A stretch of 64,000 nucleotides of DNA from Mollicutes bacterium. GTDB taxonomy: Bacteria; Bacillota_I; Bacilli_A; Mycoplasmatales; MT37. Positions 1 to 64,000 of this stretch are shown piece by piece; the stretch's first letter is position 1; the number at the start of each line of letters is the position of its first letter. Under the pieces are notes generated by a model. It did not search any database and was not told the DNA's origin. It saw only the letters and a list, made by a program, of their open reading frames with translations. Made by a program: the position numbers and the translations under genes. Location of the stretch: contig JARVCM010000011.1 in NCBI GenBank assembly GCA_029976705.1, positions 2,286 through 66,285 on the forward strand, written 5' to 3'.

Positions 1-1
1 A

Positions 2-1408
2 TTAGAATATTTAACTTTAGATCGAAAAGCGCAATCTTTATCTAGTGGTGAAGCACAAAGAATTAGATTGGCAACACAAATTGGTTCAAAATTAACAGGC
101 GTAATTTATGTTTTAGATGAACCTTCAATTGGATTGCATCAGTATGATAATCAAAAATTAATTCACACTTTAAAAACAATGCGTGATTTAGGTAATACTA
201 TTTTAGTTGTTGAACACGATGAAGAAACAATTAAATCTGCTGATTGAGTGGTAGATATCGGTATTTTAGGCGGAGTATATGGTGGTAACCTTGTTCATTC
301 TGGAACGGTTAAAGATTTATTGACAAACAAGCAATCTATCACAGGAAAATTTTTAAGTCAAAGAGAATCAATTGAAATTCCAAAAAAGAGAAGAAAAGGC
401 AATAAAAAATTTATTGAAATTATTGGTGCTGAAGAAAATAATTTAAAAAAAATTAATTTAAAAATTCCGTTAAATACTCTTGTTTGTGTTACTGGTTTAT
501 CCGGAAGTGGTAAATCCACTTTAGTAAACGAAGTTTTTTACAAAGGAATAAAAAAACAAATTGACAAAAATTATCACGAAAAACCAGGAAAAGTAAAAGA
601 TATTAAAAATATAATAGAAATTGAACGTTTAATTTTAATTTCACAAGAACCAATTGGCAAAACTTCACGAAGTAATCCCGCAACTTACACTTCTGTTTTT
701 AACAATATTCGCGAAACTTTTGCTAATACTATTGAAGCAAGAAAAAGAGGTTATAAAATAGGAAGGTTTTCTTTTAATGTTCGTGAGGGGCGTTGTGGAA
801 AATGTGAAGGAGATGGATTGATTTATCATTCAATGTTATTTTTGCCTGATGTTTATGTTAAATGTACTGAATGCAAGGGCAAAAGATACAATCGCGAAAC
901 TTTGCAAATTTATTTTCGTGGAAAAAATATCGCTGATGTCTTGGATATGGAAATTGATAAAGCTATTATTTTTTTTAACAAAAACGCTAAAATTAAAAAA
1001 AAATTAGAAACATTGATTGATGTCGGGTTAGGATATATCAAATTAGGTCAACCATCACCAAAATTATCAGGTGGTGAAGCACAAAGAATTAAATTAGCAA
1101 CTCATTTACACAAAAAAAGAGACAGTAAAACAATTTATATTTTAGATGAACCAACAACCGGTTTACATAGTTATGACATTAAAAAATTAATTAAATTGTT
1201 AAATCGTTTTGTAGATCAAGGCGAAACTGTTATTTTAATTGAACACAATTTAGACGTAATCAAATCTGCTGATTACATTATTGATTTAGGACCCAAAGGA
1301 GGATCTAAAGGTGGAGAAGTTATTGCTTTTGGCACTCCGGAAAAAGTTAGTCGTGTTGTTAAATCTTATACTGGACAATTTTTAAGTAAAATTTTGAAGA
1401 AAAAATAA
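2..1408 (+). CDS. uvrA: excinuclease ABC subunit A, C-terminal part (5' end outside window)
   Basis: Frame 2 reads [43 protein letters not shown] (Trp) at 245-247 joins this to track ORF 248-1408, which has CGKCEGDG, a second [12 protein letters not shown] and [10 protein letters not shown]. Confidence 0.95.
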
Positions 1409-2634
1409 TGAATTTTTGATACGCTTTTTTTGTTTCTTTTGGTGTTGTTTTAGGAACTTCATATTTCTTTTGAAAATTTTGAAAAATCAAAATGCCTGAT
1501 CTTACATGATTATTTATTCTTGTCATAGGCGTTATTCTTGTCGGAACTTTGGGGGCAAGGTTATGAACCTATTTGTTTTCTGATGTATTATGAAAGGAAA
1601 TTAATAAAAATAATGATTTTTGACAACGTTTAAAAATATTTTTTGGGTTTGGTCCTAAAGGCATGCGCGGTTTGTCAGTTCACGGCGCTTTAATCTTTGG
1701 TTTTTTTTATTGTTTAGGAATTTTTACTTGATACAGTAGAAAATATCAAATTTCTCTTTGAATTTGTTTAGACACGATTGTAAAATCAACTCTAATTATT
1801 CAAATTGTGGGAAGATGAGGTAATTTTTTCAATCAAGAATTACTTGGAGAAATTATTACCAGTAATTATCCTAATGAATATGGATGAATTCCGGAATGAT
1901 TTGGTCAAAAATTAAAATTTGTTGGTGATAATTCAAATGGAATAATCAGACAACCTCTCTTTCTCTATGAATCGTTCGCTAATTTCGTCGTTTTAATCGT
2001 TTTAATTTTTATCGTTCCTAAGTTAGGAATATTTTTTAGCGAAGAATTAAAAAAGCACCCAACATTTATAAAAGTAAAAAGAAAAAAAAAAGGAGTATGA
2101 GAATGAATAAAATGAAAAAAAAAACAATGACAAACACTAAATAATTTATGAAAAAATAATATTTGTTATCCAATAATAAAACGAAACGCCAACCCGCAAG
2201 TAAGAATAAGTACTGGAAAAATAGGTAAATTGCAAATATTACCATTTACTAAAAACAAATTATATAAACAACAAGAACAAAAAAATTACAGAGAAAATAA
2301 ATGATGAAAGTGAATTTGATTAAAATTATGTTTATTTTTTCAACGTGACAGCAAGGAAATTACAAATTTATATAATCCATCAAAATTAAAAATTACTAGA
2401 TTAGGAGTAGTCTTTTTTCTTTATTTGTTGACTTACGGATGCATTCGTTTGTTTTTGCAATCACTTCGTTATCTTAATTCAACAAATAATTATAATCATC
2501 CTATGGAAATCACAGATATTGTTTCAATTGTTTTTGTTATTGTTGGTTTTTTGGGAATAGTGTTTTGTCAATTTATTATTCCTTATAAATGAAGAAGTCA
2601 AAGTTGATATTATGAAACTTGGTATTATGTCTAA
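1408..2634 (+). CDS. lgt: prolipoprotein diacylglyceryl transferase with internal W/K-rich insertion
   Basis: The ATG overlaps the uvrA stop (TAATG). The code-4 ORF is 408 codons with many in-frame TGA. It has the GRWGNFFNQELLG signature and hydrophobic segments. Start and stop are in the same frame. Confidence 0.85.
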
Positions 2635-2687
2635 TTATTTTCTTTTCAAGAAAAACAAGATCTCTTTAACATCAAATTAGTAGAAAA

Positions 2688-3731
2688 ATGAAAAATAATT
2701 GATTATATTTCACTAATTTATCTTTAACAAGCAATTGACTAATTTTTATTTTATTACTTATCATTATTGCTATTACTGCCGTTTTAATTCCTAAATTTAT
2801 TATCAGTTTTCTAGGTGCAAAAAACAAACATAATGTTTTATTATCTGTTTTTTTGCTGTCTTTTATTACTTCTATACCAGAATTACTAACTACTTTTTTA
2901 TTACCGTTTTGAAGTAATTCGCAAGATGATGGAATTCTTAAATCATTTTCCAATGTCTTGGGTTCTAATATTTTAATTGGAAGTTTTTTTTGTTTTGTGT
3001 TTTTATTATTTTTTTACAAATTAAAAACTCATAATTACTTATCAGAACTAAAAAAAATTACTATTTTTGGAGTATTAATAAGTTTTGTTGTTTTTTTAAT
3101 TTTGCTTTTGCCAAATTCATATTTAGTTTTTAGAAAAAACAAAATAACCATTATTAGTTTAATATTTGTGATTTTATATTGATTATTTGTTTTAAGTAAT
3201 TTCATTCAAATGACTAAACAAAAAACACTTGAGGTAAAAGAATTAAAAATAAACTTATTTAAACATCAAAAACAAAAAAAAATTTTATTTATTTGAGCGA
3301 TAATGTTAATCACGATTTTGGTTTCTGCGATTTTGGTTTTAATACGCTTAAGTGAGCATTTACAGACAAAATATCAATTTTCTAATCAAGTAATAGGAAG
3401 TTTATTTTTCGCTGTTGCCAACGCAACGCCAGAAATGTGAACAGCATCTAGTTTAATTTATTATGGTTTTTTTAGTTCAGCATTAGGAGTTATTGTAGGT
3501 AGTTATTTATTGAATTTTGTGATTTTTTTTGCCATGGAATTATCTACTAAAAAAGAAATATGAAGTTCATTATTAAACAACCAATTTGAAGAAAAATTAA
3601 TTTGAATTTGTTTTGTTGTTGGTTTATCTTTGTTGTTGTGCCAATTTAAAATTTTTCAAAAAGAATTAAAAAACTACGGTTTAATTCCAATATTGATTAT
3701 TGGAAGTTATAGTAGTTTTATTTTTATTTAA
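2688..3731 (+). CDS. Na+/Ca2+ exchanger (CaCA/YrbG-like) family membrane protein
   Basis: Code-4 ORF of 347 aa containing track ORF 2958-3182 in frame. About 10 hydrophobic segments. Two alpha-repeat-like motifs (ITSIPELL..GSNILIG and ANATPEMW). Confidence 0.6.
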
Positions 3732-3765
3732 AAAAAATAATTTAATTAGATAAAATTAAGAAATA

Positions 3766-4017
3766 ATGAATACAGATAGCATTTTATATATTTTAGAAAT
3801 TATTATTTTCATTGTTGCGGTGTTATTAATTGTTTTCAGTTTGTTTAAACAAACTTCTACACAAGAAGTTTTGTCCTCAATTAGTGGTGGTAGTCAAAAA
3901 TTATTTTTAAACAAAAAAACTAAATTAACCTCTTCTTTGTTATGAATTATTTTGTTTGTTTTGATGATGTTATTATTTTCTTTGATTGTTACATTAAGAA
4001 TTGTTATTAATTTTTAA
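3766..4017 (+). CDS. secG: preprotein translocase subunit SecG (probable)
   Basis: 83-aa ORF with two hydrophobic helices and one TGA. It lies immediately upstream of smpB, as in many Firmicutes and Mollicutes. Confidence 0.55.
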
Positions 4018-4456
4018 AACAAAAAATGAAAATTACTTCAAAGAAAAAAAAAAACAATTAATTAAAGAAAAAGTTCTTTGAAAAGTTCTCAATAAAAAAG
4101 AAATTAGAGATGTTGAAATTTTAAAAACCTGGGAGGCAGGAATTATCCTTTTAGGAAATGAAGTAAAAAGTATTTTAAAGGGTAATTTTGATTTTAAAAA
4201 TAGTTTTGTGTTTATTGATCGCAACCAAGAAGTCTTTCTCACAAATTTTAAAATTACAATTAGTCAAAAACAAACTCAAAGAGAAAGAAATTACAAATTA
4301 CTTTTAAACCGAAGCGAAATCAAACTTCTTCAAAGAAAAAAAGAAGAAAAAAAACTCATCATCATTCCGACACAAATTTATTTAAAAAAAAATAAAATTA
4401 AAATGGAGATTGCTCTAGGTAAAAGAAAAAGAAAATACGAAAAAGAGCGAAAATAA
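4001..4456 (+). CDS. smpB: SsrA-binding protein SmpB (start uncertain: TTG 4001, ATT 4061, or ATG 4026 plus slippage)
   Basis: Reads NKKEIRDVEILKTWEAGIILLGNEVKSI..FLTNFKI..KLLLNRSEI..LIIIPTQIYLKKNKIKMEIALGKRK. It contains track ORF 4208-4456. tmRNA lies directly downstream. Confidence 0.85.
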
Positions 4457-4539
4457 AAAAAATTGTTGAAATTCAAAACAGAATAATAATTTGCTATTTT
4501 TGAATTTTTAACTTAAAATGTAGTTGTTTTTAGATAGGA

Positions 4540-4910
4540 GGGGATGTAAAGGTTCGACAATTAACGAGTCTTTTTTGTTTGCAGTGGAGCGGTGGACCTA
4601 AATCACTAAGAGGTTTTTAAATAAAAGGAAACCAAAAAGAAGTACAATCTGTTAACGCTTTGATTTAATTTCAAAAGGTTAAGAGATGGGTCAAGTTAAA
4701 TTTTTGTTTGTTTATTTAACTTAGATTCTGATATCAAACAAAATCGAACAACAAATTAACTTGATTTGTTGTTTTAAAGTTTTAAGTTAGTGTAATCAAT
4801 GTTTTTGTTTAGTTTTAACATTAGTTACGAAATAAAAAAACTAAACTAAACTGTAGAAGACAGATCAAACTATTAATTGGAAATGGGTGCAAATCCCGTC
4901 ATCTCCACCA
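4540..4910 (+). ncRNA. ssrA: tmRNA (ssrA)
   Basis: The 5' GGGGATG pairs with the 3' CATCTCC-ACCA, giving a G3:U70 alanine identity pair. A T-arm-like GGGTGCAAATCCC is present. Adjacent to smpB. A possible tag frame is GGA AAC CAA AAA GAA GTA CAA TCT GTT AAC GCT TTG ATT TAA; the tag is low confidence. Confidence 0.9.
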
Positions 4911-4934
4911 AATTTTAAATAATTATGAAACCTT

Positions 4935-5561
4935 ATGATTATGAAAAATATAGAAATCATTACAATTATTAGTTGTTCTTTTATCGGTATTTTACTGTTG
5001 TTGTTTTTATGCTACTTGCTTTTTTTATTAATTAAAAAATACAGCACTGAAGCAAAAGAAAAACATTCAAAATTAATTAATTTTGAAAAATTTATTATTA
5101 ATTTAAAAAACAGTTTAGATTTTTTTTGTAAAAAAAAGGTAGGAGCACTCATTATTTTAAAGGGTAAAGAAGATATTAGTTCTAACTTTGCTACCAACGG
5201 TGTGTTTGTAAATGCTGAATTTTCTTCTGAACTATTAAACAATATTTTTTGTTGTAAACGTTCACAATTACATGATGGAGCAACAATTATAGAGAGTAAT
5301 TATCGTATTTCTTATGTTTCAATCATTTTAACAATCCCTAAGGTTAGAAAACCAATTCGTAACCTTGGCACAAGACACAATGTCGCTAGCGCAATTGCAA
5401 CAAAAAGCGACGCAATTGCTATTGTAGTTTCGGAAATTTCTGGAATTATCACAGTTTTTTTTGGAAAAAACGAAACTGAAAAAATCAAAAGAGGAAATAA
5501 AAATAATTATAATGATTTGATAGAAAAAATCAGAAACTGAAAAAATGAAAAACAAAATTAA
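4935..5561 (+). CDS. cdaA: diadenylate cyclase (CdaA/DacA family)
   Basis: N-terminal TM segment, then DAC motifs LHDGATII, LGTRHNVA and VVSEISG. The track ORF is extended through TGA 5538-5540 to TAA 5559-5561. Confidence 0.85.
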
Positions 5562-6993
5562 AGAAGTTTTATTAAACAATAACAAAAAAAATAATTTTTC
5601 AACGTTGAAAAACGCAATTAAAAATAAAAACGTAACTCAAATAAGAGAAGTGGCAAATTATTTTAATGAAACAGACATGGCTAATTTTATGGAAAAAATG
5701 AATTTAAAACAACAAATATTTTTATTACGTTCTCTGGATAACCTAACAGCTTCAGAAGTTTTTAATCATTTAAGCATAGAAACAACAACAGAAATCATTG
5801 AAGCGTTCAGTAAAAAAGAAACAAGAGATATTATTAGTCCACTTTATTCTGATGATGTTGTAGAACTAATTGAAGAATTACCACAAAAATTAATTATCAA
5901 AATTTTAGAATCTACCTCTAAAGAACAACGTAAAGATATTAATTATATTTTAAATTATCAAGAAGAAACAGTTGGTTATGAAATGAATGTTGATTTTATT
6001 CCAGTTAAAATTAATGACAAAGTTTCAGAAGTTATTGACAAAATCAACAAACCAAAAAAAAAAATTGATGAAGATGTTGAACATTTTTACGTAGTAGATG
6101 AAAAAGGCGTTTTAATTGGTTATATTCCTTGAAAAAAATTATTACAAGCAAATATCAAAAATAAATTAATTGCCGAAATATGTGAAACAAATGTTATCTC
6201 TGTGCGTGCTTTTGATACAAAAGAAATCGCCGCAAAAAAAATCTTGAAATATGAATTAACACAATTACCAGTTGTTGACGGAAAAAATAAATTAGTAGGA
6301 ATTTTAACCAACGAAGAAGCATTACAACTTGTAAAAGAAGAATTTTCTGATGACATTAATAAACAAGCCGGAATCATTGAAAGTTCCGATAAAAAATATT
6401 TTGAAATTTCAATATGGCAAACATTTAAAAGTCGAATGCCTTGGTTATTGATTACAATTTCAATCACAACACTTTCACAACTTATATTCACACTTTTGTT
6501 GAAAGATTTCAATGAAAACAACGTTAAACTAGAATGATTTAAATTCGTTTTACCTTTTCTTCCCTTTATGTTAACGATTGTCGGAAACGTTGCTTTACAA
6601 TCAACCTCCATGATTGTTAAGGGATTGACTTTATCAGAAATTCAAAATTCAAAATTACGTAAAGTGTTAAACAAAGAATTATCGGTTGCCTTTTTAATTA
6701 TGATGACAGTTTGAACTATTAATATTCCGCGAACTTTTTTAATTGAATTTTTACTTAATCAAAAAATCCAGTGAGATCAAGCAAAGTTTTGAAAAAACTT
6801 ACTTAATGTTAATGTAATTATTTTTTTTGCTATATTTTTTTCCATTTTAGTTTCAAGTAGTTTGCCCATATTAGCAAATCGTTTAGGTTATGATCCTGCA
6901 TTAATGTCATCTCCTTTGTTAACAACGATTGTGGATTTATTTGTTACTGGTGTAGCGGTCGGTTTTTCATATTTGCTTTATACCAATATTTAA
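5545..6993 (+). CDS. mgtE: magnesium transporter MgtE
   Basis: Track ORFs 5545-6132 and 6202-6537 are in one frame. Shows the MgtE N-domain, CBS pair and C-terminal TM domain (..SSPLLTTIVDLFV..). 482 codons. Confidence 0.9.
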
Positions 6994-7095
6994 AAAACAA
7001 AAAAGAACACAAAAATCAGCAAAAGCAAATGATAAAATAATATTTCAAATAAAACGATTTATTGAGGTGTTGAATTTTATTTAACAAAGAATCAT

Positions 7096-7172
7096 GGTGG
7101 GTGTAGCGAAGGGGTTAACGCACCGGATTGTGATTCCGGGATTCGTGGGTTCAAGTCCCATCATCCACCCCA
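7096..7172 (+). tRNA. tRNA-His (GTG)
   Basis: Cloverleaf with an extra 5' G(-1), anticodon arm CCGGA-TTGTGAT-TCCGG, T-arm GTGGGTTCAAGTCCCAT and an encoded CCA. Confidence 0.9.
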
Positions 7173-7195
7173 TTTTATTTTAGAAATTGAAGATT

Positions 7196-7786
7196 ATGAA
7201 AGAGATAGAAAAACAAAAATTACCAAAATTAGGCTTTATCAAATTGATTACTGGACCGATGTTTTCTGGAAAAACATCACATCTTTTGAAAGAAATTTGA
7301 TATTACAATAAAATCAGAAAATGAAAGCATATGATTTTCAAACCTGTTTTAGATCTCCGAAACCAAAAACAAAAAAATCAAATTGTAACACACAACTTAT
7401 TACCACAAGAAGCAAGAAAAATAAAAAAAAATCAAGAATTGTTAGAAATAATTAATCAAGAAAAAAATGCCCCACGAATTATTTTTATTAGTGAAGTTAA
7501 TTTTTTTGCATCGGGGTTTAGCGAAACATTGGACAAAATTAGTAAAAAAGGAATTAATATTGTTTGTGAAGGATTAAATAAAGATTATTTAGGTAATTAT
7601 TTCCCAGAAATAAAAAAAATATTAGAAAAAAAACCTAAGTTAAAATTATTGTATGCTAACTGCTATCGTTGTTTTAAAAAAGCTGGATATTCAAAAAGAT
7701 TAAATGATAATAAAGAAATTATTTTTGTCGGTGGAAAAGAAAGTTATTTACCCGCTTGTCAAAAATGTTATAAATTAAAAATTTAA
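7196..7786 (+). CDS. tdk: thymidine kinase
   Basis: P-loop GPMFSGKTS and C-terminal Zn motifs CYRC..CQKC. Joined to track ORF 7331-7786 through two TGA codons. Confidence 0.9.
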
Positions 7787-7794
7787 AGATATTG

Positions 7795-8367
7795 ATGTTG
7801 AAAATTGCTTTTGTAGGAATTGAAGGAAGCGGTAAAACTTGACTTACCAATTTTTTTGCACAAAAATATAATACTTCTTACACTCATGAATATGGAAATT
7901 GATATTGCGAAAATATTTTAAACGGATATTTTAAAAATAATCGCTTTTTAACAACAAAATCTGATTATGTAAAAATTGTTGACGGACAAATCAAAAACAA
8001 CAATGAAGTTTTAAAAAAAGCAAACAAAGTATGTTTTTTTGATTCAGATTACATTTTTACAAAATATTTCATTGATAAACAATATGTTAATTGAAATTGA
8101 ATTGATATGTTTATTCATGAACAAAAGATAAATGTTTTTATTTTTTTAGAAATTGAAGAAATTATTATTAAAAAAAAATCTTTCGTGGAAGAAGACACAA
8201 TTCAAGAAGAAGCAAATTTACTTTTGGATTATTATCAAAAATTAACAAAAACTAAACTCATTGTTGTTCATTCAATGGATTATGAAGAGCAACAATATAA
8301 AGTAGAAAAAATAGTTACGAAACTTTTGGAAAAAAATGAAAAAAAATTTCACCATCAAAATCAATAG
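7795..8367 (+). CDS. P-loop ATPase, NadR/AAA_28-like (function uncertain)
   Basis: Reads MLKIAFVGIEGSGKTWL.. and is in frame with track ORF 8107-8367. About 190 aa. Confidence 0.5.
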
Positions 8368-8794
8368 TTTAAAAGACACAAAAAAATTAGCAAAAATTTG
8401 TGTTGAAAATCTTAAAACACCAGTAATAATCTGTCTTTATGGTGAAATAGGAATTGGTAAAACACAATTTGTGAAATTTTTAGCCAAATTTTGACAAGTA
8501 CCTGATATTGTTAACTCACCTACTTTTACAAAAATGCAAATTTATCAAACAAAAAAAAAGGATATTTTTGTACATTTAGACGGATATCACTTAACCCAAA
8601 AAAGTGATTTAGGGTTTTTTAAAGAATATTTAAACGAAGAATATGTAGTTATTGAATGACCCGAACCTTTTGTGAAATTTTTGAATTTTGAAAATGTTAT
8701 TAATTTATTTTGAAAATACAATATTCAAAAAGAGAGAATTGTAAAAATAGAAAGTTATTATAAAATATTGGAAAAAATTAAAAAATTTTATTAA
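8336..8794 (+). CDS. tsaE: tRNA t6A37 biosynthesis ATPase TsaE
   Basis: 152 aa with GEIGIGKTQF..SPTFT..HLDGY motifs. Followed by tsaB. Confidence 0.8.
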
Positions 8795-8796
8795 AA

Positions 8797-9369
8797 ATGA
8801 TGTCTGGTATTTCTCTTTTTATTATTGCAAATAGACATAAATTGTTTATTGTGATGTTTCAAAAACAAAAAAAAATCATTTCTGAAGAAAGTAATTTTAA
8901 TAATCAATTTAGTGAACATTTTTTTCAAAAAATTAATGAAACATTAAAAGCACAAAATCTTACTCTTTCACAAGTGAATAATATTTATTCTGGCATTGGA
9001 CCCGGGAGTTTTTTAATTCACCGAACAATTATTACATTTTTAAAAACAATAAAAATTTTAAACAAAGAGTTAAAAATTTTTATAATTAATAATTTAATTT
9101 ATCAAACCGGAAAAGAAAAAGAAGTTATCAGTTTAATTGAAGCAAATAAAAAACAGTATTATATAAAAATAATTAACAACAACAGTAAAGAGATTAACAA
9201 ATTTAATAAAATTCAAAAGGAAGATTTAAACATAATTACTAAAAAATATTCAGAATATAATATTTATAAAGACTTAGAAGGTTTTGATCATTGAGAAAAA
9301 TTTCAAAAAATGCGTAATAATTTTCAAGAAATATTAAATTGAAAAAAATTAAAATCAATTGAATTATAA
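8797..9369 (+). CDS. tsaB: tRNA t6A37 biosynthesis protein TsaB (YeaZ-like)
   Basis: GIGPGSF motif. Track ORF 8797-9294 is extended through two TGA codons. Synteny with tsaE. Confidence 0.7.
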
Positions 9370-9376
9370 TTTTATA

Positions 9377-11749
9377 ATGACTTATTCTCATACCAAAATT
9401 GAAAAAAAATGACAAAAAATCTGAAAAGAAAAAGCAATATTTAAAACCGATATTACCGATTGAAAAAAACCTAAATTTTATATCCTAGATATGTTTCCTT
9501 ATCCCTCAGGCAGTGGTTTGCATGTTGGTCATTTACGCGGTTATTTAGCAACCGATATCATCACTCGTATTAAAATCATGCAAGGATACAATGTTTTTCA
9601 TCCAATGGGATTTGACAGTTTCGGTTTGCCCACTGAACAATATTCAATCAAAACAGGAAAAGATCCTATTTCATTTACTGAAAAAAATATTCAACATTTT
9701 TGACAACAACTAGAATCTTTTGGTTTTACATATGATCAAGCACACATTATCAAAACACATGAACCTAATTATTACAAATGAACACAATGAGCATTTTTAA
9801 AAATGTGAGAAAAAAAATTAACCGTACAAAAAAATACAACTGTTAATTATTGTCCAAAATTAAATACTGTTTTAGCAAACGAAGAAATTGTAGAATTAAA
9901 TGGGCAAATGGTATCAGAAAGAGGCTCTTATCCTGTAGTCAAAAAAGAAGCAAAACAGTGAGTGATTAAAATAACAAATTTTGCTCATGAATTAATTGAT
10001 GGATTAAAAACATTAGATTGACCAACAGCAATCAAATATTCACAAATGAAATGAATTGGTAAAAATAATGGTTATTTACTTCATTTTTCTGTTCAAAATA
10101 AAAAAAAACAAATTTCTATTTTTATTAAAGATTGAAAAGAATTAAATTCAACTCATTTTGTTCTTTTGGCAATTAATAATAAAATAATTGATAACTATTT
10201 ATCTTTGGAAATTAAAAATAAAATTCAAAAAATCAGAAAAGAATATACTAAAAAACCATTACAAGTTGATAAAAAATTAGATAAACAACCATTAGGTTTG
10301 GTAACAAATTTATTTATCCTGAATCCTATAAATCAAAAAAAAATACCAATTTGTTTTGCTCAATACATTGACGCTAATTTTGCTACTGGTATGAGATTAA
10401 GTAATATTTCCAAAAATATTAAAGATTGATTTTTTGCCTTTCATCATCAAATTATTAATCAAAATATTCTTAAAACAGCAAAACAAAATAAAGTCACCAA
10501 AAACAACAACGATTTTGAATTTAATAAAATTATTAAAAAAAAACTATTAAAAGCTAATATCAAAACAGAAAAAATCACATTTTATAATTTGCATGATTGA
10601 ATTTTTGCTCGTCAACGTTATTGAGGAGAACCCTTCCCTGTTGTTCATAAAGAAAATAAAATAATCGGTTTATCCGAAAAAAAATTACCTTTAAAATTAC
10701 CAAAAATTTCCAACACTTTATTTTTAAAAAAAAATCAAATAAGTCCATTGGCTGAAATAAAAGCATGAACAAAAAAAGGTTATGATGTAAACACAATGCC
10801 ACAATGAGCTGGTAGTTGTTGATATTTTTTGGCATATCTTTTAAAAAAATCCGACAATACTTTTTGACCCTTAAATAGTCCTGAAGCAAAAAAAATACTC
10901 AATCATTGAATGCCTGTTGATCTTTATGTTGGCGGCCAAGAACATGCCGTTTCACACCTTTTATATTCAAGATTTTGAAATCATTTTTTAGTAGAAATTG
11001 GTTGTCATAATCATAAAGAACCGTTTAAAAAATTATTAAATCAAGGTTTAATCTTAGCTCATGATGGAAAAAAAATGTCTAAATCTCGTGGAAATGTTGT
11101 TGATCCAAATAGTTTTTTACTATCTCATGGCGCCGACGCTTTGCGTTTATGAGAAAAATTTTTAGGACCTTTTTCACAAAAAATTTATTGAAAAGAAGAA
11201 GGATTAGACGCGATGAGAAAATGATTATCAAGAGTATATCGTTTGTTTATTGTCAACAAAAAATTATTTACAACAGAAAAAACTAATGAATTAGAATTTG
11301 TTCATGCCAAAATGATCAAAAAAGTAAATGAAAACTATAATAATTTTAATTTTAATGTCGTTATTTCCGAACTAATGTCTTTTATTAATTTGTGTTACAA
11401 AAGTAAAAAAATTAACATTCTTTATGCTAAAGATTTTTTAAAATTACTTCATCCAATTTGTCCATATTTAACAGAAGAAATATGATTTTTATGAAAAGAA
11501 AAAAAAATATTAATTCATACAAGTTGACCAAAAATAAACGAAAAAAAACTTGTAAAAGAAAAAAATACTTTTGCAATTCAAATCAACGGCAAAACAAAAA
11601 AAATAATTAATTTCAAAATAAATGAAAAAAAAGAACAAATTATTGAAAAATGTAAAGTTTTACTATTCAATAAAATTAAAAAAACAAAAATTAAAAAAAT
11701 AATATTTATAAAGGAGAAAGTTGTAAATTTTGTTTTAGTTAATAAGTAA
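9377..11749 (+). CDS. leuS: leucine--tRNA ligase
   Basis: [16 protein letters not shown] (HIGH motif) and KMSKSRGN. Three track fragments (9491, 10166, 11243) share one frame. 790 codons. Confidence 0.97.
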
Positions 11750-11833
11750 TTATTTTTCATAAAAAAGAGAAAAATTCATTTATGAATTTAATAATATGAA
11801 AAAATCAAAATCTGAAAAAATAAACAAATAAAA

Positions 11834-12184
11834 ATGAAAGACATCAGCAAACAAATTAAGTTTCTCAGAATTGAAAAGGGATGAACACAAAAAAAATTAT
11901 CTCAAAAAGTTAACATATCACAGGCAACTATTTGTCGCGCAGAAACTAGTTGTGATAATCTCAGATGAAAATCAGTAATCAAAATTTTAAGCGTTTTAAA
12001 AAAAAATAATTCAATAAAATTATTTGAAGATAATTTTATGCTCAGAGAAGAAGAGTTTTTTATTTTTATCAATGAATTAAAAAAGAACGCAAAAATTTGA
12101 ACTTTAATCAATTATGACCCAAAAAAGACAGTAAAAATTTTTTCAAAAGTGGTTGAAAAATTTTTTGAATTTGATAAAAAGTAA
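11834..12184 (+). CDS. XRE-family helix-turn-helix transcriptional regulator
   Basis: 116 aa. Reads IKFLRIEKGWTQKKLSQKVNISQATICRAETS, typical of an HTH_3 domain. Confidence 0.7.
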
Positions 12185-12209
12185 TAAAAGTGTTAAAATT
12201 CATTACAAA

Positions 12210-12851
12210 ATGAATTTTCCATGTTTAAGTATTGAAATAATAAATTCAAGTCTTAGTGAGACTTTATCTGTTTTACAAGGCGTCTCTCGTTATGTAGAAT
12301 CTATTTTTATTAAAAAAAAATTAATTGAAAAAGAAGGAATAAAAGTTATTGATTTTCTTATTGAAAGATATCCAAACAAAAAAATAATTCTCAACATTAC
12401 AGATTGAAAGAAAAAAGATGAATTTATCTTATCAATTATCAAAAAAACTAAAATTAAAAATTTTCTTATAAGCGGGGGAAATGACAATGATTTTAAAGAG
12501 TTGTGTTTGTTTTTGGAAAAAAAGAAAAAAAAACTCTTTTTTTTTGGAAATAATTTTGATTTATCACTTTTACAAGAATTAAAAATTAAAGATATTTTTT
12601 ATTACAAACCAGAAAATAAAAAAAAATTAAATTATTGAAATAATAATGATTTAAAAAATATTGAAAATTTAATTAAAAAAGAATTTTATGTTACTGTTGG
12701 AAACATTCTTGAAAAAGATATTGAAAATTTAAGCAAACAAAAAATTAGTCAATTTGTTGTTAGTGAAGAGATTTGTTATTCATTTAATCCTATTGAGACA
12801 TGTAAGTTAATTTATTCCAAAATAAAAAAATATTATCCAAAAAATAAATAA
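12210..12851 (+). CDS. hypothetical protein (possibly a degenerate HPS/OMP-decarboxylase-fold protein)
   Basis: Code-4 ORF of 213 aa extending track ORF 12153-12407. Its spacing resembles 3-hexulose-6-phosphate synthase (..YVESIFIKKKLIEKEGIKVIDFLIERYPNKKIILNITDW.. and ..VTVGNILEKDIENL..FVVSEEI), but the catalytic residues look substituted. Confidence 0.45.
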
Positions 12852-12915
12852 AAATCTTTAATTATTAGTTAATTTAGTTAAATGTTAAAATAAAAATTAA
12901 TATATGTTTTATTAT

Positions 12916-13001
12916 GCAGAAATGGTGGAATTGGTATACACGCTAGATTAAGGATCTAGTCCTGAACAGGGATGGGAGTTCAACTCTCCCTTTCTGCACC
13001 A
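12916..13001 (+). tRNA. tRNA-Leu, anticodon read as AAG
   Basis: Class II cloverleaf with acceptor GCAGAAA/TTTCTGC and a long variable arm. Anticodon arm CTAGA-TTAAGGA-TCTAG gives positions 34-36 = AAG with G37. Confidence 0.85.
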
Positions 13002-13059
13002 TCTTTATTTAAAGATGGATAATCAAAATATATAGTTTAAAATATTATTTAATAAAGTA

Positions 13060-13377
13060 ATGGAAATTCAAAAAATAAATTCTGAAAATCAATTTAATTC
13101 TTTAGTTGAAAAAAAAGTTTTTGTTTTGTTTGGAGGTGATTATTGTCCTGATTGTAAGCAATTTGATTTATTATTAAACAATATAAAAGCACATAATAAA
13201 TGAAAAGAATTAATCATTTATTATGTTGATGTTACTTTATTTCAAGAATTAGTTAGTAAAGAAGGAATTAGATCAATTCCCAATTTAAGATTTTATAAAA
13301 ACAGAACTTTTGTTTCACAATTACAAAACTATTCAGAAAAATATCTAAATGAATTTATCTCTCAATACGAAAATTAA
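13060..13377 (+). CDS. thioredoxin-fold protein (CPDC active site)
   Basis: 105 aa. Reads VFVLFGGDYCPDCKQF..IRSIPNLRFY, with the cis-Pro region conserved. Confidence 0.7.
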
Positions 13378-13515
13378 TTTTTTCAAGTATCGATCTGTTT
13401 TTTTCTTTATCTATTTAATTAATTTAATTAAATAAGCAAGAAAATATAAAACAAAAACACTCACAATTTGAAATAACTGATGTTTTTAAGATAATTAAAA
13501 ACACATTATTTAATC

Positions 13516-13521
13516 TATAAT
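13516..13521 (+). promoter_or_regulatory. candidate -10 box (TATAAT) for the tRNA cluster
   Basis: A perfect TATAAT lies 25 nt upstream of tRNA-Cys. There is no convincing -35 box. Confidence 0.3.
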
Positions 13522-13545
13522 ATTATCAAGTGGTTTGTTTTGTTT

Positions 13546-13622
13546 GGTGCTGTAGCCAAGTTGGTCAAGGCAAGGGTCTGCAAAATCCTTATGCGTTGGT
13601 TCGAATCCAATCAGCACCTCCA
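13546..13622 (+). tRNA. tRNA-Cys (GCA)
   Basis: Anticodon loop CTGCAAA. Ends cross-checked against track ORF 13530-13724, which runs through it. Confidence 0.9.
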
Positions 13623-13635
13623 GAAATAAATAATT

Positions 13636-13711
13636 GGGCCTGTGGTTTAGTTGGGAGAACGCTTGATTTGCACTCAAGAGATTGTCGGTTCGAATCCGAT
13701 CAGGTCCACCA
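13636..13711 (+). tRNA. tRNA-Ala (TGC)
   Basis: GGGCCTG acceptor with G3:U70. Anticodon arm CTTGA-TTTGCAC-TCAAG. Confidence 0.92.
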
Positions 13712-13741
13712 TGGAAATTTATAATAAAATAGTTTAAGAAG

Positions 13742-13820
13742 CGGGAAATAGCTTAGTTTGGATTAAAGCACCCGGTTTGGGACCGGGAGATCGCAGGTTC
13801 AAGTCCTGTTTTCCCGACCA
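13742..13820 (+). tRNA. tRNA-Pro (TGG)
   Basis: Acceptor CGGGAAA/TTTCCCG. Anticodon arm CCCGG-TTTGGGA-CCGGG. Confidence 0.9.
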
Positions 13821-13828
13821 TAAATTTC

Positions 13829-13906
13829 GGTAAGGTGGCTTAATCTGGTTAAAGCATTTGGTTCATATCCAAGGGATTGTGGGTTCAAATCCCACCCTTA
13901 CTACCA
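13829..13906 (+). tRNA. tRNA-Met (CAT), elongator type
   Basis: Anticodon loop TTCATAT. It lacks the three consecutive G:C pairs in the anticodon stem that mark initiator tRNAs. Confidence 0.8.
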
Positions 13907-13916
13907 TTTATTAGAT

Positions 13917-13994
13917 GGATCCTTGGCTCAGTCTGGTTAGAGCGTTCCGTTGATAACGGAGAGGTCACAGGTTCAAGTCCTGTAGGATCCACCA
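13917..13994 (+). tRNA. tRNA-Ile (GAT)
   Basis: Anticodon arm TTCCG-TTGATAA-CGGAG. The 3' end was cross-checked with track ORF 13885-14088. Confidence 0.9.
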
Positions 13995-13996
13995 TT

Positions 13997-14087
13997 GGAG
14001 ATGTACCCAAGTCCGGTTTAAGGGATCTGTCTTGAAAACAGCTAGGTGTGAAAACATGCGGGGGTTCAAATCCCTCCGTCTCCGCCA
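13997..14087 (+). tRNA. tRNA-Ser (TGA)
   Basis: Class II tRNA with a long variable arm and anticodon loop CTTGAAA. Ends cross-checked with track ORF 13885-14088. Confidence 0.9.
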
Positions 14088-14106
14088 TATCAATCTTTTT
14101 TTATAA

Positions 14107-14183
14107 GGATGCTTAGCTCAATTCGGTAGAGCACCTGGCTCTTAACCAGGTTGTTGTAGGTTCAAGTCCTACAGCGTCCACCA
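14107..14183 (+). tRNA. tRNA-Lys (CTT)
   Basis: Anticodon arm CCTGG-CTCTTAA-CCAGG and T-arm GTAGGTTCAAGTCCTAC. Confidence 0.88.
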
Positions 14184-14184
14184 A

Positions 14185-15669
14185 TTAAAAAAGAGTTTCT
14201 TGCGGAACAGTTTCAATATTATTTGCAAATTTGTTTCTTTTATTACGACCCAATAAAATAATTTGAGAGATACCAATTTGACCGAAAAACATAAGAAAAA
14301 TTGAAATTATTTTAAATAAATGTCAACCTTTTATTATTTTTTTTGGATTCAAAAGAGTTAATCCAGCATTACCTAATGCTGAAGTAGAATAAAAAACGGC
14401 ATTAAGTAAACTATTTTCTGTAAATAATAGATTTTCAATTAAAACATAAGTGCAAAAAACAAAAATAATAAAAAAAGTAATAAATACAATTTTATAAGCA
14501 AGAATAACATCAAAAAATGAAATACTTTTTTTGTTTTTAATAAGTAAATTATTTTTTGAATCATATCAACGGAAAAGAGATAAAAATAAAACGGCAAACG
14601 TTGTAACTTTAATACCACCTCCCGTAGATATCGGAGCGCAACCAACTCACATTAAAAAGATCATAAAATGTTTTGTAGCATCAGTAAAAAAAGAATCAAT
14701 GTTAACTGTTGAATAGCCAGCGGAACGAGTAGATAAAGTATTAAAAATAACGCTGAAAAAGTTATTAATATTAAATTCATTTCTTAATTTAGAACTAGAG
14801 ATTGATAATTCTAAAATAAAAACAATGATTAAGCTAAAAAATAAAATTAAAAAATAAGAATATAAAACAAATTTAGTAAAAAAAGTTATTTTTGTTTTAA
14901 TACCTTCTTTTTTTCTATTTTTGAATTTTGATCAAAATTCAAAAAAAACTGGAAAGCCTAAACCGCCTAAAATAAATTGAACTACAAAAACAAATTGTAC
15001 TAAATAATGTTTATGAAAACTTTCTAAAGAATTATATTCAATCCCATCTTTAAAAATATCAAAACCAGCATTATTAGTAGCAGAAACAGAATGAAAAGTA
15101 GCTGATCAAAGACTTTTATCTAATTGTAAATAATAATTAAGTTTATCAATTTTTACAAAATAAAAATAAAAAAACAAAATTAAAAAACCAATAATTTGAA
15201 CAGAAAAAATAAAAAAAAAACCGATCAAAATCATCTCTTTAGTATTTTGTAAACGAAAATATCCACGTTCTAAATGTTGTTCACGAGTTGAAATAATATC
15301 GTTTTTTTTATTAAAACGAAAAATAAATCCTAACATTCTAAAAAGTCAAAATTTGAAAAACAATAAACCGATTCCGCCAATTAAAATTAAAATTAAAATA
15401 AAAAATTGTCCAATAACAGTCATATTTTCTCCTAAATCATAAATTGTAAGTCCAGTGGTAGAAATTGCAGAAACGCACATATAAAATGAATTTAAAAAAT
15501 CTCAAGATTTATTTGAATCAACTCAACTTCATGGAGTCATTAAGAATAAAGTTGCAATTGAAAGTGAAAGAAAATAATAAAATAAAACTCTTGAAAAAAG
15601 ATTACGTTTTATTTTGATAAAATAAAAGTTTAAATTAGAAATTATTTTATTTGTAGAAAAATTTCTCAT
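14185..15669 (-). CDS. ktrB: K+ uptake protein, TrkH/KtrB family membrane subunit
   Basis: Code-4 ORF of 494 aa containing track ORF 15106-15336 in frame. Four selectivity-filter-like motifs (STTGL, NNAGF, RSAGY, GNAGL) and GCAPISTGGGIKV. Confidence 0.85.
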
Positions 15670-15747
15670 AATGAAACTAATTATTTTATTCTATAAAACG
15701 CAATAATTAAAAAACATAAAAAGATGTTAACATATTAACATAGCAAA

Positions 15748-16410
15748 ATGTTGAAAAAAATATTTATTTTTGGACTTGGAAAATTTGGAAATGCTTTAGC
15801 AAATAATTTGCTTGAGCAATCAGGAATTGATTTGGAGTTGATAGACAAAGAACAAAATCAAATAGATAAATTTAAAGAATATAACATTACCTTACACCCT
15901 ATTAATACTGAAAAAAAAATAGATATTGAAGAAATTGGTTTAGGTCCTAAAGACATTTGTATGGTTTTAATTGGAACAAATATTGGATCATCAGTAATCA
16001 CCGTACAAAACTTATTGGATTTAAAAATTGAAAATATTTATGTGCAAGTTATTAATTCACAACATAAAAAAATTGTGGAATCTTTAGGTATAAAAAACTT
16101 TATTGATCCTAACAAATTAGCAGCACAAAAAATTGGTTTTGAAATTGCCAAAGATTTAAAAATAATTTATTTTGAAGAACAGAATTATATTTGTAGAGTT
16201 AAAAATATCAAGATTCATGGAAAAAAAATTGATGAATTAAAACTAAGAGAAAAACACGAAATTAACCTACTTCTAATTAAAAGACCGATTAAAGAAAACA
16301 AGAGTCAATTAATTCAACCTGGACCTGAAACAACAATTGAAAAAAATGATGAACTCATTCTTTGAGTTCCAAAAGAAAAAATTGACAAAATTACTGGAAT
16401 TTTTAAATAA
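15748..16410 (+). CDS. ktrA: K+ uptake peripheral subunit KtrA/TrkA (RCK domain)
   Basis: Rossmann motif IFIFGLGKFG. The track ORF is extended through TGA 16363-16365. Divergent from ktrB. Confidence 0.8.
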
Positions 16411-16432
16411 ATTAAATTCCAAAAAAAATAAT

Positions 16433-17839
16433 TTATTTTTTTCTATGACGATCAAAATATTTTTTTATTAAATCAGTTAGCGTTTTAGGAGAAATTTTGT
16501 GTTTTTTTAATTGAACAATTTTACCAATTAAATAATTCGTTGTTTTTTGAGAATTTTTGTCAAAATTATTTTTAAGATTTTTGTCATTTTTACAAAAAGT
16601 ATCTAAAGTTTGATAAAACATTTTTATTTCTTCTGGAAGAATAATATTTTCTTGTTTTTTTAAAATTAATTTTTCTAAATTCAATTGATTTTTTCCATCT
16701 TCATATTTAAAAAAAATGTTTTTTAATGTTGTAAAATTAATTTTTTTTTGAGAAAAAGCAAACAATAATTTTTCTGCAAGATTAAAATTAAAATTTTCTA
16801 ATGTTTTTTTTGAAGTTTTTAAATAAGGAATAACAACTTCTCTTAAAAAAATATAACTTTTTAATTTTACAAAATAAGGAATAAGATAAGATTTATTTAA
16901 TAATCATTCAGCACTAACAAAATCAAGTTTATGTTCTTTAATAAATTTATCTTCTCAATTTTTTAAATTATTTAACTTAAAAAAACGCTCTTTTTTAAAA
17001 TGAGATTCAATTAAAATGGGGGCAATGTTATTTTCGGGAATAAAACAATAATCATATTTATTAAATTTAAACCTTAACATAACGAGTTTTTTTAATTTTT
17101 CATTATAATTTTTTGTAGAAGATTTTTTTATTTTAGAAATATTTTTTCACTGATAATGACTTTCTTGATCAATAGCTTTTTTGATATTTTGCAAAGAATT
17201 TAAATTTTTAATTTCAGTTCGAAAACAAAAATTTTTTCCATCTATACTAGTAGAAATGTTTAAATCTACACGTAAAGAACCTTTACTAAAATCAGCATTA
17301 CTGATTTTTGTTTTTTTAAATAAGCGAATAATTTTTTTGATAAATCTTTCTACTTGTTTATAATTATTAAAATCAGGTTCAGTTACAACTTCAATTAAAG
17401 GAATTCCTGAACGATTATAATCAACAAAAATGTTCCCTTTTTCATAAATAGATTTAGCGCTGTCTTCTTCAATGCTGATTGAAGTAATATTAATTTTTTT
17501 TCAATCTTGATTAGGTAAAAAAATTCACAAATATCCTCTTAAACCAAGCGGTTCATAAAATTGAGTAATTTGATATCCCTTTGGTAAATCAGAATAATAA
17601 TAATTTTTACGATCAAAATAAAGTCAATCATTAATCTTACAATTTAAAAGATAAGCAGCATCAAGAGATAATTCAACTGCTTTTTGATTTAATTGCGGTA
17701 AGGTTCCAGGATAACCTCAATCATAACTGTTTGTTAAAGTATTCGCTTTAAAACTAAATTGATTTCTAGCAGAAGAAAACAGTTTGGTTTTTGTTTTAAG
17801 TTGAAAATGTAATTCTAAACCTATTTTATTGATAATCAT
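16433..17839 (-). CDS. gatB: Asp/Glu-tRNA amidotransferase subunit B
   Basis: Reads [31 protein letters not shown].., with a GatB_Yqey C-terminus in track ORF 16433-16765. 468 aa, frame consistent. Confidence 0.95.
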
Positions 17840-17841
17840 TA

Positions 17842-19293
17842 TTAATTATTTATTTTATTTTTCTTAAAAATAATTATTTTTTCCAAAATTTCAGCAAAAT
17901 TTAGAAGAAAATAATCATCATTAAATCTAGTAAAAACATTAATTCCTATGGGTAAATCTTTTTTTTTAGTAAGCGGTAAATTAATTGAAGGCAATCCTAA
18001 AAAATTAGCAATAATTAAATAATCATTAATTGAAGTTACTAAAGTTTTATTATGTTTTTCTTTTAAAACTTCTTCAATAGTTGGCGCAACATCAAAAGTA
18101 GAAAGATGAATAATAAAATCAAATTTATTGAATAATTCATTAAAATAATCATTGAGATATCTTCTAAATTTCATAGCCTTCAGATAAAAGGTTTTTTGAT
18201 TTTCTTGTTGGGTAAAAAAAGAACCCAAAGTATAACGACGTTTTAATTCTTTTCTAAACGCTAAAGAACGATTAGTTTTGATCAATTCATTAAAATCTGA
18301 TTCTTGATGATTTTTGTGATTAAACCCAAAATTAATTCCTGTTAAATTTGCCTGACTACTTAACGATTCAGAAAAACTAATTATCTGATAAAAAAAAAGT
18401 AAATTAGTTGTTATTTCATCAGGCAAAGATAAATAACTAACATTAAATCCTTCATTAATTATTTTGACAACAAAATTATCGTTAAAAAAATCATTGTTTT
18501 CTTTTTTTACTGATTTAGAATGTGGTTTTAAAATTAAAATTTTATGAATTTTGGAATCAACCCTTTTGTTTAAAATTAATTTAGGATTTTTTTGGCAAAC
18601 AAAATCTTTAGAATCAAAATGAAATAATGTTTTAGAAATCATTCTTGCATCACTAATTGAATTAGAAAAAAAAGCAACAGTATCTAAAGAAGGAGAAAAG
18701 GGTAGCAAACCAAAACGCGATATTAAACCGAAAGTTGGTTTAAACCCAACAATACCTAAAAAAGACGCCGGCCTTCTTACTGAATCGCCTGTATCACTAC
18801 CTAAAGCAAAAGAAGCGACTTTTAAACTAATTGAAACCGCTGAACCACTTGAAGAACCGCCAACAATACGATTGGTATCTAAATTATTCAAAACATAACC
18901 TTCCTTTGCCTCTAATCCTGTAGCGCCCATTGCCAATTCATCCATTATTGTTTTCCCTAATAAGATTGCGCCATCGTCAGTTAATAATTTATGAACGGTT
19001 GAATCAAAATTAGGAATAAAACCTTCTAAAATTTTACTTCCTGCTGAAGTGATTTTGCCATTTACAGTAAAATTATCTTTCAAAAAAAAAGGAACACCAA
19101 AAAGCGGCTTATTTTTATATTTTTTATAAAATAAGGGGCTTTTAATTTTTTTCATTACCTCTTCAATATAAAGTTCAATGAAAAAATTATATTTTTTATT
19201 TGCGGTAATTTTTTCAAAAAGATCTTTGTAAAAACTTATTAATTTTTTTTGATTATTATTAAAAATATTAACTAAATCTTTTATTTTTTGCAT
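17842..19293 (-). CDS. gatA: Asp/Glu-tRNA amidotransferase subunit A
   Basis: Amidase signature GGSSSGSAVSI. Full-length track ORF. Confidence 0.95.
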   Translation of the reverse strand: MQKIKDLVNIFNNNQKKLISFYKDLFEKITANKKYNFFIELYIEEVMKKIKSPLFYKKYKNKPLFGVPFFLKDNFTVNGKITSAGSKILEGFIPNFDSTVHKLLTDDGAILLGKTIMDELAMGATGLEAKEGYVLNNLDTNRIVGGSSSGSAVSISLKVASFALGSDTGDSVRRPASFLGIVGFKPTFGLISRFGLLPFSPSLDTVAFFSNSISDARMISKTLFHFDSKDFVCQKNPKLILNKRVDSKIHKILILKPHSKSVKKENNDFFNDNFVVKIINEGFNVSYLSLPDEITTNLLFFYQIISFSESLSSQANLTGINFGFNHKNHQESDFNELIKTNRSLAFRKELKRRYTLGSFFTQQENQKTFYLKAMKFRRYLNDYFNELFNKFDFIIHLSTFDVAPTIEEVLKEKHNKTLVTSINDYLIIANFLGLPSINLPLTKKKDLPIGINVFTRFNDDYFLLNFAEILEKIIIFKKNKINN

Positions 19294-19592
19294 TTTTTTA
19301 CTTTTGTTTTTGATATAAAAACATATCCTCTTGAATTAACTAATTTTACATTTTGAAAAAAATCAATTTTGGATTGATTATTTTCTAAAAGATCCGATCT
19401 CAAATAATCACCTTTAATAAAAGAAGGTAAAAATAAAGGTTTAAAAGAATCAAATTTGGAATTATTTAAGTTTTTTTTTTGATATTTAATCAAAAAATTT
19501 ATCTCATAAATAAGCTCATCAATTTGATCATTATCAATTTCAAAATAATGCCTGTTTGCAAGAAAGATAATACTCTTTTTATTAATTTTCAT
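19281..19592 (-). CDS. gatC: Asp/Glu-tRNA amidotransferase subunit C
   Basis: 103 aa, upstream of and overlapping gatA, in the gatCAB order. Confidence 0.75.
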   Translation of the reverse strand: MKINKKSIIFLANRHYFEIDNDQIDELIYEINFLIKYQKKNLNNSKFDSFKPLFLPSFIKGDYLRSDLLENNQSKIDFFQNVKLVNSRGYVFISKTKVKKCKK

Positions 19593-19650
19593 AATTAAAT
19601 ATTGAAGGGGGGTTGACTCATTAATTTTATATCAAATTTTCAAAAATGTT

Positions 19651-22020
<2,370 letters not shown>

Positions 22021-22100
22021 TTTAATAATTTATTTATACATTAAATAATAATGTAAATAACCGTTATATTTTAAAATATTTTTTCATCATTTATTAATCT

Positions 22101-23144
22101 TTAAAACAAACCTGAAATTCATAAAAAAGAAGCATTAAAATTAACAAATCAATGCAGTAAAATAGGATAAATTAAATTTAAATTATAAAATCAATAAACA
22201 AAAACCAATAAAAATGACATATATAGATAAACACTTAAATAACCATTAAAAATTTTTTGTAAGGCGGAAGATAAATTATTGTTCTCAAAGTCTTGTTTGT
22301 GATAATGAGAAAAAGCAAATCAAAAAACCGAGAAAAAAATTGCTCAATTGACACGCTTACGACCAAAAATAGCAAAAAAAGTATAGCGAAAAACCAATTC
22401 TTCTCAAATCGGCGCCATAATAACCAAAGAGAAAATAAAAAACACTTTACCTGTTTGAGAACTTAATGAATAACCATGCTCATTTAGTAATTGATTGGTG
22501 GAAGATAAATTAAAATTCGGAGAAATAATTTTTGAATTTAAATAGAAATAAAATAATAAAACAAAAAATATAATAAAAATAATAAATGGCACAAAAGATA
22601 AAAATTTATCTTTGATTTTTTGCATTTTCTGAATTATTTTATTTTTATTCAAAAAACAAAAAACAAAAACAAATAATAATTTAAATCACAAATTGATAAA
22701 TTGATTAATTTTAATTAAAACAATTTGTTGATGTTCTTTGTTTGTAAAATCAAGCGCTTCAGTAAAAAGAAAAGAAAAATTTTTTCAATATCAAATATTT
22801 TTGGTATTAATTAAAAAAAAAGATATAAAAAATCAATCAAAAATAGATAAAGAAATATAAAAAACTAACGGTATTAAGGGGTTAATTAATTTTGGATAAT
22901 CACGATATAAAAACAAAATAACCAAGATATAAGATAAAAGAAAGAAAGAAAGAAGAAAGAAAAATGTTGAATAATAATTAAAAAATAAAGAAAATAAATT
23001 TCCTAATAAATAAAAATTTAAACAAAAAACAAGAAAAAATAAAATTTTTCAATCAAACATTTTTTCAACTTTGTAATAAAAATGTTTCTTTTCTTGAAAA
23101 AAATAATTTCATCGTAAAATATCTTTAACAAAAATTGTATTCAT
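22101..23144 (-). CDS. CPBP (CAAX/Abi) family intramembrane protease-like protein
   Basis: Code-4 ORF of 347 aa. I scanned every in-frame triplet and found no TAA or TAG. Motifs EELVFR, FAFSHYH and LLHWFVNF. Contains track ORF 22404-22652. The start could instead be ATG 23060. Confidence 0.6.
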
Positions 23145-23239
23145 TTTCTAAATTTTATTTATTTATTTTAATGACTCAAAAAAGTAAATGCTAATATTTT
23201 ATTAATTAAATTTTAAAAAATTATTTTCAAACATATAAC

Positions 23240-24658
<1,419 letters not shown>

Positions 24659-24664
24659 TTATTT

Positions 24665-25504
24665 TTATTCTTCTTGAGAAACCAAAAGAATTTCTTTGGT
24701 TATTTTTTCTTGCCTAAATTGATTATATTTTAACTTCAAATCTTTAATAATATCTTCAGAATTATCACTGGCATTTTCCATTGCTAATTGACGTGTTTTT
24801 TCTTCACTAGCTCGTGAATTTCAATATCAAATTAATAATAAATTTTTCAAATACAAAAAAAGAGTATTTTGATAAACAAATTGTGGATTATTTTCAATAA
24901 TAAAAGTTGATAATATTTTTGATTTATTCAATAATTGATCTGTTTCAATCGGTAATAATTGTTTTATGAGAACATTTATTGATAAACTTTTACTATATTT
25001 AGTGTAAATAACACTTATTTTTGAAAAATTTTTACTATTTTTAATTAAAAAAGCAACAAGGCTTGAAATATTTTCATTATTAAAATTTAAATTTAAATAT
25101 TTTTGCAAAATTGAAAAAGCAAAATTAGAAAAATAATTGGTCATTTTTTTACCAATTAAAATTAAAGCATCATCTTGAGAAATGTTTTTTTTAATAATCT
25201 TAAATATTTTTGTATTAAAAGAGCCACAAAGTCCTAAATCTGAACCAAAAATAATCCACAATTTCGTTTTTTTAGTTTTAATTTGTGATGATTTCACATT
25301 TTGTACAACTTCATTATTCAAAACTAAAAAATTTAATTTAGAAAAAATATCTAAAACTAACTCTTGACAATTTCCGGAATCACTTAATTGATGGAGTGCT
25401 TTTTTTAAGTTAATTGCTGCAATTAGTTTCATCACCTTTGTAATTTTATAAATTTTATTAATTGTAAATATTTTTTTTTGAATTGTTTTGATATTGTTTT
25501 TCAT
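24665..25504 (-). CDS. atpG: F1 ATP synthase gamma subunit
   Basis: Track ORF 24827-25504 is extended through two TGA codons to TAA 24665. Lies between atpA and atpD. Confidence 0.85.
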
Positions 25505-25525
25505 AATTGATAAAGAAGGTTTAAT

Positions 25526-27052
25526 TTAAAAAGATTTAAACAAAAATTTCATTTGTGAAATAACTTTCTCTATTTCTTCTACAATTTTTACTTTGACATC
25601 ATCGGAAATTTTTTTAGAATCAATAAAATTTTTCAATCATTTTGTTTTTTGTATTTTCATAAAATGATCAATTAAGTGTTTGCGAAAAATAACAATTTTT
25701 TTTGGTTCAATTTGATCAATTAATTTTTCTTTAATTGATAATAAAATTATGACCATCATTCATTGAGGAAGTTGTTCAAATTCTTTTTGTTTTAAAATTT
25801 CAATAATACGATTACCGTGTTCTAAAACTTTATTTGTATTAGTATCCAAATTACCACCAAATTGAGAAAAAATTTTTAATTCTTTGTATTCTGCCATATC
25901 CAATTTTAAACTGCCTACGGTTTTCTTAATCGCTTCAATTTGCGCAGTAGAACCAACTCTAGAAACAGATAATCCATAATCAATTGCTGGTTTAAATCCT
26001 AAATTAAAAAGTTCATTTATTAAAAAAATTTGTCCATCAGTAATTGAAATAATATTCGTAGGAATGTAAGCAGTTAAATCTTCTAATTGCGTTTCTACAA
26101 TCGGCAAGGCTGTTATAGAACCTCCGCCAGCATCACTTTTTAATTTTGCTGCCCTTTCTAATAAACGGGAATGTAAATAAAAAATATCACCAGGATAAGC
26201 TTGTCTTCCTGGAGTTCTGCGCAATAACAAAGATAATCCTCGATAAGCGATTGCGTGTTTGGATAAGTCATCAAAAACAATCAAAACATCTTTTCCCTGA
26301 TCGAGATAATATTCAGCATGGGTCATTCCGGAAAAAGGAGCGATAAATTTCATCGCTTCTGTTGCTGAAGATAAGGCAACAACAACCGTAGTATAACTAA
26401 AAGCTCCGTTTTTTTTCAATTTATCAATCATTCTTAAAACTGAAGAACTTTTTTGTCCAATAGAAACATAAATACAAACGACATCTTTGTTTTTTTGATT
26501 AATAATAGCATCAAGAGCAAGTGAAGTTTTGCCGGTTTGACGATCGCCAATAATTAATTCTCGTTGTCCTTTACCAATCGGCAACAAAGCATCAACAGCT
26601 AAAATACCAGTTTCTAAAGGCTCATTAACAGCCGTTCTTGCCATCACACTAGGGGCGACATTTTCAATTACTCTTTTTTCTTTTGATTTAATCAAAGGTT
26701 TAGAATCTAATGTTTTTCCTAAAGGATCAATTACTCTTCCTAAAAATTCTGTTCCAACATCAATTGAAATTATTTTTCCTGTGGTTTCAACGCGATCTTT
26801 TTCTTGGATTTGATTTTGTTTTTCAAAAATAATAACACCGACATGATTTTCTTCTAAATTAAAAACCAATCCATTTCCAGCATTTTCAAAAGTAACAATT
26901 TCCATATATTTTGCATCATTTAAACCTTGTACCAAGGCAATTCCATCACCAACAGAAATAACAGAACCAAATTTAGGATTTTGATAATCAAAATGATAAT
27001 TAGCAATTTTTTTTCGTAAAATATTGGTAATTTCAGAAATTTTTATTTTCAT
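25526..27052 (-). CDS. atpA: F1 ATP synthase alpha subunit
   Basis: GDRQTGKTS Walker A. Track ORF 25760-27052 is extended through TGA. 508 aa. Confidence 0.97.
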
Positions 27053-27060
27053 ATTCTTAA

Positions 27061-27609
27061 TTATTTATCAAAAGAGGACAATAAATTCTTTTCAAGATCT
27101 AATATTTGTTTGCGCAAAGAATTATCAAAAATAAATGTTTCTGACTCAACCCTTAACCCAGCAATTAAACTTTTATCCAAACGTGAAAAAAGTTTAATTT
27201 TAGATTTTAAACGTTGAACCAAATTTTGATTAATTTTTTTTAATTGATTTGGTTTTAATTTGATTACCGAATAAACTGTAGCAATTGTAAAATTTAATTT
27301 ATCTAAAAATAATCTTTCTAATTTAAACAAAATATCTAACAAATAATCAAAATTATTTTCATCAACAAGAATTTGTAATAAATTGAAATAATATTGATCA
27401 ATATTATTAGCAAAAATATCTTTTATTACTAATTTTAACTTATCACGCTTCAAACTCAAAAATCAATTTCCAAAATACTGATTTTTGACTGACAACAAGT
27501 CAATCAACTCTGTTGTGTTTTTTAAATATTGAGAAAATGATATTTTTTTTTCACAACAAAGATGAAAAAATGCTTCACTATAAAGATTAACAAAATTATT
27601 TTTTATCAT
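27061..27609 (-). CDS. atpH: F1 ATP synthase delta subunit
   Basis: Track ORFs 27061-27459 and 27463-27648 are in one frame, joined by a TGA. The start was chosen at MIKNNFVNLYSEAFF. Operon position supports the call. Confidence 0.75.
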
Positions 27610-28150
27610 GATTATTATTTGTTTTTTCCAAATTATTAAGAAAATCATTAATTAAATCCTGATGCTTTTTATGATCAATTTCTGAATTTAACATTTTTTT
27701 CATCAACGTAAAAGAATTAACAATAATTGCTTTCTCTATCTCTTTTTTTATTTCTGTTTTTTTTTGTTTAGATTCTAAGTTTGCTTCATCAATGATTCTT
27801 TTTTTTTCTTTAAAAGCTAATTCTAAAACGTTTTTTCTTTCAATTTCTAATTTTTGTTTTAATTCTGATGAAATTTTTTCCATAAATAAATTATTTTCAG
27901 AAATTGCTTTAATCGCTGTTTGTTTTAATATTTCTGTTTTTTTTAAATTTTTAGAAATTGAATTTTGTTCTTCTTTTAAATGGTTTTCGCGCTTTTCTAA
28001 TCATTTTCTAAAAGGTTTATAAACAAAATAAGAAATAACAATAAGTAAAAAAAAACCAGCAATAAAATGAGCTATTAAAAGTGGTAATTTAAAAAGTACT
28101 AGGCGTTCAGTAAAATCAAAATCACCTACTTTGTTCAAAAAAAAAGACAT
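27596..28150 (-). CDS. atpF: Fo ATP synthase b subunit
   Basis: An N-terminal TM segment (LPLLIAHFIAGFFLLIVISYFVY) followed by a long charged helix. Contains track ORF 27596-27883. The start was fixed by frame arithmetic. Confidence 0.75.
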
Positions 28151-28183
28151 TAAATTTTTATTTTATTTATAAGAAATTAAGGA

Positions 28184-28411
28184 TTATAAAACAAATAAAA
28201 TAACCAAAGACAAAATTAAAGCATAAATTGCCGCCGATTCAGCAATGGCACAACCAATAATCAACATTGTTCTAATTTTATTCTCTGCTTCTGGATTTCT
28301 TCCAACTGCTTCTGCCGCCTTAGAAGCGGCGATACCTTGACCTAAACTCGTACCAATAAAACATATTGTACAAATAGCTACTGCTAAATATTTTGCTGCT
28401 TCAACACTCAT
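28184..28411 (-). CDS. atpE: Fo ATP synthase c subunit
   Basis: 75-aa hairpin proteolipid with GRNPE and the essential acidic residue in AIAESAAIY. Confidence 0.92.
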   Translation of the reverse strand: MSVEAAKYLAVAICTICFIGTSLGQGIAASKAAEAVGRNPEAENKIRTMLIIGCAIAESAAIYALILSLVILFVL

Positions 28412-28489
28412 AAATTAAAATTCCTAATTAACATTAATAATTATATCCTCAATATTGACTTTCTGTCGTTTTTTGTCGTCAAAAAAAAA

Positions 28490-29209
28490 TTATTTTAATT
28501 TAACATTTAATTTCAATTTTGTTTCTCGATTAATTGGACGTGAAAGTCCTCAATAAGTCATTGTAAGTAAAACAAAAATAAATGAATGCAAAGTACCACT
28601 AAAAATGTCAAAATAAAAATGTAAAGGGGTTGTAAAAATAGCAAGAAAATTAAATCATTTAAAAGTTTGTCCTAAATCTGAATCCAACAAAAATTTATAA
28701 ACCAGTACCATAATAAAAGTTCCTGCTAAAACATTACCAAATAAACGAAAAGAAATAGAAATTAAACTAGCAATTTGAGAAACAAACTCCAAGGGATTAA
28801 TATAATTTTTTAAAAAACTTCAACGTTGAAATTTTCATCCAAAATAATAAATTCCTAAAAAAGTAATCAACCCTAGAGAAAAAACAACACTCAAAAAAGC
28901 AAAAGGAGTTTCTAAACCAAAAAAAAGAGAAATGAAATTGCCTAAATTTATATATATTAACAAATAAAGAAAAAAGGGGGTTAATTTACGGTATTTTTTC
29001 CCTAAAAGATTGATTAATGTTTTTTCAATATTTTGAATAACAACTTCCATTAATAGCAAAAAACCTCGCGGCGTTTCAGTTGCTTTTTTATTTTTAACTT
29101 TAAATCAATAATAAATTGAAAAACAAGTAACAGCAACCGTAATAAGCGAAATAGTAATAATTGCTTCTAATTCAGCAAAACTGGGTTTTTGAGAATAAAG
29201 AATATTCAC
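28490..29209 (-). CDS. atpB: Fo ATP synthase a subunit (GTG start inferred)
   Basis: SFRLFGNVLAG motif. Track ORF 28835-29059 is extended through TGA on both sides. The N-terminus MNILYSQKPSFAELE.. aligns with typical a-subunit N-termini. Confidence 0.8.
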
Positions 29210-29340
29210 AGCAATATAAATTATAAATGATAATCAACAAATTACTTTTTTAGTTGTATTTTTTGTGTTTTTTGCATTATAATTTTAACAAATGAATCAA
29301 TATTTATTAATATTAAAAAATTATATTAGAGGATTATCCA

Positions 29341-29973
29341 ATGAATAATCAATGAAAGGTTATTGAACATCCTTTAATTAAAGATAATTTAACCAAGTTA
29401 AGAGATAAAAACACAAAAAAGATTGATTTTGCAGCATCTTTAAAAATAATTTCTAATTTATTAATATTTGAAGTTTGCAAAAACATCAAAACTAAATTAA
29501 AAACAATCCATACTCCTTTTGTTGAAACACAATCGCCAATTTTAAGTCAAAAAATTATTTTAATTTCTATCTTAAGAGCGGGTCTAGGGATGTTAGAAAG
29601 TTTTAAAGAGATTCTTCCCAACGCAAAAATTGGACATATTGGTTTAAAAAGAAGTGAAGAAAAATTTAATTTTATTCAACAATACTATCTTAATTTACCA
29701 GAGATAAATGATAATGATTATGTTATTGTTCTTGATCCAATGATTGCTACCGGAAATAGTGCAATCAAAGCAATTAACGAAATTCGCAAAATTAACAATC
29801 AAAGTAAAATTATTTTTGTGAGCATCATTGTTAGTAAAATCTCCAAACAAAATATTGATCAAAAAATAAAAAATATCTCTTTTTTTACAACAGCAACTGA
29901 TCCTAAATTAAACAAAAAACAATATATTATTCCTGGTTTAGGTGATGCTGGTGATCGTTTTTTTGGAACTTAA
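29341..29973 (+). CDS. upp: uracil phosphoribosyltransferase
   Basis: Reads IEHPLIKDNLTKLRDKNT..ILRAGLGM..LDPMIATGNS..IIPGLGDAGDRFFGT. Confidence 0.95.
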
Positions 29974-30337
29974 TTATTTTTCTTATTTTTTAAAGAAAAA
30001 TTGAAAAAAAATTGTTATTTTAATAATAGAAATTCTTTTTTTACTTGTTTCCATTTTAAAAAATGATTTTGGATGATTATTTTCATTAAATTTAACACTT
30101 TTTTGATATCCTGTTTTCATAATTTTTTGAATTAATTGATTCAATAATTTACAAAAAATTAAAAAAAATCAATGACCATTATTTTTAATATGAGGAAGCA
30201 CAAAATTTATTTTTTATACTTTACCTTTTTTTGCTATTTTTTTAGGAGAAAAATATTTAAGCAACGAAATATTCAAAGTAGAATCTAGTCTAATTGGAAT
30301 ATTATTTATTTTTGGTTTTTTTATCTTTCAAATTTAA
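29945..30337 (+). CDS. hypothetical small membrane protein (visible only with code 4)
   Basis: 130-codon frame free of TAA and TAG, containing 8 TGA codons and about 4 hydrophobic segments. Its ATG lies 29 nt inside the 3' end of upp. No homology recognised. Confidence 0.4.
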
Positions 30338-30356
30338 TTAAAAAAAACATAAAAAA

Positions 30357-30445
30357 TGGTACCCGGAATCGGACTCGAACCGACATGAATAAAAACATTC
30401 GACAGATCTTAAGTCTGTTGTGTCTACCAATTCCACCACCCAGGC
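30357..30445 (-). tRNA. tRNA-Leu (TAA)
   Basis: Class II cloverleaf on the minus strand. Anticodon arm ACAGA-CTTAAGA-TCTGT. Confidence 0.88.
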
Positions 30446-30452
30446 ATTAAAA

Positions 30453-30528
30453 TGGTACCCCGTGAAGGACTCGAACCTCCGACTATCTGGTTAAAAGCCA
30501 GTTACTCTACCAACTGAGTTAACGGGGC
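30453..30528 (-). tRNA. tRNA-Lys (TTT)
   Basis: Anticodon loop CTTTTAA and acceptor GCCCCGT/ACGGGGT. Confidence 0.88.
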
Positions 30529-30531
30529 ATT

Positions 30532-30607
30532 TGGCTGGGGGAGATGGACTCGAACCATCGGTGCATGGATCCAAAAACCATTGCCTTTCCAACTTGGCTA
30601 TCCCCCA
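30532..30607 (-). tRNA. tRNA-Gln (TTG)
   Basis: The 5' TGGGGGATAGCCAAG is typical of tRNA-Gln. Anticodon loop TTTTGGA. Confidence 0.85.
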
Positions 30608-30610
30608 ATA

Positions 30611-30697
30611 TGGTGGAAGCAGAGGGATTTGAACCCCCGTACCTAAAATAGGAGCTGATTTACAGTCAGCCGCGTTTAACCTCTTCGCTACACTTCC
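30611..30697 (-). tRNA. tRNA-Tyr (GTA)
   Basis: Long variable arm. Anticodon arm GCTGA-CTGTAAA-TCAGC. Confidence 0.88.
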
Positions 30698-30700
30698 GGA

Positions 30701-30777
30701 TGGTGCTGGCTATAGGAATTGAACCTACACTCTACCGCTTACAAGGCGGGTGCTTTACCAGATTAAGCTAAGCCAGC
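30701..30777 (-). tRNA. tRNA-Thr (TGT)
   Basis: Anticodon loop CTTGTAA and acceptor GCTGGCT/AGCCAGC. Confidence 0.88.
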
Positions 30778-30782
30778 AAAAA

Positions 30783-30860
30783 TGGTAGAGCGTGGCGGGC
30801 TCGAACCGCCGACCTTCTGTTTGTAAGACAGGTATTCTCCCAACTGAACTAACACTCTAC
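30783..30860 (-). tRNA. tRNA-Val (TAC)
   Basis: Anticodon loop CTTACAA and T-arm GGCGGTTCGAGCCCGCC. Confidence 0.88.
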
Positions 30861-30971
30861 AAACACCAAATTAAGTAATTACTTAAATTTACTTATATTT
30901 TAATTATAATAAAAAAAAGTAAATTAAAAAATATTTTTACATAAATAATGAAATATAAAGTAAAAAGTAAA

Positions 30972-33857
30972 TTATATTGCTTTTTTCTTTAAAATCTCAT
31001 ATTTTAAATAAAAGAAATTATAAAGCAAATTAATTAAAAAAAGAAAAACCAATAAAGCAACAAAATAACCCAAATAATTCCAAACATCACTGACAACAAA
31101 AAAAACATTTAATTGATTGAAATAATTTATCAACACAGAAAAAAGATAATAACTCGAAACAAAAGATAAGAAAACTCCCAAAAATAATAAAAATCCAAAA
31201 GCAAAAGAAAAATTAAAAAGAAGATCTTGAACACGATAACCTGAAGTTAGTAAAAAAGAAATAGTTTTTTTGTTTTTATTATTTAAAAATTCAAAAAGTA
31301 AAAATAAAAAGCATAAAGAAACAAAAATATAAAAAACAAGAATAATTAATAAATAAATTTGAAAAATTTTGAAATGATAATAAGAAAAATATTTAATTTC
31401 ATTTAAATTTAATGATTCTAAATTTAATAAAGACATATCATCTAAATTAATTTTATTACTTTCTAAAAATTCTGTAATATTAAAGTTGTTTAAAGAAAAA
31501 CTTAAAATTAAATAGCGATGAAGATATTTATCATTATGTTTGGAAATAATTTGATTAAAAGGGATTTTTAATTTTTCAATTTCATTTTTAATAATGAATT
31601 TATTTTCTAAATATTGATAATCAACAAATAAATTATTTGAAATTAAAAATTCATCATTTACAAAAGCAGCAATTTTAAATTTATGTTTTTTATTATTTGA
31701 TTTATTTTTTAAAATTTGATTGTTCAAGGTCAAATCCATTTCAACAATATCTCCTAATTTATAACCTAACTTTTTAAAATGAAGCGGGGCAAGCGCATAA
31801 TAAATATCATCTCGCGGATCTTTGCCTAAAAAATAATTATTGTTGTCATCAATACGAAAATCTCAACCAGGTATTTTTTCTTCTAATTTATTATCAATTA
31901 CAAAAAATTCATGCCATTTATCTTTAAGAAAATATAATTTTCCTGAAGTGTTATTTTTAATAAAAAAATCCAAAACCAAAAGAGGTAAGTCTGTTTTTTT
32001 ATTATATGGAACAGTATTAAAGTAAATTTTTTTAATTTTAAAATAATCTAAATATTCTTTTATTTTTAAAGAATCAATATTTTTAGAATTAATAAATTTT
32101 TTTTGAAAAAGACAAGCCAAATCTAATTCATCTAAAAGTTTTTTAGGTTCAGGACCAATATGACAAGAATAATCAATGTTTTTGACCAAAACTTTTAAAT
32201 TTAATTTTTTTACTTCAATCATTTTTGTATCCTTATCTAAAAGGTCTTCTTCCGATAAAAAAGTATCACTATGAATAAAATTATCATGTGATTTCAAAAA
32301 AGAAGAACCGCTTATTCCATCAAATTTAGTAACACTTTTAACATCTTTTTGCAAAAAAGATGTTTGATTAGATAAAAAATTATCACTAGCAACTTTAGTA
32401 AAAACAAGTAAAAAAGACGTTATAAAAATAAAAATGAGAAAAATAAGAATAAATAATTTCTGTCAAAAATTACGAAAGAAAAAAAGCATAAAAATTTGAA
32501 ATTTACTGGAGTAATAAAAAAAAGAAGTTAATTTAACGCGAAGCGGATTATAAATACTTGATAATTTAAAAAAAATCAAATTATTTATTTTGTTAGAAGT
32601 TTCTTTTTTGTTCAAAAAATAAAAAATTATAGAATATGAAACCAACCCAAAACTAAGGGGAAATACAGAAAATAAAATTGTAAAAACCTTTCAATCAAAT
32701 GGTTTAAATTCTATAATAGTAAAAAATAATTTATTATTGGAATTGGAAAAATAATTATTCAGAAAAAAACCTAAAAAATAACCACAAATTATTGCCAAGG
32801 AAAAATAAAAAAAATTAATTAAAAAATAATTAAAAGATATTTGATTTGATGAATATCCTTGAATTTTTAAAAAATATAGAGCATTTTTGTCTTTTTTAAA
32901 ACTTGAAGCAGTTAATTGTCCGACTAAAGCAAAAAGAACAAAAACAAGAAAAAGAAGAATTGAAAAAATAAAAGCAAGTTCAAAAAAACTAAAATTCTTT
33001 TTTAATCCAGAAGAAGAATCAGAAGCAAAAGAAGTTATTTTGGGAATGTAATTAATGGATTTATAAATTTCTTTCTTAAAAAAATTTTTTGATTCATCAA
33101 TGTTTCTGTTGTTAAAACGAAAAAAAAGATAATTCTTATAATTTTTAATAATATTTATTGATTCCATATTATGAAATAATTTTTTGTTTACATAGACTAC
33201 ACCGATTATCTTGTAAAGATTAATTTCTGAATTTTGAAAGTTAAATTTACCTAAAGCGGCAAAAGTATCATAAAAACTTAATGATAAGTTTTGTACAGAA
33301 TTTCCCAAACCAACAACTTCAAATTTTTTATTAAAAAAATCAATATGTTGACCAACAGAAATATTGTTTAATTTTGCATATTTTTCATTCAAAACAACTT
33401 CAGATAAAGCGTCTTTAGGTTTTCTACCCGAAGATAAAACAACATTATTAATTGTTTGATTATCATCAAAAGCAGTTTGAACAAAAATCTCTTTTTTATT
33501 AATAAAATCTGTATATTTAGCAACCGAATTATAAAAATAATCAAAATTATATTTATTATCTTTTTTCTGTTTGAGCAATACATTATCAATAATTTTTTCT
33601 AATTTTAATTTTTTGTTTGAAAAAAAATCTCTTTTTTGTAAAATTTGAAATTCTTTATTTTTTGGTAATTCATAAACAAAATCAAATTGACCACTTTTTT
33701 GGATAATTTTATTTTGTTTATCTAATATATTTAATTCCACTTGAATAATAGGCGTAAAAAGCGAAATAGAAAGAGCAAAAAGAATAAAAAGTAAAATGTA
33801 TTTTTTGACATTTTTTAAAACAATAATATTAAAAATTGATCTAATTAAAACCGACAT
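30972..33857 (-). CDS. ABC transporter permease, duplicated FtsX/MacB-type module (961 aa)
   Basis: Four track ORFs (30972, 31863, 32463, 32691) share one frame. I translated the three junctions and each contains only TGA. The pattern TM, ~270-aa extracytoplasmic domain, 3 TM occurs twice. Confidence 0.75.
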
Positions 33858-33979
33858 AATAGAAAGTAAAATCTTAATTATTTAATTTTTCAATAAAACC
33901 AAAAAATAAAATTATAAATTTTATAATATATCTAATTTTTGAATATAAAGAAAAAAGATTTATAATTAAATTTATCGTG

Positions 33980-34402
33980 ATGCAAAAAGAAATGAAAAAT
34001 AAGAATTGTATTTTTTGCGAAATTGTTGATAAAAAAAGAAAAAGTTTAATTATTGATGAAAACGAAAATAGCATTTGTTTTTTAGATCTTAATCCTATGG
34101 AAAAAGGGCACTGCTTAGTCATTACTAAAAAATGTTGTAAAAACATTTTAGATTTAACTAAAAAAGAAATAATTTCAATTAATGAATTAACTAAAAGAGT
34201 TTGTGTTTCTTTGCAAAAAAAAATAGGGAGTAAAGGATTTAATATTATAAATAATTTTAATAAAGTAGCGGGACAAGTTATTGAGCATTATCACCTACAC
34301 ATCATTCCTAAATATCAAGAAAAATATGGTTTTAATTGAACAAAAAACAAACCCTTTTATCAAGAAACTCCAAAACAAGTTTGAAGGGAAATAAAAAAAT
34401 AA
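33980..34402 (+). CDS. HIT family hydrolase
   Basis: Histidine triad EHYHLHIIP. Track ORF 33977-34339 is extended through two TGA codons. Confidence 0.85.
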
Positions 34403-34405
34403 AAA

Positions 34406-34708
34406 ATGAATTTCATTTATCGAGTAAAACGATTTAAATTTGAAAAAGAATTTAAATTATATTTAGAAAAAGAATTTAGTAATTTATCTTATAAATACTT
34501 TTTTATTAGTGAAAGCGATAAAGTTCATATAAATGTAGAAATTTTAAGCGGACTCAAAATTCATTTAAAAATAGAAATTTTTATTTTCAAGATAGGTAAA
34601 AAAATTGCAAGTTCCGACATTTCTGAAAATATTTTTAACTCAATCAACGAAACAAAAAGAAAAACAGATATTCAACTTCTTAAAATCAAAGAAAAAATAA
34701 AATTTTAA
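34406..34708 (+). CDS. hypothetical protein (possibly HPF/RaiA-like ribosome-associated factor)
   Basis: 100-aa track ORF. Its size and the beta-alpha-beta-beta-beta-alpha-like pattern resemble the S30AE family. No strong motif. Confidence 0.35.
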   Translation: MNFIYRVKRFKFEKEFKLYLEKEFSNLSYKYFFISESDKVHINVEILSGLKIHLKIEIFIFKIGKKIASSDISENIFNSINETKRKTDIQLLKIKEKIKF

Positions 34709-34894
34709 TTAACGTTTGAATTTAATAATAGAATTTCTTTTGTTTTTATCTCGACGTTTTTTTTCTCTTAATTTAGCAGGTTTAATAAAATATTCTCCTT
34801 CTTTAAACTTCATTTTTTTAAAAAAAGATATTTTTTTAAAGCGTTTAATTAAAGAATTTTTCGCTTCGTTATCATAAGATTTAACTTTAACCAT
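34709..34894 (-). CDS. rpsU: 30S ribosomal protein S21
   Basis: 61 aa, highly basic, with ..YFIKPAKLREKKRRDKNKR. Confidence 0.85.
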   Translation of the reverse strand: MVKVKSYDNEAKNSLIKRFKKISFFKKMKFKEGEYFIKPAKLREKKRRDKNKRNSIIKFKR

Positions 34895-34999
34895 TATAAA
34901 ATTACCAATTAAAAATTCAAATAAAAAACACGGTTAGAATTTTACCATAATTTCAATTAGATAAAATATTAAATAAAAATTAGTTATAATTGAAAAAGT

Positions 35000-35938
35000 A
35001 TGAAAATTATAGCAATTGAAACAAGTTGTGATGAAACAAGCATTGCTTTTCTAGAAGGAAAAAAAATTATTGATTGTTTAACTTGAACACAAATTCCAAT
35101 TTTTAAATATTTTGGTGGTGTAATTCCGCAAATATCAAGTCAATTACATTCTATGAAATTACCTTTATTATTGGAAAAAATTATCAACAAAAACAAAATT
35201 AATTGAAATGAAATTAAACTTATTGCTTATACAAAAAAACCGGGACTTATTGGTTGTTTAAAAATCGGTGAAGCTTTAGCCAAAAGCATCGCTTTATATC
35301 AAAACATTCCGATTATGCCCATTGATCATCTTCATGGTCACATTTATGCTGGACAAATAGAAAACGAAATAATGTTTCCTGCTCTTGGTCTTGTTGTAAG
35401 TGGTGGGCACACACAAATAATTTATCTTGCTAATAATTATCAATTTAAAGTTATCGGAACCACTTTAGATGACGCAATAGGAGAGGCTATTGATAAGATA
35501 GGAAGAAAGTTAAAATTAAATTATCCAGCAGGACCAGAAATAGAAAAAATGGCTATAAACGGAAAAAAAACATATAATTTTTCCATTTATAATGATTCAA
35601 ATAATTATAATTTTTCTTTTTCTGGTTTAAAAACTCATGCCATCAATACAATTAAAAAAAAAGGATTAGAAAATATTAATAAAAATGATTTTGCTTTTTC
35701 TTTACAAAACGATATATTCACAAATCTGAAAAAAAAATTAAAATTAGCTTTAAAAGAATATAAAGTTGAAAATATTGTTGTTGGCGGAGGCGTTGCAACA
35801 AATGATTTATTAAAAAAAATAATTAAATCACTTCCTGTAAAAGTAATAATTCCATCTAAAAAGTATTGCACCGACAACGCAGCTATGATTGGCGTTGCCG
35901 CTTTTTATCAAAGTAAAAAGTTAAAAATAATAAATTAG
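35000..35938 (+). CDS. tsaD: tRNA t6A37 N6-threonylcarbamoyl transferase TsaD
   Basis: Reads MKIIAIETSCDETS..PIDHLHGHIYA..VVSGGHTQ..VVGGGVATN. Confidence 0.95.
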
Positions 35939-36018
35939 ATAACCGAATTTTATTAAATATACTTATATTTGAATATAATAATAGCAGTAAGGATTTTTTG
36001 AGTTATAAAAAAATAAAA

Positions 36019-38478
36019 ATGTTTTTAATTGATAAAAAGAAAAATTCAAAATTAAAAGAAAAGAAAGAAGAAATTAATTTCAAAATAGATCCTAAGCATG
36101 TAAAAATCATCCTTAAATTTACTTTATGATTTTTTTTAATTTTGCTTTTTGTTTTAACAATCGCAAGAATTACTGTCATTGGTCAAGGAATTTATGACAT
36201 ATTTCGTTTATTGTTCGGTTGAACTCAATATTTCATTTTTTTAGGGATTATTTTTCTTGTGATTTGAAAAAAAACTATTTTAAAAAAGAAATTCAAAAGA
36301 AAAACAGAATTTACAAAGGAAAAATTTTTCAAAATATTTTGAACTTTAATTAGTATATATTGGACGTTAGGATTAATCTCGGCAATAGTATTAATTAGTA
36401 TGCAAAATAAATCTTGACATGAATACTCATCGTATGGTTTAGACAAAATAATACCAAAATTTTTTAATGAATGAAATAACAGCAGCATATATGAATATAA
36501 ATTAAAAAACGTAAAAGATTTTTTTGACTGACATAAAATTTTTGCCGATAAATTTGATGGTGGCGGTCTTATTGGTCTGATTTTTGCCAGTTTATCTTGT
36601 TATTTACAAATAATCGGTGCTTTAATTTTAATTTTAATCAATTGATTTTTTTTATACAGTTATATTAAACATAATTCATTTTTATATTATTTTGTTGGTT
36701 ATGAAAGAAAAAAGAAAATTAAATGGGAAAACCTCAATGAAAAAGACAATTATCAAATGAAAACAAATATTATGGATGAAATTAATGACCAAGATATCAC
36801 AATTGAATTGGATGTGGCAAGAAAATTACATGCTCAAGAAAATGAAAGCGAAAATTTAATAAAAAAAAAAATTACTACGAAACAAAAAGAATTTTTACAA
36901 AACAAAAAGGAAGAAGAAATTCAATTTGTTGAGTTAGAAATTAATTCAACAAAAAATAAAACAACAAAAGAAATTGATTTTTTTAAAAACGAAAATATTG
37001 ATATTAAAAATGAAGAGTGAAAAAAATTTGATAAAAAAACAATCAACAAGAAAAATAATTATGAAACTCCAACAACAGATCTTTTTGAAGAAAGTTTTGT
37101 TCAAAACAAAGAAAAAAATAAATTAAATCAAGAAATAATTGAAGAAAATATTAACAAAATAAATGAACTTTTTAAACAATATCAAGTTAAAGCAAAAATT
37201 AAAAACGTACATTTAGGACCAAGAGTGACTAGATATGTTGTCAACTTGGAACAAGGCACTAAAGTACAAAAAATCCTTGAATTAGAGCCGGATTTAAAAT
37301 TTTCATTAGCAACAAAACAAGTTCGATTGGAAGCACCAATTCCAGGTCAGTCAGCAGTAGGAATTGAAATTCCTAATAAATATTTAACATATGTTAGTTG
37401 AAAAGAAGTATCTGAAAAATTAACGCCCAACACCGAATCATTATTATTAGGAATTGGTAAAAATTTAATGGGACAAATAGAAATTATAAAATTAGAAGAA
37501 ACGCCTCATTTACTTGTTGCCGGAAGTACCGGGGGCGGTAAATCTATTTGTTTGTTGGCGCTTATCAGTTCATTAATTTTTACCAAAACTCCTCAAAAAT
37601 TAAAATTACTTTTGATTGATCCAAAAAGAGTAGAATTAGGAATTTTTAAAAATATTCCTCATTTGATTGGACCAGTAATTACTGAAAGCAAATTAGCTCA
37701 TATTGCTTTAAATAAAATTTTAAATGAAATTGAAAAACGTTATAAATTGTTGGAAAAACAACAAACAACAAATATTATTAATTACAATAAATTAGTTGAT
37801 GAAAAAGATCAACTGCCATTTATTGTGATTGTTGTTGATGAATTGGCTGACTTAATTTTAACTAACCGAAAAGAAATTGAAACTAAAATTGTACGCATTG
37901 GACAAATTGCGCGTGCTGTAGGTATATTCATGATTTTGGCAACACAAAGACCTTCCAGTGATATTATTACCAGTCTTATTAAAACAAACATTCCAGGAAG
38001 GATTGCATTTAATGTAACTAATCATAATGATTCTAGAACAATCATAAATGTCAGTGGCGCGGAAAAATTACTTGGAAAAGGAGACTTACTTTTAAAAATA
38101 CCTGGTCAACAAACAAAAAGAGTTCAAGGGGTTTGAATTGGTACAAATGATATTCAAAAACTCACTAATTTTTGAAAAAAAAATAATGAAAAAAATTCTT
38201 ATTGAGAAGAATTTAAAAATTTAGAAATCGAACATAAAAAAAATATGAAATCAAAATTCAATGATTTATCAGAAAACGATCAAGATTTATATCAAGAAAT
38301 TAAAATATTTTTAAATGATGTTGAAGAAGTATCTATTTCTTTGATTCAAAGAAAATTTAATCTTGGTTTTAATCGTGCAGCGCGACTTTTTGAAAAATTA
38401 GAAAAAGAAGAAATTATTTCTAAAAATAAAGAAAAAAAGAGTCGTAAAATTTTTCACGATAAATTAAAATTAGATTAA
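36019..38478 (+). CDS. ftsK: DNA translocase FtsK/SpoIIIE
   Basis: Track ORFs 36757, 37468 and 38245 share one frame with ATG 36019. N-terminal TM domain, Walker A VAGSTGGGKS, Walker B IVVDELADL and a winged-helix gamma domain at the C-terminus. Confidence 0.92.
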
Positions 38479-38480
38479 TT

Positions 38481-39482
38481 TTAATTAATAAAATTAAAAC
38501 CTAAAATTTTTTGAATTTTCTTAAATTTAGAATCAACTTGTTTTTGCGCTCTTTTTCTTCCTTCTTCAAGATATTTATTTACTAATTTAGAATCATCCTG
38601 ATAATTTTGAACATTTTTTTGAATTGGTGTGATTATTTCAATAATTGACGCCGCAACCATTTGTTTTAAAATAAAATAATTGGAACATTTTTTTTGTAAA
38701 ATCAAAACAGTTTTTTCTATTGTAATGTTCTTTGACATGGCGTAAAGGAGAATCAAATTAGAAATGCCAGGTTTTTTTTCAAAATCAAAAATTATTTTAT
38801 TTTCGGAATCAGTTTTACAAGCAATAATCTTATCTTTAATTATTTCAGAATTATCATGAAAAAAAATAATACCCCTCGGATCTTGAGAAGATTTTGACAT
38901 TTTTACAGTTGGTTTTTGCAAATCACGTATTCGATAATTAAAAAATGAATTATTAATTAAATTAGGTTGATAAAATATTTTTTGGTGAAAACTGTTATTA
39001 ATTTTTTGTGCCAAGTCGCGAGTTAATTCAACATGTTGCTTTTGATCGTTGCCGACTCAAACATCTGCATCATAAAGCAAAATATCACTAGCCATTAAAA
39101 GCGGATAATTTAAAAGTGCCAAATTTTGAAAATTACGATTCTTCTTACTTTTGAATTGTGTCATTCTTAATAAAGTACCAATATTTGTGTGACAACCCAA
39201 AATAAACGCCATTTTAGAATGACCAGAAATTTGTGATTGAACAAAAATTTCATTAGATGGAAAACCACAAGCAAAAAGATAATTAGCAGTTTGTTGGCGT
39301 AATTTTATCAGTTCATTTGAAACATGTTTAGTTGTAATGGCATGTAAATCAGCAATAGAAAAAAAAAAATTATAATTTTTTTTGATTGCCAAAATAGGTT
39401 TAAGCACAAATAAATAATGAGCGATTGTCAATTTTCCTGAAATAGTAATTGCTGTAATTAAATTAGTTTTTGACTTAGACAT
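38481..39482 (-). CDS. trpS: tryptophan--tRNA ligase
   Basis: Two track ORFs joined by one TGA. KMSKS motif and VGNDQKQHVELTRD. Confidence 0.95.
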
Positions 39483-39507
39483 TTTTTATATAAAAAATTA
39501 ATTAATT

Positions 39508-39999
39508 TTATTTGGATGAAATTTTTGTTTTTGAGAATGAATAACCTAAAAAAAGTTTTTGTCAATTATGAAACAATTTAATAGAAAGCGAAACACCCAC
39601 AAACGTAGTTATAATTTGAACAGGCAATAAAATTAAAACTAAAATTTTATTTTGTCAACTAACAATATCGTTAACTTTTAAAATAAAAACAATACCAACA
39701 AAAACATTTATTAAAACTGTAAAAAAAATAACTTGAAGTGTTTTATACATAGTTTTAATTTCTTTTTTATTTTTACTAAAAAAATGAAAAAATGAAAAAT
39801 ATAAAAAGAAAGCACCTAACGAAGAAAAAAAGAAAGTTCAACTTAATACTTTTAATATTTTTAAATCAATAAATCCGTTGGGAAAAAAATAAAAAGTACT
39901 TAAAATCATTGAAAAGACAAATCCTAAAATTAAAAAATATCTTGTTAATAAAAAACCTTTAAAAACAAACAAATTAGGTTTTACAGGAAACTGTTGCAT
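39508..39999 (-). CDS. hypothetical membrane protein
   Basis: Code-4 ORF of 163 aa. All in-frame triplets were checked. About 4 hydrophobic segments. No recognised family. Confidence 0.45.
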
Positions 40000-40005
40000 A
40001 AAAAA

Positions 40006-40080
40006 TGGAGCAGATGATGGGAATCGAACCCACTACCTCAGATTGGAAGTCTGACATTTTGCCGAGTAAACTACATCTGC
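40006..40080 (-). tRNA. tRNA-Gly (TCC)
   Basis: Anticodon arm TCAGA-CTTCCAA-TCTGA and acceptor GCAGATG/CATCTGC. Confidence 0.88.
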
Positions 40081-40163
40081 CTAAATAGTAAAATCACTAA
40101 TACTAACGATTTTAACATAAAAAAATATCATTATTTTAAAACTAATTTTTTTAAAACAATCTT

Positions 40164-40862
40164 TTAATTTAAGTTTAAACCTTCATATTGAAATAAAGCA
40201 AAAAATACAAAAATAGAAACTGCATTTGCTAAATTGATACTACTCACAAATTTTGTTTGATTAATATTAAAAAGTTGGTTTGGATATTTCTTTTTTAACT
40301 TTTGTGGCAAACCAATAGATTCAGAACCAAAAACAAAATAAATAGGTTCATCAATCAGGAGAAAATTCAAATGATCTAATTTTTTTTTTCCTTTAGAAGA
40401 AGTAAAAACAAGAAAAACATTGTTGTTTTTTTGGCAAAAATCATTTCAATCCGAATAAATTTTAATATTTGTTAAATTAAAATGATTGGTGCTACTTCTT
40501 TTTAATCACTTTTCTGAAAAAATAAATCCAAAAGGCTCAATTAAATGTAATTGAAAATCAAAACCCACAGATAAACGTATAATTGTTCCGACATTACCAG
40601 CAATTTCTGGTTGATATAAAACAACATGAATTTTCTTATTAAAAAAATATTTTTGTGTAATTTGATTTTTTCAAAAATAAATTAAATTTTCACACTTAAA
40701 ACAACGTAAAAATATAAACTTTTGATTTTTAAAGTTTTTATAATTTTGAAAACTATAATTTTTACCAAAATCAACATTATTACAAAATCAACAAAAAAGG
40801 GGAGATGTTTTAATTTTTTGTTTTTCTTCTTTTGTTAGAATTTGTTGATCATTTGTTTTCAT
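40164..40862 (-). CDS. trmL: SpoU/TrmL-type tRNA 2'-O-methyltransferase with an N-terminal CxxC..CxxC zinc-ribbon extension
   Basis: 232-codon code-4 ORF, with all in-frame triplets checked. The C-terminal ~155 aa read HVVLYQPEIAGNVGTIIR..FVFGSESIGLP..SINLANAV. The N-terminal ~75 aa contain CWFC and CFKC. There is no ATG, GTG or TTG at the TrmL domain boundary. Confidence 0.75.
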
Positions 40863-40888
40863 TTTTAATTAAGCAAAAATAGTATTTA

Positions 40889-42886
40889 TTATGTTAAATA
40901 TTCAATACTGTCAAAATCTTCTATTTCTTCAATAAAAATTGAATTAGAATTATCGCTAGTTGTAATAAATAATTCTTTTTTAGCTCTTGTAATTGCCACA
41001 AAAAATAAACGCCTTTCTTCTTCAACATCAATTGTTGAACGAAACAGATTAGGAAAATTATTACTGGAAACATTGAATATAAAAACATGAGAAAATTCCA
41101 ATCCTTTTGCACTATGAATGGTCATTAAATTAATTTTTTGACGAGAATTAGAAAGATCGTCAGCTGCTGAAAGATTAGTATGAACAAGAAATTCACTAAT
41201 TTTTTCTCTTATAGATAAATTTAAATGATTGCCTTCAAATTCAACTACCACCTCTTCAATTAAAGCATCAATATTTTTTAAACGTTGTTCATAGTCAACA
41301 TTATTTTGCAAAATAGGTTCATAAATATCTTGAAATAATTTACGAATAATAATTTTCAAAGATTTTAAATTATTCAAATTATTATTTATAGTTTTAAAAA
41401 CTGACCAAAAAGAATTAATTTGTTCTTGAAAGCGTGTTAAAAAAATTAAATTATTTTTTGATAAAAAATTAAATATTGTTTCTTTTTTAGCATTCGCTAA
41501 TTTGCGAACACGAACAATAGTACTAGGACCAATCCCATTAATTCAACTTAAAAGATTTTCTACATGTATGTCTTTAGGATTAAACAAAATAGAAAGTAAA
41601 ACTAACAATTCTTTAATTTCTTTTCTTTTAAAAAACTCTAAACCTTTAAAAATTTGATAAGGAAGATTTTTTTTAATTAAAAAATTTTCTAATATTCCAG
41701 AAACAGAATTAATTCTATATAAAATTGCAATTTGATTTAAAGGTACCAAATTAGCAGATAATTTTTCAATTTGTTCAGCAACAAAATTTGCTTCTTTAAA
41801 AATATTATAACCGCCAAATAAAAAAATTTTTTTACCTTGTTTTTCTTGAGCGATAAGTTTTTTGGCAACTCTCTTCTTATTATTTTCAATCAACAAATTT
41901 GCCAAATTAACAATATTTTTTGTAGAACGGTAATTAACAATTAATTTTATTGTTACCAAATTATAAAAATGTTTATCCAAATCAAGAATAAAATCAACAT
42001 TAGCACCTCTTCAACCATAAATTGTTTGATCTGGATCACCAACAACCGTTAATCTTAAATCTTTGCCGGAATTAGTCAATAATTTCACTATATCAAATTG
42101 CAAAGAACTAATATCTTGAAATTCATCAATTGCTAAATAATCATACTTATTACGTCATTTTTTCAAAATTTTTGGATTTTGTTGAAAAATTTGATGCGTT
42201 TTAATAAGCAAATCATTAAAATCTAAGAACCCTTCTTTTTGTTTATAATTGTTGTAATCTAATCAAAAATATCAAATGTTCGTTTTTTGTTCGTTTTTTA
42301 ATTCTTCAAATAAATAATTTTCATTTGTTAAATTAAGAAAATTAGAATAATTTTTAACTTTTTTTTGTTGTAAATAATTGATAATTACAATTATTTTTTT
42401 TGCTAAATCACTATCTATACGTTGTTTGTTATCTTGTTGTTTTGAAAGCAAAATTTTTATTAATTGTAATTGATCTGAACGATCTAAAACACTAATTTCT
42501 TGGTTTTCTAATTTTAAATATTTTTTTTCTCGTTTCAAGACAAAATAACAAAACGCATGATAAGTAAATACCGGTAAATTATCAGTTGATATTTGTTTTA
42601 ACGCTTTAATAATTTTATTTTTAATGTTTTCGCATGCTTTTCTAGTAAATGTTAAAGTCAAAATACGTTGTGGTAAAATTTGGTGTTTTTTAAACAAAAA
42701 TGTAATTCTTTCTGTTAAAACAGTTGTTTTCCCGGTTCCTGGACCGGCTATAATGCGAAGGTTATAATCAGGAGAATAAGTTGTCGCTTGCTTTTGTTCT
42801 TTATTCAAAGAGACAAAAGAACCTTCAAAATAATCTTTTTGTTGGTTTGAAATTAATGAATTATTAGATTTTAATTTTTTTTTCAT
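40889..42886 (-). CDS. pcrA: ATP-dependent DNA helicase, UvrD/PcrA family
   Basis: Three track ORFs lie in one frame. AGPGTGKTTVL, DEFQD, VGDPDQTIYGWRGA and SAKGLEF motifs. 665 aa. Confidence 0.92.
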
Positions 42887-42930
42887 TTTTTTTTTATTAC
42901 TTATAAAAAAGTTAATTTTAACATCTATAA

Positions 42931-42972
42931 CAAAAACAGAAAATCAACGATCAAGAAAAACTTGATGTTGAG
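42931..42972 (-). terminator. candidate rho-independent terminator after the RDD gene
   Basis: The minus-strand hairpin TCAACATCAAG-TTTTT-CTTGATCGTTGA (one bulge) is followed by TTTTCTGTTTTTG. Confidence 0.45.
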
Positions 42973-43051
42973 GATTAATTCTGACAAAAATAAAATAAAA
43001 TAACCATCATAAAAAAATAATTATGCTAGCACGTTGCAAAAAATAAATGCT

Positions 43052-43447
43052 ATTAAATTCTTTATCTAAAAGATTCATTATTAAAAAATAAAAAAAATAA
43101 AGAATTCATGTTAAAAATACAGGTACAAAAATAATGAAAAATTCACGCATAAAAAGAGATAGAAAAATTTTAGTTTTTTTACAAGAAGAAGAAAATAATA
43201 ACCTTATTCCAAACAATTTTTTTGCTAAAGTTTGATAAGAAAAAAAATAAGGAACAAAAACAAAATAAACAATAAAAACAAGCAAAAAAATTAAATTAAT
43301 AAATAAAATTTGAAAAGTAATATTGAAAAATGTAAATTGATTAAAAAAAAGAAAAGCAATAACCAAGATAAACATAAAAAACAAAATATCACAAATACGA
43401 GCAAAAATTCTTTTGGTTGTTGAGGCTAAAATTGGTTCTAATTTCAT
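43052..43447 (-). CDS. RDD family membrane protein
   Basis: KRIFARICDILFF is an RDD-like N-terminus. 3 TM segments. Track ORF 43106-43447 is extended through TGA. Confidence 0.55.
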
Positions 43448-44028
43448 TATTGTTTTAAACTATAAAATGTTTCTTTTTTACCCAATATAATTAAATTTTT
43501 CAGTGCTTTATTTTTTTTAAAAGATCAAAAAACAAAAAAATTAAAAATAGGATTCACAATAATTAAAGCGATTGTAATGTGGGGATAAACTGTAAAAAAA
43601 AAGAAAAAATTTTTGTTAAAAATAGCAACACTTAGAATAAAAAAACCACAAATATATAAAAAAGGCAGCAAAAAAATACATAAAACCAAAGATTTAGAAT
43701 TTTTATTTAATAAAGAAATAAACATCGCCGACAAACCTGTGACTAATCAAATAAAAATATAAAATGGACTAAAAAGTAAAAACAAATCAAACAACAAATG
43801 TCCCAAAAAACTAATAACAAAAGCTTGATATGGACGAAAAATAAAACCAATAAATCAAATTAAAAAATAAAAAAACGGAATATGAATATCCAGAATTCGT
43901 AAAGGAAGTGTAAAATAACCTAAAATTGGTCATAACGCGATAAAAAAGGCGCTTTGAATAATATTTTTTGTTGTTCAATTAAAATTATTTAAAAAAAATT
44001 TATTTCATTTAGTTTTTACAAAATTCAT
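43447..44028 (-). CDS. hypothetical membrane protein
   Basis: Code-4 ORF of 193 aa, triplet-checked, containing track ORF 43525-43734. 5-6 hydrophobic segments. Its stop overlaps the RDD start (TAATG). Confidence 0.5.
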
Positions 44029-44036
44029 TTTCAAAA

Positions 44037-44113
44037 TGGTGGGACCATTGGGACTTGAACCCAAGACCTCACGGTTATAAACCGTGTGCTCTGACCAACT
44101 AAGCTATAGCCCC
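44037..44113 (-). tRNA. tRNA-Ile (TAT anticodon)
   Basis: Cloverleaf GGGGCTATAGCTTAGTTGGTCAGAGCA. Anticodon arm CACGG-TTTATAA-CCGTG. T-arm TTGGGTTCAAGTCCCAA. Encoded CCA. Confidence 0.85.
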
Positions 44114-44206
44114 GTTCTTTTATTAATTAAATAAAAAATAAAATATATAATTTAATTATATATTCTATTTTTATTAGCATTATTTCAACTTTAAAAAATA
44201 ATAATA

Positions 44207-44623
44207 TTATCTTTTTGAAAATTGTGGTGCTTTACGAGCTTTTTTTAAACCGTATTTTTTTCTTTCTTTTTTACGAGAATCTCTTGTTAATAATTTAAAT
44301 TGTTTTAAAATTGACAAATAATCTCCTGAAACTTTAATTAAAACTTTAGAAATAGCATGGCGCGTTGCTTCACTTTGACCATTGAAACCTCCACCACGTA
44401 TCTTAATCTTTACATCAAATTTATCATCAACTTTAGTAAGAAAAAGGGGTTTTAAAATTTTATCTACTAAAATTTGATTAGGAAAATATTTAATTAATTC
44501 AACACCGTTTTTTCAATCGGTGGTACTGATTTTTATTTTTGGTTTTTTGGCGGTTTTTTCAAAAAGCATAACCTGAGCAACAGAAGCCTTTCTTTTCCCG
44601 GTCGCGCGATAAATTGTTTTCAT
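44207..44623 (-). CDS. rpsI: 30S ribosomal protein S9
   Basis: Reads ..GKRKASVAQV..GGGFNGQSEATRHAISKVL..RDSRKKERKKYGLKKARKAPQFSKR. Confidence 0.95.
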
Positions 44624-44627
44624 TTAA

Positions 44628-45065
44628 TTAATCAATCAAGTTCAAAGTTTTTGGTTTTTGACCTTCGTGTGGATGTTTTTCATTGACGTAAAGAAAAAGT
44701 CGTAATATTTGTTTGCCTGCTAAGCGATTTCTTGGCAACATTCCTTTTACAGCCTTTTGTAAAATTAATGCTGGATTTTTTTTAAATAAATCGTTGGCGG
44801 TTCTTTTTTTTAACCCCCCAGGATAATTGGAGTGAGAATAATAAATCTTATCGGTTCATTTTTTACCAGTTAAAATAATTTTATCTACATTAACAACAAC
44901 CAAATTATCACCACAATCTAGATGAGGTGTATAAAACACTTTATTTGTACCGCGTAAAATATTAGTAATTTTTGTTGCTAAACGTCCCAGAACTAAATTT
45001 TTAGCATCAACAAAGAATCAATCACGACAAATATCTTCTTTTCTAATCATTTTTGTTGTCTTCAT
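44628..45065 (-). CDS. rplM: 50S ribosomal protein L13
   Basis: Reads ..[30 protein letters not shown]... Confidence 0.95.
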
Positions 45066-45078
45066 TTCTTTCTCAGAG

Positions 45079-45084
45079 ATTATA
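45079..45084 (-). promoter_or_regulatory. candidate -10 box (TATAAT) upstream of rplM-rpsI
   Basis: The minus strand reads GGTATAATCTCTGAGAAAGAAATG, with a TTCAAC-like -35 box 17 nt upstream. Confidence 0.35.
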
Positions 45085-45191
45085 CCGTAATTAAAAACTC
45101 AGTTGAAGGTAATCTTAATTTCATTTTAAGTATGTATCTCATTAATATAGCGATTAAGAATAAAATCCATATTGGATAAACCACCATTTAT

Positions 45192-45998
45192 TCAATAAAG
45201 ATAAGAAATAATTGTAAAAAAAACCAAAAAAACAACACCAAAAATCAAAAAATTACAACGTGACAAAATAAATTGTTGATATCTTGTGCGTTTTTTAAAA
45301 GGATCATATCCTCTTGATTCCATCGCTATTGCCATTTCATCAGCACATTTAAAAATAGAAATAATTAAAGGGATTAACAAAGAAATTAATGCTTTTAATT
45401 TATTTTTAAGATTACTATTACGAAAATCCAGTCCGCGCGATGCTTGCGCCAGCATAATGTTATTTGCTTCTTGAATTAAAGTCGGTACTAATCGCAAAGT
45501 GAGAGAAATAATCATAGAAAAAATATGAGTTGGAAAACGAATTAATTTTAAAGGTTTCAATAAACTTTCAATAGATAAAGTTAATACTTTTGGTTTAATA
45601 GTTGTAATTAAAATCACTGTCAACAAAATAACCAAAAACACCCTTAATGAATAATAAAAAGTGACAGCAATTCCTGAATAACTTAAAGCTAAAAAATTTC
45701 AACTTCAAATCACACCTTTTTTTGTAACACTGCTTGAATTGATGTTTATCAAATTAATAAGAAAAAGAAAAAACAGTAAAAATAATGATGTTTTTAAAAT
45801 TTTTCAAAGTAAAATTTTTGGTAATTTTGCTAAACAAAAAATAAAAAGAAAGAAGAAGAGTAAAAAGAAATAAGAAATAAAATTTAATTTTAAAAAAATC
45901 AGCGAAAGTAATAAAATATAAGAAGCAAATTTAAAACGACCATCAAAACGATGAATTCAAGAATCTCGAAAAATGTATTTACCAAATATAAGTTTCAT
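45192..45998 (-). CDS. ecfT: ECF transporter transmembrane subunit EcfT
   Basis: Track ORF 45192-45641 is extended upstream through TGA codons. AQASRG..MESRGY motifs. Follows ecfA1-ecfA2. Confidence 0.88.
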
Positions 45999-46000
45999 AA

Positions 46001-46876
46001 TTAGTTCTTTTTCTTAAAGTAATCAACTACACTGGTAATTAATTTATTTTCATCTTGAAAATTTAAATTATCCGCAACAAAACCATATTTTTTTCATAAA
46101 TTTATAAAGTTAATTGTTTTAGGAATTTTAATTTTTCATTTCTCACAAAAAACATTATCTAAAAATAATTCCATAGGCGGTCGTTTAGTTATTAATTTAC
46201 CTTGGTCCAAAACAATTACTTCGTCAGCAATTTTTAAAACATCATTATTGTCATTAGAAGTAAAAATAATTGTTTTATTATACTCATTTCGTAAATTAAC
46301 CAATAATTGTAAAAAATTATTTTTCATTGATAAATCAAACCCATTTGCTAATTGATCAAAAATAACAAAATCTGGTTCATAAGCAAAAATACCAGCAATA
46401 GCAACACGACTTTTTTGACCTCCTGATAATTCAAATGGCGAACGTTTTAAAAAAGATTCGGATAATCCTAGTAATTTTAAATATTTTTTGGCATTTTTTT
46501 TGGCATTTTTTTTGGAAAAACCAAAATTCAAAGGACCAAAAATAATATCTTTTTCCACTGTTTCTTCAAACAATTGACGTTGAACAAATTGAAAAACAAA
46601 ACCGATTTTTTTACGAATTTTATTTACATTATGAATTTTTTTTTGATTTGCTTTTATTACATAATCATCGATATGTACTTCTCCCGAAGTAGGAATTAAT
46701 AATCCGTTAAGATGTTTTAACAAAACTGTTTTTCCAGAAGAAGAAGCGCCAATAATTGCAGTAATCTTTTTATAAGCAAAAGTTGTTGTTACGTTTTCAA
46801 GTACAGAAAAACGCTCACGAGCAATTTCTTCAAAAAAATAACTTATATTTTTAACTTTGATTTCTTTTTGTTTCAT
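46001..46876 (-). CDS. ecfA2: ECF transporter ATPase EcfA2
   Basis: GASSSGKTVLL, LSGGQKSRVAIA. The track ORF is extended through two TGA codons to TAA 46001. Confidence 0.9.
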
Positions 46877-47697
46877 AAATGATTTAACAACTCCTTTTCA
46901 TCAAGAAAAATTTGATCAATTATTTTATTTTTTTTTAAATTTTGTGATAATTTATAAATAAAAGGTAGTTCTAGTCCTGAAGAATCAAGGATTAAATGTC
47001 TCTTTAAAAGTAAATTTTTTAAGTCACCAAAAAAAGTTGTTTTCCCTTCTTTCATTACTAAAACTTGATCAGCAAATAAAATACGTTCAATATCATGAGT
47101 AATTTCAATTACTGTTATTGATGGATCTTTTTTCAACAAATCAATAATTTTTAAAATTTCTAATTGTGCTTTATGATCTAACATGCTTGTAGGTTCATCA
47201 AAAATAATAATTTTAGGTTCAGTAACCAAAACTGAGGCAATTGCCACTTTTTGTTTATCTCCGCCTGATAAATTAACAGGTTCCATATTAAAAATAGATT
47301 GAAGTCCTAATTTTTGCACTATATTCTTAATTTTGAAAACCATTTCATTGGGAGAAACGTTTGTATTTTCTAAACCAAAGGCAATATCATTCTCTACATC
47401 TTCACCAATAAATTGATTTTCTGGATTTTGAAAAACAAAACCAACTTCTTTAATTATGCTTTGATAATTTTTTTCGGTTAAAATTTTATCAAAAATAGTG
47501 ACTTTGCCTTCAAAATGAAGCAATAATCCAGAAATAATTTTAGCAATGGTAGATTTACCAGATCCATTAATTCCGATAACTGTTAATGAACTACCCTTTT
47601 TAACATTAAAACTGATATTATCTAAAATTAAATCTGTTTTCTTTTTGTAACGAAAAGAAACGTTTTCAAAACTAATGGCTATTTCAATCTTATTCAT
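46873..47697 (-). CDS. ecfA1: ECF transporter ATPase EcfA1
   Basis: GINGSGKST, LSGGDKQKVAIA, IFDEPTSMLD. Confidence 0.9.
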   Translation of the reverse strand: MNKIEIAISFENVSFRYKKKTDLILDNISFNVKKGSSLTVIGINGSGKSTIAKIISGLLLHFEGKVTIFDKILTEKNYQSIIKEVGFVFQNPENQFIGEDVENDIAFGLENTNVSPNEMVFKIKNIVQKLGLQSIFNMEPVNLSGGDKQKVAIASVLVTEPKIIIFDEPTSMLDHKAQLEILKIIDLLKKDPSITVIEITHDIERILFADQVLVMKEGKTTFFGDLKNLLLKRHLILDSSGLELPFIYKLSQNLKKNKIIDQIFLDEKELLNHL

Positions 47698-47764
47698 TTT
47701 ATCAATTGTGTGTTTTTTTTATTTTTTGTTTCTTAAAAAATATCTAAAATGCAACAGCGTTAAA

Positions 47765-48124
47765 TTAAACTAGAGTTAAATAGTAAACATTAGCCAAATC
47801 ACCGCGACGCGAACCTAGATTATAAACTTTAAGATATCCACCTTTTCGATCTTTATATTTAATTGCTAAATTTTTTAATTTTGCTAAAACATAAACGTTT
47901 TTATCATCTTTAACATTTTTACGAATAATTTGAAAAATTTGACGATAATCATGTAAAGTGTTATTTTTAGCAAGAGTAACAAGTTTATCAAAAGTATTTT
48001 TTACTTGATTTTTACGACTTTTTGTCACCTTAACGTGTTCGCACAAAACTAACTCAGTTACTAAATTACGAACTATGTTGCAAAATTTAGCGCGTTTATG
48101 GGCAGTATGATAAACTCTACTCAT
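47765..48124 (-). CDS. rplQ: 50S ribosomal protein L17
   Basis: 119-aa basic protein downstream of rpoA. Confidence 0.92.
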   Translation of the reverse strand: MSRVYHTAHKRAKFCNIVRNLVTELVLCEHVKVTKSRKNQVKNTFDKLVTLAKNNTLHDYRQIFQIIRKNVKDDKNVYVLAKLKNLAIKYKDRKGGYLKVYNLGSRRGDLANVYYLTLV

Positions 48125-48131
48125 TTATTTA

Positions 48132-49094
48132 TTATTCCTTCAATTTAATTTTGAATTCTTCTTGTAATTTATCAACAATTTCTTTAAGTGATTTTTGTCC
48201 TAAATTTTTAATTTCCAAAAGTTCTCTTTTTTTCTTGGTTGATAAGTCGTTCAGATAGTTAATATTTTCAGAACGCAAAGCGTTAGTTGTCCGTTCAGAA
48301 AAATCCAAATTTATAATTTCCACATTCGGTATATTGTTTAAATTATCATCATTAGGTTTAAAAACAAAACTAGAAAGATCTTTATCAGTTAATTGCAAAA
48401 AACATTCAAGGTGAGAAATTAAAATTTGCGAAGCTTTAACTAAGCAAACACTCGGAGAAACAATACTGTTAGTTTCAATTTCTAAAACCAAACTTTCTGA
48501 AACGTTTTGATGTCCAATGTTGATCTCTTTTACCTTAAAAGAAACTTTTTTAACTATTGAAAAATTAGAACTTACTGTAATAAGTCCGATTTTATTTGCA
48601 GTTAATTCTTTATTATCTTGAAAATTTGAAAAACCTCTTCCTTGAATTACAAAAAAATTCATATTGATAACTTGTCCTTTTTTAACAATATTTAAAATTT
48701 CTTGATCACCATTGATAATCCTAATTCCTGCAGGCAATTTAATATCTTTTGCTAAAACTGCTTTAGTTCCTTCTGCTTTTAATTGAAGTTTAATTTTTTC
48801 ATCTTCATTAGTGAAAATTGTTTCATCAACACTTACAATAATTTTTTTAACATTAAGACTCACTTGAGTTACATTTTCCAAGCAACCAGGTAAATTTTGA
48901 AATTCTTGTTCTACACCTTCAATTTGATATGCATAAATTGAAGACCCTAAAAGTGATGAAAGAAGCACACGTCTAAGTGAATTACCAAGAGTAATTCCAA
49001 AACCTTGCACTAAAGGTTCAATTTGAAACTTACCGTAATTATTTTTTTTATCAATTTCTTGAATACTAAAATCTAATTTTACAAATTTTTTCAT
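48132..49094 (-). CDS. rpoA: DNA-directed RNA polymerase alpha subunit
   Basis: Reads ..GFGITLGNSLRRVLLSSL.. with a C-terminal domain ..NLGQKSLKEI. Confidence 0.95.
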   Translation of the reverse strand: MKKFVKLDFSIQEIDKKNNYGKFQIEPLVQGFGITLGNSLRRVLLSSLLGSSIYAYQIEGVEQEFQNLPGCLENVTQVSLNVKKIIVSVDETIFTNEDEKIKLQLKAEGTKAVLAKDIKLPAGIRIINGDQEILNIVKKGQVINMNFFVIQGRGFSNFQDNKELTANKIGLITVSSNFSIVKKVSFKVKEINIGHQNVSESLVLEIETNSIVSPSVCLVKASQILISHLECFLQLTDKDLSSFVFKPNDDNLNNIPNVEIINLDFSERTTNALRSENINYLNDLSTKKKRELLEIKNLGQKSLKEIVDKLQEEFKIKLKE

Positions 49095-49156
49095 TTTATT
49101 TTTGCCACAACCAAACTTTCGCTTATTTTAAATTAATAAAACAATGCCTAAAATAT

Positions 49157-49164
49157 ATTATACA
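49157..49164 (-). promoter_or_regulatory. candidate extended -10 promoter (TGTATAAT) between rpsK and rpoA
   Basis: The minus strand reads TTGAATAATTCTGTATAATAT in the 83-nt rpsK-rpoA spacer. Confidence 0.3.
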
Positions 49165-49177
49165 GAATTATTCAAAT

Positions 49178-49591
49178 TTAAACCCGTGGTTTTTTAGGTG
49201 CTCGACATCCGTTATGAGGTAAAGGCGTAACATCAGCAATGCTGATTAATTTAATATCAGCAGCTTCTAAGGCGCGTAATACAGAATTACGACCTGAACC
49301 AATACCTTTAATTCTAACTTCTAAATTTTCCATTTTATAATTTTTAGCAATTTCCAAAACATCGGCAATAGCCATTTGTGCAGCGTAAGGTGTTGATTTT
49401 TTTGTTCCTTTATAACCAATTATCCCTGCTGAACTTTGCCCTAAAACTTCACCATTTAAACGTGAAAGAGTAATAATAGTGTTATTAAAGGTTGATCTAA
49501 TATGAACAATTCCGGTAAGAATTTTTTCTTTAATCTTTTTCTGTAATTTTGTTTTTTTGTCGGAAGTTTTTTGTTTATTAATTTTCTTCAT
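49178..49591 (-). CDS. rpsK: 30S ribosomal protein S11
   Basis: Reads ..GIVHIRSTFNNTIITL..PHNGCRAPKKPRV. Confidence 0.95.
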   Translation of the reverse strand: MKKINKQKTSDKKTKLQKKIKEKILTGIVHIRSTFNNTIITLSRLNGEVLGQSSAGIIGYKGTKKSTPYAAQMAIADVLEIAKNYKMENLEVRIKGIGSGRNSVLRALEAADIKLISIADVTPLPHNGCRAPKKPRV

Positions 49592-49593
49592 TT

Positions 49594-49977
49594 TTATTTT
49601 TTGCTATCTGCCTTTTTCTTATTAGCAACAGTTTTACGAGGTCCTTTACAGGTGCGGGCGTTTTTTTGAGTTATCTGTCCGCGCACTGGCAAACCGACAC
49701 GATGTCTAATTCCACGATAGCAACCAATTTCTTTCAAACGTTTAATATTAAAATTGACAGCTCGACGAACATCCCCTTCAACAGGAAGTTTGTTAATCAC
49801 TCCTTGTAAATCAACTAATTGTTGATCTGATAAATTAATAGTTTTAACATTTTCATCAACAATATTAGCTGATTTTAAAATTTTTTGAGATAAACTTTTA
49901 CCAATTCCATGGATATAAGTTAAAGATATTACAATTCTTTTATTTTTCGGAACTTCAACACCACTTAAACGCGCCAT
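49594..49977 (-). CDS. rpsM: 30S ribosomal protein S13
   Basis: Reads [26 protein letters not shown]... Confidence 0.95.
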
Positions 49978-49980
49978 AAC

Positions 49981-50094
49981 CTAACCTTGTCTCTGCTTAT
50001 GTTTCGCCAACTTACAACTAATTGCCACCCGACCTTTTCTTGTAACCACTTTACAATCTTTACAGAAAGGTTTAACCGATGTTCTCACTTTCAT
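49981..50094 (-). CDS. rpmJ: 50S ribosomal protein L36
   Basis: [37 protein letters not shown], 37 aa. Its ATG overlaps the infA stop. Confidence 0.92.
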
Positions 50095-50330
50095 TATTGT
50101 TTATTAATTCGTTCACGTCTAACAATTCTACCTTTGGTTAAATCATAAACAGAAATTTCCACTTCTACTAAATCATTATTTAAAATTTTTACTGAATATT
50201 TACGCATTTTACCACTTACTGAAGCAACAATAATTTTTTTATTGGAAAGCAAAACTTGATAAAAACCGTTGCTAAGATTTTTCATAACTTTTCCTTCTAA
50301 TTTTAGAATACTATCTGTTTTATTTTCCAT
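50094..50330 (-). CDS. infA: translation initiation factor IF-1
   Basis: S1-like fold, 78 aa, ..[35 protein letters not shown]. Confidence 0.92.
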
Positions 50331-50402
50331 ATCAAAAACACAAAAAAATTTAAAAAATTGTCCTATAAGATTCAGTATTATATACCTAATAAAATTTTTT
50401 GT

Positions 50403-50696
50403 TTATTCTGGTTGTTTATTTAAATTTTCAGAATTAGAATTTACTTTTTTATTATTTTTTCTATTTAAAAGAATAAAATAGTAAATAACCCCGATTAAAC
50501 CAGTTAAAATAACACCAAAAATAATTTTCAAGGTAGAGTCTCTATCAACGCCGGATCTTATTAGATATATACCTAAAATTAAAAATACAACCCAAACAAC
50601 AAAAATAAAAATTAAATAAAAAATAAAGAGTAAAAGAGAAAGGTCTATTGAATCAGAAGAATTGTCTTCAACTAAAAAATAAAAATAGTTAAACAT
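50403..50696 (-). CDS. small membrane protein, paralog 1
   Basis: Track ORF 50403-50714, with ATG at 50696. Two TM segments and a C-terminal GVDRDSTLKIIFGVILTGLIGVIYYFILLNRKNNKK. Confidence 0.55.
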   Translation of the reverse strand: MFNYFYFLVEDNSSDSIDLSLLLFIFYLIFIFVVWVVFLILGIYLIRSGVDRDSTLKIIFGVILTGLIGVIYYFILLNRKNNKKVNSNSENLNKQPE

Positions 50697-50739
50697 TTCA
50701 ACAGATTTAAACAATTTGACAAATAACTATTTTTTTAAT

Positions 50740-50970
50740 TTAATTATTTACTTTTTCTGACTTTTGGTGACTAGAGTTTGCTTTTTTATTATTTTTTCTA
50801 TTTGAAAGAATAAAGTAGTAAATAAGACCAATTAAACCAGTAATGATTACTCCAATAATAATTCGTGGTGTTGAATCTCTTGAAACTCCAGTATTAACCA
50901 AATAAAAACCAATAAACATTCAAAAAACCGTTCCTACAAACACACTAATTCCGATAACAACACTTAACAT
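50740..50970 (-). CDS. small membrane protein, paralog 2
   Basis: 76-aa ORF with one TGA. GVSRDSTPRIIIGVIITGLIGLIYYFILSNRKNNKK closely matches paralog 1. Confidence 0.55.
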
Positions 50971-51027
50971 CTTAATAAACCTCTTAAAAAAAACACCAAA
51001 GAAATTATAACACAAAAAAAATTTAAA

Positions 51028-51795
51028 TTATAAAATTAAATACTTTTCATAGTCAGTAAGAACTTCACAACCCTCTTCAGTAATAAGAAGCATATGTTCA
51101 AAATGACAATTATTTTTTTTATTTTTGGAAACAACACTTCAACCATCTGATAAAATTTGTAATTCATTATTACCAGTTAAAACCATTGGTTCTATACAAA
51201 TAATCATATTAGAACGTAGTCGCATTCCTAAATTGGATTGTTCAACATTTAAAATATCTGGTTTTTCATGTAAAGACAAACCAATTCCATGACCACAAAA
51301 CTCTTCAGTAAGAAAATAACCAGATTTTTTTACAAAAGCGCTCACAATATTACCAATATTACCAACAAAAAATCCTGATTTTAGTTTTTTAATAATTAAT
51401 TCAAGGCTTTTTTTCGTTACATCAACAAGTTTTTGGTCATTTTCACTTCCCTTACCAACAATTTTAGTCAAAGCGGCGTCAGCGTGCATTCCTTGATATT
51501 TGCAACCAACATCCACGGAAACTAAATCTCCTTCTTTAAATGAACGATTATTAGGAATACCATGGATTAGTGTTTCATTAATTGAAACACAAATCACATC
51601 AGGAAATCCTTGATAATTTAAAAAATTAGGTTGACAATTATTTTGAAGAATAATTTCATATGCTTTTTTTGCCAAAAAAATACCATTGTTCCCAGGAATA
51701 ATCATTTGTGAAAGTTGAGCTAAAATTTGCGCTACCACTTTACCAGCAATTTTAATTTTTTGGATTTGATTGCTATTTTTAATCAAATTGTTCAT
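51028..51795 (-). CDS. map: methionine aminopeptidase type I
   Basis: Metal ligands are present in ..DLVSVDVG..GMHADAA..GHGIG..EPM..EH... The track ORF is extended through a TGA. Confidence 0.93.
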
Positions 51796-51803
51796 TTATA
51801 AAA

Positions 51804-52442
51804 TTAGATAATTTTTTTTAATTTTACAAAATTTATCTTTGCCGATAAATTTGTATTTAATTCATATTTTATGATTTTGGCATTTTGCATAAGATTGGTA
51901 ATTAAAGGTTTTGTTTCTTTTTCAAAAACACTAAAACGATGTTTAATTTTTTCATTGTCGGCGCGTGACATTAAAGGCGTTTGATCAAAATTACAAATAT
52001 TTTTGTTTAATGGTGGTTGAAGCCGAGTATTGTAAACAAAATTACATTGAGAACAAATTAAACGTGTTTCAATTCTGTTTTTACAAATTTGTAAATCACA
52101 ACTCAAAACAAGATATATAATTTTTCAATTATGATCTTGGATTAATTTATTTCAATTATTCAATTGTTGCAAATTGCGCGGAAATCCATCTAAAACAAAA
52201 TTTTGATTAGTTTCGTTAATTTTGGTAATAATTAATTGTGTGATTAAATCATCATTTATTAAATCACCACGTTTGACAATTTGCGCAATTTTTTTGCCTA
52301 AATCACTTGAGCGTGAAGCAAAATCACGACAAATATCACCACTAGAAATATACCCTAAATGATACTCTTTTTGCAATCATTGAGCATAATAACCTTTTCC
52401 TGAACCAGGAGCTCCAATCAAAACAATGATTTTTTTCAACAT
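51804..52442 (-). CDS. adk: adenylate kinase
   Basis: GAPGSGKG P-loop. A lid with C..C..CSQC. Two track ORFs lie in frame. Its ATG overlaps the secY stop. Confidence 0.93.
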
Positions 52443-53803
52443 TATCAAAGAAAAATATCCTTTTTTTTATTTCATAAAGTGACATAACGACTTTGCACTT
52501 TCAAATCAATAAGTTGGCGAACGATATTTTCTCCTACCATAATCAAAATTAATAAACTAGTTCCACTAATGGCAAAGGAATTATTTTGTTCATAAAACAA
52601 TAATTTGGCAATTAATAAAGAAAAAATACTTAAAAAAGAAAGATAAAAAGCGCCAAAAATTGATAATCGGGCAACAATGGAAGTAATATATTTACGTGTA
52701 GAATCACCAGGACGAACACCAGCAACATAAACGCCATTTTTTTTAAAATTTTCTGCTAAATTTTCACTATTAATAGCAATATGAGCATATACAAGGGTAA
52801 AAAGAAAAACAAGTAAAGCAAAAAAGAAAATGCCTCATCAAGCTCTAAAAGATAAATATTTTTGTGTAAAAAGAACATAATTATTTTGTGGGTTTTTGTT
52901 TTTAACAATTTCAGAAACAGAATTTAAAAGCGAAATTAAAGTAGAAGCAAAAATAACCGGGATTACTCCAGAAGGATTTAATTTAATTGGTAAATAAGAT
53001 TTCTTTTGGTTTTCTAAACGTAACCCTGAACCTGTTTGTTGAATTGGTAATCGTCGCTCGGAATTATTAAGAAAAATAATAAAATAAAAAACCAGAAAAA
53101 CAGATGAAAGATAAATAAAAAAACGTACAAAATTTAAAAATTGTAGTTTTTCAAAATTACCATCTTGAAAATTACCAAAAAGTGTTTTCCCTGCTGATTC
53201 AAATTGATAAGCCATAGAAACCAAAATGCTAGTGAAAATAATGACAGAAACTCCCTGACCAATACCTTTATTAGAAATTAAATCAGCAAAAAATAAAGTA
53301 ATCATTGTTCCACTCAACAAAACAATAGGGCATAAAAAATAATAAAATAAACTATCATGATAACCAGTTTTACTTCAACTCACAACAATTAAACCACTAT
53401 TTTCTAAGGCTTTAATTGTCGCAAAACTTTGTAAATAACCAATCGGAACAGTTAAAAATTTAGTTAAATAATTTAATTTTATTTGACCTTTATGACCTTG
53501 TTTTGCCAAACGTGTAATTGAAGGCACCAAACCATTAGAAAGTAATTGAACAATAATTGAAGCAGTAATAAAAGGTGAAATTCCCAAGGCAAAAAAAGAT
53601 AATTTACTTACTACTCCACCTCCCAAAACAGAAAGTAATGATAAAAATTGACTGCCAGAACTATTTTGATCCCCTTGTCAAACAACTCCCGGCATGGTAA
53701 TTAAAGAACCCATTCGAAAAATTATTAAAATAAAAAGCGTAAACAAAATGCGATAAACAATTGTTTTATAATTTTTTCAAAAATTAAAAAGTTTTTTTAA
53801 CAT
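52442..53803 (-). CDS. secY: preprotein translocase subunit SecY
   Basis: Track ORFs 52838 and 53375 share one frame with ATG 53803. Reads ..LGISPFITASIIVQLL.. 453 aa. Confidence 0.95.
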
Positions 53804-53819
53804 TTAAATTTATTAAAAA

Positions 53820-54308
53820 TTAAATTATTTCAATTTTACCTTTTGCTGCTTTAATTTTTTTTTCAGCTGTTTCTGATACTGCATTAACTTTAAAAGTAAC
53901 AGCAAAATTTAGTTCACCAACACCTAAAATTTTAATGGGTTGATCCAACTTACGAATTAATTTTTCAGCAAAAAGAGTTTCTTTGTCAACAATTTTCATT
54001 TCTCTTTGAGTAATACGATTTAAATTAACAATTTGATAAAAAATTTTATTTGCTGGTCTAAATCCTCTTTTTTTAGGAATTCGACGATAAAAAGGCATTT
54101 GCCCTCCTTCAAAAGCAGCGCTAATTTTATGACCTGAGCGTGAACGTTGTCCTTTATGGCCGGCAGTAGATGTTTTTCCTCTCCCAGAACCAATTCCACG
54201 TCCAACTCGTTTACGATTTTTTTTGGGATTTGATGTGTCTTGCAAATTATGCAAAGTTATAAGTTTTGTTGAATCAGGTTTTTTGATAAGTGTTTTTTTT
54301 GTTTTCAT
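53820..54308 (-). CDS. rplO: 50S ribosomal protein L15
   Basis: Reads ..RVGRGIGSGRGKTSTAGHKGQRSRSG... Confidence 0.95.
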   Translation of the reverse strand: MKTKKTLIKKPDSTKLITLHNLQDTSNPKKNRKRVGRGIGSGRGKTSTAGHKGQRSRSGHKISAAFEGGQMPFYRRIPKKRGFRPANKIFYQIVNLNRITQREMKIVDKETLFAEKLIRKLDQPIKILGVGELNFAVTFKVNAVSETAEKKIKAAKGKIEII

Positions 54309-54322
54309 TTCTTTGGATAAAT

Positions 54323-55171
54323 CTAATTATTATTTTTATTGTCAATTGGCATATCACGCAATTCCATTACTTCGCGAAATGTTCTTAATTTCTTTAATGC
54401 GTCAAAAGTAGCGCGAATTAAATTCATTGGATTATTAGAAGATAAAGATTTTCCACGAATATTAGTAATTCCTAACAACTCCACAACCAAACGAGCCGCT
54501 CCGCCGACAACAATCCCTGTTCCTTGGGGAGCAGGTTTTAATAAAATTTTGGCTCCACAAAACTTACCGATAACTTCATGTGGAATCGTATTTAAAACAA
54601 AAGGCAAATAAATCATATTTTTTTCCGCTTGACGAAAAGCTTTTTGTCGTGCTAAACCAACTTCGTTGGCTTTTCCCGTTCCATAACCAACCTTGCCTTT
54701 ACCATCACCAGCTAAAGCAACTGCTAAAAAACGAAAACGACGTCCGCCTTTAGTGACTTTAATAACTCTTTTTACTTTTACTAAATTATGATTATAAAGA
54801 CGAACACTTTGTTTTCGTCAAGAACTTTTTCCTCATAAAATTCGTTTTTTTTCCTGTTCTTTCTTTTTTAATTCTTGATCAATTTTAAAAGCTTTTTTAA
54901 AATCAGCTTCATTTAATGAATCGCTTTCATCATTCTCTTTTTCTGTTGTTTTATTATTTGTAATCTCGGAAACAGACTTATTTAATTTAGTTGTATTTGA
55001 TGATGAAATATTATCAACTGTTTTATGAGTAACTTTTTTTGCAACAGTTAAATCATCTTTTTTTAAATTTGTCGTTGAAAAATTTTCAGACTTTAATTTA
55101 GAATGTTTTTCTTTCCCGACATCTTTCTTATCTTGATTTTTTATTATTTGTTTTTTGTTATCTTCTGTCAT
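54323..55171 (-). CDS. rpsE: 30S ribosomal protein S5 with a ~110-aa low-complexity N-terminal extension
   Basis: Track ORFs 54323-54616 and 54833-55171 are in one frame, bridged by ..VKVKRVIKVTKGGRRFRFLAVALAGDGKGKVGYG... Confidence 0.85.
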
Positions 55172-55180
55172 AATCTTAAA

Positions 55181-55528
55181 TTAAAATTTTAAACCATTTT
55201 CGCAAACGGATTCAGCAAAAGATTTAATTTTGCCATGAAATAAAAATCCTGCACGATCAAAAACAACTGTTTTAATTTGTTTTTTTAAAGCTAAAAGAGC
55301 AATTTTTTTGCCAATTTCTATACAAATTTTTTTGTTATTTCCGGTTTTAATTGTTAAATTTAATGAAGAATAACAAACTAGTGTTTCTTGTTTTTCATCA
55401 TTAATAATTTGAGCATAAAAATTTTTATTAGAAACAAAAACAACCAAACGCGGACGCTCACTAGTTCCAAATATTTTTTTACGAACACGAAAATTTCTTT
55501 TTTGTCTTAATTTTTTACGATCAATCAT
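55181..55528 (-). CDS. rplR: 50S ribosomal protein L18
   Basis: 115 aa, ..RPRLVVFVSNKNFYAQII.. ..FDRAGFLFHGKIKSFAE. Confidence 0.95.
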   Translation of the reverse strand: MIDRKKLRQKRNFRVRKKIFGTSERPRLVVFVSNKNFYAQIINDEKQETLVCYSSLNLTIKTGNNKKICIEIGKKIALLALKKQIKTVVFDRAGFLFHGKIKSFAESVCENGLKF

Positions 55529-55545
55529 TATTACTTATTTTATTC

Positions 55546-56103
55546 CTATTTTTTTGATGCTGCCGTTTTACCAACTTTTCTTTGAACTTTTTCATCATGA
55601 TACATAATTCCCTTGCCTTTATAAGGTTCAGGTTTACGAAGTTTACGAATTTGACTGGCAACTAATCCTACTAATTCTTTATCAAAACCTTTAATGTCTA
55701 TTACAACATTTTTTCCAACATTAATTTGAATATCTTTTGGAATTTTAAAATCAATGTGATGCGAAAAACCTAAATTTAATTGTAAATTTTGTTCTATTAC
55801 TTTTGCTTTAAACCCTAATCCGTTAATTAATAAACGTTTTGAAAATCCTTTTTTTACTCCTAAAATTCAATTGTACAGAAGAGAATTAGTTGTTCCTCAC
55901 ATTTCAAACCCTTTTTTATTTTGTTTATTTCAAGTTGTTGCTACTGTTCTTTGCGATTCGTCAACAATAATTTTTATTGATCCTGGTAATTTTTTTTCTA
56001 AAATTCCTAACGGACCAACAACACGTACCAAAGTTGAATTAGCATTAACTTCTAATTTTACATCTTCAGGAAACGAAAGAATTCTTTTACCAAGCCTTGA
56101 CAT
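55546..56103 (-). CDS. rplF: 50S ribosomal protein L6
   Basis: Reads MSRLGKRILSFPEDVKLEV..PEPYKGKGI... Three TGA codons. 185 aa. Confidence 0.95.
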
Positions 56104-56129
56104 TATAACCGCCTATTTTTTACCACTTA

Positions 56130-56528
56130 TCAAATGTAAGCTAAAATTTCTCCGCCTAATTTTTTTGATTTTGCTTGCGAACACGTCATTACACCGTGAG
56201 AAGTTGAAATAATCGCTACACCAATTTTGCTTAAAACAACAGGCAAATTAGAACTTTTTTGATAAATACGTAGTCCGGGTTTAGAAATTCTTTTAGTGCC
56301 TTCAATTACCGAAATTTTATTTTTATATTTTAAATTAATTTTTAGTGAGGGTTTTTTGAATTTAGATTCATCAGTGGTTTTTTGATAATTTAAAATGTAA
56401 CCATTTTCTTTCATTACTTTTAAAATGTTTTCATTCATTTTAGAAAAAGAAACCAAACATTCAAGATGTCTAACTTTAATAGCATTACGAATTCTTGTTA
56501 ATAAATCACCAATTTGATCACTAATCAT
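56130..56528 (-). CDS. rpsH: 30S ribosomal protein S8
   Basis: Reads MISDQIGDLLTRIRNA... Confidence 0.95.
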   Translation of the reverse strand: MISDQIGDLLTRIRNAIKVRHLECLVSFSKMNENILKVMKENGYILNYQKTTDESKFKKPSLKINLKYKNKISVIEGTKRISKPGLRIYQKSSNLPVVLSKIGVAIISTSHGVMTCSQAKSKKLGGEILAYI

Positions 56529-56544
56529 TGTTACTTTTCTCCTA

Positions 56545-56727
56545 TCAAGAAGTTTTTTTAACTCCTGGTATAAACCCTAAATGCGCTAACGAACGAAAAC
56601 AAATTCGACACAATAAATATTTACGTAAAACAGAACGAGGGCGACCACAACGCAAACAACGTGTGTAATTACGTACCTTAAAACGATTATATTTTTTTTG
56701 TTTAATGATTAATGCTCTTTTTGCCAT
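56545..56727 (-). CDS. rpsN: 30S ribosomal protein S14 (zinc-binding type Z)
   Basis: 60 aa, with [20 protein letters not shown]. Confidence 0.93.
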
Positions 56728-56731
56728 TTTT

Positions 56732-57271
56732 TTATTTTTTGATTGGTACTCCTAATTTTTTTAATAAAAACAATGAATCTTGGGTATTTTTAGAATTAAT
56801 CACAAAAGTAATATTCATTCCTTTATTAAAACGAATTTTATCATAATCAATTTCTGGAAAAATAACTTCTTCTTTAATCCCAATGTTGTAATTACCTTGT
56901 AAGTCAAAAGCTTTTGAACTCAATCCGCGAAAATCACGAATTCTCGGAAAAACAACATTAATTAAACGATAAACAAAATCATACATAATACTACTACGCA
57001 AAGTTACTTTACAACCAATTGACATCCCTTTTCTAATTTTAAAATTAGCAATAGATTTTTTAACTTTTGTGATCATTGGTTTTTGACCAGTAATTAGTGA
57101 TAATTCATGAACAGCATCCTCTAAGGCGCGTTTTTCTTGAAGAACTTGTTTTACCGACATACTAATTACAACTTTTTCTAATCTAGGAACAGCCATAGCA
57201 GAAGACAAATTCATTTCTTTTTGCATTTCCGGCAAAAGTTTTTTATAAAAATGTTGAGAGAAAAAAATCAT
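56732..57271 (-). CDS. rplE: 50S ribosomal protein L5
   Basis: 179 aa in the spc operon position, ..[11 protein letters not shown]... Confidence 0.95.
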
Positions 57272-57288
57272 AATCTTAAACCAAAATA

Positions 57289-57606
57289 TTAATCATCATA
57301 AGTTTGACCCGTTTTCTTAGCAAATCGTACCTTTTTTTGATTAACAAATTTATAACCAATACGTGTAATTACTTTTTTTTTAGGATCAAGTGCCATAACA
57401 TTTGAAACAGGAATTGGTTTATAAATTTCTATAATTTTACCTTTAGAATCGTCCCCGGTAGGTTTTTTATGTTTTTTTATTTTAATTTCTTCCAAACAAA
57501 CACGTTTTTTTTCATAATCTAATTGAACTATTTGTCCTTCAACGCCTTTGTAAAATCCCGAAATAACTTTAACAAAATCTCCTTTTTTAATACGCATTTT
57601 AAACAA
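57289..57606 (-). CDS. rplX: 50S ribosomal protein L24
   Basis: KOW motif [16 protein letters not shown]. Confidence 0.93.
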
Positions 57607-57964
57607 CCTCTTTCACAAGTGAAACAATTTTATCAAAACCTTTTTGTTTTAATTCATTAGCAACCGGACCAAAAATTCTAGTTCCGCGCGGATTTTTATT
57701 TTTAGCAATGATAACAGCGGCATTATCACCAAAAGAAATTACTTGTCCATTTTTTCTTCGAATTGAATTACGTGTTCGTACTACTACAGCGCGAACAATC
57801 TCTCCTTTTTTTACTGTCCCTGATGGGGAAGCGATCTTAATTGTTCCGACAATAATATCACCGACATTTGCTGTTTTTTTACGCGATGCTATATTGCAAA
57901 TCATTAAAATTTCTTTAGCACCGGTATTATCAGTTATTCTGAGTCTTGTTTCTTTCTGAACCAT
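57599..57964 (-). CDS. rplN: 50S ribosomal protein L14
   Basis: Reads [18 protein letters not shown]... Confidence 0.95.
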
Positions 57965-58326
57965 TATTTATTTTCTGTCTTCGTTTCAAATAGATTAATT
58001 TTACTTTTCTTTTGAGCAGAAGTAATAATTTTTGCAACATAAAAACTTTTTTTTAACGAAATTTTTCGAGAATTGACAATTAATACTTGATCACCAATTT
58101 GACATTTATTTTTGGCATCATGAACCAAATATTTCTTACTACGAGAAACAGTTTTTTGATAAATAGGATGACGAAATTTATTTACAACCAAAACTGTGAC
58201 AGTTTTTTCCAAACTATTATTAACCACTTGCCCCGTTAAACTAAAACGTTTGGGAGTAGTAAAAGAAGAATCGTTATTCTTAGAAGTTAATTTAGAATTC
58301 ATCATAATATCAATAGATTTTAACAT
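57964..58326 (-). CDS. rpsQ: 30S ribosomal protein S17 (start may be an internal ATG at 58305 or 58302)
   Basis: Reads ..[47 protein letters not shown]... Confidence 0.9.
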
Positions 58327-58362
58327 AAAACAAGTTTTTTATAAAATAAAAAACATTAAATC

Positions 58363-59850
<1,488 letters not shown>

Positions 59851-59855
59851 AAAGT

Positions 59856-62558
59856 TTATTTTTTATTATCTTTTTGAAAAGAAAAATCAATGTCTTTAGG
59901 ATGTATCGGATTTGTGTTTTTATAAATATTAATAATTTCACCATTCTCAATGTATAAGACAGTTTTGGCCAATTGTTTAAAAATAGGATTGTGTGTAACT
60001 AAAACAATACTAGTGCCATATTTTTCATTAATATCAAAAAGCATTTCCATTACTATTTTTGACATTTTATGATCTAATGCTCCTGTAGGTTCGTCACAAA
60101 ACAATAAATCAGGGTTTTTTGCTAAAGCGCGAGCAATAGAGAATCGTTGCTGCTGTCCACCAGAAAGTTGAAAGGGATATTTATCTAACAATTTATCAAT
60201 TTGCAAAAATTTATAAATTTCATTCATATCCATTGATTGTTTAAACTTTGGCAGTAAAGCGCCACCAATTTCCACATTTTCTAAAGCGGTTAAGTTTTGT
60301 AACAAGTTATATTGTTGAAAAATAAATCCTACATATTCACGACGAAATTCAGTCAAACCACCTTCGTTAAGAAGAGACAAATTAAGCCCATTAATCAAAA
60401 GATCACCACTATCAACATTGTCAATGCCCGACATAATATTCAGCATTGTACTTTTTCCAGCACCTGAAGGTCCTAAAATAACCAAAAAATCACCACGCTC
60501 AATCTTTAAACTCATGTTATTGATTGTTTTCTCAACTCTTTTTTCTGTGATATGAAATTTAAAAACATTATACATCTCCAAAATATATCGCACAGGACTA
60601 ATATCTTCACTATTTATAGTAACAATATCTTGGTTGTGAGTAATACGTGAGTTATAAGTTTTTCTAAGTTTATTATAAATTTTATTATTATTTTTATAAT
60701 CCTTATAATTATTAACCCTTTTAAGTAGCCCAGAGTTAGAGATTTCAATGCGATTATTTAAACGCTCATTTAAAGTTCTTTTTTTTCTTTTGAAAAAAAA
60801 ATAATCTCAAAAAGAGCGACCGCGAGAACTAGTTTCTGTATTTTCTTTATCTGAACTTTCTTGCAAGGTAAGTAAAAGAGATTCTAAAAAATCTTTTTGC
60901 AATTTTTTAATTGCAAAAATTTGATTGATAGTTTTAAATGGCAATATTTTTTTGACATTTTCATTTAAAGAGCCGTCTTTTTTAATATCAGTATGCCAAT
61001 TTAGATTTGTAAAAACTCAAAATCTTTGATCAGAGCAATCATATCCGGCTTTTTTAATATCAAAAACAACAGATTTAATTTCATCTCAATGTTTCACCAC
61101 CAAATCAATTAAAAAAGTTTTTAAAAAATTTTTTTTAACTTTTTTGATTGCCAAAATTTTTTCAATGTTTCAATTAGGAATATTTTTTTTTGTTGAATTT
61201 GACAAATTACCATTTTCAAATAAATCTTTTTTATAATTAAATTGCATTTCCTTTCAAAAATCTTGATTAAATAATTGTTCCTTATCAAAAACAAAAATCT
61301 TATTTAAAATAAAATAAATTTCTTCTCAATGAGAAATCACTTCTTTTCTAATATAATCATCTAAAATATTTTTCTTTAAATTTAAAAAACAAATAATTTT
61401 CTCATTACTAAAATTAATTATTTTTTCAGGAAATTTAATTGAACCATTTGATAATAAATCTTTTTTATAATCAATTTGTGTTTCTTTTCAAATATCAGTA
61501 TTAAAAAATACACTTTGATAAGCAATCATTATTTCCAATTGTTTTTTGTTTTTATTTCAATTATTTAAAACTGTTTCTTGAAAAAAATTAAGCAAAAAAT
61601 TTTCATCAATTTTTTTCTTCATTGTTCATTGTTCAGATAATTCTCAATTAATTTTTTTTGAAGCGGTTTTTTTTAGTTTTCCTTGCTCAAAATCATTTTC
61701 TCAATCTAATTTAGTTTGAAAAAACACATTATTACCAGCAAAAGAGAAGTTCAAAATTTCTAAACGTTTAAGTAGAGGAGTCAGTTTATTTCAATGATTA
61801 AAAATTTCTTGTTCAACAAATTCTTTCAAACTTTTGGAATTAATTTTTTTAATAACTGATAAATTTATTGTTTTTATTAACAAAACAGGTAATAAATCAG
61901 ATTTGAAAGTACACTTATCGTTTTCAAAATAGATATCTTTTAGTTTAGCCTCTTTTCAAAGTGAAAAATTTTGTAAATCAAAGCCATTGCGAAAAATATC
62001 GTTAATTAAAACTCTATTTGGATTTCAATAAGTATTGTTAAAATTATTAACAAGATAATTCTTTAAAATTTTTTCAGTGATTTGAAATAATAAAATAATT
62101 AAATCAATTTTTTTATCAGAAAATAATTCTTTAATTTTTTGTTCGGTTAAGAAAAAATTAGGATTTAAATCTTTTTGAAAACTTAATTTAGTCAGTTTGT
62201 AAAAAGTTTTTTCCAAAGAAGGTGTATTTAATTTTTTTATCGTTAACAAAATGTCGGAAAATTTATTTCAATGTATTTCTAATTTTTGTTTGATTCAACC
62301 TTGCAAAAAAGAAACTTCAAGAGATTTTAAAATTTTTTCTTGAAATTCTAAATTTTTTTCAATCTTTAAATACATATCTACACTCAATTCACCATTAAAT
62401 TCAATGTCTTTTTCTCAGTTTAAATCAGTTTTCTTTCAAAATTTTTCTAAACTAATATCTTGATTAATTTTTTTGATGATCTTTAAGCATTTAGCAATAG
62501 ATTTTCAAACTTCTGAAAAAATTAATTTTTTTGATGAAATATTTTTATTATTTGTCAT
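59856..62558 (-). CDS. 900-aa protein: N-terminal tandem-repeat domain fused to a MacB/LolD-type ABC ATPase domain
   Basis: I scanned every in-frame triplet from 60594 to 62558 and found no TAA or TAG, but about 30 TGA. The ATG at 62558 is preceded by an in-frame TAA at 62571-62573. Track ORFs 59856-60593 (GPSGAGKST, LSGGQQQR, LLFCDEPTGALD) and 62025-62249 lie in the same frame. Confidence 0.75.
60880..62540 (-). repeat. about seven degenerate tandem repeats of 231-243 nt (77-81 codons) within the 59856-62558 ORF
   Basis: The unit-marking Trp (TGA) codons are at 62505, 62268, 62025, 61791, 61557, 61326 and 61086. Recurrent pattern: [ND]FL..F......HW[NDE]...FW......KD...NG......K.I....I..IKK..K. 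Confidence 0.7.
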
Positions 62559-62639
62559 TTTAATTAAAAATTATTTTATTTGAATTGCTTTTTGAAATTA
62601 ACATATGTCTTTGCATTAAAAAAACAAGTTAACTTTTAG

Positions 62640-62867
62640 TTATATATTAATTTTTTTAGATTTTTGTTTTTTATTATCCTTTCGCTCTTGAATGATTGTT
62701 AAAATTCACGCTATTTGTTGTTTTAATTTTTTAACATCAGAAAAACTATTTGATTTTCCGGAAGCAATTTGAAAATTCAAAACAAACAACTGACCACGCA
62801 AGTCTTTTATTTTGATGATTAAATCTGGATCGCTTAATTTACGAAAATCATTAATATTTGTTTTCAT
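62640..62867 (-). CDS. rpmC: 50S ribosomal protein L29
   Basis: 75 aa, ..LRGQLFVLNFQIASGKSNS.., directly downstream of rplP. Confidence 0.9.
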
Positions 62868-62869
62868 GT

Positions 62870-63286
62870 TTAATTATTTACTTCTTTGGAAATAAACTTT
62901 CATCTAATTGGTAGTTTATTCCCTGCTGCATAAACTGCTTTTTTAGCAATTTTTTCATCAACACCGGAAATTTCAAAAACTACCGTTCCTTTTTTGACTA
63001 CCGCAACTCATTTTTCAACAGCTCCTTTCCCAGAGCCCATTCTAACCTGAATTGGTTTGGCTGTTTTGGCATAATGAGGGAAAACTCTAATTCACATTTT
63101 GCCTTCTTTTTTAATAAATTTCATAATTGCAATTCGGGCAGATTCAATTTGATTGTTGGTTAATCAATTACCTTCAAATGCTTGTAACCCATACTTGCCA
63201 AAAGCAATTGTTTTGGCACCTTTTGCTTTGCCTTCATACTTCACTCGATGCGGCTTGCGTCAAACAGTTTTCTTAGGTAATAACAT
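62870..63286 (-). CDS. rplP: 50S ribosomal protein L16
   Basis: Reads [35 protein letters not shown]... The start was cross-checked with track ORF 63153-63350. Confidence 0.95.
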
Positions 63287-63289
63287 TTC

Positions 63290-63967
63290 TTATTTCTCCG
63301 AATTTTCTAAATTTATATTTTCTTCTTTTTTCTTAAAAATATTTCCTTGATAAATTCAAACTTTTATTCCAATTTGTCCATAATTTGTTAAAGATTCAGC
63401 AAAACCATAGTCAATATCAGCACGAAGTGTAGAAAGAGGTATTTTACCTTCACTAATATGTTCTTTACGAGAAATATTTGCTCCATTTAAACGCCCACTC
63501 ACTGTTATTTTAATCCCTTTTGCTCCTAAACGCATAGCGCTTTTAACCCCTTGACGTTGCAATTTACGATAACTTTCACGATTGGCAATACCGTAAGCAA
63601 GATCATTAGCAACTAATTGGGCATTTAAACCGGGAATTTTTACTTCAATAACATCTATTTTAATTGAATAATTACGCGCTTTCAAAGCTTTTTTTAAAAT
63701 CAAAATAATTCGTTTAATGTTTTGACTCTTTTGTCCTAAAATAAGACCTAAACGCGAAGTGGAAATAAAAATATGAAATTTATTATTTTGACGTTCAATT
63801 TCAATTTTAGAAATAAAAGAATTAGGTAATTTTTTTTTGATTGTTTGGCGAATTACCGCATCTTCTTTAATTCAAATTGCTATATCTGATTTTTTAGCAA
63901 CTCAACGCGATTGTCAATTTTGATTAATTCCTAATCTTAACGCCAGAGGGCTAATTTTTTGTCCCAT
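63290..63967 (-). CDS. rpsC: 30S ribosomal protein S3
   Basis: Reads [22 protein letters not shown].., with a KH domain. Contains track ORF 63356-63703. An AGGAG Shine-Dalgarno sequence lies 11 nt upstream. Confidence 0.95.
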
Positions 63968-63970
63968 TAT

Positions 63971-64000
63971 CTATTTTCTCCTTTTGTTTCTACTTGATTT
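63971..64000 (-). CDS. rplV: 50S ribosomal protein L22, last 9 codons only (inferred from operon order)
   Basis: An open frame ..KSSRNKRRK-TAG runs to the window edge immediately upstream of rpsC. Confidence 0.4.
   Translation of the reverse strand, partial: KSSRNKRRK

Follow-up and report, generated by a model that had tools for sequence, protein, structure and literature searches.

A seven-repeat N-terminal module joined to a MacB/LolD-class ABC ATPase in a coral-associated mollicute

A single gene in the reduced genome of a coral-associated mollicute joins a new, Trp-rich repeat module, by way of a conserved basic linker, to an ABC nucleotide-binding domain (NBD) of the MacB/LolD class. 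The gene lies in the window, that is, the whole 64-kb stretch of DNA that was analysed, and encodes one protein of 900 aa when read with genetic code 4. We think it somewhat better than an even bet (a probability of roughly 0.55) that this protein serves as ATPase to the only type-VII ABC transporter in the cell, acting with an FtsX permease and carrying a lineage-specific cytoplasmic accessory arm. The main parts of the gene are as follows.

59856..62558, minus strand: complete CDS, repeat module plus linker plus ABC NBD (code 4, 900 aa)
60888..62534, minus strand: residues 9-557, a tandem array of seven Trp-rich helical repeats of ~79 aa (self-alignment, repeat HMM, AF2)
60582..60812, minus strand: linker, residues 583-659 (conserved in long and short forms)
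59859..60581, minus strand: MacB/LolD-class NBD, residues 660-900 (Pfam, NCBIfam)

How secure is the long reading frame? Translation with table 4 from 62558 to 59856 (minus strand) gives 900 aa with the sole stop at the end, a TAA at 59856-59858. Read with table 11, that frame contains 20 stops, and 19 of these are internal TGA codons. The gene thus has 19 TGA and one TGG as Trp codons, fewer TGA than the "about 30" of the preliminary description. TGA specifies Trp throughout the window, where long ORFs, those for ribosomal proteins, SecY and LysRS included, use 215 TGA versus 13 TGG. Upstream of the ATPase ORF (60594-62558), where it had been said that no TAA or TAG interrupts the frame, re-inspection found none in 655 codons; the other five frames have 14-68, and composition-preserving shuffles of these codons have a mean of 56 (Poisson P(0) ~5e-25). 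The ATG at 62558 does follow an in-frame TAA, located two codons 5' of it. The continuous ORF first described from 59856 to 62558 is borne out. Among the other long-form lineages, i.e. those whose gene has the repeat module (n = 4), the upstream frame is likewise without TAA or TAG, with 16-22 TGA each. The conspecific contigs compared have one nonsynonymous change (K314M) and zero or one synonymous change, variation that is too low for dN/dS.

The gene had been called hidden, and it looks hidden because a code-4 genome was read with code 11. The code-11 ORF list for the region has just a 245-aa ORF (59856-60593) and, as the preliminary description stated for the upstream region, a 74-aa fragment (62025-62249). 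An identical 900-aa protein (P0001), from an NCBI record, is already in a public protein collection. Several public gene calls for the clade were made with code 11, cutting the protein to 289-316 aa; therefore searches of protein databases under-count TGA-rich families such as this one.

The N-terminal module is built from seven copies of one unit, which follow each other in register.

62307-62534, minus strand: repeat R1 (in-register alignment, as for R2 to R7)
62067-62306, minus strand: repeat R2
61830-62066, minus strand: repeat R3
61596-61829, minus strand: repeat R4
61365-61595, minus strand: repeat R5
61125-61364, minus strand: repeat R6
60888-61124, minus strand: repeat R7
60987..61028, minus strand: most conserved patch of the module, in repeat 7, Q-R-F-W-V-F-T-N-L-N-W-H-T-D (residues invariant among orthologs)

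Self-alignment gives off-diagonal scores of 118, 109 and 107 versus a shuffle maximum of 64, at offsets that are multiples of ~79 aa, and a repeat HMM run on the 900-aa protein picks out 7 units, with E from 1e-20 to 1e-31; the repeat domain proposed at first sight of the sequence is real. The in-register alignment of the seven copies yields the motif L..f......HW...(20)..fWK.T.L..xKD...NG.L, with Trp and Asp/Gly positions invariant in every repeat. In the comparison with L010, orthologous repeats are 35.7% alike and paralogous repeats 25.1%, and because the orthologous repeats are the more alike, the array must be old and stable. Conservation within the arm is strongest in the repeat that adjoins the linker. 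The repeat-7 patch, used as a DNA motif, matches every long form but none of the short ones, and so is diagnostic for the long form.

Structure prediction with AF2 gives pLDDT 70-93 over the whole module and 94.2 for a two-repeat model of R6-R7; a 9-row alignment was an input to structure prediction. In the predicted unit a long helix is followed by three short ones, a small beta-hairpin and a last helix, arranged around invariant Trp residues. The N-terminal part lacks a TM segment, in keeping with its earlier description as non-membrane, and with a pI of 9.3-9.7 the arm is basic as well as soluble. The models liken the arm to HEAT, ARM, TPR and spectrin-like scaffolds in that tandem helical units probably make an elongated scaffold. 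It differs from all of these in its ~79-aa unit with a beta-hairpin, and in having neither a Pfam repeat family nor a Foldseek match in PDB or BFVD. Pfam gives no match to the N-terminal part at E<=1, and only scattered single matches at E<=10; a sequence profile search of PDB finds nothing significant (E at least 0.13); Foldseek against PDB and BFVD gives E of at least 0.3 for the whole module and at least 1.8 for the two-repeat unit, the best matches having E 0.3-2.2 and TM <0.3. Residues 1-580, then, match nothing significantly in Pfam, in NCBIfam, among the PDB sequences or among the folds of PDB and BFVD. We conclude that the repeat module is new and that no family can be assigned to it, as the preliminary description had suspected. 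The fold itself, as modelled, appears novel.

The C-terminal domain, by comparison, is readily classified.

60447-60473, minus strand: Walker A
60153-60167, minus strand: signature LSGGQ
60090-60107, minus strand: Walker B and catalytic Glu

Pfam ABC_tran (PF00005) matches at E 1.8e-31, with 110 bits versus a cut-off of 25. The domain has Walker A, Q-loop, LSGGQ, Walker B-Glu and H-loop, and GPSGAGKST, FQQYNLL, LSGGQQQR, LLFCDEPTGALD and VTHN are invariant in orthologs; the preliminary description rightly saw a MacB/LolD-type ABC ATPase at the C-terminus. With E from 1e-45 to 1e-53, the best NCBIfam matches are DarD, LolD, L_ocin_972_ABC, DevA, MacB and FtsE (DarD 3e-53, LolD 6e-53, MacB 2e-48, FtsE 4e-45). 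The scores lie below every equivalog cut-off, 179.7 versus 307.75 for LolD (TIGR02211), 165.5 versus 966 for MacB (NF007826), 154 versus 264.85 for FtsE (TIGR02673) and 180.4 versus 375 for DarD (NF038007), so the NBD is none of these four proper. Judged by its sequence, it belongs to the MacB/LolD/FtsE class (type VII). Named NBDs of that class have ~220-230 aa when bare; otherwise they are fused C-terminally to the permease. The 900-aa protein shares with the MacB, LolCDE, FtsEX and DarD/DevA-type systems the NBD class, the motifs and an FtsX-family permease in the genome. Unlike these systems, it is encoded by a gene unlinked to the candidate permease and has a ~75-aa linker and a 550-aa repeat arm.

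The preliminary description took the bare or permease-fused form as its standard; the Mollicutes relatives are themselves N-extended. The nearest named relatives of NBD plus linker are Mollicutes ABC ATP-binding proteins of 300-350 aa. Mollicutes K02003 orthologs are 46-62% identical over 80-97% of residues 579-900, and the alignments indicate that the 900-aa protein is a member of this N-extended ortholog group. Spiroplasma, Mesoplasma and Entomoplasma members have 300-350 aa, and some from Mesoplasma and Mycoplasma 400-553 aa; for this Mollicutes group identity is 46-52% across 80-87% of residues 579-900. Like the 900-aa protein, the group has a basic segment and "YSKxI" directly before the NBD. 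The extension varies in length, and consists of short basic tails or of Lys/Glu/Ala-rich low-complexity or coiled-coil sequence, not Trp-rich repeats; the repeat HMM has no match among these orthologs and their neighbours. Two Spiroplasma hypothetical proteins (233 and 331 aa) encoded beside the orthologous NBD were considered as a source of the module and rejected, since they too gave no match to the repeat HMM.

Two features mark the linker and its junction with the NBD.

60777-60812, minus strand: aromatic/basic motif FWDYFFFKRKKR, linker start
60573..60575, minus strand: ATG of M662, proposed internal ATPase start (not conserved)

After FWDYFFFKRKKR come basic helices and then a family-wide "Y-S/N-x-x-I" segment ahead of the NBD; AF2 predicts two long helices here, at low confidence. 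The basic linker of the preliminary description is present and conserved, but it is not a novelty, as the 300-350-aa orthologs of Spiroplasma, Mesoplasma and Entomoplasma cover it too. It is, to go by these orthologs, an ancestral N-terminal extension, inherited from a common ancestor with Spiroplasma and Mesoplasma, and for that reason the NBD of the relatives is not a bare canonical NBD either.

Does the gene make one product or two? A free ATPase of ~240-320 aa might arise from an internal start, at ATG 60575 or near the linker, in which case the free form would serve the transporter and the full-length protein would have a separate role. The short forms of sister lineages, with 333-351 aa, do function alone, and the in-frame ATG of M662 has a GGAG just upstream. 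The GGAG, however, directly abuts the ATG with zero spacing, and the M662 position is Leu, Ile or Ala in the long-form orthologs, among which there is no conserved internal Met. A start at M662 would also drop the family-wide linker, which is retained even in the short forms and in Spiroplasma. Nor is there promoter-like enrichment inside the gene: the promoter and terminator scan gave no enrichment over shuffles and none within the gene, and is uninformative on transcription units. We regard a second product as unlikely.

The distribution of the gene is as follows. When 1.84 billion proteins were scanned exhaustively with HMMER, just two relatives with the same architecture came up (E 7e-69 and 2.5e-50, 26-30% identity). 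Altogether the long form is present in five divergent lineages, each with exactly 7 repeats and with 25-30% identity in the N-terminal region, so that the fusion of repeat domain to NBD claimed at the outset is a kept architecture. A DNA-motif scan of JGI metagenomes for further long forms gave 0 matches, with a control that matched every known long form; the sole match of the whole protein in a scan of genome contigs, a collection that evidently lacks the source genome unless the W=TGA patterns failed, is an unrelated Tetragenococcus NBD; and no relevant paper turned up in a search of the literature on mycoplasma MacB-type NBDs with N-terminal extensions. The neighbours of the gene here are these.

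62640..62867, minus strand: rpmC (L29), upstream neighbour (81-bp gap)
58363..59850, minus strand: class-II lysyl-tRNA synthetase, lysS (Pfam tRNA-synt_2 + OB)
57964..58326, minus strand: rpsQ (S17), where the ribosomal operon resumes

The long form sits between rpmC and lysS-rpsQ in all five lineages. In two lineages the same slot is taken by a short form, of 333 aa in Ca. Oceanoplasma callogorgiae (CP125803) and 351 aa in the coral metagenome L011, with the same synteny (rpmC, ABC, lysS, rpsQ) and 38-143 bp to rpmC. The short forms have the "W..K.FFGF" motif, the linker and the NBD in common with the long form, at 51-56% identity, and differ from it in having no seven-repeat module (0 copies by the repeat HMM). 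Transcription of the O. callogorgiae short-form gene is on record. The lysS gene begins 5 nt downstream of the NBD gene and is the downstream neighbour in all 7 lineages. Its product is 50% identical to a Spiroplasma aaRS encoded near the orthologous NBD, its counterpart in O. callogorgiae is annotated LysRS, and in Spiroplasma lysS lies two genes downstream of the ortholog. By this gene order lysS is an ancestral neighbour of the NBD gene, and the adjacency is inherited synteny.

Could the protein be something other than a transporter subunit? The NBD might have been taken over for a soluble, mechanochemical ATPase of the kind seen in Rad50/SMC and ABC-F proteins, with ATP-driven dimerisation joining two helical arms on a cytoplasmic target, perhaps one linked to translation given the ribosomal operon. 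The gene is indeed unlinked to a permease and keeps its place between rpmC and lysS/rpsQ in all lineages, and the arm is long, helical and basic. The NBD, however, is of the MacB/LolD transporter class, not that of ABC-F or SMC. ABC-F proteins have tandem NBDs with a linker, and SMC/Rad50 proteins have a coiled-coil insertion between Walker A and signature; here there is one NBD, which the arm precedes rather than interrupts. SMC_N matches on relatives are weak and generic. As the armless short form holds the same slot, location in the operon is independent of the arm, and the adjacency to lysS is accounted for by synteny. FtsX permeases flank the Spiroplasma ortholog, and the genome has an orphan FtsX permease in need of an NBD. 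A soluble role therefore seems to us quite improbable. That the upstream 2 kb has no function, whether as accreted or decaying DNA or as an artefact of annotation whose frame happens to be open, might be argued from its low-complexity, AT-rich composition and the failure to find homologs outside a small clade, but is effectively refuted by the missing stops here and in four further lineages, by the HMMER matches at 26-30% identity, the invariant repeat positions and the highly confident AF2 model, and by the severe reduction of the host genome (~445 kb).

The transporter reading calls for a permease.

30972..33857, minus strand: candidate partner, 961-aa FtsX-family permease (Pfam FtsX, two stretches)

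Hydropathy of this protein shows 8 TM-like segments, as 2 x (TM, large loop, 3 TM), and its match to Spiroplasma FtsX is weak (E 1e-4 over 74 aa). It is the one FtsX protein in the window, which covers 64 kb of a genome of ~445 kb, as the 900-aa protein is the one MacB-type NBD, the two genes being 26 kb apart. Relatives offer parallels: in Spiroplasma the ortholog is enclosed by two FtsX permeases, and in the sister genus O. callogorgiae has a single K02003 NBD beside LysRS and, elsewhere in its genome, a single K02004 permease of 1980 aa. On this indirect evidence the permease, which the preliminary description had named as a candidate, is a reasonable and probable partner of the 900-aa ATPase.

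We propose that a single 900-aa cytoplasmic product is the ATPase subunit of a MacB/FtsX-type (type VII) ABC transporter. Since every catalytic motif is present, the NBD would be expected to dimerise and hydrolyse ATP in the usual manner, and the homodimer would dock on the separately encoded 8-TM double-FtsX permease. One sub-clade of mollicutes of corals and marine invertebrates (Oceanoplasmataceae-like) would have gained the arm of seven ~79-aa repeats atop the ancestral linker. The arm would act in the cytoplasm as a scaffold or a regulator, with two copies hanging from each transporter, and these might conceivably bind a cytoplasmic partner or modulate closure of the NBDs. The regulatory or substrate-recruiting role that the preliminary description put forward is conceivable too; the arm has neither homolog nor ligand motif nor structural analogue from which a role could be read.

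What does the arm mean for these organisms? Type-VII (MacB/FtsX-like) ABC systems pass ATPase movements outward across the membrane, and to our knowledge accessory domains on the ATPase subunit are essentially undescribed. It is a long shot that the arm is a new fold that makes the type-VII (mechanotransmission) transporter a two-way coupling device, with rods tied to a cytoplasmic structure or with ATP hydrolysis gated by a cytoplasmic signal. In the first case, two basic rods of ~550 residues per transporter would link the ATPase cycle to the nucleoid, ribosomes or a cytoskeleton-like element; in either, the device would be kept at high cost (~0.4% of a 445-kb genome) for its central place in symbiont cell biology. 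In any case a coral-associated mollicute with ~385 genes devotes 1.65 kb to this conserved and structured arm, and the dark protein space of uncultured Mollicutes gains an orphan repeat family for which there is a confident model. Because the gene occupies its usual slot without the arm in the sister lineages, these provide a natural with/without comparison of the arm's role.

Translation of window positions 59856-62558 (-) by table 4 gives a 900-aa protein whose sole stop is the terminal one, so that the continuous frame claimed in the preliminary description stands. The parts of this protein, and a candidate partner encoded elsewhere in the window, are:

Residues 9-557: seven tandem repeats of about 79 aa each, found by self-alignment and HMM (the arm)
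Residues 583-659: linker, starting with the aromatic/basic motif FWDYFFFKRKKR, then basic segments
Residues 660-900: ABC nucleotide-binding domain, or NBD (Pfam ABC_tran, E 1.8e-31)
Window 30972-33857: 961-aa protein with two FtsX domains

Under table 11 the same frame holds 19 internal TGA codons, fewer than the "about 30" first reported, and an ORF listing by that code gives, as described, only fragments of the region: a 245-aa ORF and a 74-aa piece. The Trp codons of the gene are 19 TGA and 1 TGG. A recount of TAA and TAG in the 655 codons that precede the ATPase ORF of code 11 again found none in the gene frame, against 14-68 in the other five frames and a mean of 56 expected from composition-preserving shuffles (P(0) ~5e-25), and an in-frame TAA does lie two codons before the ATG at 62558. 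Code 4 holds throughout the window, which has 25.0% GC, 215 TGA versus 13 TGG codons in its long ORFs, and in-frame TGA codons in secY, lysS, atp and ribosomal protein genes. Its probable source is Ca. Thalassoplasma callogorgiae, which it resembles in GC content and code and to which the "VOHS20" sample labels of the ENA contigs also point; that genome has 445 kb in 21 contigs, 24.9% GC and 385 genes (Vohsen et al. 2024, PMC11535214). Because the window reads by code 4, the ORF is "hidden" only under the wrong code; the identical 900-aa protein is already public in an NCBI record of a 72-kb contig, and metagenome contigs from ENA and Logan carry near-identical copies, with 1-3 aa changed. Public gene calls for Ca. 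Oceanoplasma callogorgiae (L008/L009, CP125803) and for lineages L010 and L012 are fragmented as if by code 11, with rpoC, secY and ribosomal proteins split, and such calls shorten the seven-repeat (long-form) ABC protein to 289-316 aa. It follows that TGA-rich families of this clade are under-counted by protein-database searches.

Several other features of the window may be recorded here. Its RNA genes are 17 tRNAs and a tmRNA (4540-4910 (+)), the latter with a predicted tag peptide, GNQKEVQSVNALI, whose C-terminal ending is atypical. Besides tRNA-Ile(GAT) at 13917-13994 there is a tRNA-Ile with anticodon TAT (UAU) at 44037-44113 (-), which suggests that AUA is decoded without a lysidine-modified tRNA. 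An 852-aa protein (40889-43447 (-)) is a complete UvrD/PcrA-type helicase fused behind an N-terminal membrane domain of the RDD family (residues 7-168); a DNA helicase tethered to the membrane through an RDD-type domain is, to our knowledge, unusual.

The N-terminal part of the 900-aa protein was proposed to be a novel, non-membrane repeat domain, and both points are upheld. Off-diagonal self-alignments score 118, 109 and 107 versus a shuffle maximum of 64, at offsets that are multiples of about 79, and the in-register motif is L..f......HW...(~20)..fWK.T.L..xKD...NG.L. An HMM built from the repeats recovers all seven, with E-values from 1e-20 to 1e-31. The module has no hydrophobic segment of TM grade (KD19 maximum 1.3-1.6), and it is basic in all orthologs (pI 9.3-9.7). 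AlphaFold2 gave a confident repeat model, with pLDDT 70-93 over residues 11-570 when the N-terminal 660 residues were modelled from a three-sequence alignment, and pLDDT 94.2 with pTM 0.86 for a two-repeat unit (R6-R7) modelled from nine non-overlapping repeat pairs. Each predicted repeat opens with a long helix of ~30 residues; three short helices come next, then a small beta-hairpin where the KD..NG.L motif lies, and lastly a helix that would run into the long helix of the following repeat. Searches of Pfam and NCBIfam gave no match to the N-terminal part at E<=1, nine repeat pairs scanned at E<=10 gave scattered single matches only, and a profile search of PDB sequences with the module gave nothing below E 0.13. 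Foldseek, run against PDB and BFVD, returned a best E of 0.32 (TM <0.13) for the whole module and of 2.2 (PDB) and 1.8 (BFVD) for the pLDDT-94 two-repeat unit (TM <0.3). Set against these two collections, the modelled module is provisionally a new fold.

How is the arm distributed, and how old is it? With residues 1-661 as query, an exhaustive HMMER search through 1.84 billion representative proteins found two matches only: P0006, of 953 aa (30% identity, E 7e-69), and P0007, of 921 aa (26% identity, E 2.5e-50). Both can be aligned end to end with the 900-aa protein and are identical to it in architecture. The linker and NBD, used as query, have close matches of 289-351 aa; when the contigs of these were re-read under code 4, two proved to be further long forms cut short by code 11, with full lengths of 922 aa (L010) and 936 aa (L012). 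Two others are orthologs that truly lack the arm (short forms). That of Ca. Oceanoplasma callogorgiae (CP125803) has 333 aa and lies 143 bp from the end of rpmC as called; that of L011, a lineage from a coral metagenome, has 351 aa, with 38 bp between it and rpmC. By the repeat HMM every long form has exactly seven copies, and the short forms have none. A DNA motif of repeat 7, with W as TGA or TGG, likewise matches every long form and no short form, and has zero matches among the JGI metagenomes; within the collections searched, therefore, the module is rare and known from this clade alone.

Long and short forms share one conserved operon slot, in the order S10 ... L16, L29, the ABC gene, lysS, S17, L14, common to 7/7 lineages, and this gives the fusion a clear evolutionary setting. 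The S10/spc operon is thus broken between rpmC (L29) and rpsQ (S17) by the NBD gene and lysS in all seven (window 57964-62867; L002-L012). In the same operon two small ORFs of 76 and 97 aa, with no Pfam match, lie between map and infA (window ~50403-50970 (-)) and are kept in conspecific contigs (L002, 18916-19483). Orthologous repeats are closer than paralogous ones (35.7% versus 25.1% identity for L010; 31.6% versus 25.4% for L006), so the seven-repeat array is older than the lineage split and has been stable since. In a neighbour-joining tree of LysRS and NBD rooted on Spiroplasma, and in a second tree of 15 operon proteins, the short-form Oceanoplasma lineage branches first, with support of just 61%; the long forms fall, at 98-100%, into the clades window + L010 and L006 + (L007 + L012), which form a trichotomy with short-form L011 (47-51%). 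This branching fits either a single gain of the arm after the Oceanoplasma split or a gain and one loss.

The C-terminal part belongs, as had been described, to the MacB/LolD/FtsE/DarD class (NCBIfam E 1e-45 to 1e-53, under every equivalog cut-off), with Walker A, Q-loop, LSGGQ, Walker B-Glu and H-loop intact. The closest relatives that carry a name, 300-350 aa long and 46-52% identical, come from Spiroplasma, Mesoplasma and Entomoplasma and are annotated as "ABC transporter ATP-binding proteins". Because these cover 80-87% of residues 579-900, the basic linker, though present as reported, is ancestral to the Mollicutes family and no part of the novelty. Some Mesoplasma and Mycoplasma members reach 400-553 aa, but their extra residues are Lys/Glu/Ala-rich low-complexity sequence and not a Trp-rich repeat. 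In the long- and short-form relatives the counterpart of FWDYFFFKRKKR is W..K.FFGF; in the short forms it stands at the extreme N-terminus, and it may be an amphipathic element of the interfacial kind. The basic segments beyond are modelled by AlphaFold2, at low confidence, as two long helices.

Members of this NBD family are transporter ATPases, normally encoded beside their FtsX permease. The Spiroplasma syrphidicola ortholog has a giant FtsX permease on either side, one of 1380 aa and one of 1114 aa, with a lysS, 50% identical to the window aaRS, two genes downstream, so that NBD-lysS adjacency is inherited synteny; in Spiroplasma the pair lies near ftsH/hslO/dus instead. In the reduced marine lineages the pair lies within the S10/spc operon, away from the permease gene. 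The earlier suggestion that the 961-aa protein is the partner is plausible: within the 64-kb window of the ~445-kb genome it is the only FtsX protein, as the 900-aa protein is the only MacB-class NBD, and we infer that the two pair. The permease has eight TM-like segments in the order 2 x (TM, large loop, 3 TM). A fused double-FtsX permease requires two NBD copies, which is consistent with a homodimer of the 900-aa protein. O. callogorgiae has one K02003 gene (996 nt), adjoining LysRS, with transcript tpm of 333 and 187, and one K02004 permease gene (5943 nt) ~270 kb away (Vohsen et al. Supplementary Data 1, PMC11535214). The NBD and permease are of 900 and 961 aa in the window versus 333 and 1980 aa (440155-446097) there; with two genomes, the opposite size trends may be coincidence. 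The window also encodes a 408-aa Lgt (1408-2634 (+)) whose Pfam LGT match falls in two stretches, implying a large insertion; a cell with Lgt makes lipoproteins, and these could be a class of substrate for an FtsX system of the LolCDE type.

Most likely, then, the cell has a single type-VII ABC transporter and the 900-aa protein would be its ATPase, carrying a lineage-specific cytoplasmic arm. One rival adds a separate ATPase made from an internal initiation site; at the start proposed earlier, M662 (ATG 60575), P0006 and P0007 have Leu or Ile in place of Met, and L010 and L012 have Ala or Leu. Another takes the NBD for a non-transport mechanochemical ATPase. That the upstream sequence is non-functional is countered by its conservation and effectively excluded. 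The most conserved part of the arm is repeat 7, adjoining the linker, with the invariant Q.FW..TNL.W.TD...DG.L, and this suggests that the functional contact of the transporter's arm lies near the NBD or the membrane-proximal region. An orphan repeat arm, confidently folded in the model, on a transporter ATPase of a near-minimal genome merits a structural and biochemical look, for which the arm-less short forms are natural controls.
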